In this document: positions 1 through 64,000 of the stretch, piece by piece
Numbering within the stretch: position 1 is the first letter of the stretch
How the letters are laid out: the number at the start of each line of letters is the position of its first letter
Origin: a candidate division TM6 bacterium UASB340
GTDB taxonomy: Bacteria; Babelota; Babeliae; Babelales; UASB340
Assembly (NCBI GenBank): GCA_001468925.1
Contig: LDIX01000005.1
Coordinates: 2,184 to 66,183, forward strand
DNA: 64,000 nt
Direction: 5' to 3'
Notes under the pieces: model-generated
Databases searched by the model: none
What the model saw: only the letters and a program-made list of their open reading frames with translations
What the model was told of the DNA's origin: nothing
Translations under genes and position numbers: made by a program

Positions 1-108
1 TTGCAAAAAACAGGCTTAAGGCTTGGAAAATGGAGATTTTTAACAAAAAAAGAGGTTGATTATTTAAAGGGGTTGGGGGATGAATCAAATTTTAATAAAA
101 AAAGTTAA
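1..108 (+). CDS. 3' end of a gene running in from the left edge (possible RsuA/RluB-type pseudouridine synthase C-terminus)
   Basis: The frame is open from nt 1 and ends with TAA at 106-108. It translates as LQKTGLRLGKWRFLTKKEVDYLKGLGDESNFNKKS. The G.WR.LT..E..L tail resembles pseudouridine synthase C-termini, but the fragment is very short. Confidence 0.3.
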   Translation: MQKTGLRLGKWRFLTKKEVDYLKGLGDESNFNKKS

Positions 109-167
109 ATATTATTATTTATAGACAAATATTTTATGTAAAAAAATGTAGCGATTTTGGGCTTTAA

Positions 168-1145
168 ATGCTTAATTTTAATTTTACAAATTCTATAAAT
201 TACTTTTTTGATAAAAAAACTATTTTACATACATCGCCTCATCCGGATGATGTAACTCTTGGTTATTTGCCATATATTAATTGGTTGTTAAAAAACACTC
301 AAAATAGACATAATTTTTTGATTATGACCAGTGGCTCTAATGCAGTAAGAAATTTATATCTAGAAAATATTTTAGAAAAAATAAAATATAATTTATTAAA
401 TAATGAAATTAATAATTTTTTAGAAAAAAAAGTAGTTAATAATTTAGTTGATAATATTGATAATTATAAAAGTATATTATTAACTAAAATTGAAGAATTA
501 TTGGAAAATTTAAAACAAAATAATGTAAATGCTGAATTAGAATTTTTAAAGGGAATTATTCGAGAAGCAGAAGAAGAATCCGTTTGGAATAATTTTAAAA
601 TAAGTAACAAAAATGTTATTGCTTTTAGAGCAAATTTCTATAGATCTAAAACAGAAGAATTATCTCAAGATATTAATAATTTTTATAAATTCTTATTAAA
701 TATAAATCCGGATATAATAACCGTGGCAATTGATCCTAAAAATAGTGCTCCATTAACACACTATAAAACTTTTAAAGTTATTCAAAATGCCGTTAAATTA
801 TTTTCTGAAAATTTAAAAAAAGATTTAATTATAATTGGATATAGAAATGTATGGTGTCAATTTTTACCCCAAGAGGCAAATATTTTTTTTCCAGTTACAA
901 ATCAAGATTTTGATTTATTAAAAAAAACTTTTATAAATTCTTATAAAACTCAAATTGATGCAATGTTCCCTAGTTCAAAATATTCAGGCAATTTTGCAGA
1001 TATTGCCGTTGAAATTATGAAAAATAACTTAATTAATTTTAATAATAAATTTAGTAATAAAATTAACGACGAAAATATTGATGGTTTATGTTTTTTAAAG
1101 CAAATGAATATTAAAGAGTTTATAAATTTATCTCTAGATTATTAA
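168..1145 (+). CDS. PIG-L/LmbE-like family protein (putative deacetylase)
   Basis: ORF track. The N-terminal ILHTSPHPDDVTLGY matches the HPDD metal-binding motif of PIG-L/LmbE deacetylases. I do not recognise the rest. Confidence 0.4.
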   Translation: MLNFNFTNSINYFFDKKTILHTSPHPDDVTLGYLPYINWLLKNTQNRHNFLIMTSGSNAVRNLYLENILEKIKYNLLNNEINNFLEKKVVNNLVDNIDNYKSILLTKIEELLENLKQNNVNAELEFLKGIIREAEEESVWNNFKISNKNVIAFRANFYRSKTEELSQDINNFYKFLLNINPDIITVAIDPKNSAPLTHYKTFKVIQNAVKLFSENLKKDLIIIGYRNVWCQFLPQEANIFFPVTNQDFDLLKKTFINSYKTQIDAMFPSSKYSGNFADIAVEIMKNNLINFNNKFSNKINDENIDGLCFLKQMNIKEFINLSLDY

Positions 1146-2344
1146 GATTTTAGTTTTTCTGTTATTTTTTTTAATGTTTTTTTTACCATATCTATTGGAA
1201 ATTTAAGTATAGACTTATCTTTTATTTGAGTTGTCGATATTTCTTTTTCTATTTTTTTAATTAAATTTTTAAATTTCATTTTATATGTAATTATATTTGG
1301 CGTATTTTTATTTAAATATCTAAAGATTTTAGCTGATTTATTTTTCATTAATTCATCATTTATTAATATTCTATATTGTATTTGGTCAAATTCAGCTTCA
1401 TCTTCTTTATCAGAAAATGTTTTTGGGGAATTATAAATATTTAAGTGACTACTTACATTACAATCAAGGTCAAATGGAATTCCCCATGGTTTTGATTTGT
1501 AAACAAAGTTATTTACAATTTCTTTTGGTATAAATATTTGTAATAATATTCCCGTCATATCGTCTTCTTCGTTAGATAATAAATAATATATTTCATGAAG
1601 CTTTCCTAGGTATTTTGTATATAAGTTTTGTATTTCAAAATATTCAAATATGTTTTTTATTAGCATCATATGATTTGTATAATTTGCATTTGCTGATTCC
1701 AAAAAATATCCAAAAGATGATTCTCCACTTGGGTCATATAAAGTATTTCCAAAAAGAGATGGATTAACCGACAATATAAGCGTTCTAATATCATCATAAT
1801 CATCATTAATATTATATTTAAATTTATTTAGAAATTCCATGACATTTTTATATTTTTTGGATTCTTTATTTGGTATTCTTAATAAAATGAATGAATTTAT
1901 AGTTTCTTTATACATTTTTTTGTATATTTTTTTACAAAGATCTTGGTAAAGTAAAAATACTCTATCTTGTGCATGATAAAAAACAAAGCTGTTATCTTTA
2001 AATTTTAATTCTTTATTCAATGCATCATTTAAAATAGATTTTATTGTGTTTATTCCTATGTAATTAATTGTTGTATTTAGGTAGTTTGCTACATAATCTG
2101 AATTTAAAAAATTAAATATAGGTTTTTTTAAATTCAGTATGTGTGCTATCGTTGGTGTTAATTGATTGCCATAAAAGCTATTTTTATTTTCTATATTGTA
2201 TTTTGCCAAGGTATCATTAATAATTTTAGTAAGAATTGATTCTTGAGCATTGCTTAATACTATTGTTGACGCAAAAAACAAAATTGATATAATTTTTTTA
2301 CAAAATTTATGACATAAAATTGATGCCATATTAATAACCCCCAT
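1142..2344 (-). CDS. hypothetical exported protein
   Basis: 400-aa ORF with a hydrophobic N-terminus (ISILFFASTIVLSNAQE). No motif recognised. Confidence 0.5.
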   Translation of the reverse strand: MGVINMASILCHKFCKKIISILFFASTIVLSNAQESILTKIINDTLAKYNIENKNSFYGNQLTPTIAHILNLKKPIFNFLNSDYVANYLNTTINYIGINTIKSILNDALNKELKFKDNSFVFYHAQDRVFLLYQDLCKKIYKKMYKETINSFILLRIPNKESKKYKNVMEFLNKFKYNINDDYDDIRTLILSVNPSLFGNTLYDPSGESSFGYFLESANANYTNHMMLIKNIFEYFEIQNLYTKYLGKLHEIYYLLSNEEDDMTGILLQIFIPKEIVNNFVYKSKPWGIPFDLDCNVSSHLNIYNSPKTFSDKEDEAEFDQIQYRILINDELMKNKSAKIFRYLNKNTPNIITYKMKFKNLIKKIEKEISTTQIKDKSILKFPIDMVKKTLKKITEKLKS

Positions 2345-2489
2345 TTAAGTAAAAACTACTAATTGAGCATACTTTTATGTATATTTTTTATCAAAAGGGT
2401 ATGGCAATAGAAGCTATTTTGCTTCTAAATTTTGAAATTTATCAATTATTAAAGATTAGACCTTTTCTATGTGTAAGAAAAATATATTA

Positions 2490-3722
2490 TTATCCAGCAA
2501 CTTGTTTCAGGCTGTTGGATATATATATTTTATTGGTTTGTTGCTTATTTAGCATTTTTCTTAAATCATCTATTTTATTTATTTGTTCCCAACTTAAATT
2601 TTTTGTACTTTCGCCAAAATGTCCAAATTTTGCGGTTTGCTTATAAATAGGTGTTTTTAAATTTAAATATTCAATTATATCCGCAGGTTTTAATGGAAAA
2701 ATTTCTTTTACAGCAGATTCTATAAAATTATCGTCAATATTGTTTATTAAATTTGTTCCAAAAGTATTAATATAAATAGAAACAGGTTTAGCAACGCCTA
2801 TTGAATAAGCTATTTGAACTTCGCATTTTTCAGCAATTTTTGCAGCAATGATATTTTTTGCAATATGTCTTGCCATATATGCAGCACTTCGGTCTACTTT
2901 GGATGGATCTTTACCCGAAAAACATCCCCCACCATGTCGCCCGGCTCCGCCGTATGTATCTACAATTATTTTGCGTCCCGTAAGCCCAGTATCTCCTTCA
3001 GGTCCGCCTATAACAAATGATCCGGTTGGATTAATAAAAAATTTTGTGTCTTTTGTCAGATATTTTTCACATACCGCATAAATTAATTTTTCTTTTATTT
3101 CTTTTTTAATAAAATCTTGAGAAATTTCTGGGTTGTGTTGAGTTGAAACAATTACATGTGTTACTTCAGTTGGTTTTCCATTTAAATATTTTACAGTTAT
3201 CTGAGCTTTTCCATCCGGTCTTAGCCAAGGCAATATTTTTGATTCTCGCAAATAGGTTAATTTTTGGGTCAGCTTATGAGCCAAATCTATTGGTAAAGGC
3301 ATAAAAGATTCTGTTTCATTACAAGCATATCCAAACATTAGTCCTTGATCGCCGGCACCTTGCTCATGATTTTCTTTTTTATTAATACCAATTGAAATGT
3401 CAGGACTTTGTTTGCTAATGGATGTTATTATTTTGCAGGCATCAATATCAAAGCCATACTCTTTATTTGTATATCCAATTGATTTTAAAGTTTCTATAGC
3501 TATTTCTTTTATATCAACATTACCATTAGAAGTTATTTCTCCGGCTATGACTAATAAATTTTTTGCAATTAAACATTCACATGCAACCCTTGAATTTTTA
3601 TCTTGAGATATATATGCATCCAATATAGCGTCTGAAATTTGATCACATATTTTATCAGGATGCCCAATGGTTACAGATTCAGATGAAAACAGATAATTTT
3701 CATTTAAATTTATTTTGTTCAT
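2490..3722 (-). CDS. metK: S-adenosylmethionine synthetase
   Basis: GHPDKICDQISDAILDA, GAGDQGLMFGYA and GGGCFSGKDPSKVDRSAAY are the canonical MetK motifs, present across the full length. Confidence 0.95.
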   Translation of the reverse strand: MNKINLNENYLFSSESVTIGHPDKICDQISDAILDAYISQDKNSRVACECLIAKNLLVIAGEITSNGNVDIKEIAIETLKSIGYTNKEYGFDIDACKIITSISKQSPDISIGINKKENHEQGAGDQGLMFGYACNETESFMPLPIDLAHKLTQKLTYLRESKILPWLRPDGKAQITVKYLNGKPTEVTHVIVSTQHNPEISQDFIKKEIKEKLIYAVCEKYLTKDTKFFINPTGSFVIGGPEGDTGLTGRKIIVDTYGGAGRHGGGCFSGKDPSKVDRSAAYMARHIAKNIIAAKIAEKCEVQIAYSIGVAKPVSIYINTFGTNLINNIDDNFIESAVKEIFPLKPADIIEYLNLKTPIYKQTAKFGHFGESTKNLSWEQINKIDDLRKMLNKQQTNKIYISNSLKQVAG

Positions 3723-3815
3723 TAATCTACTCTTTCACTTTTTTGTTGATTATTCTTCAAAAATAATAGAACTTTAAAAATAATTGTAAATAATAAATTT
3801 AGTTGAAAGAATTTT

Positions 3816-4412
3816 ATGCAAAAAGAGATAGAGATAAAATTAAAATTGGATAAAACTAATAGCGAAAAATTAAATTTGTGGTTAACTGAAAATGCAAAGT
3901 ATATTAATTCATTGAATATTACAGATTATTATTTTGATAATCCAAAATGTTCGTTTTATTCAATGTCAAAAACTGGATATAAAGAGGCTTTAAATTTTTT
4001 ACGCTTAAGATTATCTGATAAAGATAATTTGATTTGTTTTAAAAAACGTGAAATTGATGATTCTGGAAAAACTTTAAGTGTGGATGAAGTTGAAACTAAA
4101 ATTGATGATGGTTCTAAATTTATTGAAATTTTAAAAAACTCAAGATTTAGTGACGTTATAGAGATAAAAAAAACTCGTGAAATTTTTTTATATAAAAATT
4201 TATTTGAATTCTCAATAGACAAATTTGATAAACACGGTGAATTTATTGAAATTGAACTTAAAAATTATTATGGATCTGTTTTAGATGGAATAGAACAAAT
4301 TTATAATTTATTAAAGGCTATTAAAATTACTAAATTTATTCTATTCGATAGAGGTTATTTGACAATGTTTATTAATCCAAATTATGATTTTGGAAAAAAT
4401 ATAAACTTATAA
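3816..4412 (+). CDS. CYTH-domain protein (class IV adenylate cyclase / triphosphatase family)
   Basis: The N-terminal EIEIKLKL matches the ExExK signature of CYTH domains. The ~200-aa size fits. Confidence 0.55.
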   Translation: MQKEIEIKLKLDKTNSEKLNLWLTENAKYINSLNITDYYFDNPKCSFYSMSKTGYKEALNFLRLRLSDKDNLICFKKREIDDSGKTLSVDEVETKIDDGSKFIEILKNSRFSDVIEIKKTREIFLYKNLFEFSIDKFDKHGEFIEIELKNYYGSVLDGIEQIYNLLKAIKITKFILFDRGYLTMFINPNYDFGKNINL

Positions 4413-4413
4413 A

Positions 4414-5727
4414 TCAATATCCATCAATATGTTCAGGAAGATTGAATTTATCGTCAGATATTACTATGTCTGACCAACCGCATTTGGTATATTTTTCGAA
4501 GTAATATGAAAATATTTCATTAAAATCGTTGTTTGTTTTTGTTAAGTATCCCTGGTTTTTTATGAATGGATCAAGAAATCTAAGTTTAGGTTTTACACAA
4601 ACAAATTTATTTTCAATATTTTCATTATTATTTTTGTAAAAATATTTATCAGGTTTTTCGATTCTTTCTAATAAATCATTAATTTCAGAATCTTTATATG
4701 AATATTTTTTTATTTTTTCCCAGATGGCTGTATCTGTTACTTTAGGTGCAAAGATTAAATCTTCTATAGTTATTACTTTTTTTTCTATAATTTTTTCCAA
4801 AAGTATTGCACCATAATAATTTACTAATTGGCACCAGTAAGAAGCTGCATTTTTCAAATCAAATAGCATTGCCGTGGCACCAAAATTAGTTGCAAGATCC
4901 AGATCATTTTCATTGAATGTCCAATTGCCTTTTTCGTCTATAGTCAAAGATTCTATTATTTTATCTACATCTTCTTTAGTTATGTCTCCGGATAAAAAAC
5001 ATCCTGTTAAAGTATATTCTAAATTATCAGCGCAAATATTTGGCGCTTTTTGTTTAACAACAGGATTGTTTTCAATAAGAATATCTTTTACCTCGATATC
5101 ATATTTTTTAAGAATTTCGGTAATTCCTGTTTTATCAAAAAACCATTCGAATATCATGTCTTGAATAGCTGTTACATTCTTTTCATTTACTATGAATTTA
5201 GACATTTCTGAAATAATTGGGTCATTGTTTAATTGTTTATTACACAAAATATTTCTAATTAAAGCATCTCCCAGATGAGAAAATTTTGTATGCGTTGCAT
5301 CATGTAAAATTGCACTAATAATTTCCTTTAAAGACCGTTGATGATGGCATAAAATTACTGCCATATTTATACTGTGATCACCCCTTGAATAAGATTCTAT
5401 ATTGTATTCATTATTGAAAAGTATATTTTTATGAGAACCATAAACACTAAGCCCATATTGATTTATACTGAATAATCTTTTAATGTACGGGTGACTAATT
5501 ATTTCTATAATTGCTTTTTCATTTGTAAATTTTTTATTAAGATTTACTTTACCATATAATAAACTCTTTATTTCAAGTCCATCATCTGTTTCTTTTATTT
5601 TAACTAATGGTTCGCGATAATCTGAATTACATATTTGACTATTAGCCAAAAGGCTTATATTAATCATAACTGCACAGATAATTACAGAAATAAACAAATA
5701 ATTTAATTTTTTAAAAATTTTGTACAT
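4414..5727 (-). CDS. HD-domain phosphohydrolase with N-terminal membrane anchor/signal
   Basis: RGDHSINMAVI ... AILHDATHTKFSHLGD resembles the H..HD..H.PFSH motif of dNTP-triphosphohydrolase-like HD proteins. The N-terminus is hydrophobic. Confidence 0.6.
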   Translation of the reverse strand: MYKIFKKLNYLFISVIICAVMINISLLANSQICNSDYREPLVKIKETDDGLEIKSLLYGKVNLNKKFTNEKAIIEIISHPYIKRLFSINQYGLSVYGSHKNILFNNEYNIESYSRGDHSINMAVILCHHQRSLKEIISAILHDATHTKFSHLGDALIRNILCNKQLNNDPIISEMSKFIVNEKNVTAIQDMIFEWFFDKTGITEILKKYDIEVKDILIENNPVVKQKAPNICADNLEYTLTGCFLSGDITKEDVDKIIESLTIDEKGNWTFNENDLDLATNFGATAMLFDLKNAASYWCQLVNYYGAILLEKIIEKKVITIEDLIFAPKVTDTAIWEKIKKYSYKDSEINDLLERIEKPDKYFYKNNNENIENKFVCVKPKLRFLDPFIKNQGYLTKTNNDFNEIFSYYFEKYTKCGWSDIVISDDKFNLPEHIDGY

Positions 5728-5822
5728 AAAAAAAATCTCGATCCAATAAATATTAAATTTTTTATAGAGAGAAGATTATACTAATAAATTAACTGAAATT
5801 GTAAAGAATTTTATGATTAAAA

Positions 5823-5853
5823 TTAGGATCTTAAAACAAAATTAAGATCCTAA
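5823..5853 (-). terminator. hairpin downstream of the ferritin-like gene
   Basis: 12-bp perfect stem TTAGGATCTTAA / TTAAGATCCTAA with a 7-nt loop, in T-rich flanks. It lies between the stop of 5871..6356 and the start of 4414..5727. Confidence 0.5.
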
Positions 5854-5870
5854 TTTGATTTTGAAATTAT

Positions 5871-6356
5871 TTAGATTAAATTTATATCTTCCAAAAGATT
5901 CTCAAGATCGTCTTCATGTTCAACTTCATCAGCAAGTATTTGTTGAGCTATATCATAAGTCAAAATATCTTTATCTTTTGTAAAATCTATCAATTCTTGA
6001 TAAATATTTATAGCACAACGTTCACCATCTATATTCTGTTCAAGTAATTTTTTAACATGAGGATCTGTTGGTGCTGAATATCCGCAATTAGTGTGAACAT
6101 ACCAATCTTTAGGTTCCAATATTGGAGTGCCGCCAAGTTGTACAATTCTGGTTGAAAGCATTTGTGAATGACGTAATTCATCAGCTGCATGTTGATTTAA
6201 CTCGGCAATTATAGATTCTTTCATTGGTCCTTTTGCAACTTGAGCTCCAATCCAATATTGATAATAAGCTAACCACTCATCGGCGAATGCCTTATTTAAT
6301 TTTTTTACAAGTTCAGTTGCATTTACTTTTATAATTTCAGTGCCTCTTTTTCCCAT
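5871..6356 (-). CDS. ferritin-like (bacterioferritin/Dps-like) di-iron protein
   Basis: EWLAYYQYW, AADELRHSQML and ADEVEHEDDL give the E..H pairs typical of ferritin-like four-helix bundles. Confidence 0.7.
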   Translation of the reverse strand: MGKRGTEIIKVNATELVKKLNKAFADEWLAYYQYWIGAQVAKGPMKESIIAELNQHAADELRHSQMLSTRIVQLGGTPILEPKDWYVHTNCGYSAPTDPHVKKLLEQNIDGERCAINIYQELIDFTKDKDILTYDIAQQILADEVEHEDDLENLLEDINLI

Positions 6357-6471
6357 ATAAAACTCCTATGATTTTGTATTTTATTTTTTAAAAAATAAAT
6401 TTTAAGTATAAAAGATTAGTTATTATACTTTTTCAGTTTAAAATATTTTTACAATAAAGAAAGATGTATAA

Positions 6472-7497
6472 ATGAAATGTATAAATATTGTTTTGTTCAG
6501 TTTATATATTACATCTAATATATATGCTTTAAGCATTTCATATTATTCACTTAAAAATTTTAAAAAAAGTTTGGAAAACGAGGACCGCTTTATTATTAAT
6601 GAAGATTTGGAAAAAAAAATAAATATATATGGTGTTTTTGATGGTCATGGCGGTAGTTTGGTTGCAGAATATTTAAAAGAAAATTTTGTAAATTTTTTTT
6701 TTAAATATTTATTATCAAGTACATTCAAAAAACTAGATATTAATGATATTATTGGTGATTTTTTATTCTCAGATATTAATTATGAATTAGAACAACAAAA
6801 TATTGGCTTTTCTATGGGATCAACAGCTAATATTGTATTTATTATTGATAAAAAAATTTATTTTACTAATGTAGGAGATTCCAGATCTGTGTTATTTGAT
6901 AATAACGATAAAATAATTTTTGCAACAACAGATCAAAAGCCTTCATTGGATTCAATTAGAACGAGAATAATGCTTTTACATGGTGTTAATCTTCGGCATA
7001 CAATTGGTTTTTTTAATAAAGAAGATAATAAAATGAATAAATTTGAAAAATATATTATGTTTAAAGATCAGAGTATTAAAGAGACTTATTATTATGGATT
7101 GGATAAAAAATTATATTCTGAAGAAGATCTTGAATCTAATTTTTCTTTAGAAAATTATGATAAAAGAGAATTTTATCAAATTGGCATAGAAGACTTGAAG
7201 GATCATTTTACATATTTCTCTTTAGATAGTGCATTTGGAGATTTTAATTTTAAGGAATATGGGTTTGATGCCAGTTGTGATGTTACAGAAATAGATTTAA
7301 CAGGAACAGAAAAATATTTAGTTTTAGCTACAGATGGTTTTTGGGATAAAGTTGAAAATTCTAAATGCATAGAGTTAATTAATTTACATTTAATGCTTAA
7401 TACTAATTTTGAAAATTTAGCAGAAAAATTATGTAAATTTGCTAGAAAAAGAGATTCTATAGATGATATTACCGTTTTAGTTATAAAATTTAAATAA
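6472..7497 (+). CDS. PP2C-family Ser/Thr protein phosphatase with N-terminal signal/anchor
   Basis: YGVFDGHGG, TDGFWD and DDITVLVIKF are PP2C signature motifs. The N-terminus is hydrophobic (CINIVLFSLYITSNIYA). Confidence 0.8.
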   Translation: MKCINIVLFSLYITSNIYALSISYYSLKNFKKSLENEDRFIINEDLEKKINIYGVFDGHGGSLVAEYLKENFVNFFFKYLLSSTFKKLDINDIIGDFLFSDINYELEQQNIGFSMGSTANIVFIIDKKIYFTNVGDSRSVLFDNNDKIIFATTDQKPSLDSIRTRIMLLHGVNLRHTIGFFNKEDNKMNKFEKYIMFKDQSIKETYYYGLDKKLYSEEDLESNFSLENYDKREFYQIGIEDLKDHFTYFSLDSAFGDFNFKEYGFDASCDVTEIDLTGTEKYLVLATDGFWDKVENSKCIELINLHLMLNTNFENLAEKLCKFARKRDSIDDITVLVIKFK

Positions 7498-8287
7498 GAT
7501 TATGTTGTCTTTTATTTTTTAAAAAAATGGAGATTAAAAAAATTATACCGCTTGAAATTATTATCATTGGCCCGGCACTAATATTTGTATATTTAAAAAG
7601 TATAATGCCAAGAAAACTTGATATCATTCCTATAAACATTGATAAAAAAGAGTATTGATTAAGCGTATGACTTAAATTTTTACTTGAGCTTGCTGGAATA
7701 GCAATTAATGCTGCTGTCATTAATCCGCCGACTATCCTGATACCAAGGGCAACTGTAATTGCAATACAAGCTAAAAAAATGAAGTTATATTTTTTTATAT
7801 TTATTCCATTAACAATTGCTATGTCTTTTGAAATTGTTATAAGAATTAGTTTTTTGTAAATTTTTTTTATTATTAAAAATATAGAAATTGATACTAATGA
7901 TATGAATATCATACTTTTAAATGTTATTGAAGATATATCACCAATTAAAGCGGTTGCGGTTTTATTTTGTGGCAAGAATAGAAATGATGTGGACATTGTT
8001 ACAGGAAAGACAACGGCTGTTATTGCTTCTATAGATAGTCCTGTTATTTGTTGTAATCCCCAAATTATGATTATTCCAATAATTAAAAATATTAAGGCTC
8101 CAATCGAAACATCAAAATTGTAAAATAAAGCTAATGCTATTCCCGGTAATGCTAAGTGTCCAAGAGCTCCTCCCATTAAAGCCATTTTCTGAGTAACCAT
8201 TATGGAGCCAATATATCCAGATAACCCTCCAATAAATATTCCAATTATTAAGGCTAATATAAAATTTATACTAAACAATAGTTCCAT
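7490..8287 (-). CDS. ABC-3 type metal (Zn/Mn) transporter permease
   Basis: A polytopic membrane protein of ZnuB/MntB size and hydrophobicity pattern. It is almost contiguous with the ATPase gene upstream (3 nt apart), consistent with translational coupling. Confidence 0.7.
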   Translation of the reverse strand: MELLFSINFILALIIGIFIGGLSGYIGSIMVTQKMALMGGALGHLALPGIALALFYNFDVSIGALIFLIIGIIIIWGLQQITGLSIEAITAVVFPVTMSTSFLFLPQNKTATALIGDISSITFKSMIFISLVSISIFLIIKKIYKKLILITISKDIAIVNGINIKKYNFIFLACIAITVALGIRIVGGLMTAALIAIPASSSKNLSHTLNQYSFLSMFIGMISSFLGIILFKYTNISAGPMIIISSGIIFLISIFLKNKRQHNLI

Positions 8288-8289
8288 AC

Positions 8290-8991
8290 TTAACTTTCAT
8301 GATGGTTGTGCTTGTAATATTTTATTTCAGAGCCATAAAGATTTTTTAAATTTTCAGGCGTTAATACCATATCCGGTTTTCCCATGCATAATATTTTTTT
8401 ATTTAAGCATATTACTTTATTTGCATGTTCCCAAACGATACTTAAATCATGCGTAACAAGAATAATTGTTAATTTCCACAAATTCCAAAATTTATGTAAT
8501 AGGGTATATATAGTTTCTTCGCCACCTATGTCGATACCAGAGGTAGGCTCATCAAGTATTAATACTGTTGGCTTATTTATTAAAGCCCAAGCAATCGTCA
8601 TTCTTTGAAATTGACCTGTAGATAATTGATTAAATTGTTTATCTAGTATATTTTCTTTTATTCCCACAGCTTTTAATATTCCATTAATATCTTGGTCATT
8701 TGTATTTTTAAAATGAAAAAAATCTTTTATGCTTAGCGGTGGAAGATCTTTTCTTTCAAAAAATTCTTGAGGGGGTAAGTAACTTATGTGTTGCGTATTC
8801 CAATAAATTTTACCTGTATATGGAATTAATCCAATAATAGCTCTTAGTAGGGTTGACTTACCTGCGCCATTTGGCCCTAAAATTACTAGGACATCTTGTT
8901 TTTTTAGTTCAAATGATAAATTATGTACAATTAAAGAATTGTTTATTTTTACACTAAGATTATCAACTTTTAAAATATCTTCTTTAAACAT
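8290..8991 (-). CDS. ABC transporter ATP-binding protein (ZnuC-like)
   Basis: Walker A GPNGAGKSTLL, signature LSTGQFQR and Walker B LILDEPTSGID. Confidence 0.85.
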   Translation of the reverse strand: MFKEDILKVDNLSVKINNSLIVHNLSFELKKQDVLVILGPNGAGKSTLLRAIIGLIPYTGKIYWNTQHISYLPPQEFFERKDLPPLSIKDFFHFKNTNDQDINGILKAVGIKENILDKQFNQLSTGQFQRMTIAWALINKPTVLILDEPTSGIDIGGEETIYTLLHKFWNLWKLTIILVTHDLSIVWEHANKVICLNKKILCMGKPDMVLTPENLKNLYGSEIKYYKHNHHES

Positions 8992-9100
8992 TTTTTTTTA
9001 TCTAATATTTATTTTTAATATAACTTAATCAAAAAATATACATTTTTATTGTAATGTTTTTTGATTAATATTCAAATAAATAAAAATCGGGAGATATTTT

Positions 9101-10057
9101 ATGAATAAAATAATAACTAATATTTTTATAATTATATTTTTTATATGTAGTAATTTATATTCAAAAATTATTGTTACTCATGGTGCGTTTGGTGATGACA
9201 TGTCTTGGTATAAACCCGGTGGATATTTTTACGAAGCACTTGTGCCTGCTGCAAAAAATATGGGCGAAGAGGTTATATCTTTTACATGGAAGCAATTTCT
9301 TGGTGGAATTCCTCATGAAGAAAGATTTAAAGCTGCAATAGCTCTTGCAAAATTAGTAATTGATATTGCCAATCAAGGAGATAGCGAAATTATTCTTATA
9401 GGTCACAGCTATGGTGGTCATGTAATAAAAGCAGCAAGTCAACTTTTAGCTGTAGCACAAGGTCTTCAAGACGCAAATAAGCCAATAATTATTTTAGATA
9501 GAAATATTGATTCAAAAGCTTTGGATAATTGGGATCAAAAATATTACGAAGAAGCATGTGCGCAAGTTAAGGCGTACAAAGAGTTAAAATTTTTAAATAA
9601 AAGCTTAAAAAAAGATTTTTTAATAGATGAAGCTTATATTTTGGGTACACCATGTGGCGCTGATTATTGGGCTAATATGTATACTATACAGTTTTTATTT
9701 AATATGTATTCAGAATGGGATATTATTCAAGCTTTGGTTGGAGATAGATTGTTACCAGAACCAAAACATGATCGCGCTGTAAATTTAGAAGTTAGAATTA
9801 AAAATACCGGTTTATTTGGATTATTTAATAAACCTGGTCACACACAAATGCATGCTGAAATCATAGCTAAATGGATTTTGTATATACCATTTTATTTAAT
9901 GACTGAGAAAAAATCCGGTTTTGATAAGTTTAGTTTTGAAAAAAATGGAGTAATTCAATTTGCCGATGGAAAACTGCCAAAATATTCATATTCCAAAGGT
10001 AAAATGTTCGAATTTTTAAACTTTGACTGGATTAAAGATATCTTGGGAATAAAATAG
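9101..10057 (+). CDS. secreted alpha/beta-hydrolase (lipase/esterase-like)
   Basis: Signal-like N-terminus and a nucleophile elbow GHSYGG (GxSxG). Confidence 0.5.
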   Translation: MNKIITNIFIIIFFICSNLYSKIIVTHGAFGDDMSWYKPGGYFYEALVPAAKNMGEEVISFTWKQFLGGIPHEERFKAAIALAKLVIDIANQGDSEIILIGHSYGGHVIKAASQLLAVAQGLQDANKPIIILDRNIDSKALDNWDQKYYEEACAQVKAYKELKFLNKSLKKDFLIDEAYILGTPCGADYWANMYTIQFLFNMYSEWDIIQALVGDRLLPEPKHDRAVNLEVRIKNTGLFGLFNKPGHTQMHAEIIAKWILYIPFYLMTEKKSGFDKFSFEKNGVIQFADGKLPKYSYSKGKMFEFLNFDWIKDILGIK

Positions 10058-10080
10058 GCCATTTTCTTGAACTTTTTAAT

Positions 10081-10650
10081 ATGCTAAAATACATACATAA
10101 TATTTATAATAAACTATTAGATATATGCAGGGCTTTTATGATAAATGATCAAGAAAATAATATAAATAATGAACAGGATAATATCAAAACTGATAATAAT
10201 GTCCAAGTTGATAATTGTAAAATTGAGTTAGATTCAATTAAAAATCAGCTGTTAAGAGTCAATGCCGATTTTGATAATTTTAAAAAAAGAGTAAGTAAAG
10301 AAAGATCTGAATGGGAAGATCTTGCTCGTTTTGCCATTATTGAAGATATTTTGCCAATTTTTGATGATTTGGAGCGGGCTGTTGAATTAAGTAAGTCTAA
10401 CGTTGATGAAAAAAATAAATCATGGATAGATGGTTTTGAAATTATTTATAAAAATTTCAAAAAAACTTTGGACGCATTAAATATTAAAGAAGTTGATTGT
10501 TCCGGTGACTTTAATCCGGAATTTCACGAAGCATTGATGCAAGTTGAATCGGAATCTCACAAAACCGGAGAAATTGTTTTAGTATTAAATAAAGGTTATG
10601 CCTTAAATGGTAAAGTCATTAGGCATGCAAGGGTGAGTGTGGCCAAGTAA
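10081..10650 (+). CDS. grpE: nucleotide exchange factor GrpE
   Basis: RVNADFDNFKKRVSKE and a C-terminal VIRHARVSV pattern are typical of GrpE. The true start may be the internal Met at about 10138. Confidence 0.85.
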   Translation: MLKYIHNIYNKLLDICRAFMINDQENNINNEQDNIKTDNNVQVDNCKIELDSIKNQLLRVNADFDNFKKRVSKERSEWEDLARFAIIEDILPIFDDLERAVELSKSNVDEKNKSWIDGFEIIYKNFKKTLDALNIKEVDCSGDFNPEFHEALMQVESESHKTGEIVLVLNKGYALNGKVIRHARVSVAK

Positions 10651-11422
10651 TTGGGAGACTATCGTGCTTTTTGCCCATAAAAAGATAAGACAATTTAGAA
10701 ATTTAAAATCTAAAAGAAAGTTATTTTTTAAAAAAAGTATATCTTTATTGCCAAACATTTTTACAATAGCAAATGCATTTTTTGGTTTTTGTTCTATTAT
10801 ATTTGCTTCAAAATCCGATTTTATGCCGGCTGCATATTTTATTCTGCTTGGGGCATTAATGGATTCATTGGACGGACGATTGGCAAGATTTATTGGCGTA
10901 TCAAGCGAAATTGGTTTACAACTTGATTCACTGGCAGATTCAATTTCTTTTTGTTTGGCTCCGGCGTTATTGATTTATTTTTGGCAGCTAAAAAGTTTAG
11001 GTTTTTTAGGTTTAATTATTAGTGCGATATTTTTTATAACCGGAATTTTAAGGCTTGCGCGATTTAACGTTATATCACACGAACAAAGTTTGTTTTTTTT
11101 AGGTCTTCCTACAACAATTGCCGGATGCTTTTTAGTCGCATTTTATTTAAATATGTATGATAAAATTGATATTTATATGTTGCCAATAGTTTTAATTTTA
11201 TCTTTAATACTATCTTTTTTGATGGTTAGTAAAGTAAAATTTCCGGCATTTAAGCAAAATTTTTTAAAACCTTATAAAAAATGGTATAAATTTTTATTGC
11301 TTACAATTTTTGCAGTTTCTTTTGTAATGCAGTTTCATGGAACTTTAATTTTATTATTCTTTTTTTACTTTATTAGTGCCGTATATTTTAATTTTAAGTT
11401 AAATTTGACCACTAAAATTTAG
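10637..11422 (+). CDS. pssA: CDP-diacylglycerol--serine O-phosphatidyltransferase (CDP-alcohol phosphatidyltransferase family)
   Basis: MDSLDGRLAR ... GLQLDSLADSISF matches the D(x)2DG(x)2AR...G(x)3D(x)3D motif. The start is uncertain because the ORF overlaps the end of grpE. Confidence 0.75.
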   Translation: MWPSNWETIVLFAHKKIRQFRNLKSKRKLFFKKSISLLPNIFTIANAFFGFCSIIFASKSDFMPAAYFILLGALMDSLDGRLARFIGVSSEIGLQLDSLADSISFCLAPALLIYFWQLKSLGFLGLIISAIFFITGILRLARFNVISHEQSLFFLGLPTTIAGCFLVAFYLNMYDKIDIYMLPIVLILSLILSFLMVSKVKFPAFKQNFLKPYKKWYKFLLLTIFAVSFVMQFHGTLILLFFFYFISAVYFNFKLNLTTKI

Positions 11423-11479
11423 CTAAATTAAGTTTCTTTGTTATAATTTTTAAATAAACAATAAATTTAAGGGGATTTT

Positions 11480-13108
11480 ATGTACAAAGAAGACAGCTCT
11501 GTTTTTTGGAAAAATTTTATAATTATTTTTTTAGTAATAATTATTCCTGTTGCCATTGTTTTTTATAAATTTAGTACAAAACAGCATAAATTGGAAAAAT
11601 ATATAGAATTCTTGGTTGCTCAAAAAAGTGAAGAGATCGAAAAAGATCGAGAAGCAAAATTAAAAAATGGAGCGGATAATTCCATAATTTCAAAAAATTG
11701 GCTTGATATTCAAAAAAAAGTAAAAGATACGGTTGTTCAAGTTTTTACAATGGTTGATGAATTTAATTGGGTGGAACCATATAAAACACCAAAGCAAAGC
11801 GCCGCCGCCGGTTCCGGATTTTTTAGCGATGAACAGGGATACATTGTTACAAATCATCATGTTGTTGCCGGTGCAAGCAGTGTAAAGGTTCAAATTCCAT
11901 TTTTTGGAAGAAAACAATTTGACGTAGATGTAATTGGTGTTTGTCCGGATAAAGATGTTGCTCTTTTAAAATTAACCGAACAGTCTTACAGAGAAGTTAC
12001 AAAAGAACTTGGAAAAATTAACGTTTTACCATTGGGTGATTCGGATAAAGTTTTACGCACACAAGAAGTTTTGGCTTTAGGATATCCTTTGGGACAAGAA
12101 CGGCTTAAAAGTACATTAGGGATTGTAAGTGGTCGTGAAACGGCTGGTTTTATACAAATAACAGCACCGTTAAATCCAGGAATTTCAGGTGGCCCTACCC
12201 TTGATAATTATGGAAATGTAATGGGAATAGCTTTTGCAGGTATTCCTGGGGCACAAAATGTTGGTTATATAATTCCAATAAATGAAGTTAAAAGTGCTAT
12301 CAAAGATATGAAAAAAATTAAGCTTGTAAGAAAGCCTGTACTTGGATGTTTATTTACCGTTGCCACACCGGAAATTGTAAGATATTTGAAAAATCCTGAA
12401 CCTGGAGGATGGTATATAGCGGAAGTCTATGATAATACAATTTTAAAGAGTGTTGGCGTTAAAGAAAATGATATGCTTTACGAAGTAAACGGATACAAAT
12501 TGGATCTTTACGGTGAAATATCCGTACCATGGAGTGAAGATAAAATTTCTGTTCTTGATTTTTTAAATAGATTTACAGTTGGCGATGATATTTATTTTGT
12601 AATTTATAGAAGTGGTGAAAGAAAAGATTTTCATTTTAAACTTGATGATAAATATTTACCTCCTGTAAGAGCCATTTATCATGAATTTGAGGCTGATCAA
12701 ATTGATTATGAAGTTATTGGCGGCATGGTTGTTATGCCATTAACTTTAAATCATATAGCAATATTTGCTAAAAGTGATCCATTTCTTGCAAATTATGTAA
12801 AACCTGAAAATCAGCATGAACCGGCTCTAATTATTACACATATTTTGCCAAATTCTCAGGCCCAAAAAGCAAGAATTTTACATGCAGGTGCTATTATCAA
12901 TGAAATAAACGGTAAAGAGGTTAAAACTTTAAAAGAGTTCAGAGTCTTGGCTTCAAAGTGCAAAAAGGGTGGTTATTTAACTATAAAGACTGCAGATAAA
13001 ATGTTTGCAGCGCTTTCTATACAAAAGATTTTGCATGATGAAGATGCTCTCGCATCGAGATATTTTTATAAAAAATCTGATTTGATTAAAAAGATTGTGG
13101 AGAATTAA
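11480..13108 (+). CDS. HtrA/DegP-family serine protease with PDZ region
   Basis: The catalytic triad context is present: TNHHVV (His), DVALLK (Asp) and GISGGP (Ser). It has an N-terminal TM segment and a C-terminal PDZ-like portion. Confidence 0.8.
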   Translation: MYKEDSSVFWKNFIIIFLVIIIPVAIVFYKFSTKQHKLEKYIEFLVAQKSEEIEKDREAKLKNGADNSIISKNWLDIQKKVKDTVVQVFTMVDEFNWVEPYKTPKQSAAAGSGFFSDEQGYIVTNHHVVAGASSVKVQIPFFGRKQFDVDVIGVCPDKDVALLKLTEQSYREVTKELGKINVLPLGDSDKVLRTQEVLALGYPLGQERLKSTLGIVSGRETAGFIQITAPLNPGISGGPTLDNYGNVMGIAFAGIPGAQNVGYIIPINEVKSAIKDMKKIKLVRKPVLGCLFTVATPEIVRYLKNPEPGGWYIAEVYDNTILKSVGVKENDMLYEVNGYKLDLYGEISVPWSEDKISVLDFLNRFTVGDDIYFVIYRSGERKDFHFKLDDKYLPPVRAIYHEFEADQIDYEVIGGMVVMPLTLNHIAIFAKSDPFLANYVKPENQHEPALIITHILPNSQAQKARILHAGAIINEINGKEVKTLKEFRVLASKCKKGGYLTIKTADKMFAALSIQKILHDEDALASRYFYKKSDLIKKIVEN

Positions 13109-13116
13109 ATTTTGAG

Positions 13117-13848
13117 ATGAAAATAAAAAAAAGATTAGATTTATTAGTTCAAGAAAAATACCCACAATTTACCAGAAATCAAATACAAAGTTGGATTTTG
13201 CAGGGCAAGGTTTTGGTTGATGGTAAAGTTGAAACAAAAGCCGGAACGCAGATCGTTCAAGAGGCTGATGTTTTATTAACTGTTGATGAACCAAAATTTG
13301 TAAGCCGTGCCGGGTTTAAGCTTGAGCATGCTTTGGATCATTTTAATGTCAATGTAAAAGATTTAGTAATTTTGGATGCCGGAATTTCTACCGGTGGGTT
13401 CACCGATTGCATGTTACAACGAGGAGCCAAAAAAATTTATGGAATCGATGTTGGCTTTGGTCAAGTTCATGAAAAGGTTTTACGTGATTCACGTTTGGTT
13501 TTGATGGAAAAAACCAATTTAAGAAATCTTGAACAGCTGCCTGAGTCAGTTGATCTTGTAACTCTTGATCTTTCGTTTATATCTATTTTAAAAGTTTTAC
13601 CGGCAGTAGTTAAACTGTTAAAACCAAGTGGTAAAATTATTACTCTAATTAAACCACAATTTGAAGCAGGTAAAGAGAATGTTGGAAAACATGGTCTTGT
13701 AAAAAGTGACAAAGTACATCAAGAAGTAATTGAAAAGATTAAATTAGGTATGCAAGAATTTGGATTTAAAGCTGTTGGTGTTATTGAATCACCAATTCTT
13801 GGTGCATCAAGTGGAAATAAAGAGTTTTTGGCTTTGTTTGAACGATAA
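13117..13848 (+). CDS. tlyA: TlyA-family rRNA 2'-O-methyltransferase (hemolysin A homologue)
   Basis: S4-like N-terminus RLDLLV...GKVLVDG, SAM-binding DAGISTGGFTDCMLQRGAKKIYGIDVG, and DLSFISI. Confidence 0.9.
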   Translation: MKIKKRLDLLVQEKYPQFTRNQIQSWILQGKVLVDGKVETKAGTQIVQEADVLLTVDEPKFVSRAGFKLEHALDHFNVNVKDLVILDAGISTGGFTDCMLQRGAKKIYGIDVGFGQVHEKVLRDSRLVLMEKTNLRNLEQLPESVDLVTLDLSFISILKVLPAVVKLLKPSGKIITLIKPQFEAGKENVGKHGLVKSDKVHQEVIEKIKLGMQEFGFKAVGVIESPILGASSGNKEFLALFER

Positions 13849-13947
13849 TAAATATCGACATAGCTTATTGAATATATAAAAAAATCTAATTTTTATTTCA
13901 TCCAAAATCTTAGTTTATCGTTAATTTAATAAAATGTGTGTGGATAA

Positions 13948-14087
13948 GTCATCCCGGGCTTGACCCGGGATCTCTTTTGTATGCATTCACTTTTTTATAA
14001 GTTTTTCTACTTTTTTATCGTAATAGTATTTTATATAGTAAAAGTGAATGTTCGAGAAGGAGATCCCCGATCGTAGTCGGGGATGAC
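13948..14087. mobile_element. gene-less mini-element (MITE-like) with the same hairpin ends as the GIY-YIG unit
   Basis: The ends are 13948-13978 GTCATCCCGGGCTTGACCCGGGATCTCTTTT and 14057-14087 AAGGAGATCCCCGATCGTAGTCGGGGATGAC, in inverted orientation. An inner 11-bp inverted repeat is also present (CATTCACTTTT 13984-13994 / AAAAGTGAATG 14040-14050). There is no ORF inside. Confidence 0.6.
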
Positions 14088-14223
14088 AAACGCATAAAAC
14101 TGATTTTATTGTATGTATGCTTTGAGTGGCAATATGATAGGACTTAAGACCTGTTAAGTGTATTTTATATTTGTGTTCTAAGTTAATTTTGCTTAAACAA
14201 TATTCGTGTTAAAAAAGAAATAA

Positions 14224-14254
14224 GGGCTGCAAAATTTTACAGCCCCTTTTCTTT
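14224..14254. terminator. bidirectional Rho-independent terminator candidate
   Basis: GGGCTG-N10-CAGCCC followed by CTTTTCTTT on the plus strand and a T-run on the minus strand. It lies just downstream of the stop of the minus-strand gene 14276..15244. Confidence 0.55.
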
Positions 14255-14275
14255 AGAAAAACTTATTATTGTTTT

Positions 14276-15244
14276 TTAGTTATTTTCGCCTTTTATTTTA
14301 TCATAAACAAAGGTTAAACCGGTATATTTTGATAAAACTTTTTTACCACGTTCTTTAGCACATTTAAATACAGGTGAAATTATTTCCATGGTAACTGCCG
14401 TTGCTATTGCACTGCCTAAATATTTTGCCCAATTTTCAACCTTGTAATCTTTAAATTCTTTTTCAACAGCACCAAATACATTTTCACGTATTGTGTCGCC
14501 AACTATTTTTGCATCCGACATATCAAAACCGCGATCTGCTATTTCAGATTTTGCTTTATCAAAAAACTTCTTTACATCTGTATCTGTTACTGGAAACATA
14601 TAAAAATATTTATTTAAAAAGTCCAAATTGTCTGCACTTAAATTAGCAAGTTCTCTTGTATTTAAAACTTTGATTAATAATAGTGTTTTTTCTTGAATTT
14701 CTTCGCCAATATTATTAATCATATAATTTTTAATAGCATCCAATTGTGCTTCGTCTTTTAAAACCCAAAACATAGGCGTTTGTGCTTTGTATTCATCTAT
14801 AATTGCTTTGCCTTGGTAATATGTTTCCGGTAAAAATACAGTTTCCAATGCTTTTCCCAAAACAGTATCTCTGTCACCAACATATTTTTTTTGAATTCTT
14901 AAATTTGAAGCATATTTGTTTATAGATTCATTTATTACGGTTATATTTTCTAATTGAACCGGATTTTTAATGTGAGCGTTTTTGCCTGACACTGGATCGT
15001 TATAGCCAAGTTTTAATTTTCTATAAGTATTTATATCCATATCTAAAATTAAAATCTCCGGATCTTTTTCAGTAGCATTTAAAAACAAACAGCCATTGGA
15101 ATAGTTCAAAGCTTTATTTTTAATCTCTTCAATATTTGTTTCAGTAGCACTTATATTTAATGATAACGTACTTAATAACATTAAATATAATAATTTATTT
15201 TTATTCACAAAGAGTCTCCCAAGTAAAAGTTTATAAGATAACAA
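14276..15244 (-). CDS. hypothetical exported protein
   Basis: 322-aa ORF with a signal-like N-terminus and a C-terminal hydrophobic segment. No motif recognised. Confidence 0.5.
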   Translation of the reverse strand: MLSYKLLLGRLFVNKNKLLYLMLLSTLSLNISATETNIEEIKNKALNYSNGCLFLNATEKDPEILILDMDINTYRKLKLGYNDPVSGKNAHIKNPVQLENITVINESINKYASNLRIQKKYVGDRDTVLGKALETVFLPETYYQGKAIIDEYKAQTPMFWVLKDEAQLDAIKNYMINNIGEEIQEKTLLLIKVLNTRELANLSADNLDFLNKYFYMFPVTDTDVKKFFDKAKSEIADRGFDMSDAKIVGDTIRENVFGAVEKEFKDYKVENWAKYLGSAIATAVTMEIISPVFKCAKERGKKVLSKYTGLTFVYDKIKGENN

Positions 15245-15262
15245 ACGAAGTTTAAGTCTATT

Positions 15263-16336
15263 TTATAAATTATTTTTTTCAATAGATTTTATACTAAAAA
15301 AAATAAATAAAAATATAAGAAGATAGGGTAAAAGTAAAATTATTGGATTCAAATTGAATTTTGCCAAAAAATTGGTTAACAAATCGGTTAATAACATTAT
15401 GGGATATGGTGTAAACATAATGGTCCATTTATATCTTAAATAGTTCTCAAAAAGTATAAATAAACAAAATGTTAAAACCGGGTAAATAATTATTTGTAGA
15501 TAAAAAAATATTCTTTTTAATAATTCAGAAATCATATTAAACCAGATATTTTGTGGTAAAAAGTCTTTTTCTAAAAAAATATTTTTTAAAAATAATGAAA
15601 GTGGTGGAATTTTATCTTCCATTTTAAGTTGTGAAAAAAAACTCGGCATATGTAAAATTTTATTTTTAGGATTTTTGTAATTGTTACTATTTATTTTTAC
15701 GATATTAGGCTTTTTAAGTTCAATTATTTCTCTGCTTGGTTTAATTTGAAATTTTTGAGAATTTATTATTTTGTATATTTTAAAATTTTCGTCTATATCA
15801 AGTAATATTATATTTGTTCCGGTATTATTTATTAAATTTAAAGATTGAAAATAGCAATAAGATTTATGCAATTTATTTTTATGCGATTTTATTTCCAGCC
15901 ATTTATTTGTTAAATTTTCACGATTTATTTTTTTTAGTTGCTTAAACTTAAATTGTTCAGATTTATTTTGTAATTTTAAAGTTATGTTTTCACGTCCAAT
16001 AAAAGAAATTAAAGATATAATTATTCCGGATATTAAAAATAGATTAAATAATTTTTTGTTATTTATATTTAGTATTTTAAATGTTTCCAGTTCATTTTGA
16101 TCGTGAAATTCTTTTATAACCATTATTGCTGAAAGCCAGCTGCTAATTTTAATAGATTCAAAAAATGATGGTCCTAAATTTAATAGAATGAATTGCAAAA
16201 TAGTCTCAATACCTACGTTTTTTGTTCGAGCCATTTTTTCAAAAAACTCTATAAAATTAAAGAGTAGTGTAAAACTTAAATTTATTAAGAATAAATATTT
16301 AAAATAGTTTTTAAAAAAGTATTTTTCAAATATCAT
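15263..16336 (-). CDS. LptF/LptG-family (YjgP/YjgQ) permease
   Basis: The N-terminus IFEKYFFKNYFKYLFLINLSFTLLFNFIEFFEK and the layout of 3 TM segments, a periplasmic domain and 3 more TM segments are typical of LPS export permeases. Confidence 0.65.
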   Translation of the reverse strand: MIFEKYFFKNYFKYLFLINLSFTLLFNFIEFFEKMARTKNVGIETILQFILLNLGPSFFESIKISSWLSAIMVIKEFHDQNELETFKILNINNKKLFNLFLISGIIISLISFIGRENITLKLQNKSEQFKFKQLKKINRENLTNKWLEIKSHKNKLHKSYCYFQSLNLINNTGTNIILLDIDENFKIYKIINSQKFQIKPSREIIELKKPNIVKINSNNYKNPKNKILHMPSFFSQLKMEDKIPPLSLFLKNIFLEKDFLPQNIWFNMISELLKRIFFYLQIIIYPVLTFCLFILFENYLRYKWTIMFTPYPIMLLTDLLTNFLAKFNLNPIILLLPYLLIFLFIFFSIKSIEKNNL

Positions 16337-17012
16337 ATTGATTGTTAATATCCATTGATTTTTTCATACTTTCTGGGGTTATAATTCCACAAGAAACAAT
16401 AGATTTTATTGCTTCCTCAAATGACAAATTTGTTGGATATATTTCATTTTCAGGCAATATGAAAAAATATCCACTTGCTGGATTTGGGGAATTTGGCATA
16501 AAAACTTTAAAATATTTTATTTCAGAATTTACTTTTTTGGATTCAGGTATTAATTTTGCAAAATTATCATCAGCAGAATCAAGCTGAAATGCTAAATGAT
16601 AAAAGCCATCTCTTGGATATTGAATTAAAATCACTTTTTTATCGGATTTTTTTAAATCCGGAACATCAAAAAATACGGCAAGACTTTTAGCTGCAGAATA
16701 AACTGTTTTTATAAAAGGTATTTTTCCTATTAGCTCTTCAGATGCATGTATGATAGGTGTAACTATTAATAATTTTAATAGCACGCCTATAAGCAATATT
16801 AATCCTGTTATTAAAATAAATTCAATTCCCGGGATTAGTTGATACTGAATAGGTATTAATTTTTTTATAGGTGTTAGCCATCGATTTAGTAAACTATATG
16901 AAAAATGTATGAAAAATATAGTGGCCGTGATTGGTAAAATTGTTATAAAACCGCTTATAAAAAGTGATTTTATAGTGTTAAGTACTTTTTTTAATAAATC
17001 AAAAAAATTCAT
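16326..17012 (-). CDS. DUF502-family membrane protein
   Basis: Two N-terminal TM segments plus IPFIKTVYSAAKS and PNSPNPASGYFFILP motifs, which I recall as characteristic of DUF502. Confidence 0.65.
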   Translation of the reverse strand: MNFFDLLKKVLNTIKSLFISGFITILPITATIFFIHFSYSLLNRWLTPIKKLIPIQYQLIPGIEFILITGLILLIGVLLKLLIVTPIIHASEELIGKIPFIKTVYSAAKSLAVFFDVPDLKKSDKKVILIQYPRDGFYHLAFQLDSADDNFAKLIPESKKVNSEIKYFKVFMPNSPNPASGYFFILPENEIYPTNLSFEEAIKSIVSCGIITPESMKKSMDINNQYDI

Positions 17013-17021
17013 GTGTCCCCT

Positions 17022-18359
17022 TTAATTTAATATATTATCAAGTTCTTGAGCAATATTTTGAGCAATGTTTTTTGTTATAATTTCATCTTCACCTTCAGTC
17101 ATGATACGTAAAATATTTTCTGTTCCGGAATAACGTATCAAAATACGTCCGGTTTTTAAAATATTTTTATATTTTTCTATTATTTGGGGTATTGGGTTAA
17201 TATTTAAATCTTTTTTTTCTTTTACAGGCATATTTATTAAAGTTTGAGGAGCATAATTAAATTGCTTTGGATTTAAAATATTATTTTCAATTATAGTTTC
17301 TATTGTTCTCAATGCTGTAAATATACCGTCACCGACATTTAAATAGTCTGTCATTATTATATGTCCAGATGATTCTCCACCTAAAAATAATTTTTTTGCT
17401 CTTAATTCTTTTGCTATATATTTATCGCCCACATCGGTTCTTACAAGATTTATATTTCTTTTTTGTAAATGCAAATCCAATCCTAAATTTGTCATGCTTG
17501 TACCAACTACAGTTTTTAAATTGGCTGCTTTTTTATGGTTTGTAAGTATTGCTATTATCTGATCTCCATCTATTTTTTCTCCATATTTATCAACAGCAAT
17601 AACTCTATCGCCGTCACCATCAAATGCAAAACCAAAATCATATTTATTTTCTATTACATTTTTTGTTAATTGTTCAATATGTAAAGATCCGCAATTTTCA
17701 TTTATATTTTTGCCATTGGGTGTTGTGTTTATTGCAATTATTTGAGCACCCAAATTTTGAAAAATAATTGGGGCTATTTTGTAAGTTGCTCCGTTTGCGC
17801 AGTCTAAAACTATCTTTTTATTTAATAATAATTTATTTGAAAAATTATTTTCCAATATTTCTATATATTTTTCTATTGAGTTATCGAAAAGCTTGATAGA
17901 TCCTGATTTATTAAGATTTCCAATCTTAATATTATTAAAATTATTTTTAAAATTTGTTTCAATTATTTTTTCATCAGTCAAACTAAGTTTGCCTTTTTTT
18001 GCATCGACCAGTTTTATTCCATTATCTTGATATTTGTTGTGTGATGCAGAAATTATTATTCCAAAATCAAACGATTTATCTGTGTTTATTATTTTGCATA
18101 TGGCCGGTGTTGGCATTATTTGGGCATCCAAAATTTCCAAATCAAAATTTAATAGACCTGTTTCCAAATCTTTTTTTATTGCGGCACATGATTCTCTGGT
18201 ATCATGCCCAATCAAAATTTTGGGATTACTTTTTTTATATTTTTTTATACTCCATTGAGCAATTGAATATCCCAGTGTTATTAAACTTTGTGTATCAAAT
18301 GGGAAACTGTTTGCGTCGCCTCTTATGCCGTCTGTTCCGAATTTAATAGTTTTATTCAC
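17022..18359 (-). CDS. glmM: phosphoglucosamine mutase
   Basis: FGTDGIRG, active-site ISASHNKYQDNGIKL, metal-binding FAFDGDGDR and GGESSGH. Confidence 0.9.
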   Translation of the reverse strand: MNKTIKFGTDGIRGDANSFPFDTQSLITLGYSIAQWSIKKYKKSNPKILIGHDTRESCAAIKKDLETGLLNFDLEILDAQIMPTPAICKIINTDKSFDFGIIISASHNKYQDNGIKLVDAKKGKLSLTDEKIIETNFKNNFNNIKIGNLNKSGSIKLFDNSIEKYIEILENNFSNKLLLNKKIVLDCANGATYKIAPIIFQNLGAQIIAINTTPNGKNINENCGSLHIEQLTKNVIENKYDFGFAFDGDGDRVIAVDKYGEKIDGDQIIAILTNHKKAANLKTVVGTSMTNLGLDLHLQKRNINLVRTDVGDKYIAKELRAKKLFLGGESSGHIIMTDYLNVGDGIFTALRTIETIIENNILNPKQFNYAPQTLINMPVKEKKDLNINPIPQIIEKYKNILKTGRILIRYSGTENILRIMTEGEDEIITKNIAQNIAQELDNILN

Positions 18360-18467
18360 TTAAAAATCCTTTATTTTGCATTAAATTAATGTTTTAGGAT
18401 ATTATAATATATCAGATAATTAAGTCGCAGGATATTTTTGTTTTGAATAAAAAGAGGGGGAATTCTT

Positions 18468-19118
18468 ATGGAATTTACAATTTTTTTAAGATGTTTTTTA
18501 ATTGGAGTTTTGGCATCGGCATCTCTTGGTCCTATATTTATTTTGACTTTTAATCGTGGTGCCGTTTATGGCTTTTGGTACGGTTTTGCAACAGGTCTTG
18601 GAGCTTGCATTGCGGACGGATTTTATTTTTTATTAGGATTAATGGGTGTTCTAGCAATTCTTAAAGAGAATATAAATTTTATGTTTTTGTTGGATACTTT
18701 AGGTGGCTTTTTGTTGATTTATTTAGGTATATATTCATTACGAAAGGCTTTAAAAAATGAAAATCATATTTCTTATGAACAAAAGCTTGGTGCATGGATT
18801 ACTATAATAAAATCATTTTTGTTAACGGCATTAAATCCAATGGCTTTGTTTTTTTTCATGTTAATTAGCGCTCAAATATTACCTAAAAGTGCTTTTTCTT
18901 TACCATTAAATCAAATTTTTATAGCAAGCGCGCTTGTCTCTTTGGGATCTTTAACTGTGCTGACGACAGTTTCTTTTTTTGCATCATTAATAGGAGGCTC
19001 TTTGAGTAAAAGGAAATTAAGTATAATATCTTTTATTTCAGGGCTAATCTTTATTTGTGTAGGATTGTATCTTTTGGATCATTTGATAGTAAATTTAATA
19101 AAAATTTATGCTTGTTAA
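18468..19118 (+). CDS. LysE/RhtB-family amino-acid exporter
   Basis: A membrane protein of about 215 aa with six TM segments and N-terminal GPIFILTFNRG-like features of the LysE superfamily. Confidence 0.6.
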   Translation: MEFTIFLRCFLIGVLASASLGPIFILTFNRGAVYGFWYGFATGLGACIADGFYFLLGLMGVLAILKENINFMFLLDTLGGFLLIYLGIYSLRKALKNENHISYEQKLGAWITIIKSFLLTALNPMALFFFMLISAQILPKSAFSLPLNQIFIASALVSLGSLTVLTTVSFFASLIGGSLSKRKLSIISFISGLIFICVGLYLLDHLIVNLIKIYAC

Positions 19119-19215
19119 TTAAACTGTTTTTATTTTATTTTTTTAAATTGTTCACTTTTCGGTCTTTTTTTGTTTATTATCTACTAGATATAATTTAAAA
19201 GAAGGGGGAAGGGAT

Positions 19216-19923
19216 ATGAATTATAATAACAAAATTTTTGGTATTTTACATAAAAATAGTGAATCTTGGCATAAAAAACTTTTAAGAAAATCCAAAAATT
19301 ATTTTCCATATTTTAGTGTTTCTTTATTATCACTTTTAGTTGTTTTATTTTTTTGGACTACATATAACGATAAGCCAAAGTTTATTACATCAGTTATAAC
19401 AATGGATATAAAAAACATTGTTGATTCTTTAAATAAAATAGATAAAGAATGCAATATTTTAAGCATTGAGAATGAATGCAATTATGTAGATTTTTTAAAT
19501 GTTGAAAAATTTTCCGGATCTGAAGTTGGGTGTTTAAATTTGGCTTTTCCAAAAAATTGGGCGGGACCATATTTGAGTTTAAATCCAACTTTACAGGGAA
19601 AACTTTATGAAATTATAAAACGAAAAGATGGAAATTATGTTTTACCGGGACGTGGCGTTAAGCTACCAAATAATTTAATCGTAGGAAAAGATTTTGATTA
19701 TTATAGCGCAGATTTGGCTTCTATTGATAAAATGCTTGCTGATGGAGGTCAATTAAATTATAAAGGCACTCCATTGGGTGCAAAACTTACTTTTGAAGTT
19801 GGGGACTGGGGAAGAGAGGAGTTAAGAAGTAAGACAACTTACGATATTAATCAAATGCTTTTGGAATTCAATAAGGCAATTCCGTTTACATATAATCAAA
19901 CTACGACTCAAGCAAAGATATAA
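19216..19923 (+). CDS. hypothetical membrane-anchored protein
   Basis: ORF with a good RBS (GAAGGGGGAAGGG upstream) and a single N-terminal TM segment. No motif recognised. Confidence 0.5.
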   Translation: MNYNNKIFGILHKNSESWHKKLLRKSKNYFPYFSVSLLSLLVVLFFWTTYNDKPKFITSVITMDIKNIVDSLNKIDKECNILSIENECNYVDFLNVEKFSGSEVGCLNLAFPKNWAGPYLSLNPTLQGKLYEIIKRKDGNYVLPGRGVKLPNNLIVGKDFDYYSADLASIDKMLADGGQLNYKGTPLGAKLTFEVGDWGREELRSKTTYDINQMLLEFNKAIPFTYNQTTTQAKI

Positions 19924-19945
19924 AAACAATATATGACTCAGTTTT

Positions 19946-19975
19946 TACCCAGGCTTTGACAAACATGCCTGGGTA
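19946..19975. terminator. bidirectional terminator between convergent genes
   Basis: 9-bp GC-rich stem TACCCAGGC / GCCTGGGTA with a 12-nt loop and AT/T-rich flanks. Confidence 0.6.
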
Positions 19976-19991
19976 TCTAATTTTATTTGTT

Positions 19992-20735
19992 TTATATTAC
20001 AGGTGATTTTGTAAATATATTTTTTACAAAATCCCACCAGAGCGTGAAATATATCGAAGTTAACGAACTTTGATAACTGGAATCATTAATTATGTATTTG
20101 TTGTACTTTTCTTTTTTAATTTCGTATATAACTTTTTCTCTTATTTTAAGTGCAATGTCTATTGCATTTGTGTTCAAATAATTTTCACCGTATTTATTGT
20201 ATTGATCAAACATGTCGTCAAACGTTACACATAATTCTTCCGGCATAAAATTTCTCAAATTTATATGTAAATTGTTTTCTGGGTTTTTATTATAATTTTC
20301 AAAAAACCATTTTAATATATTAACAATTTTATTTTTTAAGACTGTGTTATGTACAATTTTATTCATTCCTTTATACAGAAGGTAAACAAATGGTACAACG
20401 ATGATCCCAATAAACGCTAACCCTCCGGCTTCTTCTTCATTTATGCGCCCCCCTTTTATTTTGGGATAAAATATATATGTTAATGCTGCTATATAAGGGG
20501 TAAACGCTATTAATTTGGGTATTAGTTCTAGAGTTGAAAATTCTTTTGATGGATATTGAATTAGTAAATTGTCAACGAAATCCCATGGGTTTTGTTGATA
20601 GTGAATTTTTTCCATTTTAAGATAATTCAGTTCTGAATTTAAATTTGCATAAATTGAATTTGCATTTGCCAAAAGTAGTGTTACAAAAATTATTTTTATT
20701 TTAGATTTTAACATATATTCCTTTTGAAAAATCAT
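19992..20735 (-). CDS. hypothetical membrane protein, paralogue A of a tandem pair
   Basis: Signal peptide plus two central TM segments. It shares motifs with 21035..21712: YP.E.FS, TPYIA.L..F, I.KWF..NY and INL..F.PE. Confidence 0.55.
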   Translation of the reverse strand: MIFQKEYMLKSKIKIIFVTLLLANANSIYANLNSELNYLKMEKIHYQQNPWDFVDNLLIQYPSKEFSTLELIPKLIAFTPYIAALTYIFYPKIKGGRINEEEAGGLAFIGIIVVPFVYLLYKGMNKIVHNTVLKNKIVNILKWFFENYNKNPENNLHINLRNFMPEELCVTFDDMFDQYNKYGENYLNTNAIDIALKIREKVIYEIKKEKYNKYIINDSSYQSSLTSIYFTLWWDFVKNIFTKSPVI

Positions 20736-21034
20736 TTCAATTAATGTAATGTTTATTAATCGCAGTTTATTTAAAATAAAGATTTTTACAACAAAAAATA
20801 ACAGGTTTTTATACCGGCTATTTTAACAATTAAATTTTTATATTTGTTAGAATCGTTGATTTCTCGAATTGTCAAAGCTGGTGTACCTTAATTGACTTAT
20901 TCAGGAACAATTCTATAGAATTTGATTTTGGTTTGCAAAATATAAAAACAGTATTTGATTCATTTAATTTGCATGTATAATTTGAAAACAAGGTTTTGTT
21001 ATTTATGTAAAACCTGTGATTATCAAGTATTTTA

Positions 21035-21712
21035 TTAGTAAGATATTAATTTTGTCTTTGTAAGATTCGTATGAAATGAAGGTGCAATTTTTATTGTTGT
21101 CTTGCTTGAATTTGAACTCTGAGTTGAATAATTAATGATTTGTTTTATAAATTTTTCTAAATTGTCATTTATATATTTATTTTCAAGTTTTATGTATTCT
21201 TCATGTATTTTATCAAAAATTTCATATTTATCTTCTGGAACAAATTTTTTAAAATTTAAATTTATATTCGCATTTAAATCTGGATCATAATTATCACAAA
21301 ACCATTTTATGGTTTTGTGAATCTTGTCCTTTTGTGAGATTCCCTCTGTAAAGTATTCAGTTAACGAATAAAGAATTCCACTAGGAATTAATGTAATTAT
21401 AAGTGTGATTATAGTTAAAATAATTGCATCGTCTCTTAAAGAAGAAAAATAGTTTTCATACCATTTATTTTTTATAAAGAAATATAATAATGCAATGTAT
21501 GGAGTTGCAGCTCCAATTATTGGAAATGTATCATATTTGGAAAAAACTTCTTTAGGATAGTCATAAAAAATTGTATATAAAAATTCTTTATTATGTTCTG
21601 TATAATAAGTTTCTTGTGCTTGTGTAAATTCGAGTTTTTGATAAGAATTTAAAGTGTTGGTAATTATAATAATTGCTGAAAAGATTAAGAGTTTAAAATT
21701 TTTATTAAACAT
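21035..21712 (-). CDS. hypothetical membrane protein, paralogue B of a tandem pair
   Basis: See paralogue A. The upstream non-coding segment (TTTTTACAACAAAAA...ATTTT.A.A.ATTAAA) is also duplicated. Confidence 0.55.
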   Translation of the reverse strand: MFNKNFKLLIFSAIIIITNTLNSYQKLEFTQAQETYYTEHNKEFLYTIFYDYPKEVFSKYDTFPIIGAATPYIALLYFFIKNKWYENYFSSLRDDAIILTIITLIITLIPSGILYSLTEYFTEGISQKDKIHKTIKWFCDNYDPDLNANINLNFKKFVPEDKYEIFDKIHEEYIKLENKYINDNLEKFIKQIINYSTQSSNSSKTTIKIAPSFHTNLTKTKLISY

Positions 21713-21786
21713 AGAAAGTCCTGTTTAATTGAAACTATAATAATATTTTTAGTCTATTTAAAATCAATTTTTTTACAACAAAAATA

Positions 21787-21804
21787 GCCAGCGTTTACAC
21801 TGGC
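21787..21804 (-). terminator. terminator candidate ending the toxin/immunity operon
   Basis: GCCAG-N8-CTGGC, followed on the minus strand by TATTTTTGTTGT. It lies 34 nt downstream of the stop of the 88-aa gene. Confidence 0.45.
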
Positions 21805-21837
21805 CATTTTCATACATTAAAATAGAGTGTGGGCTAA

Positions 21838-22104
21838 TTATTTCTCTACAAGCTGTTCTAAATCCTTCCAATAACTAGTATCTATTCCATAATAAAGGCA
21901 TTGTTCCTTTATTAATTCGAAAACTTTATGTGAAATTTTAGTATCGAATTCATATATTTGTGTACATAAATCTTCATAAGCCATCATCTTTTCCCCAGCC
22001 ATATAATTTTCTATAAAGTTTTTTATATCAAATTTTCTCATTTTTTTTTCCAAATTATTTATAATAAATTTGGATTTTTCGTCTAATGCATCTTGAGAAA
22101 GCAT
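21838..22104 (-). CDS. MafI-like small immunity protein (putative)
   Basis: 88 aa. The core ENYMAGEKMMAYEDLCTQIYEFDTKISHKVFELIKEQCLYYGIDTSYWKDL fits my recollection of the MafI-family pattern (E.G.A.E.LCdQ.yEyd..Is...y..i......g.d...W..L). It is the last gene of a toxin-like operon. Confidence 0.5.
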   Translation of the reverse strand: MLSQDALDEKSKFIINNLEKKMRKFDIKNFIENYMAGEKMMAYEDLCTQIYEFDTKISHKVFELIKEQCLYYGIDTSYWKDLEQLVEK

Positions 22105-22105
22105 C

Positions 22106-22237
22106 TTAGTCCTTTTTAAAATTTAATTTTTTAATATTAAATGAAACTTGTGGTCCATTCAATGGATAACCTTTAACTATATCAACACTTGCTGGTTCTG
22201 GATTTTCGCTAATAATTTCAAGCGCTTCCTCAACCAA
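22106..22237 (-). pseudogene. orphan fragment homologous to the pre-CT junction of the upstream toxin gene
   Basis: The frame has no ATG (a TTG is possible at 22237). It reads (L)VEEALEIISENPEPASVDIVKGYPLNG..., compared with toxin residues VEEALETISQNPELAKIEKNLYKNVDIVVKEG. At the DNA level, 22192-22234 versus 23231-23273 gives 35/43 identical by my hand alignment. The stop lies 1 nt before the next ATG. Confidence 0.4.
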
Positions 22238-22247
22238 ATCAGTATAT

Positions 22248-22763
22248 TTATGATGATTGTTGATTTATTTTTAGATTTTCAATTTCTTCTGCTGATAAGT
22301 CTTTAACTTCAATTAAACAAAGTGCTTTTTTTTCATTAAAGCCAAAAATTACTCTTTCATTAGCAACTTTTAAATTTATTTTGTCATTTGAAAAGATAAT
22401 AAAAAGATTATTGTTTGAAAGAATTGCCTCAAAATTTATTGGCTCTTCAACAACAAATTGGTTGCCATATTTTTTTACATCAAATACAGGTGATCCATTT
22501 TTTGTATTTGCATTTTTATCACATGCTGAATATTGTTGAATAACCTTAATTTTTGGAAGTAAGGTCATAGTTATTGATTTAATAAATCCACTTTCTTGCT
22601 CCAATAATAATTCGAGTAAAGTTTTTCCCATGTAACCAGTCTTCCAATACATAGATGGAGACCAATTTATAGGATTGAAGTAAAAATCTATATCTATTGG
22701 GATATAATAATCAGATTTTACATTTATTTGAGTAACATTTTTAATAGTTTTTAATTTCAACAT
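22248..22763 (-). CDS. putative cognate immunity protein
   Basis: A 171-aa cytoplasmic-looking ORF beginning 30 nt after the toxin stop, with its own AAGGAA RBS. The call rests on position only. I do not recognise the family. Confidence 0.45.
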   Translation of the reverse strand: MLKLKTIKNVTQINVKSDYYIPIDIDFYFNPINWSPSMYWKTGYMGKTLLELLLEQESGFIKSITMTLLPKIKVIQQYSACDKNANTKNGSPVFDVKKYGNQFVVEEPINFEAILSNNNLFIIFSNDKINLKVANERVIFGFNEKKALCLIEVKDLSAEEIENLKINQQSS

Positions 22764-22793
22764 AGCAAATTCCTTTTATTTTTATGTTGGCAT

Positions 22794-25346
22794 TTACGGC
22801 CTATAAATAGCATGCTTTACAACAGACAATAATCCATTTTCTCTAGGTGGACTAAATACAAAACCCCATTGGCCTATCACAATTTCATCGCCATAGATAA
22901 GCCCAAATTTTGAAGCTTTATTAATAGCTGCATGAAAACTTTTTAATATTATTTGGCTTTCAATTGATAAACTGTGTCGTGCTGGAAGTCTATCTAAATA
23001 CTCTTTCATATGTTTCGTTGCATTTGGAGCAATCCATAATTCAATATCATTAACTTTAAGTCTAAATGATCTTGGAATTTTTGTTCCAGGATACATCTCA
23101 TCTGTTGCCTCTATATAATCCCATACTGTAGAAGTTTTTTTAATTACTTGGGATATTTTTTCTTTATTATTTCGTACCCCTTCTTTAACAACTATATCAA
23201 CATTTTTATATAGATTTTTTTCTATTTTTGCTAGTTCTGGATTTTGGCTTATTGTCTCAAGAGCTTCTTCAACTTTTTCAACACCATGTTTTTCGGCAAT
23301 TCCGACAACATTTGAACCTTCAACAAAACTTTTAGCAACAGGCATTACAGCTTTTTTAAGGCAATCAGTTTTTTCATTAATTTCATTAAGCACTTTGCAT
23401 GTAGCAACTTCAGTTTTAACCAAACTTGCAACATTTTTGAAATATCCTTTAAGTCCTTTTGCAACGCCCAAGGCTTTGCCTTGTACAATATTATCTAAAA
23501 AAAATCCTACTGAAACTTCTACGGATTTTGATATTTTTTCTTCATATGGCAATTGTGAAAAATTTTTTATTTTTTTAATAGCTAACTTTTTAAATGTATC
23601 TGTATTGGTCAATGTCATATAACCAAACTGACCTAAATCCAAAAAAAGTTTTGCCATAGCAATTTGAGGCGCTGTAACAATCACAGCACTATATCCAACA
23701 TCTTTTAAAACTAAAGTTGGATTTTCTTTATATCTTCCTACAAAATTTTTACCACTATTAACAGTTCCATCACCAATAGCATTTAAAATATTGTAAGTTA
23801 TTTTTGTTGCATTTAATAAAGAGGTTGAAAGGTCTGTAGCATCTTTTGCAATAACGGTTTGATTTTCATTGCAAAATGTCATGGCTAAATCCAAGCCCTG
23901 ATTTACAACTTCACATGTATGAAGAGCATAATCTTTGGCATGATCGGTTAAGAAGTGTTTTTGTTCGAATGGATCTTCTTGAGTTACTTGTTTATAAAAA
24001 TCATTAACTTCTTGTTCAGCCCAAATTATATTGTTTTTAAGATTTTTTTGATCCATATCAATTTCGGAATCTATTTTTTGGAATAAATCTTGTGGCGCAA
24101 TTTTTTCATTTATTGAATTTTTAGAAGAATTGAATTGTTCTGATAAGTTAGATGAATAAATTGATTTTTCAGTTTCATCCAGTTTTTTATTGTTATCAGA
24201 AGAGCTTTGTGAATATTTTCTAAAGAAATTTTTTCCAGATTCAAATAGGTTCTGAGAAGGATACCCATTTATTGACGTTGCAATATTTCTTGAATTAGCC
24301 AAAAATCTTCTTGTTGTATTACTTAAATGAATTCCAACCGTTTTGGGTTCTTCTATTGGTTCAGATTCATAAACAAATACATCCGTTTCATTTGGTTTTA
24401 AATCTGTTAATTCAGTTTCAAGTGTAGTTACATTTGGAATCCCTATGTCCTCATTTTCACTCAATATTATAGTATCAATATAATCATTTTCCATTTTCAT
24501 AGGTATTTGTTGCTCTGGCTCAATATTTATTTCTGTGTCTTGGATATTTGTATCCTGAATCGTCACGTTTTCTATTGACATATCATCAATTGTAGAAAAA
24601 TTAACACTAGTATTTTTAGAATTGATTGGAGTTAAATTTTCTATTGGTTCATTAATTATGATACCTTCAAATTTAGGTAATTCAGGTTTACTTTTTTTTA
24701 TTTCTTCGAATTTATTTATAATATTAAGAGGTTCTGGAATAGTTAATTTTTCTGTATTTAAAATTTCACGTTTTTGTGTTTCTTGTTGTTTTATATTTTT
24801 AATTTTCTTTTTAAATATATCTATTTCACACTCAACTTTTTTTTCAATTGCTGTTCTTGGCCTACCAAAAATTTGAATATCCAAGTGTTTTTTGAGCCAT
24901 TTTCTAGGTGTAACCAAGGTACTCCTTTTAACTGTTTTGTTATTTGAAAGTTTCGCTTTAGTTAAACACACCGTATTACGCCATTCATCAGAATTTTGAA
25001 GTTTATCTTTATACAATTTTAAATTTTCTAATGATTTTTCTAGTTCACTTAAAGAACCATTTTCCAAAATATTTGATATATTATTTTGAAAATTTTTGTA
25101 GTTAGCTATCGTTGCCGTTGATGATAATTTATCAAAAAAATTTAAATAACATTTAGTTTTTTCTGAGGTTTGATAATTTGGATTTATATTTGTACTATCA
25201 AAGCAATTATCGCTCAATTGAAAGAATTTAGTTTCTAAACGATAATCTCCCGTTTTAGAATTAAAACTAATTTTGTCCATGCAATTACCATTTTCGAAAA
25301 ATGTGATCATAAAAATTAATATAAGATTTTTTAAAAACTTCTTCAT
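22794..25346 (-). CDS. large secreted polymorphic-toxin-like protein
   Basis: 850 aa with a signal peptide, a long low-complexity/acidic N-terminal half, a hydrophobic/Gly-rich central part, and a discrete C-terminal module of about 145 aa (…IPRSFRLKVNDIELWIAPNATKHMKEYL…). Small immunity-like genes follow it. I do not recognise the catalytic family of the C-terminal module. Confidence 0.5.
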   Translation of the reverse strand: MKKFLKNLILIFMITFFENGNCMDKISFNSKTGDYRLETKFFQLSDNCFDSTNINPNYQTSEKTKCYLNFFDKLSSTATIANYKNFQNNISNILENGSLSELEKSLENLKLYKDKLQNSDEWRNTVCLTKAKLSNNKTVKRSTLVTPRKWLKKHLDIQIFGRPRTAIEKKVECEIDIFKKKIKNIKQQETQKREILNTEKLTIPEPLNIINKFEEIKKSKPELPKFEGIIINEPIENLTPINSKNTSVNFSTIDDMSIENVTIQDTNIQDTEINIEPEQQIPMKMENDYIDTIILSENEDIGIPNVTTLETELTDLKPNETDVFVYESEPIEEPKTVGIHLSNTTRRFLANSRNIATSINGYPSQNLFESGKNFFRKYSQSSSDNNKKLDETEKSIYSSNLSEQFNSSKNSINEKIAPQDLFQKIDSEIDMDQKNLKNNIIWAEQEVNDFYKQVTQEDPFEQKHFLTDHAKDYALHTCEVVNQGLDLAMTFCNENQTVIAKDATDLSTSLLNATKITYNILNAIGDGTVNSGKNFVGRYKENPTLVLKDVGYSAVIVTAPQIAMAKLFLDLGQFGYMTLTNTDTFKKLAIKKIKNFSQLPYEEKISKSVEVSVGFFLDNIVQGKALGVAKGLKGYFKNVASLVKTEVATCKVLNEINEKTDCLKKAVMPVAKSFVEGSNVVGIAEKHGVEKVEEALETISQNPELAKIEKNLYKNVDIVVKEGVRNNKEKISQVIKKTSTVWDYIEATDEMYPGTKIPRSFRLKVNDIELWIAPNATKHMKEYLDRLPARHSLSIESQIILKSFHAAINKASKFGLIYGDEIVIGQWGFVFSPPRENGLLSVVKHAIYRP

Positions 25347-25371
25347 AAAACCTCCATCTATGAATTATTCT

Positions 25372-25412
25372 ATGAGGTTAGTTTGTTCCATTTACCAACA
25401 AACTAACCTCAT
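25372..25412 (-). promoter_or_regulatory. 16-bp perfect-stem hairpin between the pentapeptide gene and the toxin gene
   Basis: ATGAGGTTAGTTTGTT (25372-25387) pairs with AACAAACTAACCTCAT (25397-25412) across a 9-nt loop. Only 25 nt, including a GGAGG RBS, separate it from the toxin start codon. Confidence 0.55.
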
Positions 25413-25421
25413 ATGTTTAAA

Positions 25422-26897
25422 TTATATTTTTTTTGTTGCAGCAAGTTTTATTTTTGGGGTTTCCTTTAATTCTATTATTGTTGAGGTGTCCAAGGTTGAT
25501 TTTTGGGGATCTTTTATGTTAAGTAAATCCTTTTGTAATTTAAATTCATGATTTAATACACTTTTTTGTGCTCCAACACTAATAAGTCCACCTGTATATG
25601 TACTTACAAGTCCACCAACAACCCCACCAGTAATATCAACAAGTTTTTCTTCAAAATTATCAGTTGCATAATCAATGATTTTGCCTATTCCGGATTTAAT
25701 AAAATGTACATCTCCAAAATTTCTAAACATATTTTTGAAATATAGTTCAGGATCTGTAAAGGTTTTTTCATAACTACTTAAATCTTTTTCTAACTGTTTT
25801 TTTATTTCTATTCGTTCAGTTGAGCCCGTTTGTATTTTTTTATTATAATCACCTTTGTATGTTGATTTGTAGAACGTACAATTGTCTACGAGTTTAAGAG
25901 AATCTAAGTTTTTGCAGGCATTTTCACCAAAAATCCAAAACGTACATTTTTTGAAAATAACATTTATTAGTGATGCCAAAAGAAAATTAACTTTTTTAAA
26001 TTCACAATGTCTAAATATTGTAGGTTTGTTTCCAGATTGCAAAATAATATTTTTGAAATTTACATCATCAAATATTATCCAGGATAAGCGACATCCTGAT
26101 AAAATTGCTGATTTGAAATTTGATTTATTAATAATCATGTTCATAACAGTACAATTGTCTAATATTGTGTTTGCAAAAATTGTTTTATTTACTATTGCTT
26201 TGTTAAAATTTGAATTTTTGATTAAAGATCCTGAAAAATTTGTATCATTCAAATTTGAATCAATAAAATTTGAACTAAAAATTCTACTCTTTTGTATATT
26301 TGCCGAATTCAATTTTGTTAATACAAATGAAGTATTAATAATTTTATCGTTGTTAGATATGTCTGATTTGCTTAAATCTGCATTTTCAAAGTCTGTTGAA
26401 GTTAAGTTGGCTTGAATTAAAATAGCAGCTACTAATTTGGAATCTTTCAGATCAGAATTTTGTAAATTAGAATTTTCTAAATTTGCCATAATAAGAATAA
26501 TTCCTGCTAAATTTTTATTATTCAGCAAAGTATTACTCAAATCAAAGTTTTCAAAACTTTTTGTAGTTCTTTCACCCATTGAGTATAACTCTATTTGATT
26601 TACAGCTTCTTTAATATTTGAATCATCTATTTCACCAAAATTATCCTCTGATATTCCTTCATCTATATCATTTGGATCATCAGTAGCCCCTTTGCAAGAT
26701 AAAGAAAAAAGGTGCCAAAACTTTTTTAATTTTGACACCTTTAAATTTTTTTCTTCAATTTGAGTTGTAACCTGCGGTGGGTTTGGATCGCCAATATCGT
26801 CTTCGGATATTTCCGATGGACCCATAGAAAATATATTGGAAATGATAATGAAAGAGAAAACGGACGTTAAGAAAGCGGTTGTTTTTAAATTCTTCAT
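25422..26897 (-). CDS. secreted pentapeptide-repeat protein
   Basis: Signal peptide, then about 200 aa of A(D/N)LxX-type pentapeptide repeats (ANLENSNLQNSDLKDSKL..., ANLTSTDFENADLSKSDIS...), and a C-terminal Gly-rich hydrophobic patch GGVVGGLVSTYTGGLISVG. Confidence 0.8.
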   Translation of the reverse strand: MKNLKTTAFLTSVFSFIIISNIFSMGPSEISEDDIGDPNPPQVTTQIEEKNLKVSKLKKFWHLFSLSCKGATDDPNDIDEGISEDNFGEIDDSNIKEAVNQIELYSMGERTTKSFENFDLSNTLLNNKNLAGIILIMANLENSNLQNSDLKDSKLVAAILIQANLTSTDFENADLSKSDISNNDKIINTSFVLTKLNSANIQKSRIFSSNFIDSNLNDTNFSGSLIKNSNFNKAIVNKTIFANTILDNCTVMNMIINKSNFKSAILSGCRLSWIIFDDVNFKNIILQSGNKPTIFRHCEFKKVNFLLASLINVIFKKCTFWIFGENACKNLDSLKLVDNCTFYKSTYKGDYNKKIQTGSTERIEIKKQLEKDLSSYEKTFTDPELYFKNMFRNFGDVHFIKSGIGKIIDYATDNFEEKLVDITGGVVGGLVSTYTGGLISVGAQKSVLNHEFKLQKDLLNIKDPQKSTLDTSTIIELKETPKIKLAATKKI

Positions 26898-26980
26898 TTT
26901 TATAACCTCCTATTTAAAACATTAAACTTAAAAGATTTAAAACATACCGTAATTAATTATATCCTATTTGAAATAAAAGA

Positions 26981-27015
26981 AAAACGGGTGTTTTTTGCAA
27001 AAAACACCCGTTTTT
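26981..27015 (-). terminator. Rho-independent terminator of the helicase gene
   Basis: AAAACGGGTGTTTTTT / AAAAAACACCCGTTTT near-perfect inverted repeat followed by a T-rich run on the minus strand. It lies 11 nt downstream of the helicase stop. Confidence 0.7.
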
Positions 27016-27025
27016 ATGGGAAATT

Positions 27026-29347
27026 TCATACTTTTGTTACAAAGCTTGATAAAATTTTTTTCTCACCGATTTTAAAAGCTATTGTTAAATTATAATTTCC
27101 ATCATTTCCGGCTTCTACAAATTTAATTAAACCGACGCCAAATTTAGGATGTGATACGAGTTGATTTTTTGACCAGATTGAATTTTGCAAAATTTGTGTT
27201 TTTTGTGCTGAGAAAAAATTTTGTTTATTTTTATTTGTTTTAGCTTTTAATATTTTACTAGGTTTATTTTGAGCCTTAATATGTGATGATTCTTTAAACT
27301 CCATGTTTTTTGCAAGATCGTTTGCAAAGTCTTGAAATGTAAGTACGGTACTGCTTTTTACTTGAAGCCAGTTTTTAAATTCTGAATTTATTTGTAACTG
27401 TGACATTTCGCAAATATCGATATTCGTAATTAAATTATCCGGTATTTCTGTTAAAAATCTGGATATTAACTGATCGCTGATTTGTCCATAACTATTTCTA
27501 TAAATAGCTCTTGTTAAAATCAATCGTTCTTTCGCTCGAGTAATACCTACATAAAATAATCTGCGTTCTTCTTCTATTTCTTTATTCTCATTTAATGATC
27601 GAGAGCTTGGCAATACACCTTCTTCCAATCCGGTTATAAATACAATATCAAATTCAAGCCCTTTGGCCGCATGAAGCGTCATGCATTGAACCTGATTTTG
27701 ATCATTATCCTGTGCTTCATTTTTTTCTTGCATCAAGCTGACTTGATATAAAAATTCATGCAAATTATTTTTGACACTGTCTTTTTCAAAATTATAAATG
27801 GATTGAACAAGCTCTTTAACGTTATCTTTTTTTGATTCGGCTTCTTGAGGATCGTATTCTTTTTCTAAAAAACTAAAATAGTCTACTGCATCAATAAGTT
27901 CTTCGATAATATCACTTGGGCGTTCAAAACTTTCAAGTTTTTTATATAATTCCAAAAATTTTAAAATAGCTTCTTTTTTTGTAGCAGTAATTTTGTATTC
28001 AATTTTATTTATTATATTTTCAAGAATTTTTTTAAAATCAAATAATGGATTAAATATATATTCCGTGTTTAATATTTCTTCGAACTTATCGCCCAAACCT
28101 CTGTTTGGACAGTTAATTATTCTTTCAAGACTTATTTTATCGTAAGGGTTTATTAATAATCTTAAGTATGCAAGTAAATCTTTTATTTCTTTGCGTTCGT
28201 AAAATCTTATTCCGCCAACTATTTTATATGGAATGGAATTTGCAATTAAAGCTTCTTCTATATTTCTGGATTGATAATGAGTTCTGTATAAAATTGCTAT
28301 TTCGTTAAGACTTTTTTCTTTGGGCAAATTTTCTATGAAATTTGTAATGGCATAAGCTTCTTGTTTGCCCGATCTTGAGACGATGGAAAGAATTCTATTG
28401 CTTGCTTTTTTTTCTGACCAAAGTTTTTTATTTGTTCTATTTTTATTGTTCAAAATAATATGATTTGCAGCTTCAAGTATTGGTGTAACGGTTCTATAAT
28501 TTTGTTCAATTTTTATTAATTTTACAGGAGCAAAATCGTTTTGAAAGTTTTGCATATTTGTTGCCATAGCACCTCTCCATGAATAAATGGATTGGTCTTC
28601 ATCGCCTACGGCACATAGTGAATCAATATTAAACTTATTATTTTCATCGGTACTCATAAGTTTTAAAAGTTCATGTTGTACCATATTTGTATCTTGGTAC
28701 TCATCAACTAAAAGATGTCGAATTTTATTTTGAAAATTTTTTCTAAAATTTAAATTTGTTTTAAATATTTTTAAAATTTCAAGCAACAGGTCATCAAAAT
28801 CAAAACTGTGAGATTTTTGTTTTTCAGCTTCATATTCAAAATAAATTTCTTTTACTATCGGTATGGTAAATTCATCAAAATCATAATTCACTTTATTTTT
28901 GTAATTTGATATTTGATACAAAATATCTGTCGTCGAAAATTGTTTTTCAAGACCATATTTTTTTATAATTTTTTTTATTAAAGATTTTTGATCGTCTGCA
29001 TCTATAATTGAAAAATTTGTAAAATTTAATAATGTTGGATTTGATCTTAATAATAATAAACAGTATGAATGAAATGTGCCAATATAAGGCAATTTAAGGC
29101 TTTGGTCTAAAAATTTTGAAATACGTTCTTTCATCTCATTTGCAGCTTTGTTTGTAAATGTTAATGCTACGATTGCTTGAGGATTGACATTATTATTTAA
29201 AATTAGATTTGCTATACGAGTTGTAATAACTCTGGTTTTTCCGGATCCTGCTCCAGCAATTACAATTGCCGGACCTGATTCAAAGATTACGGCATTTCTT
29301 TGCGGCTCATTTAATTCTTTATTTAAAAATTGATTAAAATTTGTCAT
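27026..29347 (-). CDS. UvrD/PcrA/Rep-family ATP-dependent DNA helicase
   Basis: Motif I AGAGSGKTRV, motif II LLVDEYQDTN, motif III GDEDQSIYSWRGA, QNYRT, and VGITRAKERL near the C-terminal part. Confidence 0.9.
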   Translation of the reverse strand: MTNFNQFLNKELNEPQRNAVIFESGPAIVIAGAGSGKTRVITTRIANLILNNNVNPQAIVALTFTNKAANEMKERISKFLDQSLKLPYIGTFHSYCLLLLRSNPTLLNFTNFSIIDADDQKSLIKKIIKKYGLEKQFSTTDILYQISNYKNKVNYDFDEFTIPIVKEIYFEYEAEKQKSHSFDFDDLLLEILKIFKTNLNFRKNFQNKIRHLLVDEYQDTNMVQHELLKLMSTDENNKFNIDSLCAVGDEDQSIYSWRGAMATNMQNFQNDFAPVKLIKIEQNYRTVTPILEAANHIILNNKNRTNKKLWSEKKASNRILSIVSRSGKQEAYAITNFIENLPKEKSLNEIAILYRTHYQSRNIEEALIANSIPYKIVGGIRFYERKEIKDLLAYLRLLINPYDKISLERIINCPNRGLGDKFEEILNTEYIFNPLFDFKKILENIINKIEYKITATKKEAILKFLELYKKLESFERPSDIIEELIDAVDYFSFLEKEYDPQEAESKKDNVKELVQSIYNFEKDSVKNNLHEFLYQVSLMQEKNEAQDNDQNQVQCMTLHAAKGLEFDIVFITGLEEGVLPSSRSLNENKEIEEERRLFYVGITRAKERLILTRAIYRNSYGQISDQLISRFLTEIPDNLITNIDICEMSQLQINSEFKNWLQVKSSTVLTFQDFANDLAKNMEFKESSHIKAQNKPSKILKAKTNKNKQNFFSAQKTQILQNSIWSKNQLVSHPKFGVGLIKFVEAGNDGNYNLTIAFKIGEKKILSSFVTKV

Positions 29348-29443
29348 GCGTTTATCCTTGAATGAGTTTTAAAGTTTGTTAAAAGCAAAGTTTAATATTT
29401 CAAAAAATAAAAGTAAATTTGTTTAATTTTTTATGAGGGTGAT

Positions 29444-30016
29444 ATGAGTATTCAAGCAGACAAATGGATTTCATATATGGCTAAAAATTATGGCATGATA
29501 GAACCATTTGAAGAAAAACAAGTACGTTATATCAATGAGGGAAAAACAAAAGTTGTCAGTTACGGTCTTTCAAGTTATGGATACGATTTAAGAGTTGCCG
29601 ATGAATTTAAAATTTTTACAAATGTATTAAATTCAATTGTTGATCCAAAAAATTTTGATTCAAGTTCTTTTGTTAATGTTAAAAGTGATGTTTGTGTTGT
29701 GCCTCCAAATTCATTTGCATTGGCTCGTAGTGTTGAATATTTTAGAATTCCAAAAGATGTTTTAACAATTTGTTTAGGTAAATCAACATATGCTCGTTGT
29801 GGAATTATTGTAAATGTAACACCGTTTGAGCCTGAGTGGGAAGGCCATGTCACTCTTGAAATTTCAAATACAACGCCACTTCCTGCAAAAATTTATGCAA
29901 ATGAAGGATTAGCTCAGGTAATATTTTTAAAAGGTGAAGAGTCTTGTGATGTAACTTATGCACAGCGCGGTGGAAAATATATGAAACAAAGAGGTATAAC
30001 ATTGCCATCGGTTTAG
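29444..30016 (+). CDS. dcd: dCTP deaminase
   Basis: Full-length similarity to the Dcd pattern ([41 protein letters not shown]). Confidence 0.9.
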
Positions 30017-30024
30017 GAGATTTT

Positions 30025-30777
30025 ATGGAACAGGCTTTAAATAAAGATAATAAAAATTTTGCTAATATCAATAATCTTAAAGTTCGTTATCCATATGGAC
30101 AAACTGATCCATATGCAATAGTGGAATTAATTGCCACATCTAAAATTGAAGGCGATAAATATAATATAGATCAGATGCCGGCTCTTTCTGCAAGAGTTTC
30201 TCATGCGGCAAGCGGAAAAACCGGTTTGGATGCCGAAAAAGATAAAGGCTTGATGAATTATTTAGCTGAAAATTTTCATTTAACGCCATTTGAACATCAA
30301 AGCGCAACATTTAAAATAGTTACACCATTGATCGTTGCAAGACAGTGGATGCGACATCGAACTCAATCTTATAATGAAGTTTCAATGCGTTATTCTCAAG
30401 ATCCTGTTGGGAAATTTTATTATCCTGAAATATGGAGATTGCAAGCAAGTACTAATAAGCAAGCAAGTTTGGGTGAAGTTGAAAATCAAAAAGAGTGTAC
30501 AAAAATTTTAGAGAAAGCTTATGAAAATTCTTTAGCGGCTTATAATAAATTGTTGGAATTGGGCGCTTGTAGAGAACAGGCAAGATTAATAGTTCCTGTT
30601 GGAAATTATACGGAATTTTATGCAACTGCAAATTTAAGAAATTGGTACGCTTTTTATAAACTTAGAATTGCAAATGATGCACAATGGGAAATTAGGCAAT
30701 ATGCAAAAGTGATTGGCGAAATATTAAGTGAAATTTGGCCTAATTCTTGGAATGCATTATTGCGAAATAGTAAGTAA
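30025..30777 (+). CDS. thyX: flavin-dependent thymidylate synthase
   Basis: ThyX signature RHRTQSYNEVSMRY plus the LRNWYAFYKLR motif. It lies immediately downstream of dcd. Confidence 0.9.
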   Translation: MEQALNKDNKNFANINNLKVRYPYGQTDPYAIVELIATSKIEGDKYNIDQMPALSARVSHAASGKTGLDAEKDKGLMNYLAENFHLTPFEHQSATFKIVTPLIVARQWMRHRTQSYNEVSMRYSQDPVGKFYYPEIWRLQASTNKQASLGEVENQKECTKILEKAYENSLAAYNKLLELGACREQARLIVPVGNYTEFYATANLRNWYAFYKLRIANDAQWEIRQYAKVIGEILSEIWPNSWNALLRNSK

Positions 30778-31371
30778 ATTATTATTGATTTTGTTAAAAA
30801 TAGCAGTTATTTCGGCATTATTTAAAGTGTCTTTTTCTGTTAATAAAATATTTGAAAATATTTTTATTTTATCAATATTTTGCAAAATTATATTTTTTGT
30901 TTCATTAATATAGTTTTGCAAAATATTTTTTATTTCTATGATATTTGGACCGGCGGTTTGAGGATAAAATTTTAATACATCTTCAATAACATATTCCAAA
31001 TCTGAATATATTCCGGTTGATGCATTATTAAAAAACATTTCTTCTATTATGTAACTTGCAAGCATTATATTTATATCGTGCTTATTTTCCGGATGAATTT
31101 TGAATTCCGTATGAGGGTTTGTAGTGCTATCATTTTTTATTGTTATTTCATTTATTTTACTAATGCCTAAAAAGTATTCAGAAATTATTAAATGTGCAGC
31201 CTCATGTAATGCACTACGTTCTTTACTTCTTTGAGCATTTTCATTTATTGCCGGGAATAAATTAGTATTTTGCCAAGTTTCTTTGTGTTTGTATTCGGCA
31301 TTTAAGTTTTTGGATAAAAATATACAAAATGATATTGTGATTAATTTTTTTAAAGTAACAATTTTTACCAT
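30757..31371 (-). CDS. exported protein with HExxH motif (putative zinc metallopeptidase)
   Basis: Signal-like N-terminus. ALHEAAHLIISEY resembles the HEAGH zinc site of FtsH/M41-like peptidase domains. The evidence is weak. Confidence 0.4.
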   Translation of the reverse strand: MVKIVTLKKLITISFCIFLSKNLNAEYKHKETWQNTNLFPAINENAQRSKERSALHEAAHLIISEYFLGISKINEITIKNDSTTNPHTEFKIHPENKHDINIMLASYIIEEMFFNNASTGIYSDLEYVIEDVLKFYPQTAGPNIIEIKNILQNYINETKNIILQNIDKIKIFSNILLTEKDTLNNAEITAIFNKINNNLLTISQ

Positions 31372-31386
31372 ATTTTTATGTGAATA

Positions 31387-32073
31387 TTAATTTTTCAAAC
31401 AATAGCAATTTGAGAGTAGTTTTTCTAAATCTTGTTTAATGATACTTGATTCAGATAAGTTGTAACTCAATATATATAATATAAAGTTTTTAAAAACTTC
31501 CGGGTTTGTTTTTATTAAAACTATTATTTTTTGAACTGTTGGATTTGCTAAAATAGCATTAATAATTGCATTGTTATTTAAAAACAGGTTGTTTGCAGGA
31601 TTTGCTGTTTTATCATCTATATTTATATTAAATTTTTTACTTAATTCTTGTTTTATTTCATATATTAAAGAAGCCGTTACTTCTTGAGATTTTATATCTG
31701 TTGGCGTTGTTGCTTTTGTTAAAATTAAATTAAATATAAAATTTATTGTCTCAGGTATAAAGTTTATAAGCTCAGTACTATTTTTTGTATCAAAATTATT
31801 CGATAAAGAGGATAATGAACTTAACTCTTTTATTGTTATGTAACCCTTAAGATATTTTGATGTTCCAAGAACCAAACTTTTTTTAAGCTTTATAAGATTT
31901 ATTGTTTTAAACTCTTTTTCCAATTCTTCATAATGGTTAATGCTATCTTTAATTCCATTTAATATATTTATTAAATTTTCAGTGTTTTTAGCAACTTCTT
32001 CCGGTGTAGGTTCTGTTGCGTTTACGATATTAACGGCTAAAAATAAAGCTAATATTATATTTTTAAATTTCAT
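31387..32073 (-). CDS. hypothetical exported protein
   Basis: ORF with a signal peptide (ILALFLAVNIVNA). No motif recognised. Confidence 0.45.
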   Translation of the reverse strand: MKFKNIILALFLAVNIVNATEPTPEEVAKNTENLINILNGIKDSINHYEELEKEFKTINLIKLKKSLVLGTSKYLKGYITIKELSSLSSLSNNFDTKNSTELINFIPETINFIFNLILTKATTPTDIKSQEVTASLIYEIKQELSKKFNINIDDKTANPANNLFLNNNAIINAILANPTVQKIIVLIKTNPEVFKNFILYILSYNLSESSIIKQDLEKLLSNCYCLKN

Positions 32074-32316
32074 ATATTTATCTCCACGTTTATTATCAAA
32101 ATTTAATTAATAGAGTGATTATCTGTATCCCCCAAAAATTTTAATTATAGTATAAGTTTAAAGTATATAATCATATGGTCAAATGAGACCAGACTAAAAT
32201 ACACTAACAGAAAAAATATTCTAATTTAAAAGTTCAATAGTTGCAAATTGTAAGAATTTTAATATTTATTAATTATTTAATTTTTTTAAAACAATCTTTT
32301 TTGCTCTTTGTAATTG

Positions 32317-33171
32317 TTAAAACCAAGAATTAACAGTTTTTAGTGAGTCAAAAATATCTTTATCAGGTAGATTTGGAATTTCCAAAATAATTGGAATTTC
32401 TTGCAGTTTTGGGTGAAATATTAAGCTTTTTAGCACATTTTGATCAATTGTACCTTTGCTAATTGCTTCATGTTTATCTATTTTTGCACCTTTTTTCTCG
32501 GCAGAGTCATTAAGATGTATAAGCTTTATGTTTTTAATACCCATAGTTGAATCAAGAATTTCTATAAATTCTTCTGTTTTTTCTATATTGTAACCATATG
32601 CAAACGCATGAGATAAATCAAGACAAAATTTTACTTTTTCAGGGTAATCAAGTTTGTTTTTTATTATTTTAAAATCATATAAATCGCTACCAACGGTTCT
32701 GTTTCCGTGAGCAGTATTTTCAAGTAGAATTCTTATATTTTTTTCATATTTTAACAATTTATTTAAAGCTCTGGTTAAATTTTCGATACCTCTAAGTTTT
32801 GCCTTTGGATCATCCTTGGAGCTTTTAAATGCACCAGCAGAACCCGGATGTAAAACTATGTTTTTAATATTTAATTTTTTTGCTAAATCTATTTCTTTTT
32901 TTAAAATTCTTTGGCTTGTTTGATAACCAATATATTTACCGCTGCAAAGATTTATCCAATATGAGCTATGGATATAAATATTTTCTAAATTTTTACTTAT
33001 TTTTAAAAAATTTTTTAAATCTCTGGGATCTATTTTGGGATATCTAAAGCTATGTTCTTTTGTTAAAAAGAATTGAAACGATAAAACATTAAATTTTTGT
33101 GCTTTTACAAGCAAAGCACAAAGACTGTCTTCAAGTTTTAAATGCAGTCCAACATTTTTATTATAATTCAA
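32317..33171 (-). CDS. nfo: endonuclease IV (AP endonuclease)
   Basis: The metal-ligand blocks of the Nfo/xylose-isomerase-like TIM barrel are present: IHSSYWINL, VLHPGS, LLENTA, CLDLSHAFAYGY and IHLNDS. Confidence 0.85.
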   Translation of the reverse strand: MNYNKNVGLHLKLEDSLCALLVKAQKFNVLSFQFFLTKEHSFRYPKIDPRDLKNFLKISKNLENIYIHSSYWINLCSGKYIGYQTSQRILKKEIDLAKKLNIKNIVLHPGSAGAFKSSKDDPKAKLRGIENLTRALNKLLKYEKNIRILLENTAHGNRTVGSDLYDFKIIKNKLDYPEKVKFCLDLSHAFAYGYNIEKTEEFIEILDSTMGIKNIKLIHLNDSAEKKGAKIDKHEAISKGTIDQNVLKSLIFHPKLQEIPIILEIPNLPDKDIFDSLKTVNSWF

Positions 33172-34573
33172 TTTTTTCCTTTAACTCTTTTGAATTAAAA
33201 TATGGCACTAATGCATTATAAAACTCTTTTTTAACATTTTTAAGTCCTACTTTTGTATTTGATTCAAAACGTAGACAAATGGCAGGTTGAGTATTTGAAG
33301 CTCTTATAAGTCCCCAGCCGTTTTTTCCTTCAGATCTTAGTCCGTCTATTGTAATATTATTTATATCTTTTTTTGCTGCAAAAATATTTTTTACATGCGA
33401 AACTATTTGTTCTTTTTCACTTTCTTTGCAGCTTATTCTGATTTCTGCCGAGCGTTCTTTATTTGGAAATATTTTTATTAAGTCATCTAAATTTTTATTA
33501 TTTTCCTTTAAAATTTCAAAAAGTCTTAAAATTGAATATATTCCATCGTCATAACCAAAGTATCTATCGTTGAAAAAGAAATGACAGCTTAATTCACCGG
33601 CAAGCTTTGCATTTGTTTTAAATAAAGCATCTTTAATAAGTGAATGTCCCGATGGGCATATGTGATCTACGGCTCCCCATTTTTTTAGCAATTCTATTAA
33701 AGAACCCGAGGCTTTAACGTCAAATACAATTGTTGCTCCGGGAGAATCTTTTAAGACTTTTTGTGAAAAAATTGCTAGCAACTGATCTCCGGGTACAAGA
33801 TAGCCCGATTTGGTCATAGGGTCCATGCGGTCGCAGTCACCATCAAGACCTATTCCAAGTTCTAGATTTGAATCTGTTTTTAGTAAATTAAAAACTGTTT
33901 GCATATTTTTTATATTTGTTGGATCTGCTTCGTGATTGGGAAAATTGCCATCAAGATTTTCAAATATAGGTTTAACGTTTTTCCAGTTCATTTTTTTAAT
34001 AAGTTCCGGAATAACAGTTCCCCCTGCAGCATTTCCACAATCGATTACTGCATTTATGTCATAATTTTTAAGATGCTCAAAATTTTGAGCGAGCCAGTTT
34101 ATATATTCAGGTATAATATTTTTATATGTTATTTTGCATATTTTATTATCTTTATTTTCAAAAAAATTTTGAGTATCACAAATATTTTTTATTTCTTGTA
34201 TTTCTTTTCCCCATACAGATTTTTTATTTAAGCATATTTTCATGCCGTTATATTGTGCCGGATTGTGTGATGCTGTGATCATTAATCCGGAAGTAACATC
34301 AGTATTGAATAAAGAAAAATAAAATACCGGTGTTGGACATATACCTATATCTAAAACGTTTATTCCCATCTCTTTAGCGGCTTTGACAACTTGGTCTTTT
34401 ATTGCAGGTGAATGGTTTCTACCGTCTCTTGCAACTACTATCGATTTTAGGTCCGGTTGTTTTGCTTTTAAATAACTTATTATTGCTTTTGTAAGTAAGT
34501 AACTTTCATTTATTTCAAATTCTTCACCAACAATACCTCTTATGTCATACTCTCTAAATATTACGTTTTTCAT
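33161..34573 (-). CDS. phosphomannomutase/phosphoglucomutase
   Basis: Active-site TASHNPAQYNGMK, metal loop GLDGDCDR, and the GELSCH sugar-binding loop. Confidence 0.85.
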   Translation of the reverse strand: MKNVIFREYDIRGIVGEEFEINESYLLTKAIISYLKAKQPDLKSIVVARDGRNHSPAIKDQVVKAAKEMGINVLDIGICPTPVFYFSLFNTDVTSGLMITASHNPAQYNGMKICLNKKSVWGKEIQEIKNICDTQNFFENKDNKICKITYKNIIPEYINWLAQNFEHLKNYDINAVIDCGNAAGGTVIPELIKKMNWKNVKPIFENLDGNFPNHEADPTNIKNMQTVFNLLKTDSNLELGIGLDGDCDRMDPMTKSGYLVPGDQLLAIFSQKVLKDSPGATIVFDVKASGSLIELLKKWGAVDHICPSGHSLIKDALFKTNAKLAGELSCHFFFNDRYFGYDDGIYSILRLFEILKENNKNLDDLIKIFPNKERSAEIRISCKESEKEQIVSHVKNIFAAKKDINNITIDGLRSEGKNGWGLIRASNTQPAICLRFESNTKVGLKNVKKEFYNALVPYFNSKELKEKIEL

Positions 34574-34659
34574 TTTTATTTGGCCCTTTTTTGAAAAAAG
34601 TTAAATTTCATTTAAAATAGGCATCTTTTATAATAAGTATTAATTTTTAGCATAATGGG

Positions 34660-36534
34660 TTGTTTATGAAAAGAAGATTTTTTAAAATATTTGTTTTTAG
34701 CCTGAGTCTTATTTTAATAAATAATACTTTTGCTATGTCTACTGAAAATATAAATCAAGTTACAAACGATAAGCTTGCGCTCGATTCTTTGATTGCATTA
34801 AAAACACAATTTATAAAAAATCTTGAAAAAATATTTATGTGTAAAAATTATTGGGAGTTGCGTTATTACTCACCAACAGTTGATAATAAAGTTGCTGATT
34901 TTGTTTTTAATTCCAGTGATAATGTAAAACAAAAAGTAGAAAAGCTTGATGCAATAAAAATTCGATATTCTATATATTTGGGCAAAATCGATGAGCTTAT
35001 ATCTGTAATTACAAGAAATAATTCAAGCGAAGATTTAATAAGCGAAGTAGATTTTTGTATAAATTCTTTTTTCTCAAAAAATATTTACCCCGGAACGAAT
35101 GGGTATCAAAAGGAATTTGAGCTGTTTAAAAATTACGATTCAGAACAGATGGATAAAATTATAGAAGCTAACAGGATAAATATAGCAACTCTTAAAATTT
35201 ATTTTAAAAGTTTGTTAAAAGAGTTTGATGTGCCAAATTATTTTGAAAGAAATTGGCTAAAAATTACTGCTGGAAGCGCTGGAATTGCCACTTCGGCATA
35301 TTTAATTTACAAAAATAAAGATAAATTTAGATATCAAAATACTGCAGAACAAAGAATCAAAAATAAGGCTGAAAAAATAATTGCAAAATTTAAAGATGAG
35401 ACTGCTTATCAAGATTTAAAAAATAAAGAAAAATTGACGCGAGATGATTTGTTTGATTTGGCGGAGGCTATTTTTTCAGAACAATATAAAGGCAATGAGA
35501 GCAATAAGACTGAAATATTAGATAAAAAAGAACAGATAAATGAAAAAATTGATGATATACAAAAAAATTTTTCGAAATTTACAGAAAAAACTAACTTAAC
35601 ATTACAAAATTTAAGTTCAGAATTAAAAGATGGTATTAATGTAGAAAAAATTAAGGAATTAAAAACTGAATTTAATAAATCTTATAGCTCTACCATTGAA
35701 GAATTAAAAAAAATTATTAATGGAACAAAAGATAGTATAAAAGATGAGTCAAAATCTGAAGTTATTGGTCTTTTTTCTAAAATTCTAAATTTTATTTCTG
35801 GTGGCTATAGTCAGCAGGCATCTGAATTGGTTGATAGATCTTTTAAAGATGCTAATTTTACTCTTGATACATTTGAAAATGGTCTTTTTGCTGTAAATAA
35901 AACTTTAGAAACTTTTTGCGATGTATTGGAAACTACTGGAAATTTAAATGGCAAATTGAATAATTTGGGAACTCAGACTATTGATATTGCAGGCAATTTT
36001 TTAACAGATATTGATAGTCTAGAAACTAAATTAAAAGAAACTTTGAATTCAGGATTTGATTTATTGCAAAAATCCATAAATTTAGTAGACGATTACGAAA
36101 ATAGAATTCCAGATATTGCTGCAATATCTAATGTGATATTATCAAGATTATTTATTGATGTATCCAATACAACTAAGAATATTATTTTTGCAATAGCTTC
36201 AATTACCATTTTAGGACGGATGGCTAAACGAATTTTGGCTACGCATTCTAGTAAAATGAAAAATATTAATTCTGTAGAAATTGAAATTTGTAAGATTTTA
36301 ATAAAATATCAAAGTCAGACAAAAGATGTCTTTTTTGATTCTATAAATTATGCAGATAAGGGTTTATTTATTTATTACATGGAAAAACTACAAAATTTAT
36401 CAAATGGAATTTTGGGACAAGATAAGATTAATTTGATAAAGTTGATTGATGCACTTAATGATAAGTCAAAAACAATTTATGAAAAAGTTAATTTAATAAA
36501 GTTAGAGCAAAATTCTATGCTTGTTGGAGCTTAA
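34660..36534 (+). CDS. hypothetical exported coiled-coil protein
   Basis: 624-aa ORF with a signal peptide, long K/E/N-rich helical segments and a hydrophobic segment near residue 200. No motif recognised. Confidence 0.5.
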   Translation: MFMKRRFFKIFVFSLSLILINNTFAMSTENINQVTNDKLALDSLIALKTQFIKNLEKIFMCKNYWELRYYSPTVDNKVADFVFNSSDNVKQKVEKLDAIKIRYSIYLGKIDELISVITRNNSSEDLISEVDFCINSFFSKNIYPGTNGYQKEFELFKNYDSEQMDKIIEANRINIATLKIYFKSLLKEFDVPNYFERNWLKITAGSAGIATSAYLIYKNKDKFRYQNTAEQRIKNKAEKIIAKFKDETAYQDLKNKEKLTRDDLFDLAEAIFSEQYKGNESNKTEILDKKEQINEKIDDIQKNFSKFTEKTNLTLQNLSSELKDGINVEKIKELKTEFNKSYSSTIEELKKIINGTKDSIKDESKSEVIGLFSKILNFISGGYSQQASELVDRSFKDANFTLDTFENGLFAVNKTLETFCDVLETTGNLNGKLNNLGTQTIDIAGNFLTDIDSLETKLKETLNSGFDLLQKSINLVDDYENRIPDIAAISNVILSRLFIDVSNTTKNIIFAIASITILGRMAKRILATHSSKMKNINSVEIEICKILIKYQSQTKDVFFDSINYADKGLFIYYMEKLQNLSNGILGQDKINLIKLIDALNDKSKTIYEKVNLIKLEQNSMLVGA

Positions 36535-37774
36535 AATGATAGATTTAAATTTATTAAGAACAAATACTGAAAAAATAAAAAGCTTAATTTTAAAAAAAGA
36601 ACCTAAATTTGATATAGAAAAATTGATTGAGCTTGATAAATCTGTTCGTTTGGTAAATGCTGAAATTGAAAATTTACGTAAAGAAAAAAACGAACTCGCT
36701 GCCAAAGGTAAGCAAGGTGTCACACAAGAGATTCGTGAAAAATCTATAGAAATTGGCAGTAAGTTGAAACAAAAAGAAGTTGATCTTATTGATATTGAAA
36801 AAGAGTTCAAAAAATTGGCACTTTCTTGTCCAAATATACCTCAAGAAGATATTCCGGCTGGAAATAAAGAATCAAACAAAACTGCTTGGGAATTTGGATC
36901 AAAAAAAATATTTGATTTCAAGCCTAAAAATCACGTTGAACTTAATGAAAAATTAGATTGGTTTGATTTTGATGCGGCAACTGCAATGTCCGGATCAAAT
37001 TTTATTTTTTATAAAAAAGATGCAGTAAAGATGATTTATGCATTAACGAATTTAATGCTTAAAAATAATTATGCCCATGGTTTTGAACCGGTTATTCCTC
37101 CATACTTGGTAAAAGAACAAGCACTTGTAAATTCAAGCAATTTACCAAAATTTGAGGGCGACTTTTATAAAATGCAGGACGATCTTTGCTTGATACCTAC
37201 TGCAGAAGTAAGTTTAACAAATGTTCATGCAAACCAAATATTGAATGCTACAGATTTACCAAAACGATATGCTGCTTGGACAAGTTGCTTTAGACGTGAA
37301 GCCGGTGGATATGGTTCAACTGAAAGAGGGTTAATTCGAATTCATCAATTTGAAAAAGTTGAGATTTATTCAATATGTAAACCGGAAGATTCAAATGAAG
37401 AATTAGTTCGCATGATAAAAACAGCCGAAAAAATTTTGCAATCACTCGGATTACATTACAGAGTTAGCTTACTGGCAGCCCAAGATTGCTCTTTTGCATC
37501 TTCAAAAACTTATGATATAGAAGTTTGGCTTCCGGGACAAAATCAATATTATGAAGTTTCTTCTTGCAGTAATTGTACCGATTTTCAATCCCGACGTGCT
37601 CAAATAAGATTTAGAAAAAATGCGGATTCAAAACCTGAACTTGTTCACACTTTAAATTCTTCAGCTGTGGCACTTCCAAGGCTTATGGTTGCAATTATGG
37701 AAACATATCAGCAAGAAGATGGTTCGATTAAATTTCCAAAAGTTTTGCAGGATGCGATGGATAACTTGTGGTAA
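36521..37774 (+). CDS. serS: seryl-tRNA synthetase
   Basis: N-terminal coiled-coil MIDLNLLR..., and class II motifs (FRREAGGYG, RIHQFEKVE, GQNQYYEVSSCSNCTDFQSRR, LNSSAVALPR). The likely true start is the ATG at 36536. Confidence 0.9.
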   Translation: MLELKMIDLNLLRTNTEKIKSLILKKEPKFDIEKLIELDKSVRLVNAEIENLRKEKNELAAKGKQGVTQEIREKSIEIGSKLKQKEVDLIDIEKEFKKLALSCPNIPQEDIPAGNKESNKTAWEFGSKKIFDFKPKNHVELNEKLDWFDFDAATAMSGSNFIFYKKDAVKMIYALTNLMLKNNYAHGFEPVIPPYLVKEQALVNSSNLPKFEGDFYKMQDDLCLIPTAEVSLTNVHANQILNATDLPKRYAAWTSCFRREAGGYGSTERGLIRIHQFEKVEIYSICKPEDSNEELVRMIKTAEKILQSLGLHYRVSLLAAQDCSFASSKTYDIEVWLPGQNQYYEVSSCSNCTDFQSRRAQIRFRKNADSKPELVHTLNSSAVALPRLMVAIMETYQQEDGSIKFPKVLQDAMDNLW

Positions 37775-37937
37775 TTCTGTAAAATAGTTTTGTGTGGGAC
37801 CAGATTCTGAAATCCGACTTATGCATAAAGCTATGGCTGACAAGCAGTATGACAAAGAATTTTGGTTTGAAAGTTTGGATTAAATTGGGGGACGGTCTTT
37901 AGCAACGTTGCTAAATTAAGATTTTACGAAGAAGTGT

Positions 37938-38381
37938 GTCATCCCGGCCGCCGAGCCGGGATCTCTTTCTTGAACTTTCGTATTTAATGCTATAACTATG
38001 AAAATTTATATTGTTTATATTATTACTAATCGGCCAAATGGCATTATTTATGTTGGTATTACCAGTGACCTAAAACGGCGAATGGCTGAACATAAACTTG
38101 GCATAATAAAAGGCTTCACACAAAAATATAAGCTAAAAAAGTTAGTTTATATTGAACAATTTGAGCTTGCCGACGATGCTATTAGAAGAGAAAAACAGTT
38201 AAAGCGTTGGCATAAAAAATGGAAATTTGATTTGATAGAAAAACATAATCCTGAATGGGATGATTTGTCTGAAAAATATTTTAATTCAAATGATATAGAG
38301 TATGATAAATGGATTTTGAATAGAAATATTTATAAGAAGTGAATGTATGAAAAGAGATCCCGGCTCGGTGGCCGGGATGAC
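37938..38381 (+). mobile_element. GIY-YIG gene cassette bounded by 31-nt inverted hairpin repeats (REPtron-like unit)
   Basis: 37938-37968 is GTCATCCCGGCCGCCGAGCCGGGATCTCTTT. The reverse complement of 38351-38381 is GTCATCCCGGCCACCGAGCCGGGATCTCTTT, which is 30/31 identical. Each end is itself a GC-rich hairpin. Confidence 0.6.
37998..38342 (+). CDS. GIY-YIG (URI-domain, COG2827-like) nuclease family protein
   Basis: YIVYIITN...GIIYVGITSDLKRRMAEHK...REKQLKRW carries the GIY/YIG, catalytic Arg and Glu motifs of small stand-alone GIY-YIG proteins. Confidence 0.85.
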   Translation: MKIYIVYIITNRPNGIIYVGITSDLKRRMAEHKLGIIKGFTQKYKLKKLVYIEQFELADDAIRREKQLKRWHKKWKFDLIEKHNPEWDDLSEKYFNSNDIEYDKWILNRNIYKK

Positions 38382-38476
38382 AACCGAAAATTTTATCATA
38401 GCTGGCAAGTGCAGAGTGTAATGCTTTTGAGATATATTTTTTAAATTGACAGCATTGCGGTATTTAGGGGCATATT

Positions 38477-39601
38477 TTGAATAATTTTGAACATATCTAT
38501 ATTCATTGGCCATTTTGCAATAGCAAATGTTACTACTGCGATTTTTTATCTTTTTGTAATAAAACAAATCAAGATAAAGAATATCATGATGTTTTATGTT
38601 CACAGCTAAAATATTTTAAAGATAATAATTCAAAAATTAAAACTATCTATATTGGTGGCGGTACACCATCGATATATCCACTTGATTTATTAAAAGAACT
38701 TTTTGAAAATTTAAATAAAAATTTTGATTTAAGTGATGCCAAAGAAATTACAATTGAAGCTAATCCTGCAGATATTACCAAAGAAAAACTTGAGGCTTGG
38801 AAAAGCTTTGGAATAAACAGATTGAGTATGGGTGTTCAAATTTTAGATGACCAAATTTTGGCAAAAATTGGACGCCGACAAACAGTTTCAGATGCTATTA
38901 ATGCTATAAAATTGTCTAAAAAATATTTTGATAATATTTCAGTAGATTTAATTTTGGGACTACCTGATGTTACTGATGAAATTTGGCAAAATAGCTTGAA
39001 AGCAGTTGTTTCTTGGCCGGTAAAACATATATCGGTTTACATTTTAACTTTATATAATAAAACAAAACTGTATGATTTAGTTAAAAGAAATGAGATTTCT
39101 TTGCAAAAAGATGATACAATAATTTCCCATTACATAAAGACTGTAGAGTTTCTGGAAAAAAATGATTTTATGCAATATGAAATATCAAATTTTTCCAAAG
39201 TTGGCTTTGAATCACTTCATAATATGGCTTATTGGGATAGAAAGCCGTATTTAGGACTTGGATTGGGAGCAAGTTCTTTTGATGGAACTGCACGGTATGT
39301 AAATGAAACAAATTTGAATAAATTTTTAAATATAAATTTAAACCCGCTTAATTGCGCTCAAAAAGAGATATTGACCGACAAGCAAGTGTTTATAGAGAAG
39401 TTGATGCTCGATTTGCGTAAGAAAAACGGGGGGGACTTGCATAGTATGTTATACTTTTTAAAGAGTGCTGATAAAATTAAGTTTTTAAATAGTATAGAAG
39501 AATTAAAAAAACAAGGTTTAATTCTTCAAATCGGGGGTAAGGTTTCTCTTACTCAAAAAGGTTTACTACTCGAGAATGAAGTTGTTTTGAAGTTAATATA
39601 A
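38477..39601 (+). CDS. hemW: radical-SAM heme chaperone HemW / oxygen-independent coproporphyrinogen-III oxidase-like
   Basis: YIHWPFCNSKCYYCDF is the CxxxCxxC radical-SAM cluster motif in the HemN/HemW context, with GGGTPS. The apparent start codon is TTG. Confidence 0.85.
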   Translation: MNNFEHIYIHWPFCNSKCYYCDFLSFCNKTNQDKEYHDVLCSQLKYFKDNNSKIKTIYIGGGTPSIYPLDLLKELFENLNKNFDLSDAKEITIEANPADITKEKLEAWKSFGINRLSMGVQILDDQILAKIGRRQTVSDAINAIKLSKKYFDNISVDLILGLPDVTDEIWQNSLKAVVSWPVKHISVYILTLYNKTKLYDLVKRNEISLQKDDTIISHYIKTVEFLEKNDFMQYEISNFSKVGFESLHNMAYWDRKPYLGLGLGASSFDGTARYVNETNLNKFLNINLNPLNCAQKEILTDKQVFIEKLMLDLRKKNGGDLHSMLYFLKSADKIKFLNSIEELKKQGLILQIGGKVSLTQKGLLLENEVVLKLI

Positions 39602-39672
39602 TTTTTAAAATTTTAATATTTATTTTGTAAATATTTTTACATGGAATTTTTGTTTTAAAATTTAGAGGTGTT

Positions 39673-40134
39673 ATGGCTAAGCACGTTGGTGTAAAATTAC
39701 CGGAAGATTTAGTTAATCTTTTAAAAAGAAAAAAAACTGTTGCAATTTTAGCAACATTCTCAGAAAAGGGCGTTCCAAATACAACTCCGGTACAGTGTAT
39801 TTATCCTAAAGGCGATGAAAGTTTATTGCTTACAATTCATAAAGAACATACCGGTTATCGCAATATGGTTTGGCAAAAAAAGATTATGTTATGCTTTCTT
39901 GGTGAAGGAAATGTTGCATACAGCGTTTTAGGCCGAGCCGGCGTAGTCAGAGCTCCTTCAATGGTTCATCCGTTAATGAATGTGGTCAGAATTGATACTA
40001 TTGATATCAAATCCGATCGCTCCATTTTGACAAGAGTGGATCAAGGCGTTTTGTGGAGCTTTACTTCAACAGAAGCAGATGAATTAATAAAGAGTCTATT
40101 TAAAGAACTTGAAGATCTAGCCAAAACCCTATAA
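39673..40134 (+). CDS. pyridoxamine-5'-phosphate-oxidase-like FMN-binding family protein (putative)
   Basis: The size and the pattern TVAILATFSEKGVPNTTPV...LLLTIHKEHTGYRNM...KIMLCF resemble the split-barrel PNPOx-like fold. This is a low-specificity call. Confidence 0.4.
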   Translation: MAKHVGVKLPEDLVNLLKRKKTVAILATFSEKGVPNTTPVQCIYPKGDESLLLTIHKEHTGYRNMVWQKKIMLCFLGEGNVAYSVLGRAGVVRAPSMVHPLMNVVRIDTIDIKSDRSILTRVDQGVLWSFTSTEADELIKSLFKELEDLAKTL

Positions 40135-40192
40135 TATTCATAAAAGATATAATTAAGATAGAGTTGTAATTTTTTAAAAAAGGGCTCTTAAT

Positions 40193-41260
40193 ATGAATAT
40201 TTGTATGAAGTTATTAGGTTTGTCTGCTTTATTCCTATTTTTTTTAAATGCTCAAGAGGCAGATGTTATTGAACAACAATTTGAAAATGCCAATTTGCAA
40301 GATATAAATCCTCCTGAAGTAACTGAAAATATTGTTGACACTGTTGAAAAATTAGAAGAATCAGAAAAAGAAACTAAAATTAATGGTATAGATAATGTTA
40401 ATTTTTCTGAAGAGAAAATTGGCACTCAGGGGAATTGGTTAAAAAAAAGAGAATGGCTAAAGTCTTCATATGCTGTAAATGATGAAATTCAAAATATTGT
40501 TTCAGAAATTAAATCAATGCCCGGTCAGTACAATGAACAATTTAGTAAAATAGATAAAGAGCTTGATGAATTTTATAAAAAAGAAGGTTTTAATCAAGCA
40601 AACAGTGCCGGATTATTTGCAGGAATTAAAAAATATTTAAGTCATAGAAAAAAATATTATAAAGAACAAATTAAAAGCGGTGTTACAACTGAGGGCGAAA
40701 TAGAAATTGATGATTTGTTAAAAATAACCAAAGATTTAAAAACAAAATCAGAACAACTTCGTTTGGATATTAAATCAATATATGATCTTGATAGGTCAAT
40801 AAGAGACAGATTAAAAAAACTTGATGACCTAGAAAAAATGGCGCTTGAAGAATCTTCAAAATCTGCTCAGATGGTCGAAGAGATTTGGAATATAATTGAT
40901 GATAAAAAAGCTAGAACAATTTATTATCAACTCAAAGGTGATTCGTTAGAAAAAGTTAATGCTATCAAAAAATATGTAACTCAAACATTGTGGCAAGATT
41001 TTAATAATTTTATTGAATTAATTAAAACGCAAATGAATATTGTTTCAGAATCTATTGCTTCATTGGAAAAAGACGGCTTAATAATAAAAGATCGAACTGA
41101 AAGATTGAAAGATATAAAAAAGATTCAAGAAGATGAAGCTAAGAGATTGGCTGAATTGGCGGCATTAAAAAAACTTGAACAAAATAGATCTTGGTATCAA
41201 AAATTCTATTCTTATATTGTAGATATATTTGCAAAAATTTATAATTTTCTTTCAAATTAA
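40193..41260 (+). CDS. hypothetical exported coiled-coil protein
   Basis: Signal peptide, an acidic N-terminal stretch, long heptad-like K/E-rich helices and an aromatic C-terminal tail. Confidence 0.5.
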   Translation: MNICMKLLGLSALFLFFLNAQEADVIEQQFENANLQDINPPEVTENIVDTVEKLEESEKETKINGIDNVNFSEEKIGTQGNWLKKREWLKSSYAVNDEIQNIVSEIKSMPGQYNEQFSKIDKELDEFYKKEGFNQANSAGLFAGIKKYLSHRKKYYKEQIKSGVTTEGEIEIDDLLKITKDLKTKSEQLRLDIKSIYDLDRSIRDRLKKLDDLEKMALEESSKSAQMVEEIWNIIDDKKARTIYYQLKGDSLEKVNAIKKYVTQTLWQDFNNFIELIKTQMNIVSESIASLEKDGLIIKDRTERLKDIKKIQEDEAKRLAELAALKKLEQNRSWYQKFYSYIVDIFAKIYNFLSN

Positions 41261-41284
41261 TATATAAAAGGGAGATATATAAAA

Positions 41285-42649
41285 ATGAAAACTTACCAAA
41301 ATTCTATTTATTTAATTTTTTTTGTTAGTTTTTGTAATTTTAATTTAATATTTAGTCAAGATAACACTGTGCCTACAGTTAAGACAACTGAAGCACAAGA
41401 ATCTTCCAATTTTGAAAATGATTCATCCTTAGAAGATTTGTCAAAAATTAATCAAGCGCAAAAAGATGTAAAACAACCTGAACAAGTTGATAAAAGTAAT
41501 GAATTGGCGCAAGAATCTGAAAAATTATCCAAAGTTGGCGAAATTGAAAAATCACAAAGCGGACCTGTAAGTGATGATCAATCAACTATTGAACCAGCTG
41601 CTAAAGTTGATAGATCTGGAGATTTATCCGAATCAAACCAACAAGATAATATGTCTGAAAATGTTAGTGAAGTAAAAACTATTCCAGCGCCTAACGAACC
41701 TGAAAATGTAAAACAAGAAAATGATGTTGTAATAAATCAGGAAGTTGCCAAAGAAGAACCAAAAACAACAGAACAAAAATCAAATGATAGCTTAAAAAAA
41801 ATTGAGTTGCAGGAATCTATAAATGCTTTGTTTGATAATGAAAAATCTATAAAAGACGTGGCAATATATATTCAGGAGCTTCGATCTGTTTTGTCGAAAA
41901 TAGATGCGATTATTCAAGAATTTAAAATACAAAGAGATTTGGCTCGAGAAATTTATCATGAAAAAATAGATAAATTTTTAGATGGCTTATTGATAGATTT
42001 TAATTTTGAGCAGGGTGTTATTCAGGGAAAAAATCGGTTAAATGTAATTGGTGAACAAGTAAAAACCGAAAGCGTTAATGGTTTAGATAGTATAAAAAAT
42101 AGTTTGGATAATATAGATATTTTGGAAGACAAGATTTTAGAAGTATTGGCAATTATTGATAAAGAATATGAGAGAGCTGTTAAAATTGGAATAAACGCAA
42201 AAAAATTAAATTTTGAAAATTTAGATGAGCAAAAAGTTGAAGAATTGAAAAGAGATTTACAAAAAAAGTTAAACGATGTTCAAACTATTTTTGAAAAATT
42301 AAAAAAAGAAAGCTTAAATTCTTTTAATCAACTTATTGCGAGAGCTGAAAATCTTATAGCAACGGTTGTAGAAAGTTTTGGAAAAGTAAAAAAAGATGAT
42401 ACTGAAATTGGTGATGAGGGTAATGAGCAGTCAACGCAAGTAATTGAAACTAAGTCTATTGAACCTGTAGTGTCAAAAGTAGAACCTGAAATTGTAAATG
42501 AAACAAAAAATCAAAATAAAATTTTGGGTCTTTATGAAAATGCAAAAAATTATATAAAAGATTTTTATATTAATTTAGAGCTATTCTTTAAAAATATGGC
42601 TAAAGACATTAAAGGTCGAGCCGAAGAATTAAAAAAAAGAGACAATTAA
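41285..42649 (+). CDS. hypothetical exported acidic coiled-coil protein
   Basis: Signal peptide and a ~150-aa acidic, low-complexity (E/Q/S/D/N-rich) region followed by a coiled coil. The architecture matches the preceding gene. Confidence 0.5.
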   Translation: MKTYQNSIYLIFFVSFCNFNLIFSQDNTVPTVKTTEAQESSNFENDSSLEDLSKINQAQKDVKQPEQVDKSNELAQESEKLSKVGEIEKSQSGPVSDDQSTIEPAAKVDRSGDLSESNQQDNMSENVSEVKTIPAPNEPENVKQENDVVINQEVAKEEPKTTEQKSNDSLKKIELQESINALFDNEKSIKDVAIYIQELRSVLSKIDAIIQEFKIQRDLAREIYHEKIDKFLDGLLIDFNFEQGVIQGKNRLNVIGEQVKTESVNGLDSIKNSLDNIDILEDKILEVLAIIDKEYERAVKIGINAKKLNFENLDEQKVEELKRDLQKKLNDVQTIFEKLKKESLNSFNQLIARAENLIATVVESFGKVKKDDTEIGDEGNEQSTQVIETKSIEPVVSKVEPEIVNETKNQNKILGLYENAKNYIKDFYINLELFFKNMAKDIKGRAEELKKRDN

Positions 42650-42720
42650 ACGATTGCCAATAGCTTAATTATCTGGTAAATTTTGCATGTCTTAGTGATG
42701 TTCTTTAATATGAATTGACT

Positions 42721-42807
42721 GCCGAGATGGCGAAACTGGTAGACGCACTGCTTTAAGGGGGCAGCGGGAGTAATCCCGTAGGAGTTCGAGTCTCCTTCTC
42801 GGCACCA
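42721..42807 (+). tRNA. tRNA-Leu, type II (long variable arm), anticodon read as AAG, CCA encoded
   Basis: Hand-folded cloverleaf: acceptor GCCGAGA/TCTCGGC, D arm GCG-AAACTGGTAGA-CGC, anticodon arm CTGCT-TTAAGGG-GGCAG, variable arm CGGGAGTAATCCCGT, T arm AGGAG-TTCGAGT-CTCCT. Confidence 0.9.
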
Positions 42808-42870
42808 TACTTCGCCCCGTCTACGCGTAAAGCTTCGACGGGCAAGCAAGGCTACGTATGGCAGGCCATT
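42808..42870 (+). repeat. conserved tRNA 3' trailer motif (long version)
   Basis: TACTTCGC...GCTACGTATGGCAGGCCA starts immediately after the CCA. The same two blocks follow the second tRNA. This copy has an inserted CCCGTC/GACGGG hairpin. Confidence 0.45.
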
Positions 42871-42918
42871 AAGAATTTGGAATAAATTTATGTTTTTAGA
42901 TATTATTGCAAGGAGAGT

Positions 42919-44571
42919 TTGATGACTTCAAAAGTTGCTAGATTTTTTTTATCAAAATTTATGTTTTGGATTTTGGTAGTAGTTGTTGGATGCTATTTTT
43001 TATTTTCCATTGATATGAAAAAAGTTGAAAAAATGGAAACTGAAAATGGCAAAAAATTTTCTTTTGTAGAAAAAATTTATAAATCCATATCGATGCCGCA
43101 CTTAAAATTAGGAATAGATCTTCAAGGTGGAACTTATTTGGTTTTGGGTGTAGAAGTTGAAAAAGCGGTTGATGCAAAATTAAAATTAGAAAATAAAAAT
43201 TTGGATCAAATATTTAAAACCGGAGATTTGAAAGTTTGGCCGATAAAAAGAGAAGTAATTGATTCAAATTTGGTTTTATCTTTCAATGATGAAAATGATG
43301 CAAAAAGTTGCGCTTCGTTAATTAAAAAAGATGATTTTATTTTAAAAACATCTGTAAAAGATACAAATGTAGTTTGTACATTAACTTCGGCTGAAGAGCA
43401 ACGTATTCGTATGGGCTCAGTTGAACAAGCTGTTAATGTTTTAAATAATAGATTGAGCGGATTTGGTGTTGAAGGAATTGTTGTTCAACAGCATGGCGAT
43501 AGACAAATAGTCGTACAACTTCCGGGTGTTGATGATCCGGACCGTGTAAAAGCTGTTATAACTCAAACGGCAAAACTTGATTTTAAGATAGTTGAAAAAA
43601 CTGCAAGAAGCGAACGCGAAATAGTTGATGATTTTGATGGCGATTTGCCTGCAGACAAAATGATTGTCAGAGGAAAAGTAAAACGTGGTCAAATGGCCGA
43701 TGAAGAATCCGGTAGTTATTATCTGGTTTCGGCATTTCCTGATTTAACAGGAGATCATATTGTTGATGCAAGAGTAACTTATGACCAATACAATAGAATT
43801 GCAGTAAGCTTTAGTTTGGATGCATCCGGAGCAAGTAAATTTAAAGAGTTGACAGGAAATAATATTGGAAAACAGTTGGGTATAATAATTGACAATGTTA
43901 TGTACTCTGCACCTACGGTTCAATCGGAAATTGGTTCATCCGGCCAGATTACCGGTAATTTCTCACCTGAAGAAGGTAATGATTTGGCACTTGTTTTAAG
44001 ATCGGGTGCATTGATAGCTCCTATTAAATTTGAACAAGAAACTCGTGTTGGAGCATCATTGGGTCAAGATTCAATAAATAAAGGTATTATGGCCTGTGTA
44101 GTTGCTCTTTTAGCATTATTCTTCTTTAGTATTATTTATTATAAAACTGCAGGTTTGTTTGCCGTTTTAGCATTAATATTTAATATGTTTTTGATTTTAC
44201 TTTTACTTTCATATTTTGATTCTGCATTAACATTGTCAGGTATTGCAGGTATTGTTCTTACAATCGGTATGGCAATAGATGCATCCGTTTTGATATATGA
44301 AGGTGTAAAAGAAGAGTTAAAAAACGGCATACCATTTAGAAAAGCATTAAATGACGGCTTTAAAGGTGCCTTTGTTGTTATTTTAGATTCAAACATTACT
44401 ACATTTTTAACCGGATTTGTATTATTTAAGTTTGGTGGACCTGCAATAAGAGGTTTTGCTGTAACATTGATGGTTGGTATTTTGGCAACCGTTATTTCAG
44501 GTGTTTATTTTTTAAAATCAGTGTTTGATTTTATTTTGGATAATACTAAAATTAAAGACATCAACGTTTAA
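42919..44571 (+). CDS. secD: protein translocase subunit SecD
   Basis: N-terminal TM segment, LGIDLQGG motif, a large periplasmic domain and a C-terminal six-TM block with GIAGIVLTIGMAIDASVLIYE. No secF is adjacent. Confidence 0.85.
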   Translation: MMTSKVARFFLSKFMFWILVVVVGCYFLFSIDMKKVEKMETENGKKFSFVEKIYKSISMPHLKLGIDLQGGTYLVLGVEVEKAVDAKLKLENKNLDQIFKTGDLKVWPIKREVIDSNLVLSFNDENDAKSCASLIKKDDFILKTSVKDTNVVCTLTSAEEQRIRMGSVEQAVNVLNNRLSGFGVEGIVVQQHGDRQIVVQLPGVDDPDRVKAVITQTAKLDFKIVEKTARSEREIVDDFDGDLPADKMIVRGKVKRGQMADEESGSYYLVSAFPDLTGDHIVDARVTYDQYNRIAVSFSLDASGASKFKELTGNNIGKQLGIIIDNVMYSAPTVQSEIGSSGQITGNFSPEEGNDLALVLRSGALIAPIKFEQETRVGASLGQDSINKGIMACVVALLALFFFSIIYYKTAGLFAVLALIFNMFLILLLLSYFDSALTLSGIAGIVLTIGMAIDASVLIYEGVKEELKNGIPFRKALNDGFKGAFVVILDSNITTFLTGFVLFKFGGPAIRGFAVTLMVGILATVISGVYFLKSVFDFILDNTKIKDINV

Positions 44572-44580
44572 GATTTGTGT

Positions 44581-44657
44581 GGCGACGTAGCTCAGCTGGT
44601 TAGAGCGACGGAATCATAATCCGTAGGTCCGGGGTTCGATTCCCTGCGTCGCTACCA
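44581..44657 (+). tRNA. tRNA with CAT anticodon (elongator Met or lysidine-modified Ile2), CCA encoded
   Basis: Cloverleaf: acceptor GGCGACG/CGTCGCT, D arm GCTC-AGCTGGTTAG-AGC, anticodon arm ACGGA-ATCATAA-TCCGT, T arm CGGGG-TTCGATT-CCCTG. It lacks the GGG/CCC anticodon stem of an initiator. Confidence 0.9.
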
Positions 44658-44690
44658 TACTTCGCTAAAGCTACGTATGGCAGGCCAGAC
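44658..44690 (+). repeat. conserved tRNA 3' trailer motif (short version)
   Basis: TACTTCGCTAAAGCTACGTATGGCAGGCCAG. CCATAC (including the CCA end) can pair with GTATGG. Confidence 0.45.
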
Positions 44691-44852
44691 CAAAAACTGT
44701 ATTTTCTTAATTTTCTTTTTTTTATATTTTATTTTATATAATCTGTTTAAATAATATGAATTAGATAGTGTGTGTTTATAATAAAAAATTTATTATAAAT
44801 AATACAAACGTGAGAATTAATTTTTAGCAAAAAGCAGTTTTGCGCTGTGCGA

Positions 44853-44982
44853 GAAGGGCGATAGCCCTTCGCTACCACAGTAACGCCATGCCAGAGGCAG
44901 GCTTTTTTGTTTTTTATAATAAATTCGAGTTAGCCCACTTCAGATGGGCGATATTGGGTTAGCGAACGGCTATCGCCGTTCG
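44853..44982. repeat. structured GC-rich repeat family 2, copy A (MITE-like, long hairpin-containing inverted ends)
   Basis: The left end is GAAGGGC-GATA-GCCCTTC GCTACCA...GCCATGCC-AGA-GGCAGGC. The right end, reverse-complemented, is CGAACGGC-GATA-GCCGTTC GCTAACC...CGCCCATCTGAAGTGGGC. An AT-rich spacer lies between them. Confidence 0.6.
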
Positions 44983-45013
44983 AGATACAAACGTAGTAAA
45001 CGCTAGGAAAATT

Positions 45014-46837
45014 ATGAAATTTATAGAAGTTGCCAAAATTTTTGATCTTATCGAAAAAGAATCATCCAGAACTGAAATGACAAAACTTTTGGCCGATTTA
45101 TTCAAAACTGCCACTCCAAATCAGGCTGCAATAATTTCTTATTTAACTCTTGGTGAATTAAATCCGACATACATCGGAACACAGTTTAATTTTGCATCAA
45201 AAAGCATGATCAAAGTTCTTGCCAAATTTTTAAACAAAAGTGAAAACGTAATTAATTTAAGAGCGCAAACGCTTGGCGATTTGGGGCTATTGATACAGGA
45301 ATATGATATATCCGGAAAAAGTGAGCCATTAACTTTAAACGAAGTAGAAAATTATCTTCAAGATTTTTTGAAAATTTCAGGCGATGGTGCTGTTGAAAAA
45401 AAAGAAATTTTGTTACTTGAGCTTTTTGAAAAGCTCGATTCACTTTCTATAAAATATGTAATTAGAATTATTTTGGGAAAACTTAGACTTGGCTTTTCAG
45501 ATATGACTTTGCTTGATGCTTTTTCTTGGATGTATGCGGGTAATAAATCTATAAGATTGGATCTTGAAGAAGCCTATAATGTTTGTGTTGATATTGGCAT
45601 GATAATTAGAGTTCTAAAAGAAGATGGTCTTGAAAAATTAAAAAAACATACAATTGTTACCGGTATTCCTGTGCGTCCTGCAGCGGCAGAAAGATTGCCA
45701 AATGCAAAAGATATTTTTCAAAAATTAGGCAAATGTGTAGCTCAACCCAAACTTGATGGATTTAGACTACAAGTGCATATTGATAACACTAAAAGTAAGC
45801 CACATGTTAATTTTTTTTCAAGAAATCTTCAAGATATGTCCGATATGTTTCCGGATCTTAAAAAAGCAGTTTTGGATTTAAAGGTAAAAACTTTGGTAGC
45901 TGAAGGTGAAGCTATTGCTTATGACGTTCATACCGGAACATTTTTGCCTTTTCAAGAAACTGTTAAAAGAAAAAGAAAATATGATATTGAACAAACTGCG
46001 CAAGACTTTCCATTAAAATTGTATTTTTTTGATCTTTTATATTTAAATGGAGAATCTTTTCTTGATAAAACTCATGAAGAAAGAAGAACAAAACTTTTGA
46101 CAGTTGCTACAACTAAAAAAGAAGATACCGTTTTTGTTGTTGAAGAAAAAAAAATTGATTCGTCAAAAGAACTAGAAAAATATTTTGAAGAAAATATATC
46201 TTTGGGACTTGAAGGCCTTGTTGTAAAAAAAACTAATGCCCTTTATCAGGCTGGAAAAAGAAATTTTAATTGGATAAAACTAAAACGCCAAGAGTCGGGA
46301 CATTTAGACGATACTATCGATTGCGTGATATTAGGTTACTATAAAGGCAAAGGTAAACGAGCTTCATTTGGCATAGGGGCGTTACTTGTTGGTATTTATA
46401 ACAAAAAACAAGATATCTTTCAGACTGTTGCAAAAATTGGAACCGGGCTTACAGATTTGGGATTGAAAGAGGTCAAAGAGAAGTGTGACCAAATTAAAGT
46501 TGTTAATAGACCTAAAAATGTTGAGTGTGCTAAAGAACTTTATCCTGATGCCTGGATTAGCCCTGAAATTGTTTGTCTTATAAGAGCTGATGAAATTACA
46601 TTATCACCGTTGCATTCTGCAGGTAAGACTGAAGATGAAGATGGGCTTGCACTGCGATTTCCAAGATTTATGGGCTATAGACCGGATAAAAGTGCTTATG
46701 AATCAACTTCTTTAGTTGAATTGAAAGAACTTTATTCTTTACAGTTTGAGGGTAAAGAGAAGAAATCAAAAAGAAAGTTGTCTAAAAAGACTAAAATTAA
46801 AGATGAGATTGATAAAAAAATATTAAGTATTTTTTGA
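45014..46837 (+). CDS. ATP-dependent DNA ligase (Lig1/archaeal-type, DBD + adenylation + OB domains)
   Basis: Motif I AQPKLDGFRLQVH (KxDG), EGEAIAYD, LYFFDLLYLNG, EGLVVKK and NWIKLKR. The 607-aa length implies an N-terminal DNA-binding domain. Confidence 0.9.
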   Translation: MKFIEVAKIFDLIEKESSRTEMTKLLADLFKTATPNQAAIISYLTLGELNPTYIGTQFNFASKSMIKVLAKFLNKSENVINLRAQTLGDLGLLIQEYDISGKSEPLTLNEVENYLQDFLKISGDGAVEKKEILLLELFEKLDSLSIKYVIRIILGKLRLGFSDMTLLDAFSWMYAGNKSIRLDLEEAYNVCVDIGMIIRVLKEDGLEKLKKHTIVTGIPVRPAAAERLPNAKDIFQKLGKCVAQPKLDGFRLQVHIDNTKSKPHVNFFSRNLQDMSDMFPDLKKAVLDLKVKTLVAEGEAIAYDVHTGTFLPFQETVKRKRKYDIEQTAQDFPLKLYFFDLLYLNGESFLDKTHEERRTKLLTVATTKKEDTVFVVEEKKIDSSKELEKYFEENISLGLEGLVVKKTNALYQAGKRNFNWIKLKRQESGHLDDTIDCVILGYYKGKGKRASFGIGALLVGIYNKKQDIFQTVAKIGTGLTDLGLKEVKEKCDQIKVVNRPKNVECAKELYPDAWISPEIVCLIRADEITLSPLHSAGKTEDEDGLALRFPRFMGYRPDKSAYESTSLVELKELYSLQFEGKEKKSKRKLSKKTKIKDEIDKKILSIF

Positions 46838-46942
46838 TCAGTTATTTATAAATCATCAAAAAATATTTTTAATTGAATTTATAGTTTTATATAATCTATG
46901 TTCATATAAAAAACTTATTATTTATTTTAATTGGGGATGGTT

Positions 46943-53205: not shown

Positions 53206-54657
53206 ATGAAAAATTTGATAAAAATTATACAAAATAGTTCAAGTAAAAATATTTTAATTATTGGTGACGTAATGCTTGATGAGTATATCTTTGGAACTGT
53301 TTCCAGAATATCTCCGGAAGCGCCGGTGCCAGTTTTAAAAGAAGAAAAAATGGAATGGTGCCTTGGTGGTGCTGCAAACGTTGCTTTAAATTGCAAAAAT
53401 ATAGGCTGTAATGTAAATATTGTTGGCATTATAAACGATATTGACTTTGCGGGTCAAAAGTTAGCATCTATGCTATCTGAAAATGGAATATCTTCATCAA
53501 ATTTAATAAAAAGCGAACAGAGAATTACCACATGTAAAAAAAGAGCTTTATGTGGTGGGCATCAACTTTTAAGAATTGATAACGAGTCTGAGCATAATTT
53601 AACAGACAAAGAGTTATTATTGATTACAGAAAAAATTAATAATTTGATTGTTAAAGATTCTATAATATTGATTTCTGATTATGCAAAGGGTGTAATTTCA
53701 AGTGAGTTGGTTAGGTTTGTTTCAGTAATTGCAAAATCCAGAAATTGTAAAATAATAGTTGATCCTAAAGGCAAAAATTTTGATAAATATATTGGCGTTA
53801 ATTATATAAAGCCAAATTATAAAGAATTTTTGCTAATGCTTGATGCTTATGGTTTGGATAAAAATAATTCAATATCTCATAATGCAAAAATTTTGTGTGA
53901 AAAATTATCTATTGACGGTCTGATTATTACGTTAGGCGAAAAAGGGATTCATTTTGTATCAAAAGATGAAGATATTTTTGTTCCGGCGCTTAAAAAAGAG
54001 GTTTATGATCTTACCGGTGCCGGTGATACCGTTTTGGCATTTTTAGCACTTGGCCTTTCTGTTGGCTTTGATATGCAAAAATGCTTGCAAATTGCAAATA
54101 CTGCTGCAGGCGTCGCTGTATCACATTTAAAAACTTATGCTGTAAGTTTGGAAGAACTTTTGGATAAGAATATTTATTCATCTGAAAAAATTTATGAAAA
54201 TTGGACCAATTTAAAAATTGAACTTGATTGGATTAAGGCTCAAAATAAAAAAATTGTTTTTACAAACGGATGTTTTGATCTTTTGCATTCCGGTCATATT
54301 TATTTATTAAATGAAGCAAAAAAGTTGGGCGATATTTTAGTTGTTGCAATTAATACCGATGAATCTGTAAAAAGATACAAAGGGCAGAGTAGGCCAATTA
54401 ATACTCTATATGAACGCATGCATGTTATGTCTTCACTAGGTATTGTCGATTTTGTTGTTTCATTTGAGCAGGATACACCCAAAGAACTTATTGAATATCT
54501 TTCACCTGATGTTTTGGTAAAAGGCGGCGATTATCAAGAAGAAAAAGTTGCCGGTGCAGATTTTGTTAAAAAGAGCGGTGGGCAAGTTGCAATTATTGAA
54601 TATCAAGCTGGTTTATCAACGACTAATATTGTTAAAAAGATTAGTACTGTAGGTTAA
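53206..54657 (+). CDS. hldE: bifunctional D-beta-D-heptose 7-phosphate kinase / heptose 1-phosphate adenylyltransferase
   Basis: The N-terminal ribokinase-like domain has ILIIGDVMLDEYIFGTVSRISPEAPVPVL and DLTGAGDT. The C-terminal cytidylyltransferase domain has FTNGCFDLLHSGHI. I moved the start to the Met at 53206 because the ORF-track start at 53092 adds an implausible leader. Confidence 0.9.
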   Translation: MKNLIKIIQNSSSKNILIIGDVMLDEYIFGTVSRISPEAPVPVLKEEKMEWCLGGAANVALNCKNIGCNVNIVGIINDIDFAGQKLASMLSENGISSSNLIKSEQRITTCKKRALCGGHQLLRIDNESEHNLTDKELLLITEKINNLIVKDSIILISDYAKGVISSELVRFVSVIAKSRNCKIIVDPKGKNFDKYIGVNYIKPNYKEFLLMLDAYGLDKNNSISHNAKILCEKLSIDGLIITLGEKGIHFVSKDEDIFVPALKKEVYDLTGAGDTVLAFLALGLSVGFDMQKCLQIANTAAGVAVSHLKTYAVSLEELLDKNIYSSEKIYENWTNLKIELDWIKAQNKKIVFTNGCFDLLHSGHIYLLNEAKKLGDILVVAINTDESVKRYKGQSRPINTLYERMHVMSSLGIVDFVVSFEQDTPKELIEYLSPDVLVKGGDYQEEKVAGADFVKKSGGQVAIIEYQAGLSTTNIVKKISTVG

Positions 54658-54675
54658 TAAAAATCCACCAAATTC

Positions 54676-54812
54676 GGAAGGCGATAGCCTTCCTCTACCA
54701 TAATATCGCCATGCCACTGGCAGGCTAATTTGTATTACGTAATAAATATTATTTCAAACGAGCCCACTTTAGATGGGCGACAGTAGGTTAGCGCAATGCT
54801 ACCGCTTTGCGC
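54676..54812. repeat. structured GC-rich repeat family 2, copy B
   Basis: GGAAGGC-GATA-GCCTTCC TCTACCA...GCCATGCC-ACT-GGCAGGC ... GCCCA-CTTTAGA-TGGGC ... GCGCAATGC-TACC-GCTTTGCGC. It is collinear with copy A, and the stems differ by compensatory changes. Confidence 0.6.
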
Positions 54813-54825
54813 GGATTATTGTAGT

Positions 54826-56193
54826 TTAGTAAAAATCCATATATGAGTCCAAATTTTTAATCATATCCACTTCGTGATCTTGTAGTTCTGGTGGTAAATA
54901 AGAATGTAATTCACTTGGCAGTTTTTCATAATCGACTTGCTTGAAAAACATTTTGCAATTAAATACATTATCGAAAATTTTAGGCGTTAAGTATTTCGGA
55001 TCAAAACTAAAAAAATGATTAGCGTAAAGGTTGGTACTGTAACCATGACTAAAAGTATTCCAAAATAATACACTTTTATCTTTTAATAAATTTCTTTCTG
55101 CATCAGATATTAATGCAGCTAAAGTTTTTCCCGTGTATGTTCCCTCAAGAATTTGGTTGGCCAGATTATAAAATAATATTACAGAATTTGCTGCTTGACT
55201 TGTTATGTCAGCATATCCGGCACCTACAAAATTGTGATTAATTTCGACATCAACTCCGGGATATTTAATTTGTGTTCCTGAAAGCGTTGCAAAATTTTTT
55301 GGAAAATTATTATCCAAAGAATTTAGATAAATAACCGTTTTGTTTATTAAATCTACAAGATTTTTAGCTTTTTCTTCAGGCGTAGAACTTATTCTTACCG
55401 GAATAATTTTGCTTTTCAACCCGGCGGCGGCAGCACCAATAATTAGTCCGGCAGCAGTTCCACAACTTCCAAGTGTTACATAAATAATATCCGGATCCGG
55501 AATATTTAGATCAATTAATTGCTTTTTAAGCTCAAATGCAGCATTTACAAAAGCAATTGTGCCAAGTTCGTTTGAGCCACCCACAGGTATAAAATAGTAA
55601 TTATTTTTTTTGCAAAAGTTTAAACCATAATTTTCTAATTTTTCATTTGTGTTCAAACTTTTATCTGCATAAAAAATCTGCGTGGCAACTTTTGTCATTA
55701 AAGACAAATTTCTTATAACAATGCTTGTAATTCTTTGATCGTTAAGTATTAATACAGAATTTAATCCGAGCAATTTTGCACAAACTGCAGTTTCAAGTGC
55801 ATGATTTGAACCGGCACCACCAAGCGTGCAAACGGTTTTGTAGCCTTTAGATATTGCATCAGCCAATAGAAATTCAAGCTTTCGCATTTTGTTTCCTGTT
55901 GGAATATTTTTACTATGTTTATAACCATCATCTTTGTAATATAAGCTTTTACAATTTAAACTTGGCCTAAATCTCTCTGAAAACTTTTCCCAATAATCAG
56001 GGGCATTTATATCTTTTTGAGAAGCATGTTTTTTTGTATCAATTTTTATTATTGGGCTTGGATATTCGCCTAAATTAATATGTGCTATTTTATTTTCTAA
56101 TTTTGGATATGCATCAAATAATGGGATTGTGTAAGATTTGTTTAAGATAAATATAAAAGATATTAAAAATAAAAATTTTTTTGAAATATTCAT
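54826..56193 (-). CDS. PLP-dependent ACC deaminase / D-cysteine desulfhydrase-family protein with signal peptide and C-terminal extension
   Basis: TGNKMRKLEFLLADA (the K is the PLP lysine in this family) and GGAGSNHALETA, with an N-terminal hydrophobic signal. Confidence 0.75.
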   Translation of the reverse strand: MNISKKFLFLISFIFILNKSYTIPLFDAYPKLENKIAHINLGEYPSPIIKIDTKKHASQKDINAPDYWEKFSERFRPSLNCKSLYYKDDGYKHSKNIPTGNKMRKLEFLLADAISKGYKTVCTLGGAGSNHALETAVCAKLLGLNSVLILNDQRITSIVIRNLSLMTKVATQIFYADKSLNTNEKLENYGLNFCKKNNYYFIPVGGSNELGTIAFVNAAFELKKQLIDLNIPDPDIIYVTLGSCGTAAGLIIGAAAAGLKSKIIPVRISSTPEEKAKNLVDLINKTVIYLNSLDNNFPKNFATLSGTQIKYPGVDVEINHNFVGAGYADITSQAANSVILFYNLANQILEGTYTGKTLAALISDAERNLLKDKSVLFWNTFSHGYSTNLYANHFFSFDPKYLTPKIFDNVFNCKMFFKQVDYEKLPSELHSYLPPELQDHEVDMIKNLDSYMDFY

Positions 56194-56238
56194 AAACTCT
56201 CCTGAGAAAATTACTCAAATTGAATGTAAAATAATAGT

Positions 56239-56275
56239 ATTGCGCTAACACAATATCGTTTACATAAACGTAGGC
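56239..56275. repeat. degenerate half-copy of repeat family 2
   Basis: TTGCGCTAACACAATATCGTTTACATAAACGTAGGCT aligns with ..TTCGCTAACCCAATATCGCCCATCTGAAGTGGGCT, the reverse complement of copy A's right end. Confidence 0.35.
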
Positions 56276-56393
56276 TCTAATATTAAACAACAATATTATA
56301 AAATACTAGAAAGCTTTGCGAATGCAATGATGACACACTAACAAATTTAGGCTTTATTTTTATTTAAATTTAGATGTTTATTCAACGCTTGTA

Positions 56394-57119
56394 TTAATTA
56401 TTTTGTATTAATCTTTCTGTTACAATATTACTAACACTCTTTTCTTCAGCTTGTGTTGGTTCAAAATATCTTTTCATGCTCATGAAATTTAATATTAAAT
56501 TATTCTTTTCATCATCATTTATGGCATAAATATTTCTTGGCAAAATCATTTGAGCATTATCATTTGTTCTAAAATCTCCAAGCGTAACGTAAATATTTTT
56601 TGCTTTAGTTAAAAGAACCGCAGATAAAGGGTTAATTATATTGTTTTCAGGTATTTGTGCATTTGTAACCTGCCAATAATATTGTTTACTTTCATCCTGT
56701 TTTTTTTCAAACAAATATATTTTTGTATTTTCTTTTTCTTCTGGCAATACTTCTTGATGTGAAAAAGTGTTGCCTTTAACATTTATTAAATTAATTTTAG
56801 GCGTTATTACCAGATATAGTTTTTGCTCAGTATGCTTTAATGGAAAAAATATTTGACCGTCGATATTTGAAAAATCTATATAACCGCTATAAATTGCCAA
56901 AAAACCACCTATTATTCGTGTGCGATTTTTAAAAAATTCACCCTCAAGAAGCTTTTTATTGATTTGCGAAGGTGTTTTTTCGCTTAATTGATTAAATTTT
57001 TCTTCACTAAACTGGTTAAAAGTTTGACTTGGCGCCGGATCCAGGTAAAAAATAAGCCTTGGGCTTGGGTTAATTGTATTTATACCAAATATTAAAAATA
57101 GTAAAAAAAACTTCTTCAT
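56394..57119 (-). CDS. hypothetical exported protein
   Basis: ORF with a signal peptide. No motif recognised. Confidence 0.45.
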   Translation of the reverse strand: MKKFFLLFLIFGINTINPSPRLIFYLDPAPSQTFNQFSEEKFNQLSEKTPSQINKKLLEGEFFKNRTRIIGGFLAIYSGYIDFSNIDGQIFFPLKHTEQKLYLVITPKINLINVKGNTFSHQEVLPEEKENTKIYLFEKKQDESKQYYWQVTNAQIPENNIINPLSAVLLTKAKNIYVTLGDFRTNDNAQMILPRNIYAINDDEKNNLILNFMSMKRYFEPTQAEEKSVSNIVTERLIQNN

Positions 57120-57235
57120 TTCGTCCCCCCTTTGAATTTTTTATTAAATTCTTTAACTTTAAACTCTTATTCGTTTAATATAATGTAGCAAAAGCAAGAA
57201 CTTTAAATCCAGGATTTTAAAAAAAGGCACTTATA

Positions 57236-57877
57236 ATGAAAAATACAAAAGAAAAGCCAAGTGAGATTATTTTTAGCAATTTTGCCAGGCAAGACAATCT
57301 TTCTACGGAACAGGTTGAGCAGTTTCAAGAGTATGAAAAATTACTTAAAGAATGGAATGAAAAATTTAATCTTACTGCAATTACAGATACGGCTGGCATT
57401 GTAAACCAACATTTTCGAGATTCTTTGATCTTAAAAAATTTTATAGATCTTAGTAAAGTTAATTCTATTGCCGATATTGGACCTGGGGCCGGATTTCCTT
57501 CAATACCTTTAAAAATCGCATATCCAAATCTAAAAGTTTATTTGATAGAAGTTAATCAAAAGAAACAAAAGTTTTTAGATTTTATAGTCAAAAAACTTAA
57601 TTTATCAGATGTTGAAATAATAGATCTTGATTGGAGAACGTTTTTACGTAAAACCGAGTATGATATTGATTATTTCGTTACAAAAGCTGCTTTGCATGAA
57701 GTTGAACTTATAAGAATGTTTAAAGCCAGTTGTTATTATAAAAATTCAAAACTTATTTATTGGGCAAGCTTTGATTGGGTTGCATATCCAAAAGCTGTTG
57801 AATATATTTTGCATGAAAATAGTTATAAATTAAATAAAAAAGATAGAAAATTAGTTTTTATGGGAGTGAAAAAATAG
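57236..57877 (+). CDS. rsmG: 16S rRNA (guanine527-N7)-methyltransferase
   Basis: WNEKFNLTAI...HFRDSL and the SAM motif DIGPGAGFPSIPLKIAYP are typical of RsmG/GidB. Confidence 0.85.
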   Translation: MKNTKEKPSEIIFSNFARQDNLSTEQVEQFQEYEKLLKEWNEKFNLTAITDTAGIVNQHFRDSLILKNFIDLSKVNSIADIGPGAGFPSIPLKIAYPNLKVYLIEVNQKKQKFLDFIVKKLNLSDVEIIDLDWRTFLRKTEYDIDYFVTKAALHEVELIRMFKASCYYKNSKLIYWASFDWVAYPKAVEYILHENSYKLNKKDRKLVFMGVKK

Positions 57878-57897
57878 GGATTTAATAAGGGGGGAGT

Positions 57898-58653
57898 ATG
57901 AGTTTTATAAGAATAAAAATTGCTATAAGTGTGATATTTCTCATTTGTGGCAATTTTTATATTTATTCAAATGTAGAAATTATAAATGATTCAGGATTTG
58001 ATTTTTTAATTTTGTATCAAATTTTTAACGAACCTGACACAGCAAAATTGATTAATATTCCATTTAAAGAATCTAAAAAAATAGAATCAAATGAAAATAA
58101 TAAATTTGAGCTTGAATTTTTAGTATTAGATGTTTTTAAATCTGAAAATTTGCCTTTGCAATTTTCTAAAGATAATTTTTGTGTATTTGATGGGGATAGA
58201 TTGGAAATTGTTTTTGACTATAATGTTGGAAATTTTTTTCTTTTCTTGCTAGACAAAGAAGATTTAAAAAAACAAAATGCATTGCATGCTGAAGTAAGCG
58301 TAAACGCTGATACAAATTTTTCACAAAAAATGGCTTGCATTTCTAATTATAATTTTGAAATTAAATCTATAAAAAATATCTCTGAGTCTGTGGATTTGTT
58401 TATAAATGTTTTGGTAGGTGATTATTTAAGAGATTTTTTCATAAAAGCTGGAGAAGTATTGAGGCTAACTGGTCGCGTTCATATTTGTAAAATTAATGAT
58501 TTTGATGATGTTGAACTAGATTTAAAACAGAAAATATATGATATTGACTATATCGAAATTAATAAACCTAAAAAATTAATTTTAAAATATAAAGTTTTTT
58601 GTGACAATGAAGTTGTTAAAAGTGATTTTTATGCAGAAAATCACTTCAGGTGA
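57898..58653 (+). CDS. hypothetical exported protein
   Basis: ORF with a GGGGAG RBS and a signal-like N-terminus. No motif recognised. Confidence 0.45.
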   Translation: MSFIRIKIAISVIFLICGNFYIYSNVEIINDSGFDFLILYQIFNEPDTAKLINIPFKESKKIESNENNKFELEFLVLDVFKSENLPLQFSKDNFCVFDGDRLEIVFDYNVGNFFLFLLDKEDLKKQNALHAEVSVNADTNFSQKMACISNYNFEIKSIKNISESVDLFINVLVGDYLRDFFIKAGEVLRLTGRVHICKINDFDDVELDLKQKIYDIDYIEINKPKKLILKYKVFCDNEVVKSDFYAENHFR

Positions 58654-58677
58654 TTAAATCACTTTAGGTGACAATTA

Positions 58678-59901
58678 TTATTGTTCTAGTAAAGCTTCAA
58701 CAACATTAAGTCTTGACGCCTTTTTCGCCGGATAATAACCAAAAAATAAGCCAATGCTTATTGCTGAAAAAAGTGAAATAGCAATAGATTTTAGTGATAT
58801 AAATATTGGCCAGCCTAAAATTTGTCCAACAGTATAAGCAATCGATGATCCAAAAAAAATTCCCAAAAGTCCTCCGAATAAGCAAATTATAATTGCTTCC
58901 AAAACAAATTGAGTTAAGACTGCCGATGTTGTAGCTCCGATTGCCATTCGAATACCTATTTCTTTGGTTCGTTCAGTAACCGTTACAAGCATGATATTCA
59001 TAATTCCAATTCCACCGACAATTAAAGAAATTGATGCAATAACTAAAAGTAAAATATTTAAAACACCGGATGCAGCATCGGACGCTTTTGAGATATCATC
59101 TTGAGTAAACACTGTAAAATCATCTTCTTCCGTTGGTAATAAGTTATGTCTTTGACGAAGTATTGATTTTATTTCATCTGCGGTTTTATTCATGGAATCT
59201 TTATCTTTTGCAGAAATTATAATTGCTCCATATTTATCCGTTTTGATTCCCATAAGTTTTTTTTGCATAGTTTTTACCGGAACAAATATAATATCGTCTT
59301 CGTCTCGGCCATCAGGTGATTTACCTCGTTCTGCCAGTACGCCTATTATAGTAAAAGGGATTTTTTTAATTCTAACAGTTTTTCCTATAGGATTTTCTTT
59401 CCCAAATATTTCATTTTTTACTGTTTGTCCTATAACTGCAACTTTTTTTCCAGACTTTACTGCATTTTTGTCAAAAAAATCTCCCTTTTCAAGTGCCCAA
59501 TTTCTAATTTCAAGATAATCTTCATTTACTCCGCCAAGTTGAGTTTGCCAATTATTTCCTTCATATAATACTTTTTGACTTCCCTGTAATCCCGGTGATG
59601 CCATTGCAACGCCGTCGCATTCATTAATTATTGCAGTATAATCTTGCTCTTTTAATGTAAGGTTTCCTGAGCCTCCACGTTGTGCCATTAATCTTTTTGG
59701 TGTTCCACCGATTACCAATATAAAATTTGTTCCAAGGCCTTCTATCTCTTTTTTTACCCTGTATTTTGCGCCTTCACCTATAGACATAACGGCAATAATG
59801 GAAATAATACCAACGATTATGCCAAGCGTTGTTAAGAGTGAACGTATTTTATGTTTATTTAAAGATCTTAAGGCGGATAAAAGTAACTGATAACTATTCA
59901 T
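58678..59901 (-). CDS. MacB-type ABC transporter permease (MacB periplasmic domain + FtsX)
   Basis: N-terminal LRSLNKHKIRSLLTTLGIIVGI and the C-terminal FtsX block TERTKEIGIRMAIGAT...YYPAKKASRLNVVEAL. Confidence 0.85.
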   Translation of the reverse strand: MNSYQLLLSALRSLNKHKIRSLLTTLGIIVGIISIIAVMSIGEGAKYRVKKEIEGLGTNFILVIGGTPKRLMAQRGGSGNLTLKEQDYTAIINECDGVAMASPGLQGSQKVLYEGNNWQTQLGGVNEDYLEIRNWALEKGDFFDKNAVKSGKKVAVIGQTVKNEIFGKENPIGKTVRIKKIPFTIIGVLAERGKSPDGRDEDDIIFVPVKTMQKKLMGIKTDKYGAIIISAKDKDSMNKTADEIKSILRQRHNLLPTEEDDFTVFTQDDISKASDAASGVLNILLLVIASISLIVGGIGIMNIMLVTVTERTKEIGIRMAIGATTSAVLTQFVLEAIIICLFGGLLGIFFGSSIAYTVGQILGWPIFISLKSIAISLFSAISIGLFFGYYPAKKASRLNVVEALLEQ

Positions 59902-59910
59902 ATTTATTTT

Positions 59911-60597
59911 TTACCTTATTTTTTTATCAGAGATAATTTTGCCGTCCAGTAGCTGAATTATGCGATTTGTTTTTTGTGCAATTTCAGATTCATGGGTAAC
60001 TATAATTATTGTTACATTATTTTCTTTATTCAATTTTGAAAATAGCTCCATAATTGTATCACCGGTTTGTGTATCCAAATTACCGGTAGGCTCGTCGGCT
60101 AAAATTATAGCAGGTTCATTTATCAAAGATCTTGCAACTGCAACTCGTTGTTGCTGTCCGCCGGATAGTTGGTATGGATAATGATCCAGTCTGGAACCAA
60201 GATCAACCATGGTTAAAAGTTTTTTAGCTTTTTCTCGAGCTTCATTTTCCGGTACTCCTGCATACAGTTGTGGTAATGCTACATTGTCTGTTGCCGTAAG
60301 ATCAGGGAGTAAGAAGAATTTTTGAAATACAAATCCTATTTTTTCATTTCTTATATGAGCGAGTTCATCGCGATTCATCGTGGAAACATTTTTATTATCA
60401 ATAAGATATTCACCCTCTGTTGGAATATCAAGACACCCTAGTAGATGCATTAAAGTTGATTTTCCTGATCCCGATGTTCCGGTGATTGCAACGAATTCAC
60501 CTTTTTCTATAGAGATACTTACATCTTTTAAAGCATGAACTTCAGATTCACCCATCTGATATATTTTTTTTAAATTTTTGGCTTCAAGAATTATCAT
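59911..60597 (-). CDS. ABC transporter ATP-binding protein (MacB/LolD-type)
   Basis: Walker A GTSGSGKSTLM, signature LSGGQQQRVAVAR and Walker B ILADEPTGNLD. Confidence 0.9.
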   Translation of the reverse strand: MIILEAKNLKKIYQMGESEVHALKDVSISIEKGEFVAITGTSGSGKSTLMHLLGCLDIPTEGEYLIDNKNVSTMNRDELAHIRNEKIGFVFQKFFLLPDLTATDNVALPQLYAGVPENEAREKAKKLLTMVDLGSRLDHYPYQLSGGQQQRVAVARSLINEPAIILADEPTGNLDTQTGDTIMELFSKLNKENNVTIIIVTHESEIAQKTNRIIQLLDGKIISDKKIR

Positions 60598-61790
60598 TTT
60601 TTCTTACTTCCTATAGAGCCCGGTTGTTTAAAAATTTGCTCTAATACATCATTTTTTCTTTCAGTATCTTCAACAGATGTTAAAATTAGCGAATTATCAT
60701 CTATCTCTTTTGATATAATTTCTGAATATGTGCCATGTTTTGCTCCTATTTCAACAGCTATTTGTTTAAATTTATTATCTTGAAATATCCAGACATGATC
60801 AATTTCCGTTTTTGCATCGGTATTGGGAATTCTTATAAATTCAAAATCAAGTTTTTTTGCCACATTTTCCAAGATCAAACTATTAATTCTTAGAGATTTA
60901 TTTTTTACACAAAGAGCATTTTTAGATTCTTTTACTTTTATATTAACATTTGTCGTCATTCCCGGTCGTAGAGTTAGGTCAGGATTTTCTACATCCAAAA
61001 TTGTTGCATAGGTTACAACATTGTCGACAATTTTTGCCAAATATCTAATTTGTTCAACCTTTGCAGTAAATTTTAATTTTGGAAATGCATCAACTGTAAA
61101 AGTTGCTTCTTGTCCATCTTTAACAAGCCCAACATCAGCTTCATCAACGTCAACTTTTGCTTCCATGTGGTGCAAATCTTTTGCTATTTTATAAAGAACT
61201 GTAGCTTGAAATCTTGATGTTATCATTTGACCAATATCAACTTCTTTTGCAATTACAACTCCGTCGGCCGGAGATTTTATAAATAAATTATCAAATTCTT
61301 GTTGTCTCATTTCAAGTTCTCCAATAGCTTGAATTACTCTTGCTTCAAGAACTTTCAGCTGTTGAGTGTATTGTTCAAACTGATCTTGTGAAATTTGATT
61401 TGCTTTGTATAATTCAGTTTGTCTGGCGTAAAAATTTTTGTAATATTCTAAGTTTGCATTAGCTTCATCAACTACAGCTTTGAATTTTTTTACAGCGCTA
61501 TAATTTATACCATCATCAAGAATTACAAGTACCTGATCTTTTTTTACAAAATCATTATCGTCGGCCTTTATTTCAACAACTCTTCCAGCAACTAAGCTTC
61601 CGATTGTTATTTCATCTTTAGCGCTTAATGTTCCTGATGCATTTACATATTGAGTTAAATCTTTTCTTATTGGTGTTGATGTTTCAAATAAAGCTTTTTT
61701 TTCATGATGATTTTTTTTAAACAAATAGATACTTAGTCCTACAGTTAGTATAAATATAGATGTAATTATAATTATTTTTTTGTTATTCAT
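60594..61790 (-). CDS. HlyD/MacA-family periplasmic adaptor
   Basis: N-terminal TM segment, a lipoyl-like motif (GRVVEIKADDNDFVKKDQVLVILDD), a coiled-coil hairpin and beta-barrel segments. Confidence 0.8.
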   Translation of the reverse strand: MNNKKIIIITSIFILTVGLSIYLFKKNHHEKKALFETSTPIRKDLTQYVNASGTLSAKDEITIGSLVAGRVVEIKADDNDFVKKDQVLVILDDGINYSAVKKFKAVVDEANANLEYYKNFYARQTELYKANQISQDQFEQYTQQLKVLEARVIQAIGELEMRQQEFDNLFIKSPADGVVIAKEVDIGQMITSRFQATVLYKIAKDLHHMEAKVDVDEADVGLVKDGQEATFTVDAFPKLKFTAKVEQIRYLAKIVDNVVTYATILDVENPDLTLRPGMTTNVNIKVKESKNALCVKNKSLRINSLILENVAKKLDFEFIRIPNTDAKTEIDHVWIFQDNKFKQIAVEIGAKHGTYSEIISKEIDDNSLILTSVEDTERKNDVLEQIFKQPGSIGSKKK

Positions 61791-61874
61791 AATATTATCT
61801 TTTCTTTTATAAAAGTTTATATATCAAAAGATAATAGTAGCACTAAGCTTTTGAAAATAGAATATTTTGAAAAA

Positions 61875-63101
61875 TTAAACTTCTTTTAATGCTTCAACAA
61901 CATTAAGCTTCGCAGCTTTTTTCGCCGGATAGTATCCAAAAATTAAACCTATTAATGTTGTTATCGCAAAAGCGATTAAAATTGAGCCCGGTTTGTGGAC
62001 AACAAGCCATTTTGTAAAATGATTTATAGCATATGGCGTTGTTATTCCTATTACTATGCCAATAATTCCTCCTATTGTGCAAAGTGTTATAGATTCTATT
62101 AAAAATTGATACAAAATATTTTTAGTAGTGGCGCCTATTGCCATGCGAATTCCAATTTCTTGTGTGCGTTCGGATACTGAAACTAGCATTATATTCATAA
62201 CGCCTATTCCTCCAACAAATAAAGATATCGTTGCAATTATCAAAAGTAATAAATTTAAAATATTTGAAGACTGTTTGGCGGCTTTTACAATTTCTTGTTG
62301 ATCAATAACTGAAAAATCATCCGGTTCCGAATCTTTTAATCTATGTTTGAATCTTAAAATTCTTTTTATAATTCTTGTTATATATGGCATATCGGCTTTA
62401 TTTTTTGCGCAAATTCCTATTCCATGAATATATCTATTTGTGTCTAAAAAAAGTTGTTTTTCTACTGTTGTTAATGGAATATAACAATCATAATTAGGAT
62501 CTTGAATTCCATAAAAATTTTTTATTTCTTCTACAACTCCTATTACTTTAAAATGAATATTTTTTATTTTAACCGATTCGCCTATTGGATTTAAAAATCC
62601 AAAAAGATCTTTGGCCGATTTATATCCGAGTACTATAACTTTTGCACTTTTTAGATATTGCTGTTCGTTATAATATGAACCCTTTATAATTTTTCGATCT
62701 ATTATTTCCAAATAGTCTTGATTGCCACATTTTATATCGGAGTGAATATTATTTTTTTTGTATGAAATTATATTTCTATAAAATAATGTTGGCGTAATTT
62801 TATCTATAGCCGGACATTGTTCTTTTAAAATTTCAACGTCTTTTTTTTCTAAATAAATATTTTTTTTCCTATGTTTTTCGCTTGTTTTTCCCTCTTGAAA
62901 TTTTCCCGATTGAATAAATATAAAATTTTTTCCCATTCCTAAAATTTTTTGTCTTAGTTTTAACTCGGCTCCATATCCAATTGCCAATGTTGTTATTATC
63001 GCAGCAATACCGACAACTATTCCCAATATTGTTAAAATCGATCTGCCTTTATGTTGCCTTATTGAATTTAAAGATATTCTTAATAAAGCTTTTATATTCA
63101 T
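61875..63101 (-). CDS. second MacB-type permease (paralogue)
   Basis: LNSIRQHKGRSILTILGIVVGI and SERTQEIGIRMAIGAT...YYPAKKAAKLNVVEAL. There is no ATPase gene of its own. Confidence 0.85.
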   Translation of the reverse strand: MNIKALLRISLNSIRQHKGRSILTILGIVVGIAAIITTLAIGYGAELKLRQKILGMGKNFIFIQSGKFQEGKTSEKHRKKNIYLEKKDVEILKEQCPAIDKITPTLFYRNIISYKKNNIHSDIKCGNQDYLEIIDRKIIKGSYYNEQQYLKSAKVIVLGYKSAKDLFGFLNPIGESVKIKNIHFKVIGVVEEIKNFYGIQDPNYDCYIPLTTVEKQLFLDTNRYIHGIGICAKNKADMPYITRIIKRILRFKHRLKDSEPDDFSVIDQQEIVKAAKQSSNILNLLLLIIATISLFVGGIGVMNIMLVSVSERTQEIGIRMAIGATTKNILYQFLIESITLCTIGGIIGIVIGITTPYAINHFTKWLVVHKPGSILIAFAITTLIGLIFGYYPAKKAAKLNVVEALKEV

Positions 63102-63103
63102 AA

Positions 63104-64000: not shown

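Follow-up and report, generated by a model that had tools for sequence, protein, structure and literature searches.

A head-to-head pair of Ssn-related hairpins downstream of tlyA in a Dependentiae (TM6) genome, probably derived from two truncated ssn right ends

The 64,000-nt stretch of DNA analysed here (the window) has a GC content of about 27%. Between tlyA and the convergent ORF at 14276-15244 it carries a gene-less inverted pair of GC-rich 31-nt hairpins (13948-14087), referred to here as the mini-element. Elsewhere in the window, similar hairpins bracket a small GIY-YIG gene, a homolog of ssn, and a further degenerate copy stands by itself. The hairpins resemble the Ssn-related motif (SRM), and the features on which the analysis draws are as follows.

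13854-14214, no strand assigned: window-specific segment holding the mini-element, replacing 20 bp of the relatives
13948-13978, plus strand: left SRM hairpin, GTCATCCCGGGCTTGACCCGGGATCTCTTTT; an 8-bp ssDNA hairpin in the fold, matching the published SRM pattern
13979-14011, minus strand: left-arm subterminal segment, reverse complement of the right end of an ssn unit
14012-14025, no strand assigned: central junction TTTTTATCGTAATA between the arms, where right-end homology (to L127 and to the window's own unit) stops
14026-14056, plus strand: right-arm subterminal segment, an apparent ssn 3′-end remnant plus the spacer TTCGAGAAGG
14057-14087, minus strand: right SRM hairpin, AAGGAGATCCCCGATCGTAGTCGGGGATGAC; found by the core pattern, the ssDNA fold and the published SRM pattern
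14222-14247, no strand assigned: ancestral bidirectional terminator hairpin of tlyA and the convergent gene, outside the mini-element and retained in the window
37938-37968, plus strand: left SRM of the ssn unit; a core-pattern match within a 32-nt inverted repeat that is 97% complementary
37998-38342, plus strand: ssn homolog encoding a 114-aa single-domain GIY-YIG protein (PF01541, E = 4.9e-18)
38351-38381, minus strand: right SRM of the ssn unit, 8 nt past the stop codon; found by core pattern and inverted repeat
51604-51639, minus strand: degenerate solo SRM (core pattern with 2 mismatches) at the right edge of a 4.8-kb island

The mini-element is laid out as a left arm (13948-14011), the 14-nt junction and a right arm (14026-14087). 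The left hairpin has the tag (A)GTC, the stem ATCCCGGG/CCCGGGAT closed by the loop CTTGA, and the tail CTCTTTT. The right hairpin, which reads (T)GTCATCCCCGACTACGATCGGGGATCTCCTT on the minus strand, is built of GTC, the stem ATCCCCGA/TCGGGGAT and a C, so that GTC stands 5′ and C stands 3′ of the palindrome in both arms, as the oriented flanks of an SRM do. The original prediction for this locus described 13948-13978 and 14057-14087 as inverted ends enclosing an additional inner inverted repeat, and all of these are present in the sequence as described, the inner repeat being 11 nt long (CATTCACTTTT at 13984-13994 and AAAAGTGAATG at 14040-14050). Its statement that the tail CTCTTT is fixed does not hold, as the right arm ends in CTCCTT. 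When a 156-nt region with the mini-element was folded as ssDNA, the energy was −25 kcal/mol compared to −11.5 ± 2.9 in shuffles (z = −4.7), and the fold consisted of the two terminal hairpins and an inner stem.

Ssn proteins are small single-domain GIY-YIG nucleases (CDD cd10448) that bind their hairpin solely as ssDNA and cut a few nucleotides upstream of it; SsnA has been characterised in Neisseria and Wolbachia (Chenal 2025, PMC11893778). The same study gives the Neisseria hairpin as the NTS, CGTCATTCCCGCGMAVGCGGGAATCYRG, with the SRM as its general form, and reports that 42% of ssn homologs are SRM-flanked on both sides (PMC11893778). The ORF at 37998-38342 is arranged in this way, bracketed by the hairpins at 37938-37968 and 38351-38381, and AGTGAATGT (38338-38346) covers its TGA stop codon (38340-38342). 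PF01541 accounts for residues 4-76 of the 114 and no other domain was found in the protein. Its Y7, Y18 and E65 are one residue off the catalytic Y6, Y17 and E64 of SsnA, so that the protein combines a small size and a single GIY-YIG domain with the catalytic Tyr, Tyr and Glu of the Ssn family. Searching PDB sequences with the 114-aa protein returned weak UPF0213 matches only, and NCBIfam gave no family above cutoff and no specific model for it. SRM-flanked ssn homologs were also found at the loci L037, L047, L053, L009, L126 and L127. By homology to the published enzymes, the 114-aa protein is presumed to be the cognate enzyme of the hairpins.

The public annotation of 37998-38342 gives an 86-aa product (P0002) that starts from Met29 and is missing the GIY motif; the 114-aa length of the ORF is backed by the full-length 114-aa homologs P0001 and P0071. 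The inverted repeat of the ssn unit (37963-38000 in the window, L127:24-70) runs beyond the hairpin as CTCTTTCTTGAAC, in which a −35-like TTGAAC is present, with TATAAC 15 nt downstream and an ATG 1 nt after that. Because of this arrangement, transcription of ssn may start within the left end of its own unit and possibly yield a leaderless mRNA. A perfect palindrome of 18 nt, TTTAGCAACGTTGCTAAA, is located at 37898-37915, 22 nt upstream of the left hairpin and at the left edge of the window-specific insertion around the ssn unit.

Using the core pattern GTCATCCC-N12-GGGATCTC, four matches were found in the 64-kb window and 0.00 in 100 shuffles of it. The left arm is skipped by this pattern because its interior is 11 nt, and hairpin copies in the 64 kb number five when the degenerate solo is included. 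The published SRM search pattern, HGTCWYN(0-2)YYVSBRHN(0-5)WNVSBRGN(0-2)RNCYNB (PMC11893778), matched only twice in the 64 kb, at the two arms of the mini-element, where 0.01 matches were expected from 100 Markov simulations. This strict regex gave no match at either ssn-flanking hairpin or at the solo copy, and these carry the GTCATCCC...GGGATC core that they have in common with the arms. Three copies have TGTC as their tag, and the left arm has AGTC.

Repeats of similar build have been catalogued as CGTC-tagged REPs, which have a CGTC or TGTC tag, an 8-9 bp stem beginning with A-T and then T-A, a 4-5 nt loop and a short tail, and which are found mostly as head-to-head dimers in many genomes (Di Nocera 2013, PMC3733652). 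They include Neisseria dRS3 and Rickettsia RPE-4 and RPE-6, and were described as ‘apparently lacking a dedicated transposase’ (PMC3733652). The window copies, with stems of 8-9 bp starting AT and loops of 4-6 nt, have this architecture. Judged by its motif, the mini-element hairpin is an SRM, equal to a CGTC-tagged REP, and so is of an already published kind, seen here in Dependentiae.

A second copy of the 140-bp dimer form was found neither in the 64-kb window nor in one metagenome scan. That scan used a pattern for the right-end arm type (GTCATCCC-N-GGGATCTC-N-CATTCACTT) and produced one uninformative match, on a contig that lacks an ssn gene and carries ORFs resembling clpX, folA and thyA. 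Viral contigs scanned with the SRM pattern yielded 4 matches only and therefore give no sign of a viral vector. With Rfam, the whole window at the gathering threshold returned a tRNA only, and a permissive scan of 13800-14300 returned sub-threshold noise only.

To look at the hairpin in other bacteria, one genome per species was scanned with the pattern GTCATCCC-N10-13-GGGATCTCTTT, which matched at least 119 loci in many phyla. The matches listed come from Bacteroidota, Fibrobacter, Treponema, sphingomonads, Rhodobacterales, Acidobacteriota, Patescibacteria, Rickettsiales and a TM6 bacterium, among other sources, and many of them are head-to-head pairs 40-70 bp apart. A GIY-YIG homolog is encoded in 4 of the at least 119 eight-kb loci listed and adjoins hairpins in each. 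The 10-13 interior bases are unconstrained by the pattern, and so the 94 distinct interiors from the matches listed are an independent test of stem pairing. At stem levels 1-3, which extend ATCCC/GGGAT, 60, 62 and 85% of these 94 interiors form Watson-Crick pairs; with shuffled partners the proportion was about 30%, and the observed values were not attained in any shuffle. The stems of the 94 interiors make use of all four pair types, and their main non-Watson-Crick class is tandem G.A/A.G. Tandem G.A/A.G pairs are stable in DNA hairpins, often together with GCGAAGC-type loops. The original prediction took stem differences between copies as a sign of selection on the hairpin and proposed a covariation test; stems covary strongly across the at least 119 loci listed, and structural selection on the hairpin stem is supported. 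This fits the published finding that structure and sequence both matter.

One of the loci, in Roseivirga spongicola (L009:41-806), holds a BIME-like array of two alternating SRM subtypes, spaced about 200-260 bp apart. The subtypes are ATTCCC...GGGAAT, which is NTS-like, and ATCCCC...GGGGAT, and an ssn homolog lies 0.8 kb away.

Ends were compared from the tag inward, the arms being set against the window's ssn unit and against L126 and L127. The latter are homologous units from other assemblies (77% and 78% aa identity, respectively) that have the same SRM ends; DNA outside their hairpins is unrelated, and the conserved unit is therefore bounded by the SRMs. Their right end runs ...TATAAAAAGTGAATGT, then 8-10 nt, then AGAGATCCC. 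The subterminal 32 nt of the left arm are identical to the window's own ssn right end at 26 of 32 positions and are not really similar to its left end. The left arm is also identical, after CATTCA, to the L127 right end at 21 of 23 positions with one 1-nt indel, and this match runs about 23 nt into the 3′ coding sequence of ssn (...S R K I Y K K stop). Across AAAGTGAATGTTCGAGAAGGAGATCCCC, the right arm matches the L127 right end, AAAGTGAATGTTCAAGAAAGAGATCCCG, at 26 of 28 positions. Besides the spacer, the left arm appears to have kept the stop codon, present at 13987-13989 as TCA, the complement of TGA, together with about 7 codons left over from the 3′ coding sequence of ssn, in which there is a 1-nt frameshift; in the right arm, the ssn 3′-end remnant includes the inner-repeat copy AAAAGTGAATG (14040-14050), with TGA at 14045-14047. 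The central 14-nt junction has no homology to ssn units.

These alignments indicate that both arms are truncated right ends of ssn units, each consisting of the SRM, a spacer of about 10 nt, the stop codon and the last ssn codons. By the same alignments, the inner inverted repeat corresponds to the ssn stop-codon region present on both arms. Since the arms belong to two different right-end subtypes, the element is a heterodimer. It had been suggested that the inner arm resembles the right end of the GIY-YIG unit and that the mini-element looks like two right ends joined head to head. The resemblance is stronger than was claimed and is true of both arms, and the head-to-head arrangement of two right ends is borne out by the alignments to the window and L127 right ends.

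Three close relatives in the Dependentiae (GCA_018897535.1, GCA_022013625.1 and GCA_018896115.1) are 94-97% identical to the window and collinear with it. In blastn comparisons, no gap interrupts the alignment over the 4737 and 3975 bp that flank the tlyA-downstream site, and the spacer at the site is 86 bp in the relatives compared to 427 bp in the window. The core insert spans approximately 13854-14169 (316 bp), and the gained segment overall is 316-361 bp. Three outgroup lineages, whose TlyA proteins are 92%, 85% and 81% identical, have the same synteny as the window (htrA-tlyA followed by ORF-lptFG) and spacers of 76, 79 and 41 bp. Like the spacer of the close relatives, each of these holds only a terminator hairpin, bidirectional in the outgroups, and no SRM. 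Counterparts of the terminator hairpin at 14222-14247, with covarying stems, are found in all relatives and outgroups, and no SRM was found in about 80 kb of the relatives' and outgroups' loci. Because the relatives and outgroups are empty and the window has kept the old terminator, the SRM-bearing segment is derived and not ancestral. The original prediction had pointed to this region as one where related genomes should differ, and the 140 bp are indeed missing in the 94-97% identical relatives and in the three outgroup lineages; the site is not ancestral and static, and the segment was gained in the window lineage.

The position of the terminator downstream of tlyA (14222-14247 and the spacers of L120, L135, L137 and L140) is kept in five Dependentiae lineages. 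Changes in its stems across these lineages (AAGGGCTAC.., GAAGGCCCTGC.., AAAGGCTGC.., AAAGGGCC..) are fully compensated.

The serS-hemW region was aligned pairwise between the window and the relatives, and the ssn unit is absent there in the relatives, with 64 bp between the two genes compared to 702 bp in the window. At both sites, the extra DNA continues beyond the hairpins: next to the mini-element by about 94 bp (left) and 82-127 bp (right), and next to the ssn unit by 42-146 bp and 77 bp. Comparing these window-specific flanks with the window and with Ssn proteins (blastn-short, tblastn) gave nothing beyond chance and no ssn remnant. Neither the mini-element nor the ssn unit nor the leucine-rich-repeat island described below showed a target-site duplication, and the longest word shared by the mini-element flanks is 8 nt, the shuffled mean being 7.8. 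Since the indel junctions lie off the hairpin termini and there is no target-site duplication, insertion of the 140 bp as a unit is not demonstrable; acquisition by recombination with neighbouring DNA, or through several successive events, is equally possible. The earlier description of the mini-element as a non-autonomous derivative stands in so far as it is a gene-less derivative with the ends of the GIY-YIG unit, while the implied mobilisation in trans does not follow from a gain of 316-361 bp with no target-site duplication.

Other DNA in the window is also missing from the relatives. A 4.8-kb island (46850-51642) contains leucine-rich-repeat-like tandem-repeat genes with periods of 84, 87 and 144 bp; in the relatives, which lack it, the ends of the DNA ligase and superoxide dismutase genes are separated by 4 bp. 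The solo SRM at 51604-51639 is located at the right edge of the island with its tag facing outward, and the alignment to the relatives resumes within a few nucleotides of the tag, at a junction made ambiguous by an A-rich stretch. A second, unrelated family of GC-rich mini-elements is represented at 44847-44985 and 54668-54816, each copy being about 140-150 bp long with four hairpins, covarying stems and TIR-like ends (GAAGGGCGATAGCCCTTCGCTACC / GGTTAGCGAACGGCTATCGCCGTTCG); this family has no match in Rfam. Both copies are absent from 95%-identical relatives and both are flanked by 10-nt exact direct repeats, which is above shuffle expectation. At the 54.7-kb copy, the repeat is inside an imperfect duplication of about 19 nt, through which the two convergent genes have their 3′ ends restored. 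Homologous halves of this second family adjoin ssn units elsewhere (L126:418-500 and L127:590-680).

We consider it probable that the 140 bp are a head-to-head SRM dimer made of two truncated ssn right ends, gained in this lineage and, by homology, a target of Ssn. Under this reading, when replication, repair or DNA uptake exposes either strand as ssDNA, the arm 5′-GTCATCCC...GGGATC would fold into a hairpin of 8-9 bp. The 114-aa GIY-YIG protein (37998-38342) would then bind the folded arm, as its homology to the Neisseria and Wolbachia SsnA proteins suggests, and would nick the ssDNA on the 5′ side of the GTC tag, a few nucleotides away from it. Since the hairpins are paired head to head, the predicted nick falls just outside the element on each strand. 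The dimer would in this way be both an extra gene-less target site and a derivative of the ssn unit, and it could have effects like those in Neisseria, where incoming or exposed ssDNA may be trimmed and recombination around the site modulated.

It is possible, although we think it rather unlikely, that the mini-element is an inert relic, formed when one internal deletion in two head-to-head ssn units (5′ ends facing) left only their right ends, and is now decaying debris. Such an origin could account for arms of two different right-end subtypes, the unrelated 14 nt at the centre, the frameshift in the left-arm coding remnant and the extra window-specific DNA on both sides, as well as for a dimer that is single-copy in the 64 kb with no other in the metagenome scan. 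However, both hairpins are intact and fit the SRM consensus, and there is no detectable ssn remnant in the flanks. Head-to-head dimers are moreover the predominant and recurrent organisation of CGTC REPs in many genomes (PMC3733652), and this recurrence argues for a regular process over an accident.

A function at the RNA level, with the hairpin pair acting as a bidirectional intrinsic terminator or stabilising the mRNAs of tlyA and the ORF at 14276-15244, seems quite improbable and would be secondary at best, given that the window still has the ancestral terminator and that SsnA ignores RNA. In all relatives and outgroups, termination relies on the separate conserved hairpin that the window has kept at 14222-14247, so that the new element is not required for it. 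SsnA is reported not to bind RNA (PMC11893778), the T-run lies outside the general NTS/SRM consensus, and no Rfam family matches. This has to be set against an RNA fold of −60.6 kcal/mol (z = −7), the location of the element between convergent genes, and a left arm that fits a simple terminator consensus on the plus strand, with an 8-bp GC-rich stem followed by CTCTTTTGT; REPs in general are also mostly downstream of genes (PMC3733652). Lastly, a classical MITE, that is, an internally deleted insertion sequence moved by a DDE-type transposase, would likewise be small and intergenic, have terminal inverted repeats and be present or absent between relatives. We find this barely credible, given that the sole gene bracketed by these ends encodes a GIY-YIG nuclease, that the ends are hairpins with covarying stems, that the insertion junctions are 82-127 bp outside the repeat termini, and that the flanks, with a longest shared word of 8 nt against a shuffled mean of 7.8, contain no target-site duplication.

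Returning to the mini-element as a probable Ssn-targeted dimer of ssn right ends, its interest lies in the history of the repeats. The origin and spread of CGTC-type repeats (Neisseria dRS3/NTS and Rickettsia RPEs, among many others) have been open since the enzyme-less catalogue of 2013 (PMC3733652), and the 2025 Ssn paper tied such repeats to a GIY-YIG ssDNA nuclease, noting the IS-like SRM-ssn-SRM architecture and the analogy to REP/RAYT and leaving mobility as a hypothesis (PMC11893778). Our literature search found no later paper on the Ssn/SRM system and none on that system in Dependentiae. The arms still carry the ssn stop codon and last codons and are thereby direct evidence that dimers like this derive from the ends of ssn units, and the empty sites in three relatives and three outgroups show a recent gain in a lineage of the obligate intracellular type (Dependentiae). 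The coding remnants in both arms and the well-polarised filled and empty site are what is new here, and the overall picture of the system is unchanged. A more far-reaching proposal, which we regard as doubtful, is that right-end inverted dimers are a propagating non-autonomous form of ssn, analogous to REPINs, with Ssn mobilising them and the right end alone needed in cis. If true, Ssn would be the mobilising enzyme that has long been missing for CGTC REPs, dRS3 and RPEs, and this would be the first GIY-YIG-driven DNA transposition system in bacteria. The 140-bp copy with its coding remnants would then be an early intermediate toward the compact 70-90 bp dimers of other phyla.

Among known systems, REPIN/RAYT is similar in outline, as both have an inverted hairpin pair as a gene-less element and a single-copy gene bracketed by those repeats, and both combine recognition of hairpins in ssDNA with the lack of a target-site duplication. 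The enzyme is a GIY-YIG nuclease here and an HUH/Y1 transposase (IS200/IS605-like tyrosine) there, the tag is GTC as opposed to GTAG, and mobility has been shown for REPINs and not for SRMs. With a flanked GIY-YIG gene and a GTC tag, the window system does not belong to REPIN/RAYT and the likeness is one of analogy only. CGTC REPs are closer, sharing the (C/T)GTC tag, the 8-9 bp stem with A-T and T-A as first pairs, the short loop, the short unpaired tail and the head-to-head dimer form. They differ in that the window repeats bracket a GIY-YIG gene, as in Chenal 2025, whereas no enzyme was reported in PMC3733652, and in that their tail is CCA and that of the window copies CTC. The window dimer is also long, its 140 bp being due to the roughly 30 nt of unit-derived sequence kept in each arm. 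CGTC REPs form families of tens to thousands of copies per genome, and 5 copies were counted in the 64 kb read here. The system differs from published Ssn/SRM systems in its host, a Dependentiae (TM6) MAG with a GC content of about 27%, in the 20-aa C-terminal extension of the protein (114 aa compared to 94 aa in SsnA), in the low copy number (5 in 64 kb) and in a dimer that keeps ssn coding remnants. A role in natural transformation has been shown in Neisseria and is not known to apply to the window system. The window system has the same small single-domain GIY-YIG gene bracketed by inverted hairpin repeats and the same gene-less copies scattered in intergenic DNA, and its motif, (T/A)GTCATCCCGG...CCGGGATCTC compared to the NTS CGTCATTCCCGCGMAVGCGGGAATCYRG, has the same GTC tag, the same palindrome starting AT(T)CCC and the same C right after the palindrome.

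Follow-up and report, generated by a model that had tools for sequence, protein, structure and literature searches.

A probable polymorphic toxin/immunity locus of an undescribed carrier family on a strain-specific genomic island in Candidatus Dependentiae

The BECR (Barnase/EndoU/Colicin/RelE) fold consists of two three-stranded sheets arranged around one helix. The closest described counterpart of the toxin domain analyzed here is the tRNase CdiA-CT of E. coli EC869, which is paired with the immunity protein CdiI (PDB 7VMC; Wang et al., NAR 2022, PMC9071432). Cleavage of the tRNA acceptor stem by toxins of this type is promoted by EF-Tu, EF-Ts and GTP, and mutation of His216, His281 or Arg271 lowers the toxicity of EC869 CdiA-CT (PMC9071432). 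A second pertinent system is MafB/MafI of Neisseria, where immunity proteins of the MafI family accompany EndoU tips (Jamet et al. 2015, PMC4287609). Cultured Dependentiae, the group to which the genome discussed below belongs, live as obligate intracellular parasites, releasing numerous proteins as well as outer-membrane vesicles; in one species, the replicating cells are wrapped by the mitochondrion of the host (PMC6561590).

On the minus strand of a 64,000-nt stretch of DNA from an uncultured parasitic member of the phylum Dependentiae (candidate division TM6 bacterium UASB340), hereafter the window, we found a gene system that is very probably a polymorphic toxin/immunity locus built on a previously undescribed carrier. 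All features listed in the initial annotation were recovered where it placed them: an 850-aa ORF (22794-25346), which has an N-terminal signal sequence and is preceded at a distance of 5 nt by a GGAGG ribosome-binding site, is followed after a 30-nt gap by a 171-aa ORF (22248-22763) with an AAAGGA ribosome-binding site, then by an orphan open frame of 43 codons from TTG (22106-22237) and, one nucleotide further, by an 88-aa ORF (21838-22104) with its own AAAGGA. The toxin/immunity unit ends in a terminator-like hairpin with a U-run (21775-21804, minus strand), of which the GC-rich hairpin proper, at 21787-21804, folds with a dG of -20.7 kcal/mol (z -4.2; equally stable shuffles, 0 of 200). The 850-, 171- and 88-aa ORFs all have significant homologues and are real genes.

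The 850-aa protein starts with a classical signal sequence (residues 1-22, 25281-25346, minus strand; MKKFLKNLILIFMITFFENGNC/M), in which a basic n-region, a hydrophobic core and a small residue ahead of Met23 can be read; the same F/L-S/G/C-M ending recurs in the related proteins P0013, P0017, P0101 and P0116 and in the pentapeptide proteins considered below. The next region (residues 23-435, 24042-25280) is variable, of low complexity and poorly conserved in the family alignment (A1), and leads into a conserved all-helical carrier domain (residues ~436-687, 23286-24041) common to toxins with different tips. Exhaustive search matched the carrier region to P0013 (E 4e-49), P0101, P0103, P0116, P0017 and P0111 (alignments A1 and A2); its AlphaFold model is all-helical but of low confidence (pLDDT 52.8), and Pfam, NCBIfam and PADLOC gave no family match for it. 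Family similarity stops just past a pre-toxin linker of ~40 aa with the motif G-VEKVEEALETISQNPELA (residues 688-727, 23166-23285), which appears to be the recombination junction for tip swaps. A discrete C-terminal module is indeed present, as claimed earlier, although its size has to be revised from about 145 aa to a domain of ~123 aa (residues 728-850, 22797-23165) preceded by the ~40-aa linker. The carrier family and the partner genes were previously undescribed; the toxin type is already known.

The module had been suspected of representing an uncharacterised toxin fold. Its sequence and model show instead that it is clearly homologous to the EC869 CdiA-CT tRNase of known crystal structure: phmmer aligned residues 728-849 with PDB 7vmc_B (E 2e-25, 92.6 bits, ~45% identity), and the AlphaFold model (pLDDT 89.2), which has the BECR fold, matched the same chain in Foldseek with an E-value of 1e-11, TM 0.84/0.93 and rmsd 1.4 Å, the next-best matches being ParE/RelE-type toxins. 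EC869 His216, His281 and Arg271 correspond to His779 (codon 23010-23012), His845 (codon 22812-22814) and Arg835, all of which are retained here and conserved in 100%, 99% and 86% of 146 homologues, respectively; Gln798 is invariant in the family. Four of the five EF-Tu domain II contacts of EC869 (Tyr220, Leu221, Gln235 and Tyr284) are identical, with Ile replacing Met237, and EC869 Arg263 is Gln in the window protein. At two positions where >80% of homologues have Glu, the window protein has Arg762 and Gly828, and Pro841, by comparison with the 146 homologues, is Ser here; because of these replacements, activity or specificity could be altered. The tip would be expected to act as an enzyme dependent on EF-Tu, the gene for which does not lie in the 64-kb window.

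The small ORFs downstream had been described as immunity-like, and profile searches support this view, pointing to a CdiI-EC869-like protein for the 171-aa product and to the MafI family for the 88-aa product. The 171-aa protein matched 7vmc_C in phmmer (E 2.9e-8, residues 11-158 against 13-168), and a three-homologue profile matched CdiI-EC869 at E 7.6e-12. We predict that it is the cognate immunity protein, of the CdiI-EC869 family. The 88-aa protein scored 29.3 bits (E 5.7e-7) against the NCBIfam model of MafI, NF033691, for which the curated cutoff is 31 bits; it is 59% identical to the product of a 90-aa gene directly after an EndoU-tipped toxin at loci L007 and L008, and 51% and 41% identical to two copies at L004. 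Since the L007 homologue, at 42.3 bits, exceeds the cutoff (a 92-aa L004 copy scores 34.7 bits), the 88-aa protein can be assigned to the MafI family by transitivity.

The orphan frame between the two immunity genes is informative as to the history of the locus. Over its first 15 codons it duplicates the toxin gene's linker (46 nt, 83% identical; 22189-22234 vs 23228-23273), with residues 2-19 matching toxin residues 692-709. Residues 14-32 correspond to the C-terminus of the EndoU domain in P0116 (E 4e-4), the tail reading GYPLNGPQVSF here and GFPLNGVGVTC in P0101. The frame is the relic of a displaced toxin tip, comprising the linker motif and the last ~20 EndoU residues; it has no ATG and is probably not expressed. 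The linker repeat and the EndoU C-terminal match show that the fragment is not a random one. The 88-aa protein is predicted to be the MafI-family immunity protein cognate to the lost EndoU tip.

Comparison of related loci bears out the interpretation of the 850-aa product as an exported polymorphic toxin with a variable C-terminus. Four tip types were found on one carrier (shared part ~436-727): an EC869-type tip in the window, P0017 and P0111; one type of EndoU tip in P0101 and P0116 and another in P0013 and P0103; and an Ntox17 tip at L010. The Pfam EndoU domain (PF14436) was detected in the carrier relatives P0101, P0116 and P0103. Swapping of C-termini together with immunity genes, for which a comparison between related genomes had been suggested, is evident from the same comparison, in that the C-terminus is not collinear in the homologues and the immunity genes co-vary with the tip. 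A CdiI-like gene, homologous to that for the 171-aa protein, follows the EC869-type tip in the window, at L005 (E 3e-16), at L009 (42% identity, E 2e-37) and, weakly, at L011; a MafI-like gene follows the P0101/P0116-type EndoU tip at L004, L007 and L008; and at L006 an unrelated ORF of 349 aa comes after P0013. Arrays of orphans are present at L004 and L009. Elsewhere, the EC869-type tip terminates Rhs, CdiA and Fn3-repeat proteins, and the occurrence of the same tRNase domain on Rhs and CdiA proteins identifies it as a mobile polymorphic-toxin module. Collectively, the family combines the hallmarks of polymorphic toxins: a conserved N-terminal part with unrelated alternative tips, orphan cassettes and variability between strains.

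The strain variability is apparent from the genomic setting. The entire system is contained in an island (19934-27033) between a uvrD-like helicase gene and the 235-aa/LysE genes; in a blastn comparison with the sister locus L001, identity in the flanks is ~95%, with boundaries at 27034 and 19933. Only one of the four sister genomes has the locus, which is absent from the other three (L001, L002 and L003; flanks ~95% identical), where a 1.5-kb cassette replaces the interior of the island. At this site the sister genomes carry a degenerate chimera, a membrane-protein gene fused to a toxin-gene fragment: toxin residues 328-393 are similar to the extension at the C-terminus of the 292-aa chimera of L001 (E 6e-9), which also gives a sub-threshold LXG match (E 0.036).

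Within the island, the toxin gene is accompanied by further genes on the minus strand. Upstream of it, and preceded by a strong terminator after uvrD (27015-26980), lies a gene (25422-26897) for a 491-aa pentapeptide-repeat protein (Pfam Pentapeptide, E 3e-20) that has a signal sequence and whose C-terminus is hydrophobic and rich in Gly; homologues immediately precede either the toxin or the membrane-protein/toxin pair at L004, L005 and L006. The 75-nt spacer between the pentapeptide and toxin genes contains a hairpin with a 17-bp stem and without a U tract (25371-25413, minus strand; dG -24 kcal/mol, z -5.4, equally stable shuffles 0 of 200). On the other side, a 225-aa small membrane protein (21035-21712) displays a signal/TM1 segment, two central hydrophobic segments and a conserved C-terminal FxxNY...FVP...FD motif (alignment A4); it has no family match in Pfam or NCBIfam, and its homologues flank the toxin gene at L004, L005, L006, L007 and L008 (E 1e-12 to 1e-33). 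By sequence comparison, a 247-aa protein encoded at 19992-20735 is its paralogue (25% identity, E 1e-13) and is 33% identical to L006_205 (E 3e-32). A 78% similar copy of the intergenic stretch with the terminator is found at 20764-20834, upstream of the 247-aa gene. The pentapeptide gene does not adjoin the toxin at L008, L010 and L011, and the small membrane protein was not found at L010 and L011; as the partner genes are absent at some loci, their role is correlative. They probably function as accessory factors for export or surface presentation. Searches of Pfam and NCBIfam revealed no secretion component among the adjacent ORFs of the island or in the flanking 235-aa ORF, nor is there a CdiB (Omp85-type) gene among the neighbours, the 491-, 225-, 247- and 235-aa ORFs giving a pentapeptide match or none.

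We propose that the 850-aa protein would leave the cytoplasm by Sec export via its signal sequence and then, we infer, pass the outer membrane, the helical carrier and the pre-toxin linker presenting the 123-aa C-terminal EC869-type RNase. In a non-immune cell, this RNase would dock on EF-Tu domain II and cut the acceptor stem of particular tRNAs, so that translation would stop; in the producer and its kin, the 171-aa CdiI-type protein would mask the active site. At an earlier stage, the locus may have encoded an EndoU-type RNase tip together with the 88-aa immunity protein of MafI type. Recombination at the conserved linker motif would then have brought in a new cassette of tip and immunity gene, and the old EndoU tip would have been deleted down to the 43-codon relic with its immunity gene retained, which may still guard against neighbours firing EndoU tips. 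The presumable targets are competing Dependentiae or other bacteria in the same host cell or habitat. The obligate intracellular lifestyle leaves limited opportunity for bacterial competition, a consideration that counts against such targets. In view of the dependence of the toxin family on bacterial EF-Tu and the retention of the immunity genes, the target more likely has translation of the bacterial type.

Bacterial-type translation could also be attacked within the host if the exported tRNase were an effector aimed at the protist, for example at mitochondrial translation with its bacterial-type EF-Tu, and the immunity gene served only for self-protection before export. The Sec signal of the toxin and the conservation of the EF-Tu contact residues would fit, as would the biology of intracellular, secreting Dependentiae with one mitochondrion-wrapped representative (PMC6561590). 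However, an immunity gene kept as an orphan for a tip that is no longer made makes sense only if tips of that kind are deployed by neighbours; the exchange of tips along with co-varying immunity genes is the signature of interbacterial conflict; the locus is dispensable in three sister genomes; and no route into a host organelle is evident. We consider a host-directed role unlikely.

It is very improbable that the locus is instead the decaying relic of a toxin system in a shrinking genome, with an inactive toxin. Although the sister genomes carry only the degenerate chimera at this site, the window itself includes an internal relic and two conserved Glu positions are substituted, none of the 850-, 171- and 88-codon frames is disrupted, their ribosome-binding sites are good, every residue known to matter for toxicity is retained and the cognate immunity gene is intact. 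We give hardly any credence to the reading in which the locus, in another guise, belongs to a delivery family already established (two-partner CDI, MafB, Rhs or LXG/type VII) or is a toxin-antitoxin or anti-phage module acting inside the cell. The homology of tip and immunity protein to EC869 CdiA-CT/CdiI, the MafI-family affiliation of the second immunity protein and the relationship of the fold to RelE/ParE could be cited in its favour, but TPS, haemagglutinin-repeat, VENN, RHS, LXG and DUF1020 features were not found in the protein or its relatives, the adjacent island ORFs and the flanking 235-aa ORF match no known secretion component in Pfam or NCBIfam, PADLOC gives no match, and a protein of 850 aa with a signal sequence is not the toxin of a type II toxin-antitoxin system.

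Viewed as a polymorphic toxin/immunity locus, the system shares with EC869 CdiA-CT/CdiI its tip (~45% identical, BECR fold, rmsd 1.4 Å), in which the His/His/Arg residues needed for toxicity and the EF-Tu contacts are also in place, and a homologous immunity protein (171 aa here, 179 in EC869) encoded immediately downstream in both. The tips differ in Gln for Arg263, Ile for Met237 and the replacement of two family-conserved Glu residues. The delivery parts are another matter: the window tip is borne by an 850-aa protein that has a Sec signal and whose helical carrier is unrelated, in one of the Dependentiae rather than a proteobacterium, and without CdiB, TPS domain, haemagglutinin repeats or VENN motif. 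Neither the 850-aa protein nor its relatives matched the last three in Pfam or NCBIfam, whereas such matches are obtained for true CdiA proteins that end in this tip. The same tRNase end domain is carried in other bacteria by Rhs proteins (PT-HINT or PT-TG) and CdiA proteins (TPS and VENN), whose delivery parts are entirely unlike those of the window, where neither type VI nor type V components are linked to the locus; RHS/YD repeats, the Rhs core and the LXG domain gave no match in the toxin (Pfam, NCBIfam). The initial annotation had likened the organisation to MafB, Rhs, CdiA and LXG-type systems; no match of the carrier to CdiB, Rhs, LXG or DUF1020 features was found, but the logic is that of MafB. 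The window differs from MafB/MafI of Neisseria (Jamet et al. 2015, PMC4287609) in phylum, in its carrier (no DUF1020 match, PF06255, even at E up to 10 on sub-segments) and in having pentapeptide-repeat and 190-250-aa membrane proteins as neighbours in place of the MafA lipoprotein. Common to both, as a likeness of organisation only, are the signal sequence, a lineage-restricted, repeat-free N-terminal carrier, a conserved motif and a variable tip, followed by a downstream immunity gene and then start-less tip/immunity cassettes. Also shared are location in a genomic island, with a gene of unknown role beside the toxin gene (PMC4287609), and the pairing of EndoU tips with MafI-family immunity (PMC4287609), of which the window keeps just the EndoU (PF14436) tail, its last ~20 residues, and the accompanying immunity gene.

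The toxin locus lies on the minus strand of the window (28 % G+C), whose UvrD protein falls into one cluster, at ≥ 90 % identity, with proteins named Candidatus Dependentiae bacterium. The 850-codon toxin gene (22794-25346), which encodes a typical signal sequence and has a GGAGG ribosome-binding site, is separated by a 30-nt spacer from a 171-codon ORF (22248-22763); this is followed by a short open frame that starts with TTG and lacks an ATG (22106-22237, the orphan fragment) and, 1 nt past it, by an 88-codon ORF (21838-22104), with a GC-rich hairpin and U-run at 21787-21804 (dG -20.7 kcal/mol, z -4.2). Every one of the minus-strand features listed in the initial annotation was found in place. 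Together with the strong terminator predicted behind the uvrD-like gene (27015-26980, minus strand), this hairpin possibly delimits a transcription unit that would include the gene for a 491-aa pentapeptide-repeat protein (25422-26897, minus strand). Between the pentapeptide and toxin genes there is a perfect hairpin with a 17-bp stem and no U tract (25371-25413, minus strand; dG -24 kcal/mol, z -5.4); its role could lie in attenuation, processing or stability. The intergenic stretch containing the terminator-like hairpin (21751-21821) has a 78 % identical copy at 20764-20834, upstream of the gene for a 247-aa membrane protein, which indicates that this gene and that of its 225-aa paralogue are tandem duplicates with a common upstream element in front of each. 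A promoter scan of the window, uninformative in such AT-rich DNA, gave 50 sites against 49.8 expected.

Searches of Pfam and NCBIfam left the 850-aa protein unrecognised. Sequence search of the PDB matched its residues 728-849 to 7VMC chain B, the tRNA nuclease CdiA-CT of Escherichia coli EC869 (E 2e-25, ~45 % identity), and a model of this domain built from a 30-sequence alignment (pLDDT 89.2) superimposes on 7vmc_B with TM scores of 0.84/0.93 and an rmsd of 1.4 Å; ParE/RelE toxins rank next, in keeping with the BECR (Barnase/EndoU/Colicin/RelE) fold. The toxicity of the EC869 protein is lowered by the substitutions H216A, H281A and R271A, and its contacts with EF-Tu domain II involve Tyr220, Leu221, Gln235, Met237 and Tyr284 (PMC9071432). 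All three of the former residues are identical in the window toxin (His216, His281 and Arg271 correspond to His779, His845 and Arg835), and the contact residues correspond to Tyr783, Leu784, Gln798, Ile800 and Tyr848, the sole change being Met to Ile. His779 and Gln798 show no variation across 146 homologous domains, and His845 is kept in 99 % of them; Arg762, Gly828 and Ser841 of the window toxin (codons 23061-23063, 22863-22865 and 22824-22826) replace the Glu, Glu and Pro found in 83-91 % of these homologues. Given the match to a crystallised toxin in sequence, fold and key residues, the suggestion that the C-terminal module might be an uncharacterised toxin fold is not borne out. An EF-Tu gene, sought in the window for a check of the target-side interface, is not present there.

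The 171-aa protein has no match in Pfam or NCBIfam and aligns over nearly its full length with CdiI-EC869 (7VMC chain C, E 2.9e-8); a three-sequence profile of its family brings this to E 7.6e-12. The 88-aa protein, for which the PDB holds no sequence relative, matches the NCBIfam MafI immunity model with E 5.7e-7 and 29.3 bits, the model cutoff being 31; a 59 % identical homologue at the related loci L007 and L008 scores 42.3 bits, and one copy at L004 scores 34.7 bits. By homology, then, the small downstream ORFs appear to be immunity genes, as had been proposed, of two distinct families. On the precedent of EC869 (PMC9071432), the tip would bind EF-Tu domain II and cleave particular tRNAs in their acceptor stem, and the CdiI-type immunity protein would mask the active site of the toxin.

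An exhaustive HMMER search with toxin residues 440-850 retrieved 547 proteins at E ≤ 0.001. In the majority of these, the match is limited to the last ~120 residues and lies at the C-terminus of proteins of 120 to 3382 aa, including Rhs proteins (with PT-HINT or PT-TG), CdiA proteins (TPS and VENN) and Fn3-repeat proteins, so that the tip is a toxin module found in many kinds of protein. A further group of matches covers the helical region, residues ~440-725. Two of these carrier proteins (P0017 and P0111) match the window toxin in the carrier and also in the EC869-type tip, and in four others (P0013, P0103, P0101 and P0116) the helical region is followed by a different C-terminus: Pfam recognises EndoU_bacteria in P0103, P0101 and P0116, and the tip of P0013 is the same as that of P0103 by alignment. 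At L010, the single locus recovered by a metagenome scan, the carrier has an Ntox17 tip (E 5e-28). In an alignment of seven proteins the similarity extends through the linker and ends there. A C-terminus collinear in all homologues, which would have spoken against a polymorphic toxin, is thus not what was found: the tips differ on one carrier. Immunity genes track the tip type, CdiI-like genes following EC869-type tips in the window, at L005, at L009 and, weakly, at L011, and MafI-like genes following EndoU tips of the P0101/P0116 type; next to P0013 (L006) lies an unrelated gene.

The carrier itself has no match in Pfam or NCBIfam, and a scan of genome representatives with a two-sequence carrier alignment yielded zero relatives. 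Word-indexed protein searches also gave none, probably on account of AT-rich low-complexity words: the 850-aa and 171-aa queries recovered just themselves, and the carrier alignment failed to recover even the window toxin. The relatives were found later by the exhaustive HMMER search. Foldseek matches of the carrier model (pLDDT 52.8) were generic helical repeats with TM < 0.3 and were dropped.

Two of the related loci have peculiarities of their own. At L009 (729-2951), in a Dependentiae genome, the arrangement resembles an orphan toxin/immunity array: the first gene encodes a WapI-like immunity protein (PF24716, E 8e-7); it is followed by a 166-aa linker-plus-tRNase piece that has an ATG of its own and is 49 % identical to that of the window, and by a CdiI-like gene (42 % identical). 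At L010 (5228-8511), on a metagenome contig of 41 % G+C, the Ntox17-tipped carrier is split into frames of 129 and 598 aa by a frameshift or a sequencing error and is followed by a 118-aa gene; the adjoining opposite-strand ORFs of 110 and 99 aa resemble, by eye only, an unrelated toxin-antitoxin pair.

The orphan fragment between the two immunity genes carries traces of a further tip. Its codons 1-15 (VEEALEIISENPEPA) repeat toxin residues 691-705, with 83 % identity over 46 nt of DNA, and the linker match picks up again (VDIVKG) past a short gap; the end of the frame, YPLNGPQVSF..., aligns with the C-terminal residues of the EndoU domain of relatives (GFPLNGVGVTC; E 4e-4 against P0116). At L004, L007 and L008, a carrier of the same family with an EndoU tip is directly followed by a homologue of the 88-aa protein. 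Judged from these sequences, the orphan fragment is most probably the scar left by tip replacement. In the simplest history, the ancestral locus would have consisted of the carrier with an EndoU tip and a MafI-type immunity gene; the conserved linker would have served as the recombination entry for the EC869-type tip together with the CdiI-type immunity gene; ~120 codons would then have been deleted from the displaced EndoU tip, and its MafI-type immunity gene would have been kept.

This history bears on the target. The immunity gene was retained although its EndoU tip is gone. Protection against a tip that is no longer made argues that the opponents are bacteria firing related toxins rather than the host; a host or mitochondrial target is less probable.

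Among sister genomes the toxin locus is accessory. In three of them (GCA_018896115.1, GCA_022013625.1 and GCA_018897535.1) both flanks match those of the window at ~95 % identity, and where the window has the island 19934-27033, between uvrD and the 235-aa gene, there is a cassette with only a 123-aa ORF and a 292-aa ORF (the cassette spans 9682-11181 at the sister locus L001; L002 and L003 are alike). The 292-aa product is a chimera: its residues 1-208 share 67 % identity with the 225-aa membrane protein of the window, and its tail resembles toxin residues 328-393. Such a junction is the expected outcome of a deletion in the membrane-gene-then-toxin order observed at L004, L005 and L007, so the sister strains seem to carry a decayed form of the locus. 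At the borders of the sister cassette, ~30 bp of the uvrD 3' end (ATTTTATCAAGCTTTGTAAC...) recur as a direct repeat, owing to which the uvrD product ends in …VTRKK in the sisters versus …VTKV in the window.

Two neighbours recur with the carrier. Just upstream of the toxin gene, or of the membrane-gene/toxin pair, a signal-bearing pentapeptide-repeat protein is encoded in the window and at L004, L005 and L006, and a membrane protein of 190-250 aa flanks the toxin gene at these loci (as two paralogues in the window) and at L007 and L008; all six loci have 27-29 % G+C. At L010 and L011 (~40 % G+C) the carrier is present and both neighbours are absent. Comparison of the two partners with Pfam and NCBIfam revealed no known secretion component, and the membrane proteins had no match of any kind in these libraries. 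Upstream of the pentapeptide gene, L004 (106-1772) and L005 (391-1401) encode Hint-like membrane proteins with a weak match to pre-toxin Hint (PF07591, E 4e-4), which have no homologue in the window. The signal sequences of toxins and pentapeptide proteins end alike, in F/L - S/G/C/A - M (…LFSM, …IFSM, …NGNCM), in the two window genes (25281-25346 and 26810-26897), in P0013, P0017, P0101 and P0116, and in the pentapeptide genes of L005 and L006; this ending may be a motif for cleavage or sorting that is typical of the lineage. Members of the Dependentiae are bounded by two membranes and possess Sec, components of type II secretion and outer-membrane vesicles. Going by its sequence and by the MafB precedent (PMC4287609), the toxin would pass the inner membrane via Sec and then undergo an outer-membrane step. 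Our tentative and rather doubtful proposal is that the carrier, pentapeptide protein and membrane protein form a new Sec-dependent delivery apparatus for polymorphic toxins, restricted to Dependentiae and low-GC relatives and directed by these obligate intracellular parasites against rival bacteria co-infecting one protist cell; in a bolder version, the EF-Tu-dependent tRNase would be aimed at the host mitochondrion.

The polymorphic toxin/immunity reading of the initial annotation is supported, novel-fold conjecture aside, by the known tRNase tip, the two immunity families, modular replacement and accessory status. A full-text literature search yielded no account of polymorphic toxins from Dependentiae; the genome paper on a cultured member lists endoU nucleases as cytoplasmic, for degradation of host biopolymers (PMC6561590). 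As far as our searches reach, this is the first record of a polymorphic toxin for the phylum. The toxin and immunity modules are already known, and the toxin is ordinary for the field; new are the carrier family and its linked genes, in a phylum whose members are reduced intracellular parasites. The main value lies in this carrier/accessory set and in what an RNase locus that is swappable and linked to immunity implies for a parasite with a ~1-Mb genome, namely that Dependentiae meet and compete with relatives, which bears on their ecology within protists. Moreover, the EF-Tu-dependent tRNase of EC869 type and the fold of its immunity protein reach far beyond Proteobacteria and offer natural variation for studies of EF-Tu/tRNA recognition. 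The carrier with its two recurrent neighbours would add an example of MafB-like toxin export by a diderm that lacks a linked type V, VI or VII system; to our knowledge, the outer-membrane step of such export is unsolved, MafB included.

An anti-phage defence reading was abandoned because PADLOC gave no match. The locus also falls outside the CDI, MafB, Rhs and LXG families, whose defining trafficking domains were tested for and are absent. In enzymology it would resemble EC869 CdiA-CT/CdiI, and in locus organisation it resembles MafB/MafI.

Follow-up and report, generated by a model that had tools for sequence, protein, structure and literature searches.

What is the 143-nt spacer that separates two small immunity-like genes behind a large toxin gene? 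An earlier note on the same DNA had read it as something other than random spacer, namely as an orphan fragment homologous to the point in the toxin where its C-terminal (CT) module begins. In the window, by which we mean the whole 64,000-nt stretch of DNA that was analysed, the minus strand carries, in this order, the toxin gene (25346-22794), a cdiI-like immunity gene (22763-22248), the fragment in question (22237-22106), and a gene for an 88-aa protein (22104-21838). Our answer, to which we assign a probability of about 75%, is that a second ('orphan') toxin cassette has decayed here to a vestige, the toxin part lost and the immunity gene still intact. We confirm what the note observed, and our results support its interpretation.

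The toxin, its immunity gene and their transcription unit

Written out along the minus strand, the locus reads: [toxin N-terminus - junction] - tRNase - cdiI - 13 nt - [junction' - 20 codons - stop] - mafI-like gene - terminator-like hairpin. Its first open reading frame (positions 22794-25346, minus strand) encodes a full-length polymorphic toxin of 850 aa, which consists of a signal-peptide-like N-terminus, a low-complexity region, a helical pre-toxin domain, the junction, and a CT tRNase domain. None of the models in Pfam, NCBIfam and PADLOC matches this protein, its N-terminal and pre-CT parts included, or the 171-aa protein encoded by the next gene.

The last 122 residues of the toxin (728-849, encoded at 22800-23165, minus strand) match the CdiA-CT of E. 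coli EC869 (PDB 7VMC_B, phmmer E 2.1e-25), and the 171-aa protein (22248-22763, minus strand) matches the corresponding CdiI (7VMC_C, phmmer E 2.9e-8). [quoted passage not shown] Both catalytic histidines are conserved in the window toxin, where the H of NATKHM and the H of KHAIY are the counterparts, in the alignment, of the solved chain's two histidines; their equation with His216 and His281 in the numbering of PMC9071432 goes through a hand-counted offset of 21 residues for the tag.

A scan of species-representative genomes found the tRNase CT domain in 80 loci, among them loci of Bacillota, Enterobacterales, Actinomycetota and Elusimicrobiota, and three Candidatus Dependentiae MAGs. In 57 stretches, as counted over these 80 loci together with the other loci retrieved, the gene directly downstream of the domain encodes a homologue of the 171-aa protein. 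The immunity protein of locus L003 (see below) is 42% identical to the 171-aa protein (E 2e-42). These homologies make the 850-aa gene a true toxin gene and the 171-aa gene its cognate immunity gene. The gene on the other side of the spacer encodes a MafI-like protein (see below), so the description of both flanking genes as immunity-like holds.

A terminator-like hairpin followed by a U-run (21775-21812, minus strand) closes the unit made of the toxin gene, cdiI, the stub and the mafI-like gene. The hairpin proper occupies 21787-21804 and folds with -23.4 kcal/mol (z -4.7). Between the toxin gene and the 88-aa gene there is no terminator-like site, and the hairpin occurs only after the latter; a transcript of the toxin-cdiI operon probably extends through the 88-aa gene. 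The toxin gene has a pentapeptide-repeat protein and small membrane proteins for neighbours, and the window contains no Rhs/YD repeats and no T6SS genes.

Where the toxin family exchanges its C-termini

An exhaustive HMMER search with toxin residues 561-850 as the query gave 561 matches, most of which align only from about residues 725-738 onward; these CT-only matches carry unrelated N-termini, from 120 to 3400 aa in length. The opposite kind of relative is P0137, a protein of 890 aa in locus L001, which is homologous to toxin residues 73-720 (E 4e-55). In the alignment with the query it runs over residues 562-723 and then turns into a different CT domain, and tblastn puts the end of its homology at residue 720. 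As these alignments place it, the conserved part closes with the block of residues 692-723 (VEEALETISQNPELAKIEKNLYKNVDIVVKEG; 23178-23273, minus strand), ahead of the variable CT domain: the homology to P0137 ends with it, and the CT-only relatives begin just after. The earlier note had located the repeated block precisely at the start of the C-terminal module, and that is where these two sets of relatives put it.

A word-indexed protein search with the full toxin or with the pre-CT alignment returned the toxin itself or nothing, probably because A/T-rich low-complexity words swamped the candidates, and the first genome scan, with patterns derived from the toxin and P0137, likewise found no relative.

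Three relatives are informative on what follows the junction. In L003 (WJIY01000022.1, Candidatus Dependentiae Bin_496) the 3' end of the main toxin gene encodes the junction VIGMKAYLEYGAQDATKILNSIKNNPSLLKQTDKTLIEIVQEIGNGL and then a CT domain of the Pfam family CdiA_C (PF18451). The main toxin is followed by two small genes, one of them a weak WapI match. Behind these, an orphan ORF repeats the junction (143 nt at 91% identity, with a 28-nt exact run; 47 aa at 87%) and continues into an EC869-type tRNase, after which comes a CdiI homologue. The arrangement in L004 is equivalent. In L016, a Dependentiae contig of 1.2 Mb, two tandem toxin paralogues share 72% identity to a point just past '...KN[NS]PL...YLTTPEGLLFK', where they diverge into an Ntox17-like CT domain in one and a tRNase CT domain in the other, each with an immunity gene of its own; the Ntox17 label is taken over from L002, whose CT domain matches PF15524.

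In the window, in L003 and in L016 alike, the switch point lies ~17-20 residues after the NPxL motif. No fewer than four CT types are thus joined to the pre-CT family: the tRNase, CdiA_C (PF18451), Ntox17 (PF15524), and one that is unannotated. The earlier note would have taken the lack of any link between the junction and alternative CT domains in related genomes as a refutation; the link is seen in P0137 of L001, in L002, L003, L004 and L016. Among the loci compared, the junction motif itself occurs only in this Dependentiae-type family.

These comparisons allow a broader proposal, which we put somewhat below an even chance: that the window and its relatives represent an undescribed family of Sec-dependent polymorphic toxins, accompanied by a pentapeptide-repeat protein that is secreted and by a small membrane protein, which exchanges its CT domains ~17-20 residues after '...[IV]xxNPxL...', the spacer fragment being a scar of such an exchange. 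The pentapeptide-repeat protein and the small membrane protein may form a new delivery system. The members of the toxin family that were seen come from Candidatus Dependentiae MAGs or from low-G+C contigs without an assignment. A literature search found no paper that joins 'Dependentiae' with 'polymorphic toxin', and none that names the accession numbers of the relatives.

A second copy of the junction in the spacer

The gap extends over 22105-22247, from the stop codon of the 171-aa gene (22248-22250) to the ATG of the 88-aa gene (22102-22104). Its minus-strand translation is (L)VEEALEIISENPEPASVDIVKGYPLNGPQVSFNIKKLNFKKD, followed by a stop. There is no ATG in the fragment, an in-frame stop lies just upstream of it, and its own TAA (22106-22108) leaves a single nucleotide before the start codon of the 88-aa gene. 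Every description that the earlier note gave of the sequence is correct.

The homology to the toxin falls into two blocks. Block 1 (VEEALEIISENPEPA; 22190-22234, minus strand) corresponds to toxin residues 692-706 and is visible as a DNA repeat, in which 22189-22234 and 23228-23273 are identical at 38 of 46 nt (83%), in the same frame and orientation as in the toxin gene. A previous hand count of 35/43 (22192-22234 against 23231-23273) is the same block less three matching bases at its end. An independent repeat search returned these 46 nt as the top direct repeat of the region, with the copies 1039 nt apart. Block 2 (SVDIVKG; 22169-22189, minus strand), seen in gapped DNA and protein alignments, corresponds to toxin residues 715-723, where SVDIV-K-G matches NVDIVVKEG in frame. 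An in-frame gap of 8 codons separates the two blocks, and block 2 needs two more single-codon gaps.

The homology begins 13 nt past the cdiI stop codon and ends at the boundary between the conserved and variable parts of the toxin; only about 67 nt of it survive. Beyond it there are only 20 codons (YPLNGPQVSFNIKKLNFKKD) and the TAA stop (22106-22168, minus strand), which make up the remainder of the orphan's toxin part. The last 26 residues (VDIVKG and the 20-residue tail) gave no significant match outside the window, either in all segments of 90 loci or in 151 proteins. The tail may faintly continue the linker; since it matches no known toxin, it gives no means of naming the lost CT domain.

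The fragment can also be described as an ORF of 43 codons that runs open from the TTG at 22237 to the TAA at 22106 and stops 1 nt from the next ATG, which is what a functional small leader, initiated at TTG and translationally coupled to the 88-aa gene, would look like. We regard this as highly improbable. No Shine-Dalgarno-like sequence precedes the TTG, no homologous small ORF is found in the related loci, and the homology to the toxin already accounts for the sequence; besides, the 88-aa gene has a ribosome-binding site of its own, AAGGA, which sits within the tail of the fragment.

Significance of the repeat

How much weight such a short match can bear in A/T-rich DNA depends on the scoring. 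With permissive gap penalties the fragment ranks merely 4th of 1726 tiles, since A/T-rich sequence elsewhere in the window matches the toxin gene about as well. The gapped DNA score is thus not extreme when set against real A/T-rich sequence, the significance rests on the ungapped core and its context, and near-ungapped scoring was adopted in place of the gapped score. Under this scheme the core scores 52 against the toxin gene; among 2602 real 143-nt pieces, drawn from the rest of the window on both strands, the best reaches 37 (mean 23.9, sd 3.2).

Shuffling gives the same answer. None of 2000 dinucleotide shuffles reached the observed score, and none of 3000 protein shuffles reached the gapped BLOSUM62 score of 70. 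A tblastn search of the fragment against the whole window returned the toxin junction alone (E 6e-4). The formal alignment against shuffled sequence, which had been proposed as a check on the hand alignment, thus came out significant, and the claim that the gap is no random spacer holds. The repeat is real and is confirmed as unique within the window.

The composition and placement of the match point the same way. The matching block has 41% G+C in a window of 28% G+C, and is therefore not low-complexity A/T; it lies in frame, on the same strand, and at the position predicted for it. Chance similarity in A/T-rich DNA, despite what permissive gap costs let other tiles achieve, is left with a next to negligible probability, and we reject it on the tile and shuffle tests.

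A junction HMM built from the relatives only, without any sequence of the window, did not detect the fragment (E 2.9), so the similarity is specific to this genome's own toxin gene. No difference in G+C marks a recent transfer of the fragment.

A once-coding allele or a local copy

A similarity that is confined to the resident toxin gene could also have arisen on the spot, by slippage or as a repair scar that duplicated the resident junction beside an unrelated small gene, and then there would never have been a second cassette. The absence of a compositional difference and the failure of the family-only profile are what such a duplication would leave, as are the shortness of the homology (only about 67 nt) and a tail that lacks any similarity to toxins. 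The rest of the evidence is less easily accommodated. The neighbouring gene is not just any small gene: it is MafI-like, it starts 1 nt past the stop of the fragment, and its ribosome-binding site is inside the fragment. The homology stops at the conserved/variable boundary, as it would in a cassette with another CT domain. Complete orphan modules of a like layout exist in relatives (L003, L004). Finally, the two copies differ preferentially at third codon positions, and no indel breaks the frame.

Among the 15 aligned codons of block 1, 8 are identical, 4 differ synonymously and 3 non-synonymously, and 5 of the 8 nucleotide differences are at the third position (binomial p about 0.09), a value that is suggestive only. 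The third-position bias, the in-frame indels and the stop of the homology at the variable boundary fit a once-coding allele that has since diverged. As between a separate, once-functional allele and a local duplication followed by decay, the descent from the former is unproven, and the third-position excess is suggestive of it; taking everything above together, we consider local duplication unlikely.

The fragment has most of the attributes of an orphan module. It lies downstream of a full toxin-immunity pair, it opens with pre-CT homology, it has neither a trafficking domain nor a start codon, an immunity gene comes next, and its junction is one that elsewhere is joined to varied CT domains. 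The attribute that it lacks is an alternative CT toxin domain after the homology block, and for this reason we file it as the vestige of an orphan module.

The MafI-like gene

The 88-aa gene (21838-22104, minus strand) is intact, and its product matches the NCBIfam model NF033691 (MafI) over model positions 4-61 of 67 with E 5.7e-7 and 29.3 bits. This narrowly misses the curated cut-off of 31 bits, and we accordingly call the protein 'MafI-like' and not a certified member of the family. A tblastn search over 72,556 plasmids gave a sole match, a Rhizobium protein annotated by PGAP as 'MafI family immunity protein', with a database-level E of 0.1; compared pairwise, the two proteins are 32% identical over 62 aa (E 1e-9). 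A word-indexed search of 5.8 billion protein clusters found no homologue of the 88-aa protein, and here, too, A/T-rich low-complexity words probably swamped the candidates. The AF2 single-sequence model of the protein has five helices (pLDDT 70.6), and a Foldseek comparison of this model with the PDB gave nothing at E <= 0.001.

The cognate toxin of MafI was sought in the Rhizobium and Proteus loci, where the mafI genes are either orphaned or placed beside an uninformative protein of 312 aa. The Rhizobium mafI has been left behind at the end of a CDI-type locus with haemagglutinin repeats, surrounded by remnants of IS elements. The Proteus MafI homologue stands alone, with no toxin ORF adjoining.

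One other role for the 88-aa gene was considered, that of a conserved third component of the tRNase module, and it was rejected, as no homologue is present in any of the other CdiI-bearing loci compared. Small genes do trail cdiI in L005 and L016; they are unrelated to the 88-aa gene and to each other. Because other tRNase/CdiI loci have no homologue of it, the 88-aa gene is not part of the tRNase module. The check that would have joined it to a toxin of its own, a related genome with a full-length toxin of this junction whose CT domain is followed by a homologue of the 88-aa gene, drew a blank among the related genomes, and the cognate relationship therefore stays a putative one. The gene probably serves as an orphan immunity gene against neighbours that still deploy the lost toxin type.

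Proposed history and present state

A second cassette that decayed would have come to its present place as follows. A cassette composed of a junction, a CT domain and an immunity gene (the EC869-type tRNase with its cdiI) would have recombined into the resident toxin gene at the junction. The resident junction, the old CT domain and a MafI-type immunity gene would thereby have been displaced downstream, by C-terminal displacement through homology-facilitated illegitimate recombination, in which the far end of the incoming cassette joins illegitimately. Deletion would later have reduced the displaced toxin-coding part to 22 junction codons and the 20-codon tail, and the immunity gene would have been kept intact. 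We infer both the order of these events and the deletion of the old toxin part. What is in place today is a run of 20 codons without a match and an intact 88-aa gene, in agreement with the earlier view that the orphan toxin part is almost wholly gone and its immunity gene retained.

Lacking both an ATG and a toxin domain, the stub yields no toxin. Could it still be of use at the level of DNA? One may suppose that the two copies of the junction form a live direct-repeat handle by which the cell switches the C-terminus of its toxin. The copies are indeed direct, in frame, and located at the exchange boundary; the intact module of L003 keeps 143 nt at 91% identity, including the 28-nt exact run; and there are reports that orphan cassettes recombine in Rhs and in Neisseria cdiA, with support from genome comparison for mafB (cited in PMC4287609).

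In the window, the longest exact run between the two junction copies is 12 nt, within a 46-nt block at 83% identity. Efficient RecA recombination usually needs roughly 20-30 nt, and 12 nt is far below that requirement. Moreover, the sole product of such a recombination would be a toxin ending in a 20-residue tail, with the tRNase domain and cdiI deleted; the cell would be disarmed and sensitive to its siblings, and there is no toxin domain left to swap in. A live handle is for these reasons very unlikely. The stub is too short and too diverged for an efficient recombination handle, and with its longest exact run at 12 nt and no toxin domain behind it, it is a handle no longer usable. The proposal that such blocks serve as recombination handles thus holds for this kind of sequence in general, with orphan modules headed by the junction in relatives, and not for the copy in the window as it is today.

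What the fragment adds

Orphan cassettes, silent CT fragments and stranded immunity genes are already well known, to the point of being textbook matter, for CDI, Rhs, Maf and T6SS/T7SS loci. What is new here is the host lineage, probably Dependentiae to judge by the nearest relatives and the G+C content, and a toxin family that is unannotated and has its closest relatives in Dependentiae genomes. Read as the vestige of a cassette, the fragment pins the exchange boundary of this family, indicates that C-terminal displacement operates in these low-G+C, probably Dependentiae genomes too, and singles out the 88-aa gene as an immunity gene that probably stands alone. The wider family is the more interesting lead: it has a Sec signal and a pre-toxin domain for which there is no model, it is associated with four or more CT types, and the genes beside it, for a pentapeptide-repeat protein and a membrane protein, are conserved.

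Comparison with known systems

The CDI loci supply a close parallel for the toxin domain. The window toxin resembles CdiA-CT/CdiI of EC869 (7VMC; PMC9071432) in that both the toxin domain and the immunity protein are homologous and the catalytic histidines are conserved. The layout is likewise that of the orphan cdiA-CT/cdiI modules of CDI loci (Poole et al. 2011, PMC3150448), where a main pair is followed by a 5'-truncated module that opens with pre-CT homology. Unlike CdiA, the window toxin lacks haemagglutinin/FHA repeats, the VENN motif and a CdiB, is only 850 aa long, and has a Sec-type signal. The spacing also differs: in the window toxin the nuclease starts ~five residues after the junction, whereas the solved CdiA-CT chain of 306 residues has ~185 residues before its nuclease. 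Assignment of the toxin to the CdiA class of two-partner secretion was rejected on the same grounds, as Pfam and NCBIfam find no FHA repeats, and neither VENN nor a CdiB partner is present.

The same tRNase CT domain with an adjoining CdiI-like gene occurs in LXG/T7SS and Rhs toxins of Bacillota and Enterobacterales (L011-L089), the N-terminal trafficking domains of which are unrelated to those of the window toxin. The proposed history, in turn, is the one known from rhs (Jackson et al. 2009) and from the T6SS of Vibrio cholerae, where the old effector is lost and its immunity gene kept. In the T6SS clusters of V. cholerae, effector displacement strands orphan immunity genes (Kirchberger et al. 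2017, PMC5361080), and a C-terminal displacement mechanism has been proposed for rhs and for the V. cholerae T6SS modules (PMC5361080), as well as for the mafB-CT cassettes (PMC4287609). The window locus departs from rhs and the V. cholerae T6SS in having another delivery system, and in carrying one orphan and not an array.

The Neisseria maf islands come closest of all. The class 3 MafB of Neisseria is accompanied by silent mafB-CT cassettes that have no start codon, keep the junction motif, and have mafI next to them (Jamet et al. 2015, PMC4287609). Like MafB, the window toxin combines a signal peptide with an N-terminal part that is conserved and a CT domain that varies. The differences are that it has no DUF1020 by Pfam and that the motifs VSGDF, VKYDT and DWVKN are absent; having neither this domain nor any of the three junction motifs, the toxin was rejected as a MafB, the logic of the architecture being alike. 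The fragment differs from the silent mafB-CT cassettes in that it has lost its toxin domain, and in that its host is a bacterium of 28% G+C, probably one of the Dependentiae, and not a Neisseria. It shares with them a startless segment with junction homology and, next to it, a small immunity gene, here an 88-aa one that is near the MafI threshold, so that the nearest analogue of the window locus is to be seen in the silent mafB-CT/mafI cassettes of the Neisseria maf genomic islands.

Toxin paralogues and their neighbourhood in related loci

Members of the toxin family are accompanied by a secreted pentapeptide-repeat protein and by a small membrane-like protein of ~200-250 aa. This neighbourhood of toxin, pentapeptide-repeat and membrane-like genes is kept in three loci with G+C of ~28%, namely in the window (26897-25422, 25346-22794, 21712-21035 and 20735-19992), in L001, the locus that holds the toxin relative P0137 (123-1370, 1384-4056 and 5196-5813), and in the comparison locus L005 (1419-2426, 2448-3026 and 3056-5854). 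The small membrane-like protein is represented in the window by two paralogues, which match each other with an E-value of 1e-12. The pentapeptide-repeat and membrane-like proteins may constitute a delivery or accessory set of the toxin family.

A 1.2-Mb Dependentiae contig (L016) encodes tandem toxin paralogues with signal peptides, at 3690-5507 and 6588-8426, which are 72% identical up to approximately residue 479 and differ beyond it in their C-terminal toxin domains; the former ends in an Ntox17-like domain and the latter in a tRNase domain, and each toxin has an immunity gene of its own. In another Dependentiae contig, of 2951 bp (L003, WJIY01000022.1 of Bin_496), the ends 1-100 and 2852-2951 are identical over 100 nt, and a toxin whose start (MAKVEGLEHG...) is encoded at the right end continues at the left one. 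The contig is either an assembly that looks circular or the collapsed form of toxin paralogues arranged in tandem, like the two of L016.

Candidate stranded immunity genes and short repeats

Another Dependentiae MAG (L012) has, downstream of its tRNase/CdiI pair, an ORF of 221 aa and after it three small genes that are paralogues of one another (120, 133 and 141 aa); together, at 10251-12601, they resemble an orphan toxin accompanied by an immunity array. Small genes are also found 3' of the CdiI-like gene in L005 (6405-6746, 113 aa) and L016 (9012-9344, 110 aa). These two are unrelated, and neither is preceded by a remnant of the junction, the last conserved toxin block before the variable domain; they, too, are possible stranded immunity genes.

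The window contains a second short direct repeat, 22041-22066 versus 24698-24723 (26 nt, 85%), with one copy in the 88-aa MafI-like gene and the other in the N-terminal region of the toxin. The repeat is A/T-rich, and is probably due to chance.

On a Rhizobium hidalgonense plasmid (L009), a MafI family gene (5974-6225) lies in the 3' tail of a haemagglutinin-repeat locus of the CDI type, with IS fragments around it, and a truncated copy of its own 5' end (MRCGGIEIEKRLI...; 5229-5357) is found ~600 nt upstream.

Follow-up and report, generated by a model that had tools for sequence, protein, structure and literature searches.

The window analysed here, a 64-kb stretch of DNA, contains a 446-bp unit (37937-38382) in which a small GIY-YIG open reading frame lies between inverted hairpin repeats. 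We write this arrangement as SRM-ssn-SRM, following the nomenclature used for the Ssn family, which was defined by Chenal et al. (2025, Nat Commun 16:2388; PMC11893778) and consists of GIY-YIG enzymes of ~94 aa. The unit is intergenic, with serS on one side and hemW on the other. Its inverted arms (37937-37968 and 38351-38382, 32 nt each and 382 nt apart) are 97% complementary; the sole mismatch, G/A at 37950, falls inside the loop, as the initial sequence-only reading of this DNA had it, and both arms form the 8-bp stem ATCCCGGC/GCCGGGAT without a mispair. The left terminal repeat (37937..37979, + strand) is made up of the SRM hairpin TGTCATCCCGGCCGCCGAGCCGGGATC and an inner extension, TCTTTCTTGAACTTTC. 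Within the hairpin, the GTC tag is followed by the 8-bp stem (37941-37948/37955-37962), which encloses a 6-nt loop, and by a C at 37963. The ssn gene (37998..38342 including the stop, + strand) codes for an Ssn-family GIY-YIG nuclease of 114 aa with a single domain. The right terminal repeat (38337..38382, - strand) consists of TGTCATCCCGGCCACCGAGCCGGGATC and the inner extension TCTTTTCATACATTCACTT, which overlaps the ssn stop codon. In both repeats the tag points outward. Alignment of the ends of the repeat copies reveals that similarity begins exactly at GTCAT and continues for ~41-45 nt inward; the terminal inverted repeats reach ~15-20 nt past the hairpin. An Rfam search identified no family, introns included, at the ssn locus. 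The REPtron-like layout originally proposed, with the GIY-YIG gene set between inverted hairpins that belong to it, was therefore confirmed with respect to the ORF, its PF01541 domain and the 97% complementary arms.

A Pfam search with the 114-aa ORF gave a match to GIY-YIG (PF01541) at E=4.9e-18 over residues 4-76, which is the domain assignment the earlier reading had proposed to check by HMM. Besides PF01541, only the related T5orf172 was matched, at threshold. No DNA-binding domain and no Y1 or other known transposase family was found by Pfam, and an NCBIfam search of the protein returned no family above its cut-off. The public version of the ORF is 86 aa long (P0002), and a relative (P0071) is 89% identical; the annotated start is at M29. 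For comparison we used an N. gonorrhoeae ORF (L165:1489-1770) standing in for N. meningitidis SsnA; it has 94 codons, contains Y6, Y17 and E64, and has canonical NTS repeats all round. BLASTP aligned this ssnA orthologue to the window protein over 88 aa without gaps (44% identity, 68% positives, E=1e-28), the 44% identity being to the orthologue of a characterised homologue and not to the characterised protein itself. When the window protein was used as a tblastn query against a 7.3-Gb collection, the N. gonorrhoeae orthologue was recovered at E=2e-18; the published survey took tblastn E<1e-10 as its threshold for SsnA homology (PMC11893778). Window residues Y7, Y18 and E65 align gaplessly with Y6, Y17 and E64, mutation of which abolishes cleavage by Nm SsnA (PMC11893778). 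Across 29 homologues, Y18 and E65 never vary and Y7 hardly does; R28, H32 and N84 are likewise invariant or nearly so, and all six residues are intact in the window protein. Its 20-aa C-terminal tail is otherwise found only in the closest relatives. Among solved structures there is no deposited Ssn, and only weak UPF0213 matches were obtained (E=2e-4 and 5e-3; 20-25 bits).

Further copies of the repeat occur within the window. The motif GTCATCCC-N-GGGATC was found five times (13948+, 14062-, 37938+, 38356- and 51609-), compared with 0.01 expected from shuffles; the gene-less and solo recurrences that the sequence-only reading had placed at 13948..14087 and 51597..51634 are thus also real. The gene-less inverted SRM pair (13947..14088, ~140 bp) is composed of two opposed, outward-tagged hairpins (13947-13975, +; 14059-14088, -) located 91 nt apart. 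This derivative resembles a MITE or a REP dimer. Both of its ends are of the 'right-end' type, with remnants of the ssn stop and last codons, and folding of its full length gives -25 kcal/mol (z = -6.0). The solo SRM hairpin (51597..51635, - strand; TGTCATCCCATGCCAGGATATGGGATCCAGGTCTCTTTT) has a 7-bp stem and is located between convergent ORFs (50620-51408, +, and 51675-52388, -). When folded as ssDNA, four of the five copies reach -7.7 to -10.4 kcal/mol, the solo copy being the weakest at -4.7. The stems, 7-8 bp in length and starting with AT around loops of 5-8 nt, vary among the window copies yet remain paired (CCCGGG, CCCCGA, CCCGGC and CCCAT), revealing covariation. The GTC before the palindrome and the C right after it are kept in all five copies; the tag reads TGTC in four and AGTC in one, while the tail is CTC in four (CTCTTT at the gene-flanking hairpins) and, in the solo copy, the CCA typical of CGTC-tagged REPs. 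The degenerate sequence published for SRM searches, HGTCWYN(0-2)YYVSBRHN(0-5)WNVSBRGN(0-2)RNCYNB, matches two of the five copies (13947-13975 and 14059-14088; 0.01 expected); the other three, the solo copy and the pair that flanks the gene, fall outside it. Manual checking showed that the gene-flanking copies miss the pattern because their stem, CCCGGCC, has a C at an R position.

A homologue search with a 9-sequence alignment provided 89 ssn copies from 81 sources and many phyla. Using a structure-based scan, SRM-like hairpins were found on both sides of ssn in 41/89 copies and on one side in 21/89; in the published survey, an SRM was nearby for 71% of homologues and on both sides for 42% (PMC11893778). 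Within 250 bp of ssn there are 2.08 hairpins/kb, compared with 0.074/kb more than 1 kb away. This corresponds to a ~30-fold enrichment next to the homologues in 80 loci, the association that the earlier reading had suggested looking for. With the published SRM pattern the densities are 0.97/kb near ssn and 0.032/kb far from it, although this pattern under-detects the repeats (hairpins at 33/89 genes, compared with 62/89 by the structure-based scan). Tags-outward is the dominant orientation in the survey, as in the window, and the arrangement seen most often is a gene-less pair with outward tags (40 cases in the 81 sources, median gap 42 nt). Among 242 motif matches picked without any structural criterion, 147 pair at all four inner stem positions, with 15 different stems represented, and neither the GTC tag nor the C that follows the stem varies in the window or across phyla. 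The exact Neisseria NTS consensus was absent beside all 89 homologues. Three homologues with 63-78% aa identity (L001, L081 and L082) have the same ends as the window unit. As to whether orthologues might lack the repeats, close homologues carry them, and the relatives syntenic over serS-hemW are without the gene at that site. Concerted evolution of both ends was considered as a sign of recent transposition, and holds for the window, L082 and L001; the argument was dropped because about half of the other units have two different types of end hairpin.

Ssn enzymes bind the hairpin repeat NTS/SRM (core GTCAT-palindrome-C) solely as ssDNA and nick a few bases upstream, and ssn genes typically have SRM repeats on their flanks (PMC11893778). 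Binding and cutting of the flanking repeat as ssDNA has been shown for SsnA from Wolbachia and from three Neisseria species, each acting on its own repeat, with no action of the characterised homologues on dsDNA or RNA; the GTC before the palindrome is a cleavage determinant and the C after it a binding determinant, while specificity and cut position vary from one homologue to another (PMC11893778). We consider it very probable (roughly 85%) that the unit at 37937-38382 is an SRM-ssn-SRM cassette of this family, with an activity predicted from the homologues. By analogy with these, we infer that the window protein has the same activity. The gene product would be a monomeric single-domain GIY-YIG endonuclease that recognises its cognate repeat only in ssDNA, when folded as a hairpin with the GTC tag, an 8-bp palindromic stem starting with AT around a short loop, and a C directly after the stem. 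The tagged strand would then be nicked, in a Mg-dependent reaction, within the non-conserved flank a few nt to the 5' side of the tag. As both tags point outward, the nicks are predicted to lie just outside the unit, at ~37928-37937 on the + strand and ~38382-38391 on the - strand. The same enzyme would also act on the gene-less pair (13947-14088) and on the solo hairpin around 51600. The earlier suggestion that the protein recognises this hairpin family hence gains support from the biochemistry of homologues (PMC11893778) and from direct sequence homology to the Neisseria ssnA orthologue. The conditions that the earlier reading had set for its refutation do not refute it, given the ~30-fold enrichment, the repeats at close homologues and the serS-hemW relatives that have no ssn gene there. 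The accompanying statement that such a system had not been described does not hold, given that the Ssn/SRM system was published in 2025 (PMC11893778) and the hairpin class in 2013 (PMC3733652); the window unit is a new example of the known Ssn system, and its arrangement is real and non-random. In Neisseria, Ssn restricts incoming transforming ssDNA (PMC11893778). This limiting of natural transformation, the one biological role demonstrated so far, may not fit an intracellular Babeliales-like organism, for which control of ssDNA recombination intermediates or selfish upkeep of the repeat family are possible roles.

Compatible with the Ssn-cassette explanation, and adding to it a claim of mobility, is the proposal that the unit is an autonomous mobile element, a transposon-like or homing unit in which Ssn nicks at the hairpins spread the cassette together with its gene-less derivatives. 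We regard this as possible but doubtful. Repair or replication set off by the outside nicks, one on each strand, would copy or excise the unit; these events would yield gene-less inverted dimers such as 13947-14088, with the ssn stop codon at both ends, and would leave symmetric-hairpin scars, as at an empty Bradyrhizobium site. Consistent with such a process, the ends are sharp, similarity between the window, L081 and L082 stopping exactly at ...GGGATGAC with unrelated flanks on either side, and the 41-45-nt terminal inverted repeats are longer than the hairpin. However, a target-site duplication was looked for at every end examined and none was seen. The ssn 3'-end remnants at both ends of the 140-bp gene-less element likewise argue for mobility, as does the lack of ssn between serS and hemW in the syntenic relatives L085 and L086. 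With 57-63% SerS identity, these syntenic relatives are too distant to provide a true empty site. In a metagenome scan, the closest SerS relatives have two other genes between serS and hemW, which shows that the block did not ancestrally contain the unit. Bradyrhizobium L009 and L015 have ssn at different sites in collinear DNA, with one filled and one empty site each, but deletion between direct repeats could account for both 'empty' sites: at one, the outer halves of two SRMs form a symmetric hairpin, and the other retains one of two directly repeated SRM pairs. Roseibium L022 has a tandemly duplicated unit relative to L075, and congeneric Flagellimonas and Micavibrio have the unit in common and not its flanks. 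On the other hand, the unit is found at the same site in several species pairs (Kordia; Bdellovibrionales; B. tunisiense and B. hipponense).

The chemistry also weighs against mobility. GIY-YIG enzymes are hydrolytic nickases, and we know of no strand-transfer chemistry for them. Hydrolysis proceeds without a covalent intermediate, so that a GIY-YIG enzyme cannot rejoin strands as HUH/RAYT transposases do. In addition, the outward tags place the two nicks on opposite strands, unlike the single-strand excision of IS200/IS605. Both the mobility hypothesis and the analogy with IS and REP/RAYT were raised in the discussion of the published work itself (PMC11893778). That Ssn mobilises or maintains the repeats, as the earlier reading suggested, is a hypothesis for which the evidence is suggestive but ambiguous; the presence/absence polymorphisms fit deletions equally well. 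It is only tentatively that Ssn might be seen as the missing mobilising enzyme of CGTC-tagged REPs, and the cassette as an autonomous selfish element.

It is improbable that the hairpins are primarily Rho-independent terminators or insulators that flank a small gene by chance. Both gene-flanking hairpins do fit the stem-plus-T-run pattern (two found in the 1.1-kb region, compared with 0.4 expected), and the left one follows serS by 160 nt on the appropriate (+) strand; the solo copy has convergent ORFs on its two sides, and REPs are mostly downstream of coding regions (PMC3733652). The T-run of the right hairpin, however, is on the strand opposite ssn, the hairpin being flagged on the - strand only, and without a T-run on the coding strand it cannot be an intrinsic terminator of ssn. 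Terminators need neither the GTC tag nor the C after the stem, yet both are invariant, and a terminator role would not account for hairpins concentrated ~30-fold near one gene family in unrelated genomes, nor for the two opposed hairpins of the gene-less pair. SsnA is, furthermore, inactive on RNA (PMC11893778). A transcriptional side-role of the hairpins is possible, given the match to the terminator pattern.

Homing endonucleases of the I-TevI type join a GIY-YIG domain to C-terminal DNA-binding modules and are encoded within or next to a group I intron or a phage gene. That the window gene encodes a classical enzyme of this kind, in a group I intron or phage-type cassette with a dsDNA homing site, is highly unlikely: GIY-YIG enzymes are known as homing nucleases and residues 6-33 alone give a weak match, at 24.7 bits, to the group I intron endonuclease family TIGR01453, but this lies far under the 56-bit cut-off of that family, the 114-aa protein is without a DNA-binding domain, the gene sits in the serS-hemW spacer, where no intron or other Rfam family was found, and the characterised homologues leave dsDNA uncut (PMC11893778).

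The Ssn cassette thus remains the preferred reading of the unit. Widespread hairpin repeats (dRS3, some Rickettsia RPEs and CGTC-REPs) were thought to be enzyme-less until Ssn was described in 2025, a puzzle that the sequence-only reading came upon independently. The window adds one compact, intact case in an intracellular lineage that has received little study; existing knowledge is not altered by it. The 41-45-nt inverted ends are unusually clean, and a gene-less derivative lies elsewhere in the window. The unit makes for a tidy test case of whether Ssn cassettes move and generate repeat families. If mobility is true, it would represent a mode of transposition or homing built on a hydrolytic GIY-YIG ssDNA nickase and not on a transposase. 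The practical value is modest, namely another pair of enzyme and hairpin specificity for the ssDNA-cutting toolbox.

When compared with known systems, UPF0213/YhbQ proteins (PDB 1YWL and 1ZG2) are likewise stand-alone GIY-YIG domains of ~100 aa, but their similarity to the window protein is marginal and they form a separate subfamily for which hairpin association is not reported. REPtrons consist of a RAYT gene, encoding an HUH tyrosine transposase of the IS200/IS605 type, flanked by GTAG-tagged REPs. The window unit resembles these in having a small nuclease gene between inverted hairpins, gene-less single and dimer copies, and an enzyme that acts on the hairpin in ssDNA, as predicted from homologues for the window protein. 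The enzymes are unrelated in fold and chemistry, an HUH/Y1 transesterase in one case and a GIY-YIG hydrolytic nickase in the other, and the RAYT model of excision and rejoining is not transferable since GIY-YIG catalysis has no covalent intermediate. Membership of the REPtron/RAYT group was rejected, as no Y1 transposase match was obtained and the tag is GTC and not GTAG; the layout alone is analogous.

The hairpins themselves belong to the CGTC-tagged REPs catalogued in 2013 (Di Nocera et al., BMC Genomics, PMC3733652), which include Neisseria dRS3 and Rickettsia RPE-4 and RPE-6. These are defined by a (C/T)GTC tag, an 8-9-bp stem starting with AT, a 4-5-nt loop and the tail consensus CCA, and occur in multiple intergenic copies with frequent inverted dimers (PMC3733652). 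The window repeats have the tag, the A-T then T-A first pairs of the stem, the short unpaired tail, the inverted dimer and the intergenic location in common with them, although the window loops are 5-8 nt and not 4-5, and the tail is CTC in four copies. It was concluded at the time that CGTC-tagged REPs have no dedicated enzyme (PMC3733652), whereas the window repeats enclose an enzyme gene, as in the Ssn system (PMC11893778).

It is the Ssn/SRM system itself that the window unit matches best, with differences in detail. The host belongs to a phylum that is new for the system (probably Babeliales/Dependentiae) and is very AT-rich, and compared with Neisseria Ssn the protein carries the 20-aa C-terminal tail as an extra. 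The stem is ATCCCGGC in the window and ATTCCCGCG in Neisseria, and the tail CTCTTT in place of CYRG/CCA; relative to published SRMs, the gene-flanking hairpins lie just beyond the search pattern and the inverted repeats extend ~15-20 nt past the hairpin. In common are a single GIY-YIG domain of ~100 aa with sequence homology and the same catalytic Tyr/Tyr/Glu, inverted GTCAT-palindrome-C hairpins around the gene with more copies elsewhere in the genome, and an intracellular or symbiont-like host, as published for SRM-rich genomes (PMC11893778).

The ssn gene of the window (37998-38342, + strand) belongs to a unit located in the intergenic space between serS (36521-37774) and a hemW/hemN-like radical-SAM gene (38477-39601). 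Its 114-aa product matches the GIY-YIG family PF01541 over residues 4-76 (E=4.9e-18), as the sequence-only reading had proposed, and the Pfam search found no domain besides GIY-YIG in the protein. The public record, P0002, is an 86-aa version that starts at Met29 and lacks the GIY motif, the YIG motif and R28. When homologues are aligned, among them the 114-aa relative P0071 (89% identity), the true start proves to be the ATG at 37998. The best genomic homologue was found in a Babeliales MAG (63% identity), which together with base composition suggests that the host is probably an intracellular member of the Babeliales. The protein scores well under the cut-off of the group I intron endonuclease family, and its similarity to the UPF0213/YhbQ structures is marginal; an Rfam search of the locus returned no family.

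The gene is enclosed by two inverted 32-nt arms (37937-37968 and 38351-38382), which pair with one another at 97% complementarity, the sole difference being located in the loop. In each arm, an 8-bp stem without mismatches, ATCCCGGC/GCCGGGAT, closes a loop of 6 nt. The motif GTCATCCC-N-GGGATC is present in five copies in the 64-kb window versus 0.01 expected: two flank the gene, two form a gene-less inverted pair of 140 bp (13947-14088) and one is a solo hairpin (near 51597-51635). This confirms both the hairpin-enclosed ORF and the gene-less recurrences that had been noted from the sequence alone. Stem sequences vary among the copies, yet pairing is kept, and in all five hairpins the palindrome is preceded by GTC (the tag) and followed by C.

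SsnA of Neisseria meningitidis is a 94-aa single-domain GIY-YIG protein (CDD cd10448) that binds the NTS repeat (CGTCATTCCCGCGMAVGCGGGAATCYRG, which includes dRS3) only as ssDNA and nicks a few nucleotides upstream of it, leaving dsDNA, RNA and the reverse strand unaffected (PMC11893778). Cleavage depends on the three bases that precede the palindrome, binding depends most on the C that follows it, and cutting is abolished by Y6A, Y17A and E64A (PMC11893778). Four Ssn homologues cut their own repeat, and a motif related to NTS (SRM) is found near 71% of homologues and on both sides of 42%; the role of SsnA in Neisseria is restriction of incoming transforming ssDNA (PMC11893778). CGTC-tagged REPs were catalogued in 2013 (tag CGTC or TGTC, 8-9-bp stem starting AT, tail CCA) as mostly inverted dimers, a class that includes dRS3 and Rickettsia RPE-4 and RPE-6 and was said to have no dedicated enzyme (PMC3733652). 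In a 2026 preprint, SsnA-associated repeats are already among the known repeat classes used for benchmarking.

A tblastn search of a plasmid collection with the window protein matched two 2.17-Mb N. gonorrhoeae records, at one place each; both are chromosomes filed as plasmids. The matched ORF has 94 codons, Y6, Y17 and E64, with canonical NTS copies around it, and is therefore the gonococcal ssnA orthologue. BLASTP aligned it with the window protein over 88 residues gapless (44% identity, 68% positives, E=1e-28), and the catalytic equivalents Y7, Y18 and E65 of the window protein are invariant or nearly so among 29 homologues. The window unit is most probably a new member of the published Ssn/SRM (CGTC-REP) system. 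The degenerate SRM pattern of PMC11893778 matches both hairpins of the gene-less pair; it fails on both ssn-flanking hairpins at one stem position, probably a limitation of the pattern, which also under-detects in 80 homologue loci. One gonococcal locus, L165 (NZ_CP119142.1 1880219-1883473), has ATT at the expected ssnA start and a neighbouring ATG out of frame, and may hold a pseudogene or use a rare start codon; the plasmid collection's gene table, which is incomplete, lists no feature under this match.

The unit anatomy, homology and conserved determinants are directly observed, and from them we infer nuclease activity for the window protein. By homology, Ssn would bind each hairpin once its tagged strand has become single-stranded, and would nick immediately 5' of that tag. 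Predicted nicks would lie just outside both unit ends on opposite strands, at about 37928-37937 on the + strand and about 38382-38391 on the - strand.

A homologue search with the ssn protein yielded 70 small GIY-YIG proteins, the C-termini of several resembling translated hairpins. Across 80 loci encoding ssn homologues, from Babeliales, Bacteroidota, Alpha- and Gammaproteobacteria, candidate-phyla-radiation (CPR) groups, Cloacimonadota, Bifidobacterium, Acidobacteriota and others, the hairpin motif repeatedly adjoins the gene directly. Among 89 ssn copies (those at a contig edge left out), 41 have an SRM-like hairpin on both sides and 21 on one side, and hairpin density is 2.08/kb within 250 bp of ssn versus 0.074/kb beyond 1 kb, bearing out an enrichment beside GIY-YIG homologues. 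The dominant orientation is tags outward, as in the window unit. When 242 motif matches were picked without a structural criterion, all four inner stem positions were paired in 147, with 15 different stems, demonstrating that the hairpin itself is conserved beyond its sequence. Counted over the full data set, neighbouring hairpins most often form a gene-less pair with tags outward (40 cases, median gap 42 nt); 28 such pairs have ssn in between.

Mobility of the SRM-ssn-SRM unit itself appears doubtful, although several observations point towards it. Its ends are sharp and relatives carry other flanks: in eight aligned ends from the window and the relatives L081 and L082 (77-78% protein identity), similarity begins exactly at GTCAT and extends inward for ~41-45 nt, comprising the hairpin and CTCTTTCTTGAACATTCACTT, while the flanks outside are unrelated. 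The extension at the right end overlaps the stop codon of ssn. The 140-bp element has a right end of this type on both sides, each with the stop codon and what is left of the final ssn codons, which suggests that it derives from ssn units. Furthermore, ssn is missing from the syntenic interval of L085 (5264-6688) and L086 (3490-4914), where synteny with the window is kept (serS, hemW, 153-aa gene); two genes, for a 292-293-aa protein and a 175-177-aa predicted membrane protein, lie there between serS and hemW. The window lacks both, its spacer (37775-38476) being shortened and occupied by the ssn unit. Collinear Bradyrhizobium DNA has ssn at different sites (L009 9840-10359 versus empty L015 6017-6166; L015 9868-10400 versus empty L009 5972-6063). 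However, at one 'empty' site the outer halves of two SRMs make up a lone symmetric hairpin, TGTCATCACCCGACTTCAAGCCGGGCGATGACAG, which lacks the C after the palindrome, and the other site has kept one of two gene-less SRM pairs that form a direct repeat; both sites are readable as deletions between direct repeats, leaving insertion and deletion indistinguishable. In Roseibium, a complete unit is tandemly duplicated in L022 (14408-15461), the matching L075 site (14498-14860) holding a single unit and a solo hairpin; each locus has a third, more distant ssn copy 4.5 kb off without detectable hairpins. Against mobility, no target duplication is visible at element ends in the window or relatives, Ssn chemistry is hydrolytic without a strand-transfer step, the predicted nicks are on opposite strands, and several species pairs share the same unit site.

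A role mainly as transcription terminators is argued against: a stem-plus-T-run pattern fits both ssn-flanking hairpins and the left one could terminate serS, but the right one is oriented wrongly for ssn, the conserved tag and trailing C serve no termination role, and a cross-phylum tie to one gene family is unexpected for a terminator. A terminator side-function is possible.

Other repeats were also observed. A second GC-rich family unrelated to SRM (core GGTAGCGNNGGGCTATCGCC, 3 matches versus 0 expected) forms inverted modules of ~120 nt at 44857-44977 and 54680-54805, one copy lying 200 nt downstream of a tRNA gene (44581-44654); relatives of this family occur directly beside ssn units in L081 (about 450-490) and L082 (about 625-665). 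A long coding region at 47400-51500 consists of 84-87-nt and 144-nt tandem repeats with partly duplicated blocks 1592 nt apart (repeat families D1-D5, D10), periods that would fit leucine-rich repeats. Around a 66%-identical ssn homologue (L083, 500-1340), hairpins and other repeats are interspersed in dense mosaics that include a direct repeat of roughly 140 nt on either side of ssn, and the ssn ORF runs on into the hairpin that follows; in their protein sequences, the homologues P0007, P0009 and P0011 have unusual C-termini that look like similar read-through.

The sequence-only reading of a REPtron-like unit was largely right, except in considering the system undescribed, Ssn/SRM having been published in 2025 (PMC11893778). 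The compact cassette and its 140-bp derivative offer a convenient test case for Ssn mobility. The L083 mosaic is reminiscent of Neisseria NIMEs, and the discussion of PMC11893778 likens NTS-ssnA-NTS to an insertion sequence and to REP/RAYT, proposing domestication.

What the first reader, a model, noticed from the sequence alone, without database searches (positions are those of the whole stretch)
44853..44982. Second structured GC-rich repeat family: about 130-bp units with 50-nt hairpin-containing inverted ends and compensatory stem changes
Copy A (44853-44982) and copy B (54676-54812) are collinear. Each has a left end, an AT-rich spacer and a right end that is the reverse complement of the left-end pattern. 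Each end contains two elements:
- a 7-9-bp stem closed by a GATA loop, followed by GCTA(A/C)C;
- a second hairpin, GCC-A-TGCC-loop-GGCA-GGC on the left and GCCCA-7 nt-TGGGC on the right.

The first stem is GAAGGGC/GCCCTTC in A and GGAAGGC/GCCTTCC in B, which is two compensated base pairs. In the right ends it is CGAACGGC/GCCGTTCG (A) and GCGCAATGC/GCTTTGCGC (B). So the structure is conserved while the sequence is not. A degenerate half-copy lies at 56239-56275.

These could be MITEs, REP-like protein-binding sites or a small structured RNA family. No associated enzyme gene is visible in this window.
Basis: seen in the sequence. Interest (0 to 1): 0.6.

Follow-up and report, generated by a model that had tools for sequence, protein, structure and literature searches.

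The report
Mobile double-hairpin DNA repeats, Dependentiae
These are copies of a small, GC-rich, hairpin-forming repeat, similar to the REP/BIME and MITE "junk" repeats of other bacteria; it comes and goes between closely related strains of an AT-rich intracellular bacterium, so it is a fairly ordinary selfish element and not a conserved RNA gene.

Summary
Copies A (44853-44982) and B (54676-54812) each consist of two inverted units of about 50 nt. Each unit has hairpin H1 (7-9 bp, loop GATA/GGTA closed by GC/GC), a 17-nt linker (YTAMC-NYANTN-WCGCC), and hairpin H2 (GCC...GGC).

A covariance model scores the four units at 59-73 bits and the degenerate copy at 28.5 bits. Eight more units occur in related Dependentiae (TM6) contigs. 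Both stems show compensatory changes.

The 130-bp "unit" is really a heterodimer. Single units and tandem direct units also exist.

The decisive evidence is comparative:
- A strain with about 94% nucleotide identity lacks A and B at the orthologous sites. Site B there is an empty site holding one copy of a 20-bp sequence that flanks the element in the window.
- A third site holds a composite that is decaying differently in the two strains.
- Another composite sits in a gene junction that is empty in a relative, and it rewrites the TatD C-terminus.

There is no Rfam match, no positional conservation and no strand bias. No transposase gene was found in the ORFs screened.

Best reading: a non-autonomous REP/BIME-like or MITE-like mobile repeat, probably recognised as single-stranded DNA hairpins. 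The mobilising enzyme is unknown. This is a new member of a known kind, of moderate to low interest.

The parts
44853..44902 (+). Unit A-L. H1 is 44853-44870 (GAAGGGC-GATA-GCCCTTC). The linker is 44871-44887 (GCTACCACAGTAACGCC). H2 is 44885-44902 (GCC-A-TGCC-AGA-GGCA-GGC). A T-run follows at 44903-44915.
   Evidence: Sequence; R1 gives 72 bits; fold.
44903..44932 (.). AT-rich spacer of composite A.
   Evidence: It shares TTTG and TAATAAAT with the spacer of B.
44933..44982 (-). Unit A-R, read on the - strand: CGAACGGC-GATA-GCCGTTCG, GCTAACCCAATATCGCC, then H2 GCCCAT-CTGAA-GTGGGC.
   Evidence: R1 gives 66.6 bits; fold.
44802..44811 (.). Left copy of the exact 10-bp direct repeat ATACAAACGT. The right copy is at 44985-44994. 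Together they bracket element A plus 40 extra nt on its left.
   Evidence: 3 of 200 shuffles reach it. The empty site in L015 is too diverged to confirm that this is a target duplication.
54648..54667 (.). Left copy of the 20-bp target duplication at site B (TGTAGGTTAATAAAAATCCA). It supplies the last codon and the stop of hldE.
   Evidence: 0 of 200 shuffles.
54676..54725 (+). Unit B-L. H1 is 54676-54693 (GGAAGGC-GATA-GCCTTCC). The linker is TCTACCATAATATCGCC. H2 is 54708-54725 (GCC-A-TGCC-ACT-GGCA-GGC).
   Evidence: R1 gives 73.1 bits; fold.
54726..54761 (.). AT-rich spacer of composite B.
54762..54812 (-). Unit B-R, read on the - strand: GCGCAAAGC-GGTA-GCATTGCGC (one A.A mismatch), GCTAACCTACTGTCGCC, then H2 GCCCAT-CTAAA-GTGGGC.
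   Evidence: R1 gives 59.4 bits; fold.
54820..54839 (.). Right copy of the 20-bp target duplication (TGTAGTTTAGTAAAAATCCA). It is identical to the single copy in the empty site of strain L015 and carries the stop and last codons of the convergent PALP-family gene.
56221..56281 (+). Degenerate unit. H1 is eroded, while the linker GCTAACACAATATCG and H2 (TTTAC-ATA.. / GCC-like TAC-ATAAAC-GTA GGC) are kept.
   Evidence: R1 gives 28.5 bits; comparison with L015.
56313..56329 (-). Stub of the partner unit of the site-3 composite (GCTTTGCGAATGCAATG). The rest was removed by a 126-bp deletion relative to L015.
   Evidence: The L015 copy at 13891-13951(-) scores 27.2 bits.

Best explanation
**What it is.** This is a low-copy family of non-autonomous, GC-rich 'double-hairpin' repeats in the AT-rich genomes of one Dependentiae (TM6) lineage. 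It is of the REP/BIME or MITE kind.

**The module.** The module is about 50 nt long and has three parts:
- an outer hairpin H1 with an invariant GC-GNTA-GC top;
- a conserved unpaired linker whose complement reads GGCGW-N6-GKTAR (GGTAG in most units), which is a GTAG-type tag abutting H1;
- an inner hairpin H2.

**How modules are arranged.** Modules usually sit as tail-to-tail heterodimers. One unit has a 7-bp H1 and a bulged H2. The other has a continuous 6-bp H2. They flank a 20-36 nt AT-rich spacer.

**Shown here**
- The elements are gained and lost between close strains.
- They land in very short intergenic junctions, often at stop codons. They can supply a new stop codon or a new C-terminus.
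- They decay by deletion and substitution once in place.
- Their stems keep pairing through compensatory changes.

**Inferred mechanism**
- The hairpins are recognised as extruded or single-stranded DNA structures by an enzyme acting in trans. A HUH/Y1 (RAYT-like) enzyme or a structure-specific nuclease are candidates. That enzyme nicks near the conserved linker and copies or moves the element.
- Recombination between copies shuffles H1 and H2 types.
- When transcribed, units lying just after a co-oriented gene probably act as 3' stabilisers or terminators. A-L has a T-run after its hairpin. This is a by-product, not the reason the elements exist.
For: **Family membership beyond the window**
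- Units with the same architecture occur in TM6 GW2011_GWF2_28_16-like contigs: L001 (inverted pair), L002 (direct tandem), L007 (single) and L009 (inverted pair).
- One more occurs in L027 at 39 bits.

**Presence/absence**
- A is absent from the secD-tRNAMet-ligase spacer of L015/16/17, L018, L020, L022, L023 and L024.
- B is absent from L015, where hldE and the PALP-family gene overlap by 4 nt.
- The site B alignment shows a clean 172-bp insertion, made of about 152 bp of element plus a 20-bp duplicated target.
- The L001 composite occupies a TatD/MutS2 junction that is 12 bp long in L026.
- TatD in L001 is 273 aa against 267 aa in most orthologues. The extra residues are read from H1 and the linker.

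**Decay**
- Site 3 is eroded differently in the window and in L015.

**Strain differences**
- The two strains are 94.3% identical over 16.3 kb. Four of their five large indels involve GC-rich hairpin elements.

**Structure**
- Covariation is shown, and identical folds of all units on both strands.
- Each of the 4 composites pairs a bulged-H2 unit with a continuous-H2 unit.

**Literature**
- GTAG-tagged REPs have 6-13 bp stems and sub-families with complementary stem changes. They form HH/TT/HT dimers with 20-100 bp spacers, heterodimers, and some spacers with stem-loops at both ends (PMC3733652).
Against: - Copy number looks low. There are 4 to 5 units in this 64 kb, about 5 in a 275-kb contig, and none in about 175 kb of syntenic DNA from six relatives, apart from one relic. 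Classical REPs number tens to hundreds.
- No mobilising enzyme was found. No Y1 transposase, DDE transposase or recombinase appears in the window ORFs scanned or in the Pfam tables of the fetched loci.
- The flanking direct repeats are not of fixed length: 20 bp at B, 10 bp at A, none at L001 or L009. This fits neither a DDE transposase nor the no-duplication insertion of IS200/IS605 or RAYT.
- The direction of the site B event (insertion, or precise excision in L015) cannot be polarised.
- The GTAG tag is exact in only 7 of 11 units.
- Covariation by itself would also fit an RNA.
Confidence: 0.7

Rival explanations
1. A family of small structured RNA genes of about 50 nt each. Each has a 5' hairpin, a single-stranded 'seed' linker and a 3' terminator-like hairpin. 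They are arranged as convergent pairs, and the linker acts in trans or binds a protein.
For: - Both stems show compensatory changes.
- The linker is conserved and unpaired in every unit.
- A-L is followed by TTTTTTGTTTTTT.
- Several units lie directly after co-oriented genes.
Against: - There is no Rfam family, even at E<=10.
- Units are absent from orthologous sites in a strain with about 94% nucleotide identity and in five other relatives.
- One site is visibly decaying.
- There is no promoter-like site directly upstream.
- Only some units have a T-rich tail.
- Units overlap a coding end in L001.
- Both strands fold equally well, and the few G.U or A.C positions point to opposite strands in different units.
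Confidence: 0.12
2. Bidirectional intrinsic terminators or mRNA-stabilising 3' hairpins, maintained by the host between convergent or tandem genes. On this view the repeated sequence is selected for that function and not for mobility.
For: - B-L and B-R start 18 and 13 nt after the stops of two convergent genes.
- L1-L, L1-R and L9- abut or overlap stop codons.
- A-L has a hairpin plus a T-run after tRNA-Met.
Against: - The simple terminator scan calls none of them.
- Most H2 hairpins lack a T-run.
- Four of 12 units lie antisense just upstream of gene starts: A-R, L007, L2-2 and L9+.
- The close strain manages with overlapping genes and no element.
- The conserved 17-nt linker and the invariant GC-GNTA-GC loop are not needed by a terminator.
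Confidence: 0.1
3. Sites of a site-specific recombination system (att-like or attC-like). On this view the 20-bp direct repeat at site B is the duplicated core of an integration event.
For: - An imperfect 20-bp direct repeat flanks B and regenerates both gene ends, as att cores do.
- Two loci are next to tRNA genes: A and L002.
- The linker contains GCTACCA, which resembles a tRNA 3' end.
Against: - No integrase or recombinase was found in the window ORFs scanned or in neighbouring genes.
- There is no array organisation and no GTTRRRY/RYYYAAC cores as in attC.
- The other composites have no direct repeats.
- The inserted DNA is only about 150 bp and has no cargo.
Confidence: 0.05

Closest known systems
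REP / BIME elements (GTAG-tagged repetitive extragenic palindromes; Di Nocera et al. 2013, PMC3733652; RAYT-associated REPs)
   Same: - It is a short GC-rich imperfect palindrome with a GTAG-type tag next to the stem, seen on the complement of the unit.
- Stems are 7-9 bp, and sub-types differ by complementary changes.
- Units occur as singles, tail-to-tail heterodimers and head-to-tail dimers, with 20-100 bp spacers.
- They are extragenic, often between convergent genes and just after stop codons.
- In function they may also serve as 3' RNA hairpins.
   Different: - Each unit carries a second hairpin (H2) at a fixed distance, plus a conserved 17-nt linker.
- Copy number appears low.
- The GTAG tag is exact in only 7 of 11 units.
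- No RAYT gene has been seen.
- One insertion carries a 20-bp target duplication.
- The host is an AT-rich intracellular Dependentiae bacterium, a phylum in which Di Nocera et al. report no REPs.
Bacterial MITEs (Correia/NEMIS, RUP, ERIC, Rickettsia palindromic elements)
   Same: - The composite is 120-150 bp with imperfect inverted ends of about 50 bp and no ORF.
- Close strains differ by presence or absence.
- Flanking direct repeats occur at two sites.
- An insertion can extend a coding region (the TatD C-terminus in L001), as Rickettsia palindromic elements do.
   Different: - There is no fixed-length target duplication.
- No autonomous partner with the same ends is known.
- Half-elements occur alone and in direct tandem.
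- The two ends belong to distinct sub-types.
- The stems co-vary and are not simply conserved.
Mitochondrial GC clusters and double-hairpin elements (yeast GC42 and related clusters, PMC4478555; Allomyces DHEs, Paquin et al. 2000, cited there)
   Same: - They are GC-rich hairpin modules scattered in a very AT-rich, reduced genome.
- They are polymorphic between strains.
- Modules merge and shuffle. Here H1 and H2 types recombine.
- The mobilising enzyme is unknown, and resident endonucleases are the suspected drivers.
   Different: - The host is bacterial, not organellar.
- The sequences are unrelated.
- The yeast clusters have short AG/TAG target duplications.

Membership tests
GTAG-tagged REP / BIME | Short GC-rich imperfect palindrome (stem 6-13 bp, short loop) | tested here: met
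   H1 is 7-9 bp with a 4-nt loop in all 11 intact units.
GTAG-tagged REP / BIME | Unpaired GTAG (or degenerate) tag at one foot of the stem in most copies | tested here: inconclusive
   The complement of the linker start reads GGTAG in 7 of 11 units, GGTTAG in 2 and GGTAAA in 2. In the 9-bp stems the tag partly overlaps the stem.
GTAG-tagged REP / BIME | Many copies per genome, extragenic | tested here: inconclusive
   The units are extragenic, with one overlapping a gene end. Only 4 to 5 lie in this 64 kb, and the exact pattern hit 4 times (5 units with the model) in the loci from one 275-kb contig. No whole genome could be scanned.
GTAG-tagged REP / BIME | Dimers (HH/TT/HT), often heterodimers, with 20-100 bp spacers | tested here: met
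   There are four tail-to-tail heterodimers (A, B, L001, L009) and one head-to-tail pair (L002).
GTAG-tagged REP / BIME | A RAYT (Y1/HUH transposase) gene in the genome, typically flanked by the REPs | not testable with these tools
   No Y1_Tnp was found in the window ORFs scanned or in the Pfam tables of the fetched loci.
MITE | Terminal inverted repeats with no coding capacity | tested here: met
   The composites are 123-138 bp with inverted ends of about 50 bp and no ORF.
MITE | Target-site duplication of characteristic fixed length | tested here: not met
   The direct repeat is 20 bp (18/20) at B and 10 bp at A. None exceeds chance at L001, L009, L002, L007 or L027.
MITE | Insertion polymorphism with an identifiable empty site | tested here: met
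   Site B compared with L015, and L001 compared with L026.
MITE | Autonomous element with the same ends encoding the transposase | not testable with these tools
   None was seen in any locus held. The GIY-YIG ORFs in the window and in L027 are flanked by the other hairpin family.
Known structured RNA family (Rfam) | Match to a curated covariance model | tested here: not met
   At gathering threshold only a tRNA was found. Scans at E<=10 of both copies gave only sub-threshold chance hits.
Conserved small-RNA gene | Retention at orthologous positions in related genomes | tested here: not met
   It is absent from the orthologous spacers in six relatives, and one site is a relic.
Integron attC site | R''/L''-L'/R' cores (RYYYAAC ... 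GTTRRRY), arrays of cassettes next to intI | tested here: not met
   GTTAGCG and CGCTAAC fit the cores only partly. The copies are 10 kb apart among housekeeping genes, and no integrase was found.
IS200/IS605-derived miniature elements | Left and right subterminal hairpins on the same strand, insertion without duplication | tested here: not met
   In the composites the units are inverted, not co-linear, and site B carries a 20-bp duplication.

The most novel reading that the evidence does not exclude
The double-hairpin units, the CCCGG-hairpin family and the small TTCGCTAAAGCT motif might together form a set of hairpin-ended elements mobilised by a structure-specific nuclease. The candidate is the roughly 100-aa GIY-YIG protein that is itself framed by hairpin ends in this window and in L027. 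Transposases have not been seen in these genomes, so this would be a bacterial counterpart of mitochondrial GC clusters. It would be an enzyme-plus-hairpin mobility system not yet described, and it could explain the variable-length target duplications and the nesting of one element inside the loops of others.
Probability: 0.15. Interest if true: 0.6.

Novelty: new member of a known kind. Interest (0 to 1): 0.35.

Why it matters
- Dependentiae are obligate intracellular bacteria with reduced genomes. Their one cultured genome has almost no transposases: B. massiliensis has a single IS4 (PMC4378268).
- In the 16 kb that could be compared, four of the five large structural differences between the two close strains involve small hairpin repeats. 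This points to an active, enzyme-poor form of genome plasticity.
- The repeats can rewrite gene ends and create spacers between overlapping convergent genes.
- For annotation, these units should not be called as sRNA genes or terminators without transcript data.
- For mobile-DNA biology, the family is a clean case in which hairpin structure is what is preserved and stem sequence is not.

Tried and rejected
- **tRNA-like or split-tRNA reading.** The right-end hairpin looks like an anticodon arm (loops CTTCAGA and CTTTAGA). I rejected this because ARAGORN and Rfam find nothing there and the rest of the unit has no T-arm or acceptor.
- **Archaeal sRNA (C/D or H/ACA).** I rejected this because the window is bacterial: it has CCA-encoding tRNAs, SecD and HldE, and its closest relatives are Dependentiae.
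- **One long hairpin RNA of 130 nt.** Only copy A folds that way. In B, L001 and L009 the two H1 stems differ, so the local hairpins form instead. The L and R linkers differ at 5 of 17 positions.
- **Exact-pattern scans.** The genome scan found only one TM6 assembly. The metagenome scan gave 12 loci, of which 5 were real and the rest were chance hits in GC-rich DNA without hairpins. The viral scan gave 0. blastn against plasmids and phages gave no match.
- **Source contig.** Exact-protein look-ups failed to find the window's own contig.
- **GIY-YIG link.** I tested whether GIY-YIG genes are flanked by second-family units. In the window and in L027 they are flanked by the other family. One look-up returned no DNA.
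- **Orthologous sites in held sequences.** tblastn for the L001, L002, L007 and L009 flanking genes found nothing in the sequences then held.
- **GIY-YIG insertion site.** It shows no clean target duplication, and extra flanking DNA came in with the element.

Full report
**What is there**

The window is 21-33% GC and bacterial. It has CCA-encoding tRNA-Leu and tRNA-Met and genes for SecD, HldE, Fe/Mn-SOD and an ATP-dependent DNA ligase. The ligase is 98% identical to one from a 'Candidatus Dependentiae bacterium' and 81% identical to one from TM6 GW2011_GWF2_28_16.

Read on their own strands, the four ends align to one module of about 50 nt:
- hairpin H1, 7-9 bp, with the invariant top GC-G(A/G)TA-GC;
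- exactly 8 nt from the loop to YTAMC, then NYANTN, then WCGCC;
- hairpin H2, whose outer GCC/GGC pairs are fixed and whose inner stem and loop vary.

**Is it more than chance?**

A covariance model built on ten units (R1) scores the four window units at 59-73 bits. The degenerate copy at 56221-56281 scores 28.5 bits, and nothing else in the 64 kb exceeds 12.4 bits.

On 13 aligned units, 84% of cells pair and 6 of 8 H1 pairs change on both sides. No shuffle of 500 reaches the observed covariation, and sliding the partners drops pairing to 28-48%.

Within the GGAAGGC-type stems alone, direct reading of the alignment shows at least five separate compensated substitutions: GGAAAGC/GCTTTCC, GGATGGC/GCCATCC, GAAGGGC/GCCCTTC and GAACGGC/GCCGTTC.

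H2 also co-varies, as seen in the individual folds:
- bulged form: TGCC/GGCA against CACC/GGTG;
- continuous form: TGC/GCA, TAC/GTA and CAT/GTG.

So the observation, including the compensatory changes, is confirmed.

**The unit is the half, not the 130-bp composite**

An exact-pattern scan of one genome per species hit only TM6 GW2011_GWF2_28_16. The metagenome scan added loci from two long contigs (247 and 275 kb) that carry the same or closely related TM6 sequence. Its other hits were chance matches in GC-rich DNA without hairpins.

The related loci hold these arrangements:
- L001: an inverted pair;
- L002: two units in direct tandem upstream of tRNA-Phe;
- L007: a single unit;
- L009: an inverted pair with a 20-nt spacer;
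- L027: another single unit.

In copy B, L001 and L009 the two H1 stems of a composite differ, so the local hairpins form and no long hairpin does. The L and R linkers differ at 5 of 17 positions, so they are not selected to pair with each other.

Every one of the four composites joins a unit with a 7-bp H1 and a bulged H2 to a unit with a continuous 6-bp H2. That is a heterodimer rule.

H1 and H2 types are also shuffled among units. For example, H2 GCCTAC-ATAAAC-GTAGGC occurs with three different H1 types (and notebook).

**Comparative evidence**

Locus L015 (GCA_018896115.1) is syntenic with window 36.5-58.7 kb at 94.3% nucleotide identity.

- **Site A.** L015 lacks element A. The secD-tRNAMet-ligase spacer is empty there and in five further relatives.
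- **Site B.** L015 lacks element B. There hldE and the convergent PALP-family gene overlap by 4 nt. In the window, 172 bp are inserted at that point. They consist of about 152 bp of element plus a second, 18/20-identical copy of TGTAGTTTAGTAAAAATCCA, so both genes keep intact ends.
- **Site 3 (56.2-56.4 kb).** Both strains hold remains of one composite, eroded differently. The window keeps the linker and H2 of one unit and a 17-nt stub of the other. L015 keeps only H2 of the first unit and most of the second, at 27 bits.
- **L001.** The composite lies in a TatD/MutS2 junction that is 12 bp in L026. In L025 the junction is 35 bp and holds only a degenerate H1-like remnant. TatD in L001 is 273 aa against 267 aa in most orthologues, and its tail NAAGGSLPLP* is translated from H1 and the linker.
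- **Overall.** Four of the five large indels between the two strains involve GC-rich hairpin elements. The fifth is a 4.8-kb block of leucine-rich-repeat genes.

This is the behaviour of a mobile or recently mobile selfish repeat, not of a conserved gene.

**RNA or DNA?**

- There is no Rfam family at gathering threshold or at E<=10.
- No promoter-like site lies directly upstream, and the simple terminator scan calls none of the units.
- Only the bulged-H2 units tend to be followed by T-rich sequence. A-L is the clearest case.
- Both strands fold equally well.
- The few non-Watson-Crick positions point in opposite directions. A.C on the unit strand in the GCAGCAGGC stems would be G.T on the complement. 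T.G on the unit strand occurs in H2 of A-R and B-R.
- About half of the units lie just downstream of co-oriented genes. Four lie antisense just upstream of gene starts.

I therefore favour selection on DNA hairpins, extruded or single-stranded. Any RNA effect, such as 3' stabilisation or termination, would be secondary.

From my own knowledge, not tested here: d(GC-GNNA-GC) is a well-known, unusually stable DNA mini-hairpin motif. This would fit the invariant top of H1.

**Mechanism**

On the complementary strand each unit reads ...GGCGW-N6-GGTAG-[H1]. That is a GTAG-type tag abutting a palindrome, which is the defining layout of GTAG REPs. Those repeats also show the following (PMC3733652):
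- complementary stem variants;
- HH, TT and HT dimers with 20-100 bp spacers;
- heterodimers;
- occasional stem-loops at both spacer ends.

The closest functional analogy is therefore REP/BIME, for which HUH/Y1 transposases (RAYTs) are the proposed drivers. I could not test for a RAYT.

No transposase or recombinase appears in the window ORFs I scanned, among neighbours of the other units, or in the Pfam tables of the fetched loci.

The direct repeats are 20 bp at B, 10 bp at A and absent elsewhere. This fits neither a DDE enzyme nor IS200/IS605-type insertion. At A, and at the GIY-YIG insertion, extra flanking DNA came in with the element. That pattern would also be compatible with spread by recombination between strains.

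The enzyme and the insertion chemistry remain inferred, not shown.

**Comparison and novelty**

The family behaves like REP/BIME elements and like small MITEs. Conceptually it resembles the GC clusters and double-hairpin elements of AT-rich mitochondrial genomes (PMC4478555).

Membership in GTAG REPs is only partly established:
- palindrome and dimer features are met;
- the tag is met in 7 of 11 units;
- copy number and RAYT association are untested or unmet.

MITE membership fails on a fixed-length target duplication.

It is a new family of a known kind of element, in a phylum where such repeats have not, to my knowledge and in the searches made, been described.

**Verdict**

- Interest is moderate to low (0.35).
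- The most novel reading still open is a hairpin-specific, nuclease-driven mobility system that links the three GC-rich element families seen here. I give it a probability of about 0.15.

Noticed in passing
window 37933-38385 (ORF 37998-38342 +); ORF-less derivative at 13945-14090: - The other GC-rich hairpin family (GTCATCCCGG...CCGGGATC plus about 20 nt) forms inverted ends of about 50 bp around a 114-aa GIY-YIG nuclease gene (Pfam PF01541, E 5e-18).
- A 150-bp ORF-less copy at 13.9-14.1 kb keeps the last bases of the ORF (AAGTGAATGT) at its inner ends, so it looks like a deletion derivative.
- The GIY-YIG element is absent from strain L015. The serS-radical SAM spacer is 65 bp there against 703 bp in the window.
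- A 78%-identical GIY-YIG gene in L027 has the same hairpin ends.
   Followed up: partly
window 42808-42876 and 44658-44690; L015 7467-7540 and 14008-14020; L009 1620-1631 and 2232-2243; L020 7936-7947; L027 609-620: - A third GC-rich motif, ..CC-TTCGC(N)TAAAGCT-ACGG.GGAC.., sits immediately after the CCA end of tRNA-Leu and tRNA-Met.
- It also lies on both sides of the tmRNA gene in L009.
- It is nested inside the loop of a first-family hairpin (L015) and inside the H2 loop of a second-family unit (L027).
- It could be a very small insertion element that targets hairpin loops, or a processing signal.
   Followed up: partly
window 46931-51408: - Three leucine-rich-repeat ORFs (RNI-like by eye, not scanned here; the first also carries repeated EFEFNCKEDFSCVN..DCKDICST.. 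blocks) form a 4.8-kb block between the ligase and SOD genes.
- Strain L015 lacks the whole block, so it is a strain-specific island of possible effector genes.
   Followed up: partly
window 44826-44846: A small AT-rich hairpin, GCAAAA-AGCAG-TTTTGC, lies directly left of element A. It falls inside the segment bracketed by the 10-bp direct repeat ATACAAACGT.
   Followed up: no
window 42721-42807: ARAGORN calls tRNA-Leu(AAG). The Rfam gathering-threshold scan of the whole window listed only the tRNA-Met at 44581.
   Followed up: no
L025 6800-6845: - The TatD/MutS2 junction of this relative carries only a hybrid, non-pairing H1-like piece (GCGCAGCAGGTGATAGCCATCCG).
- The piece is framed by TAGCCCC/GGGGCTA, in which the two TAG stop codons are part of the inverted repeat.
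- It may be a footprint of a lost composite.
   Followed up: partly
window 45014-46837: An ATP-dependent (eukaryote/archaeal-type) DNA ligase is conserved and syntenic across many Dependentiae. More than 100 orthologues have 60-98% identity.
   Followed up: no
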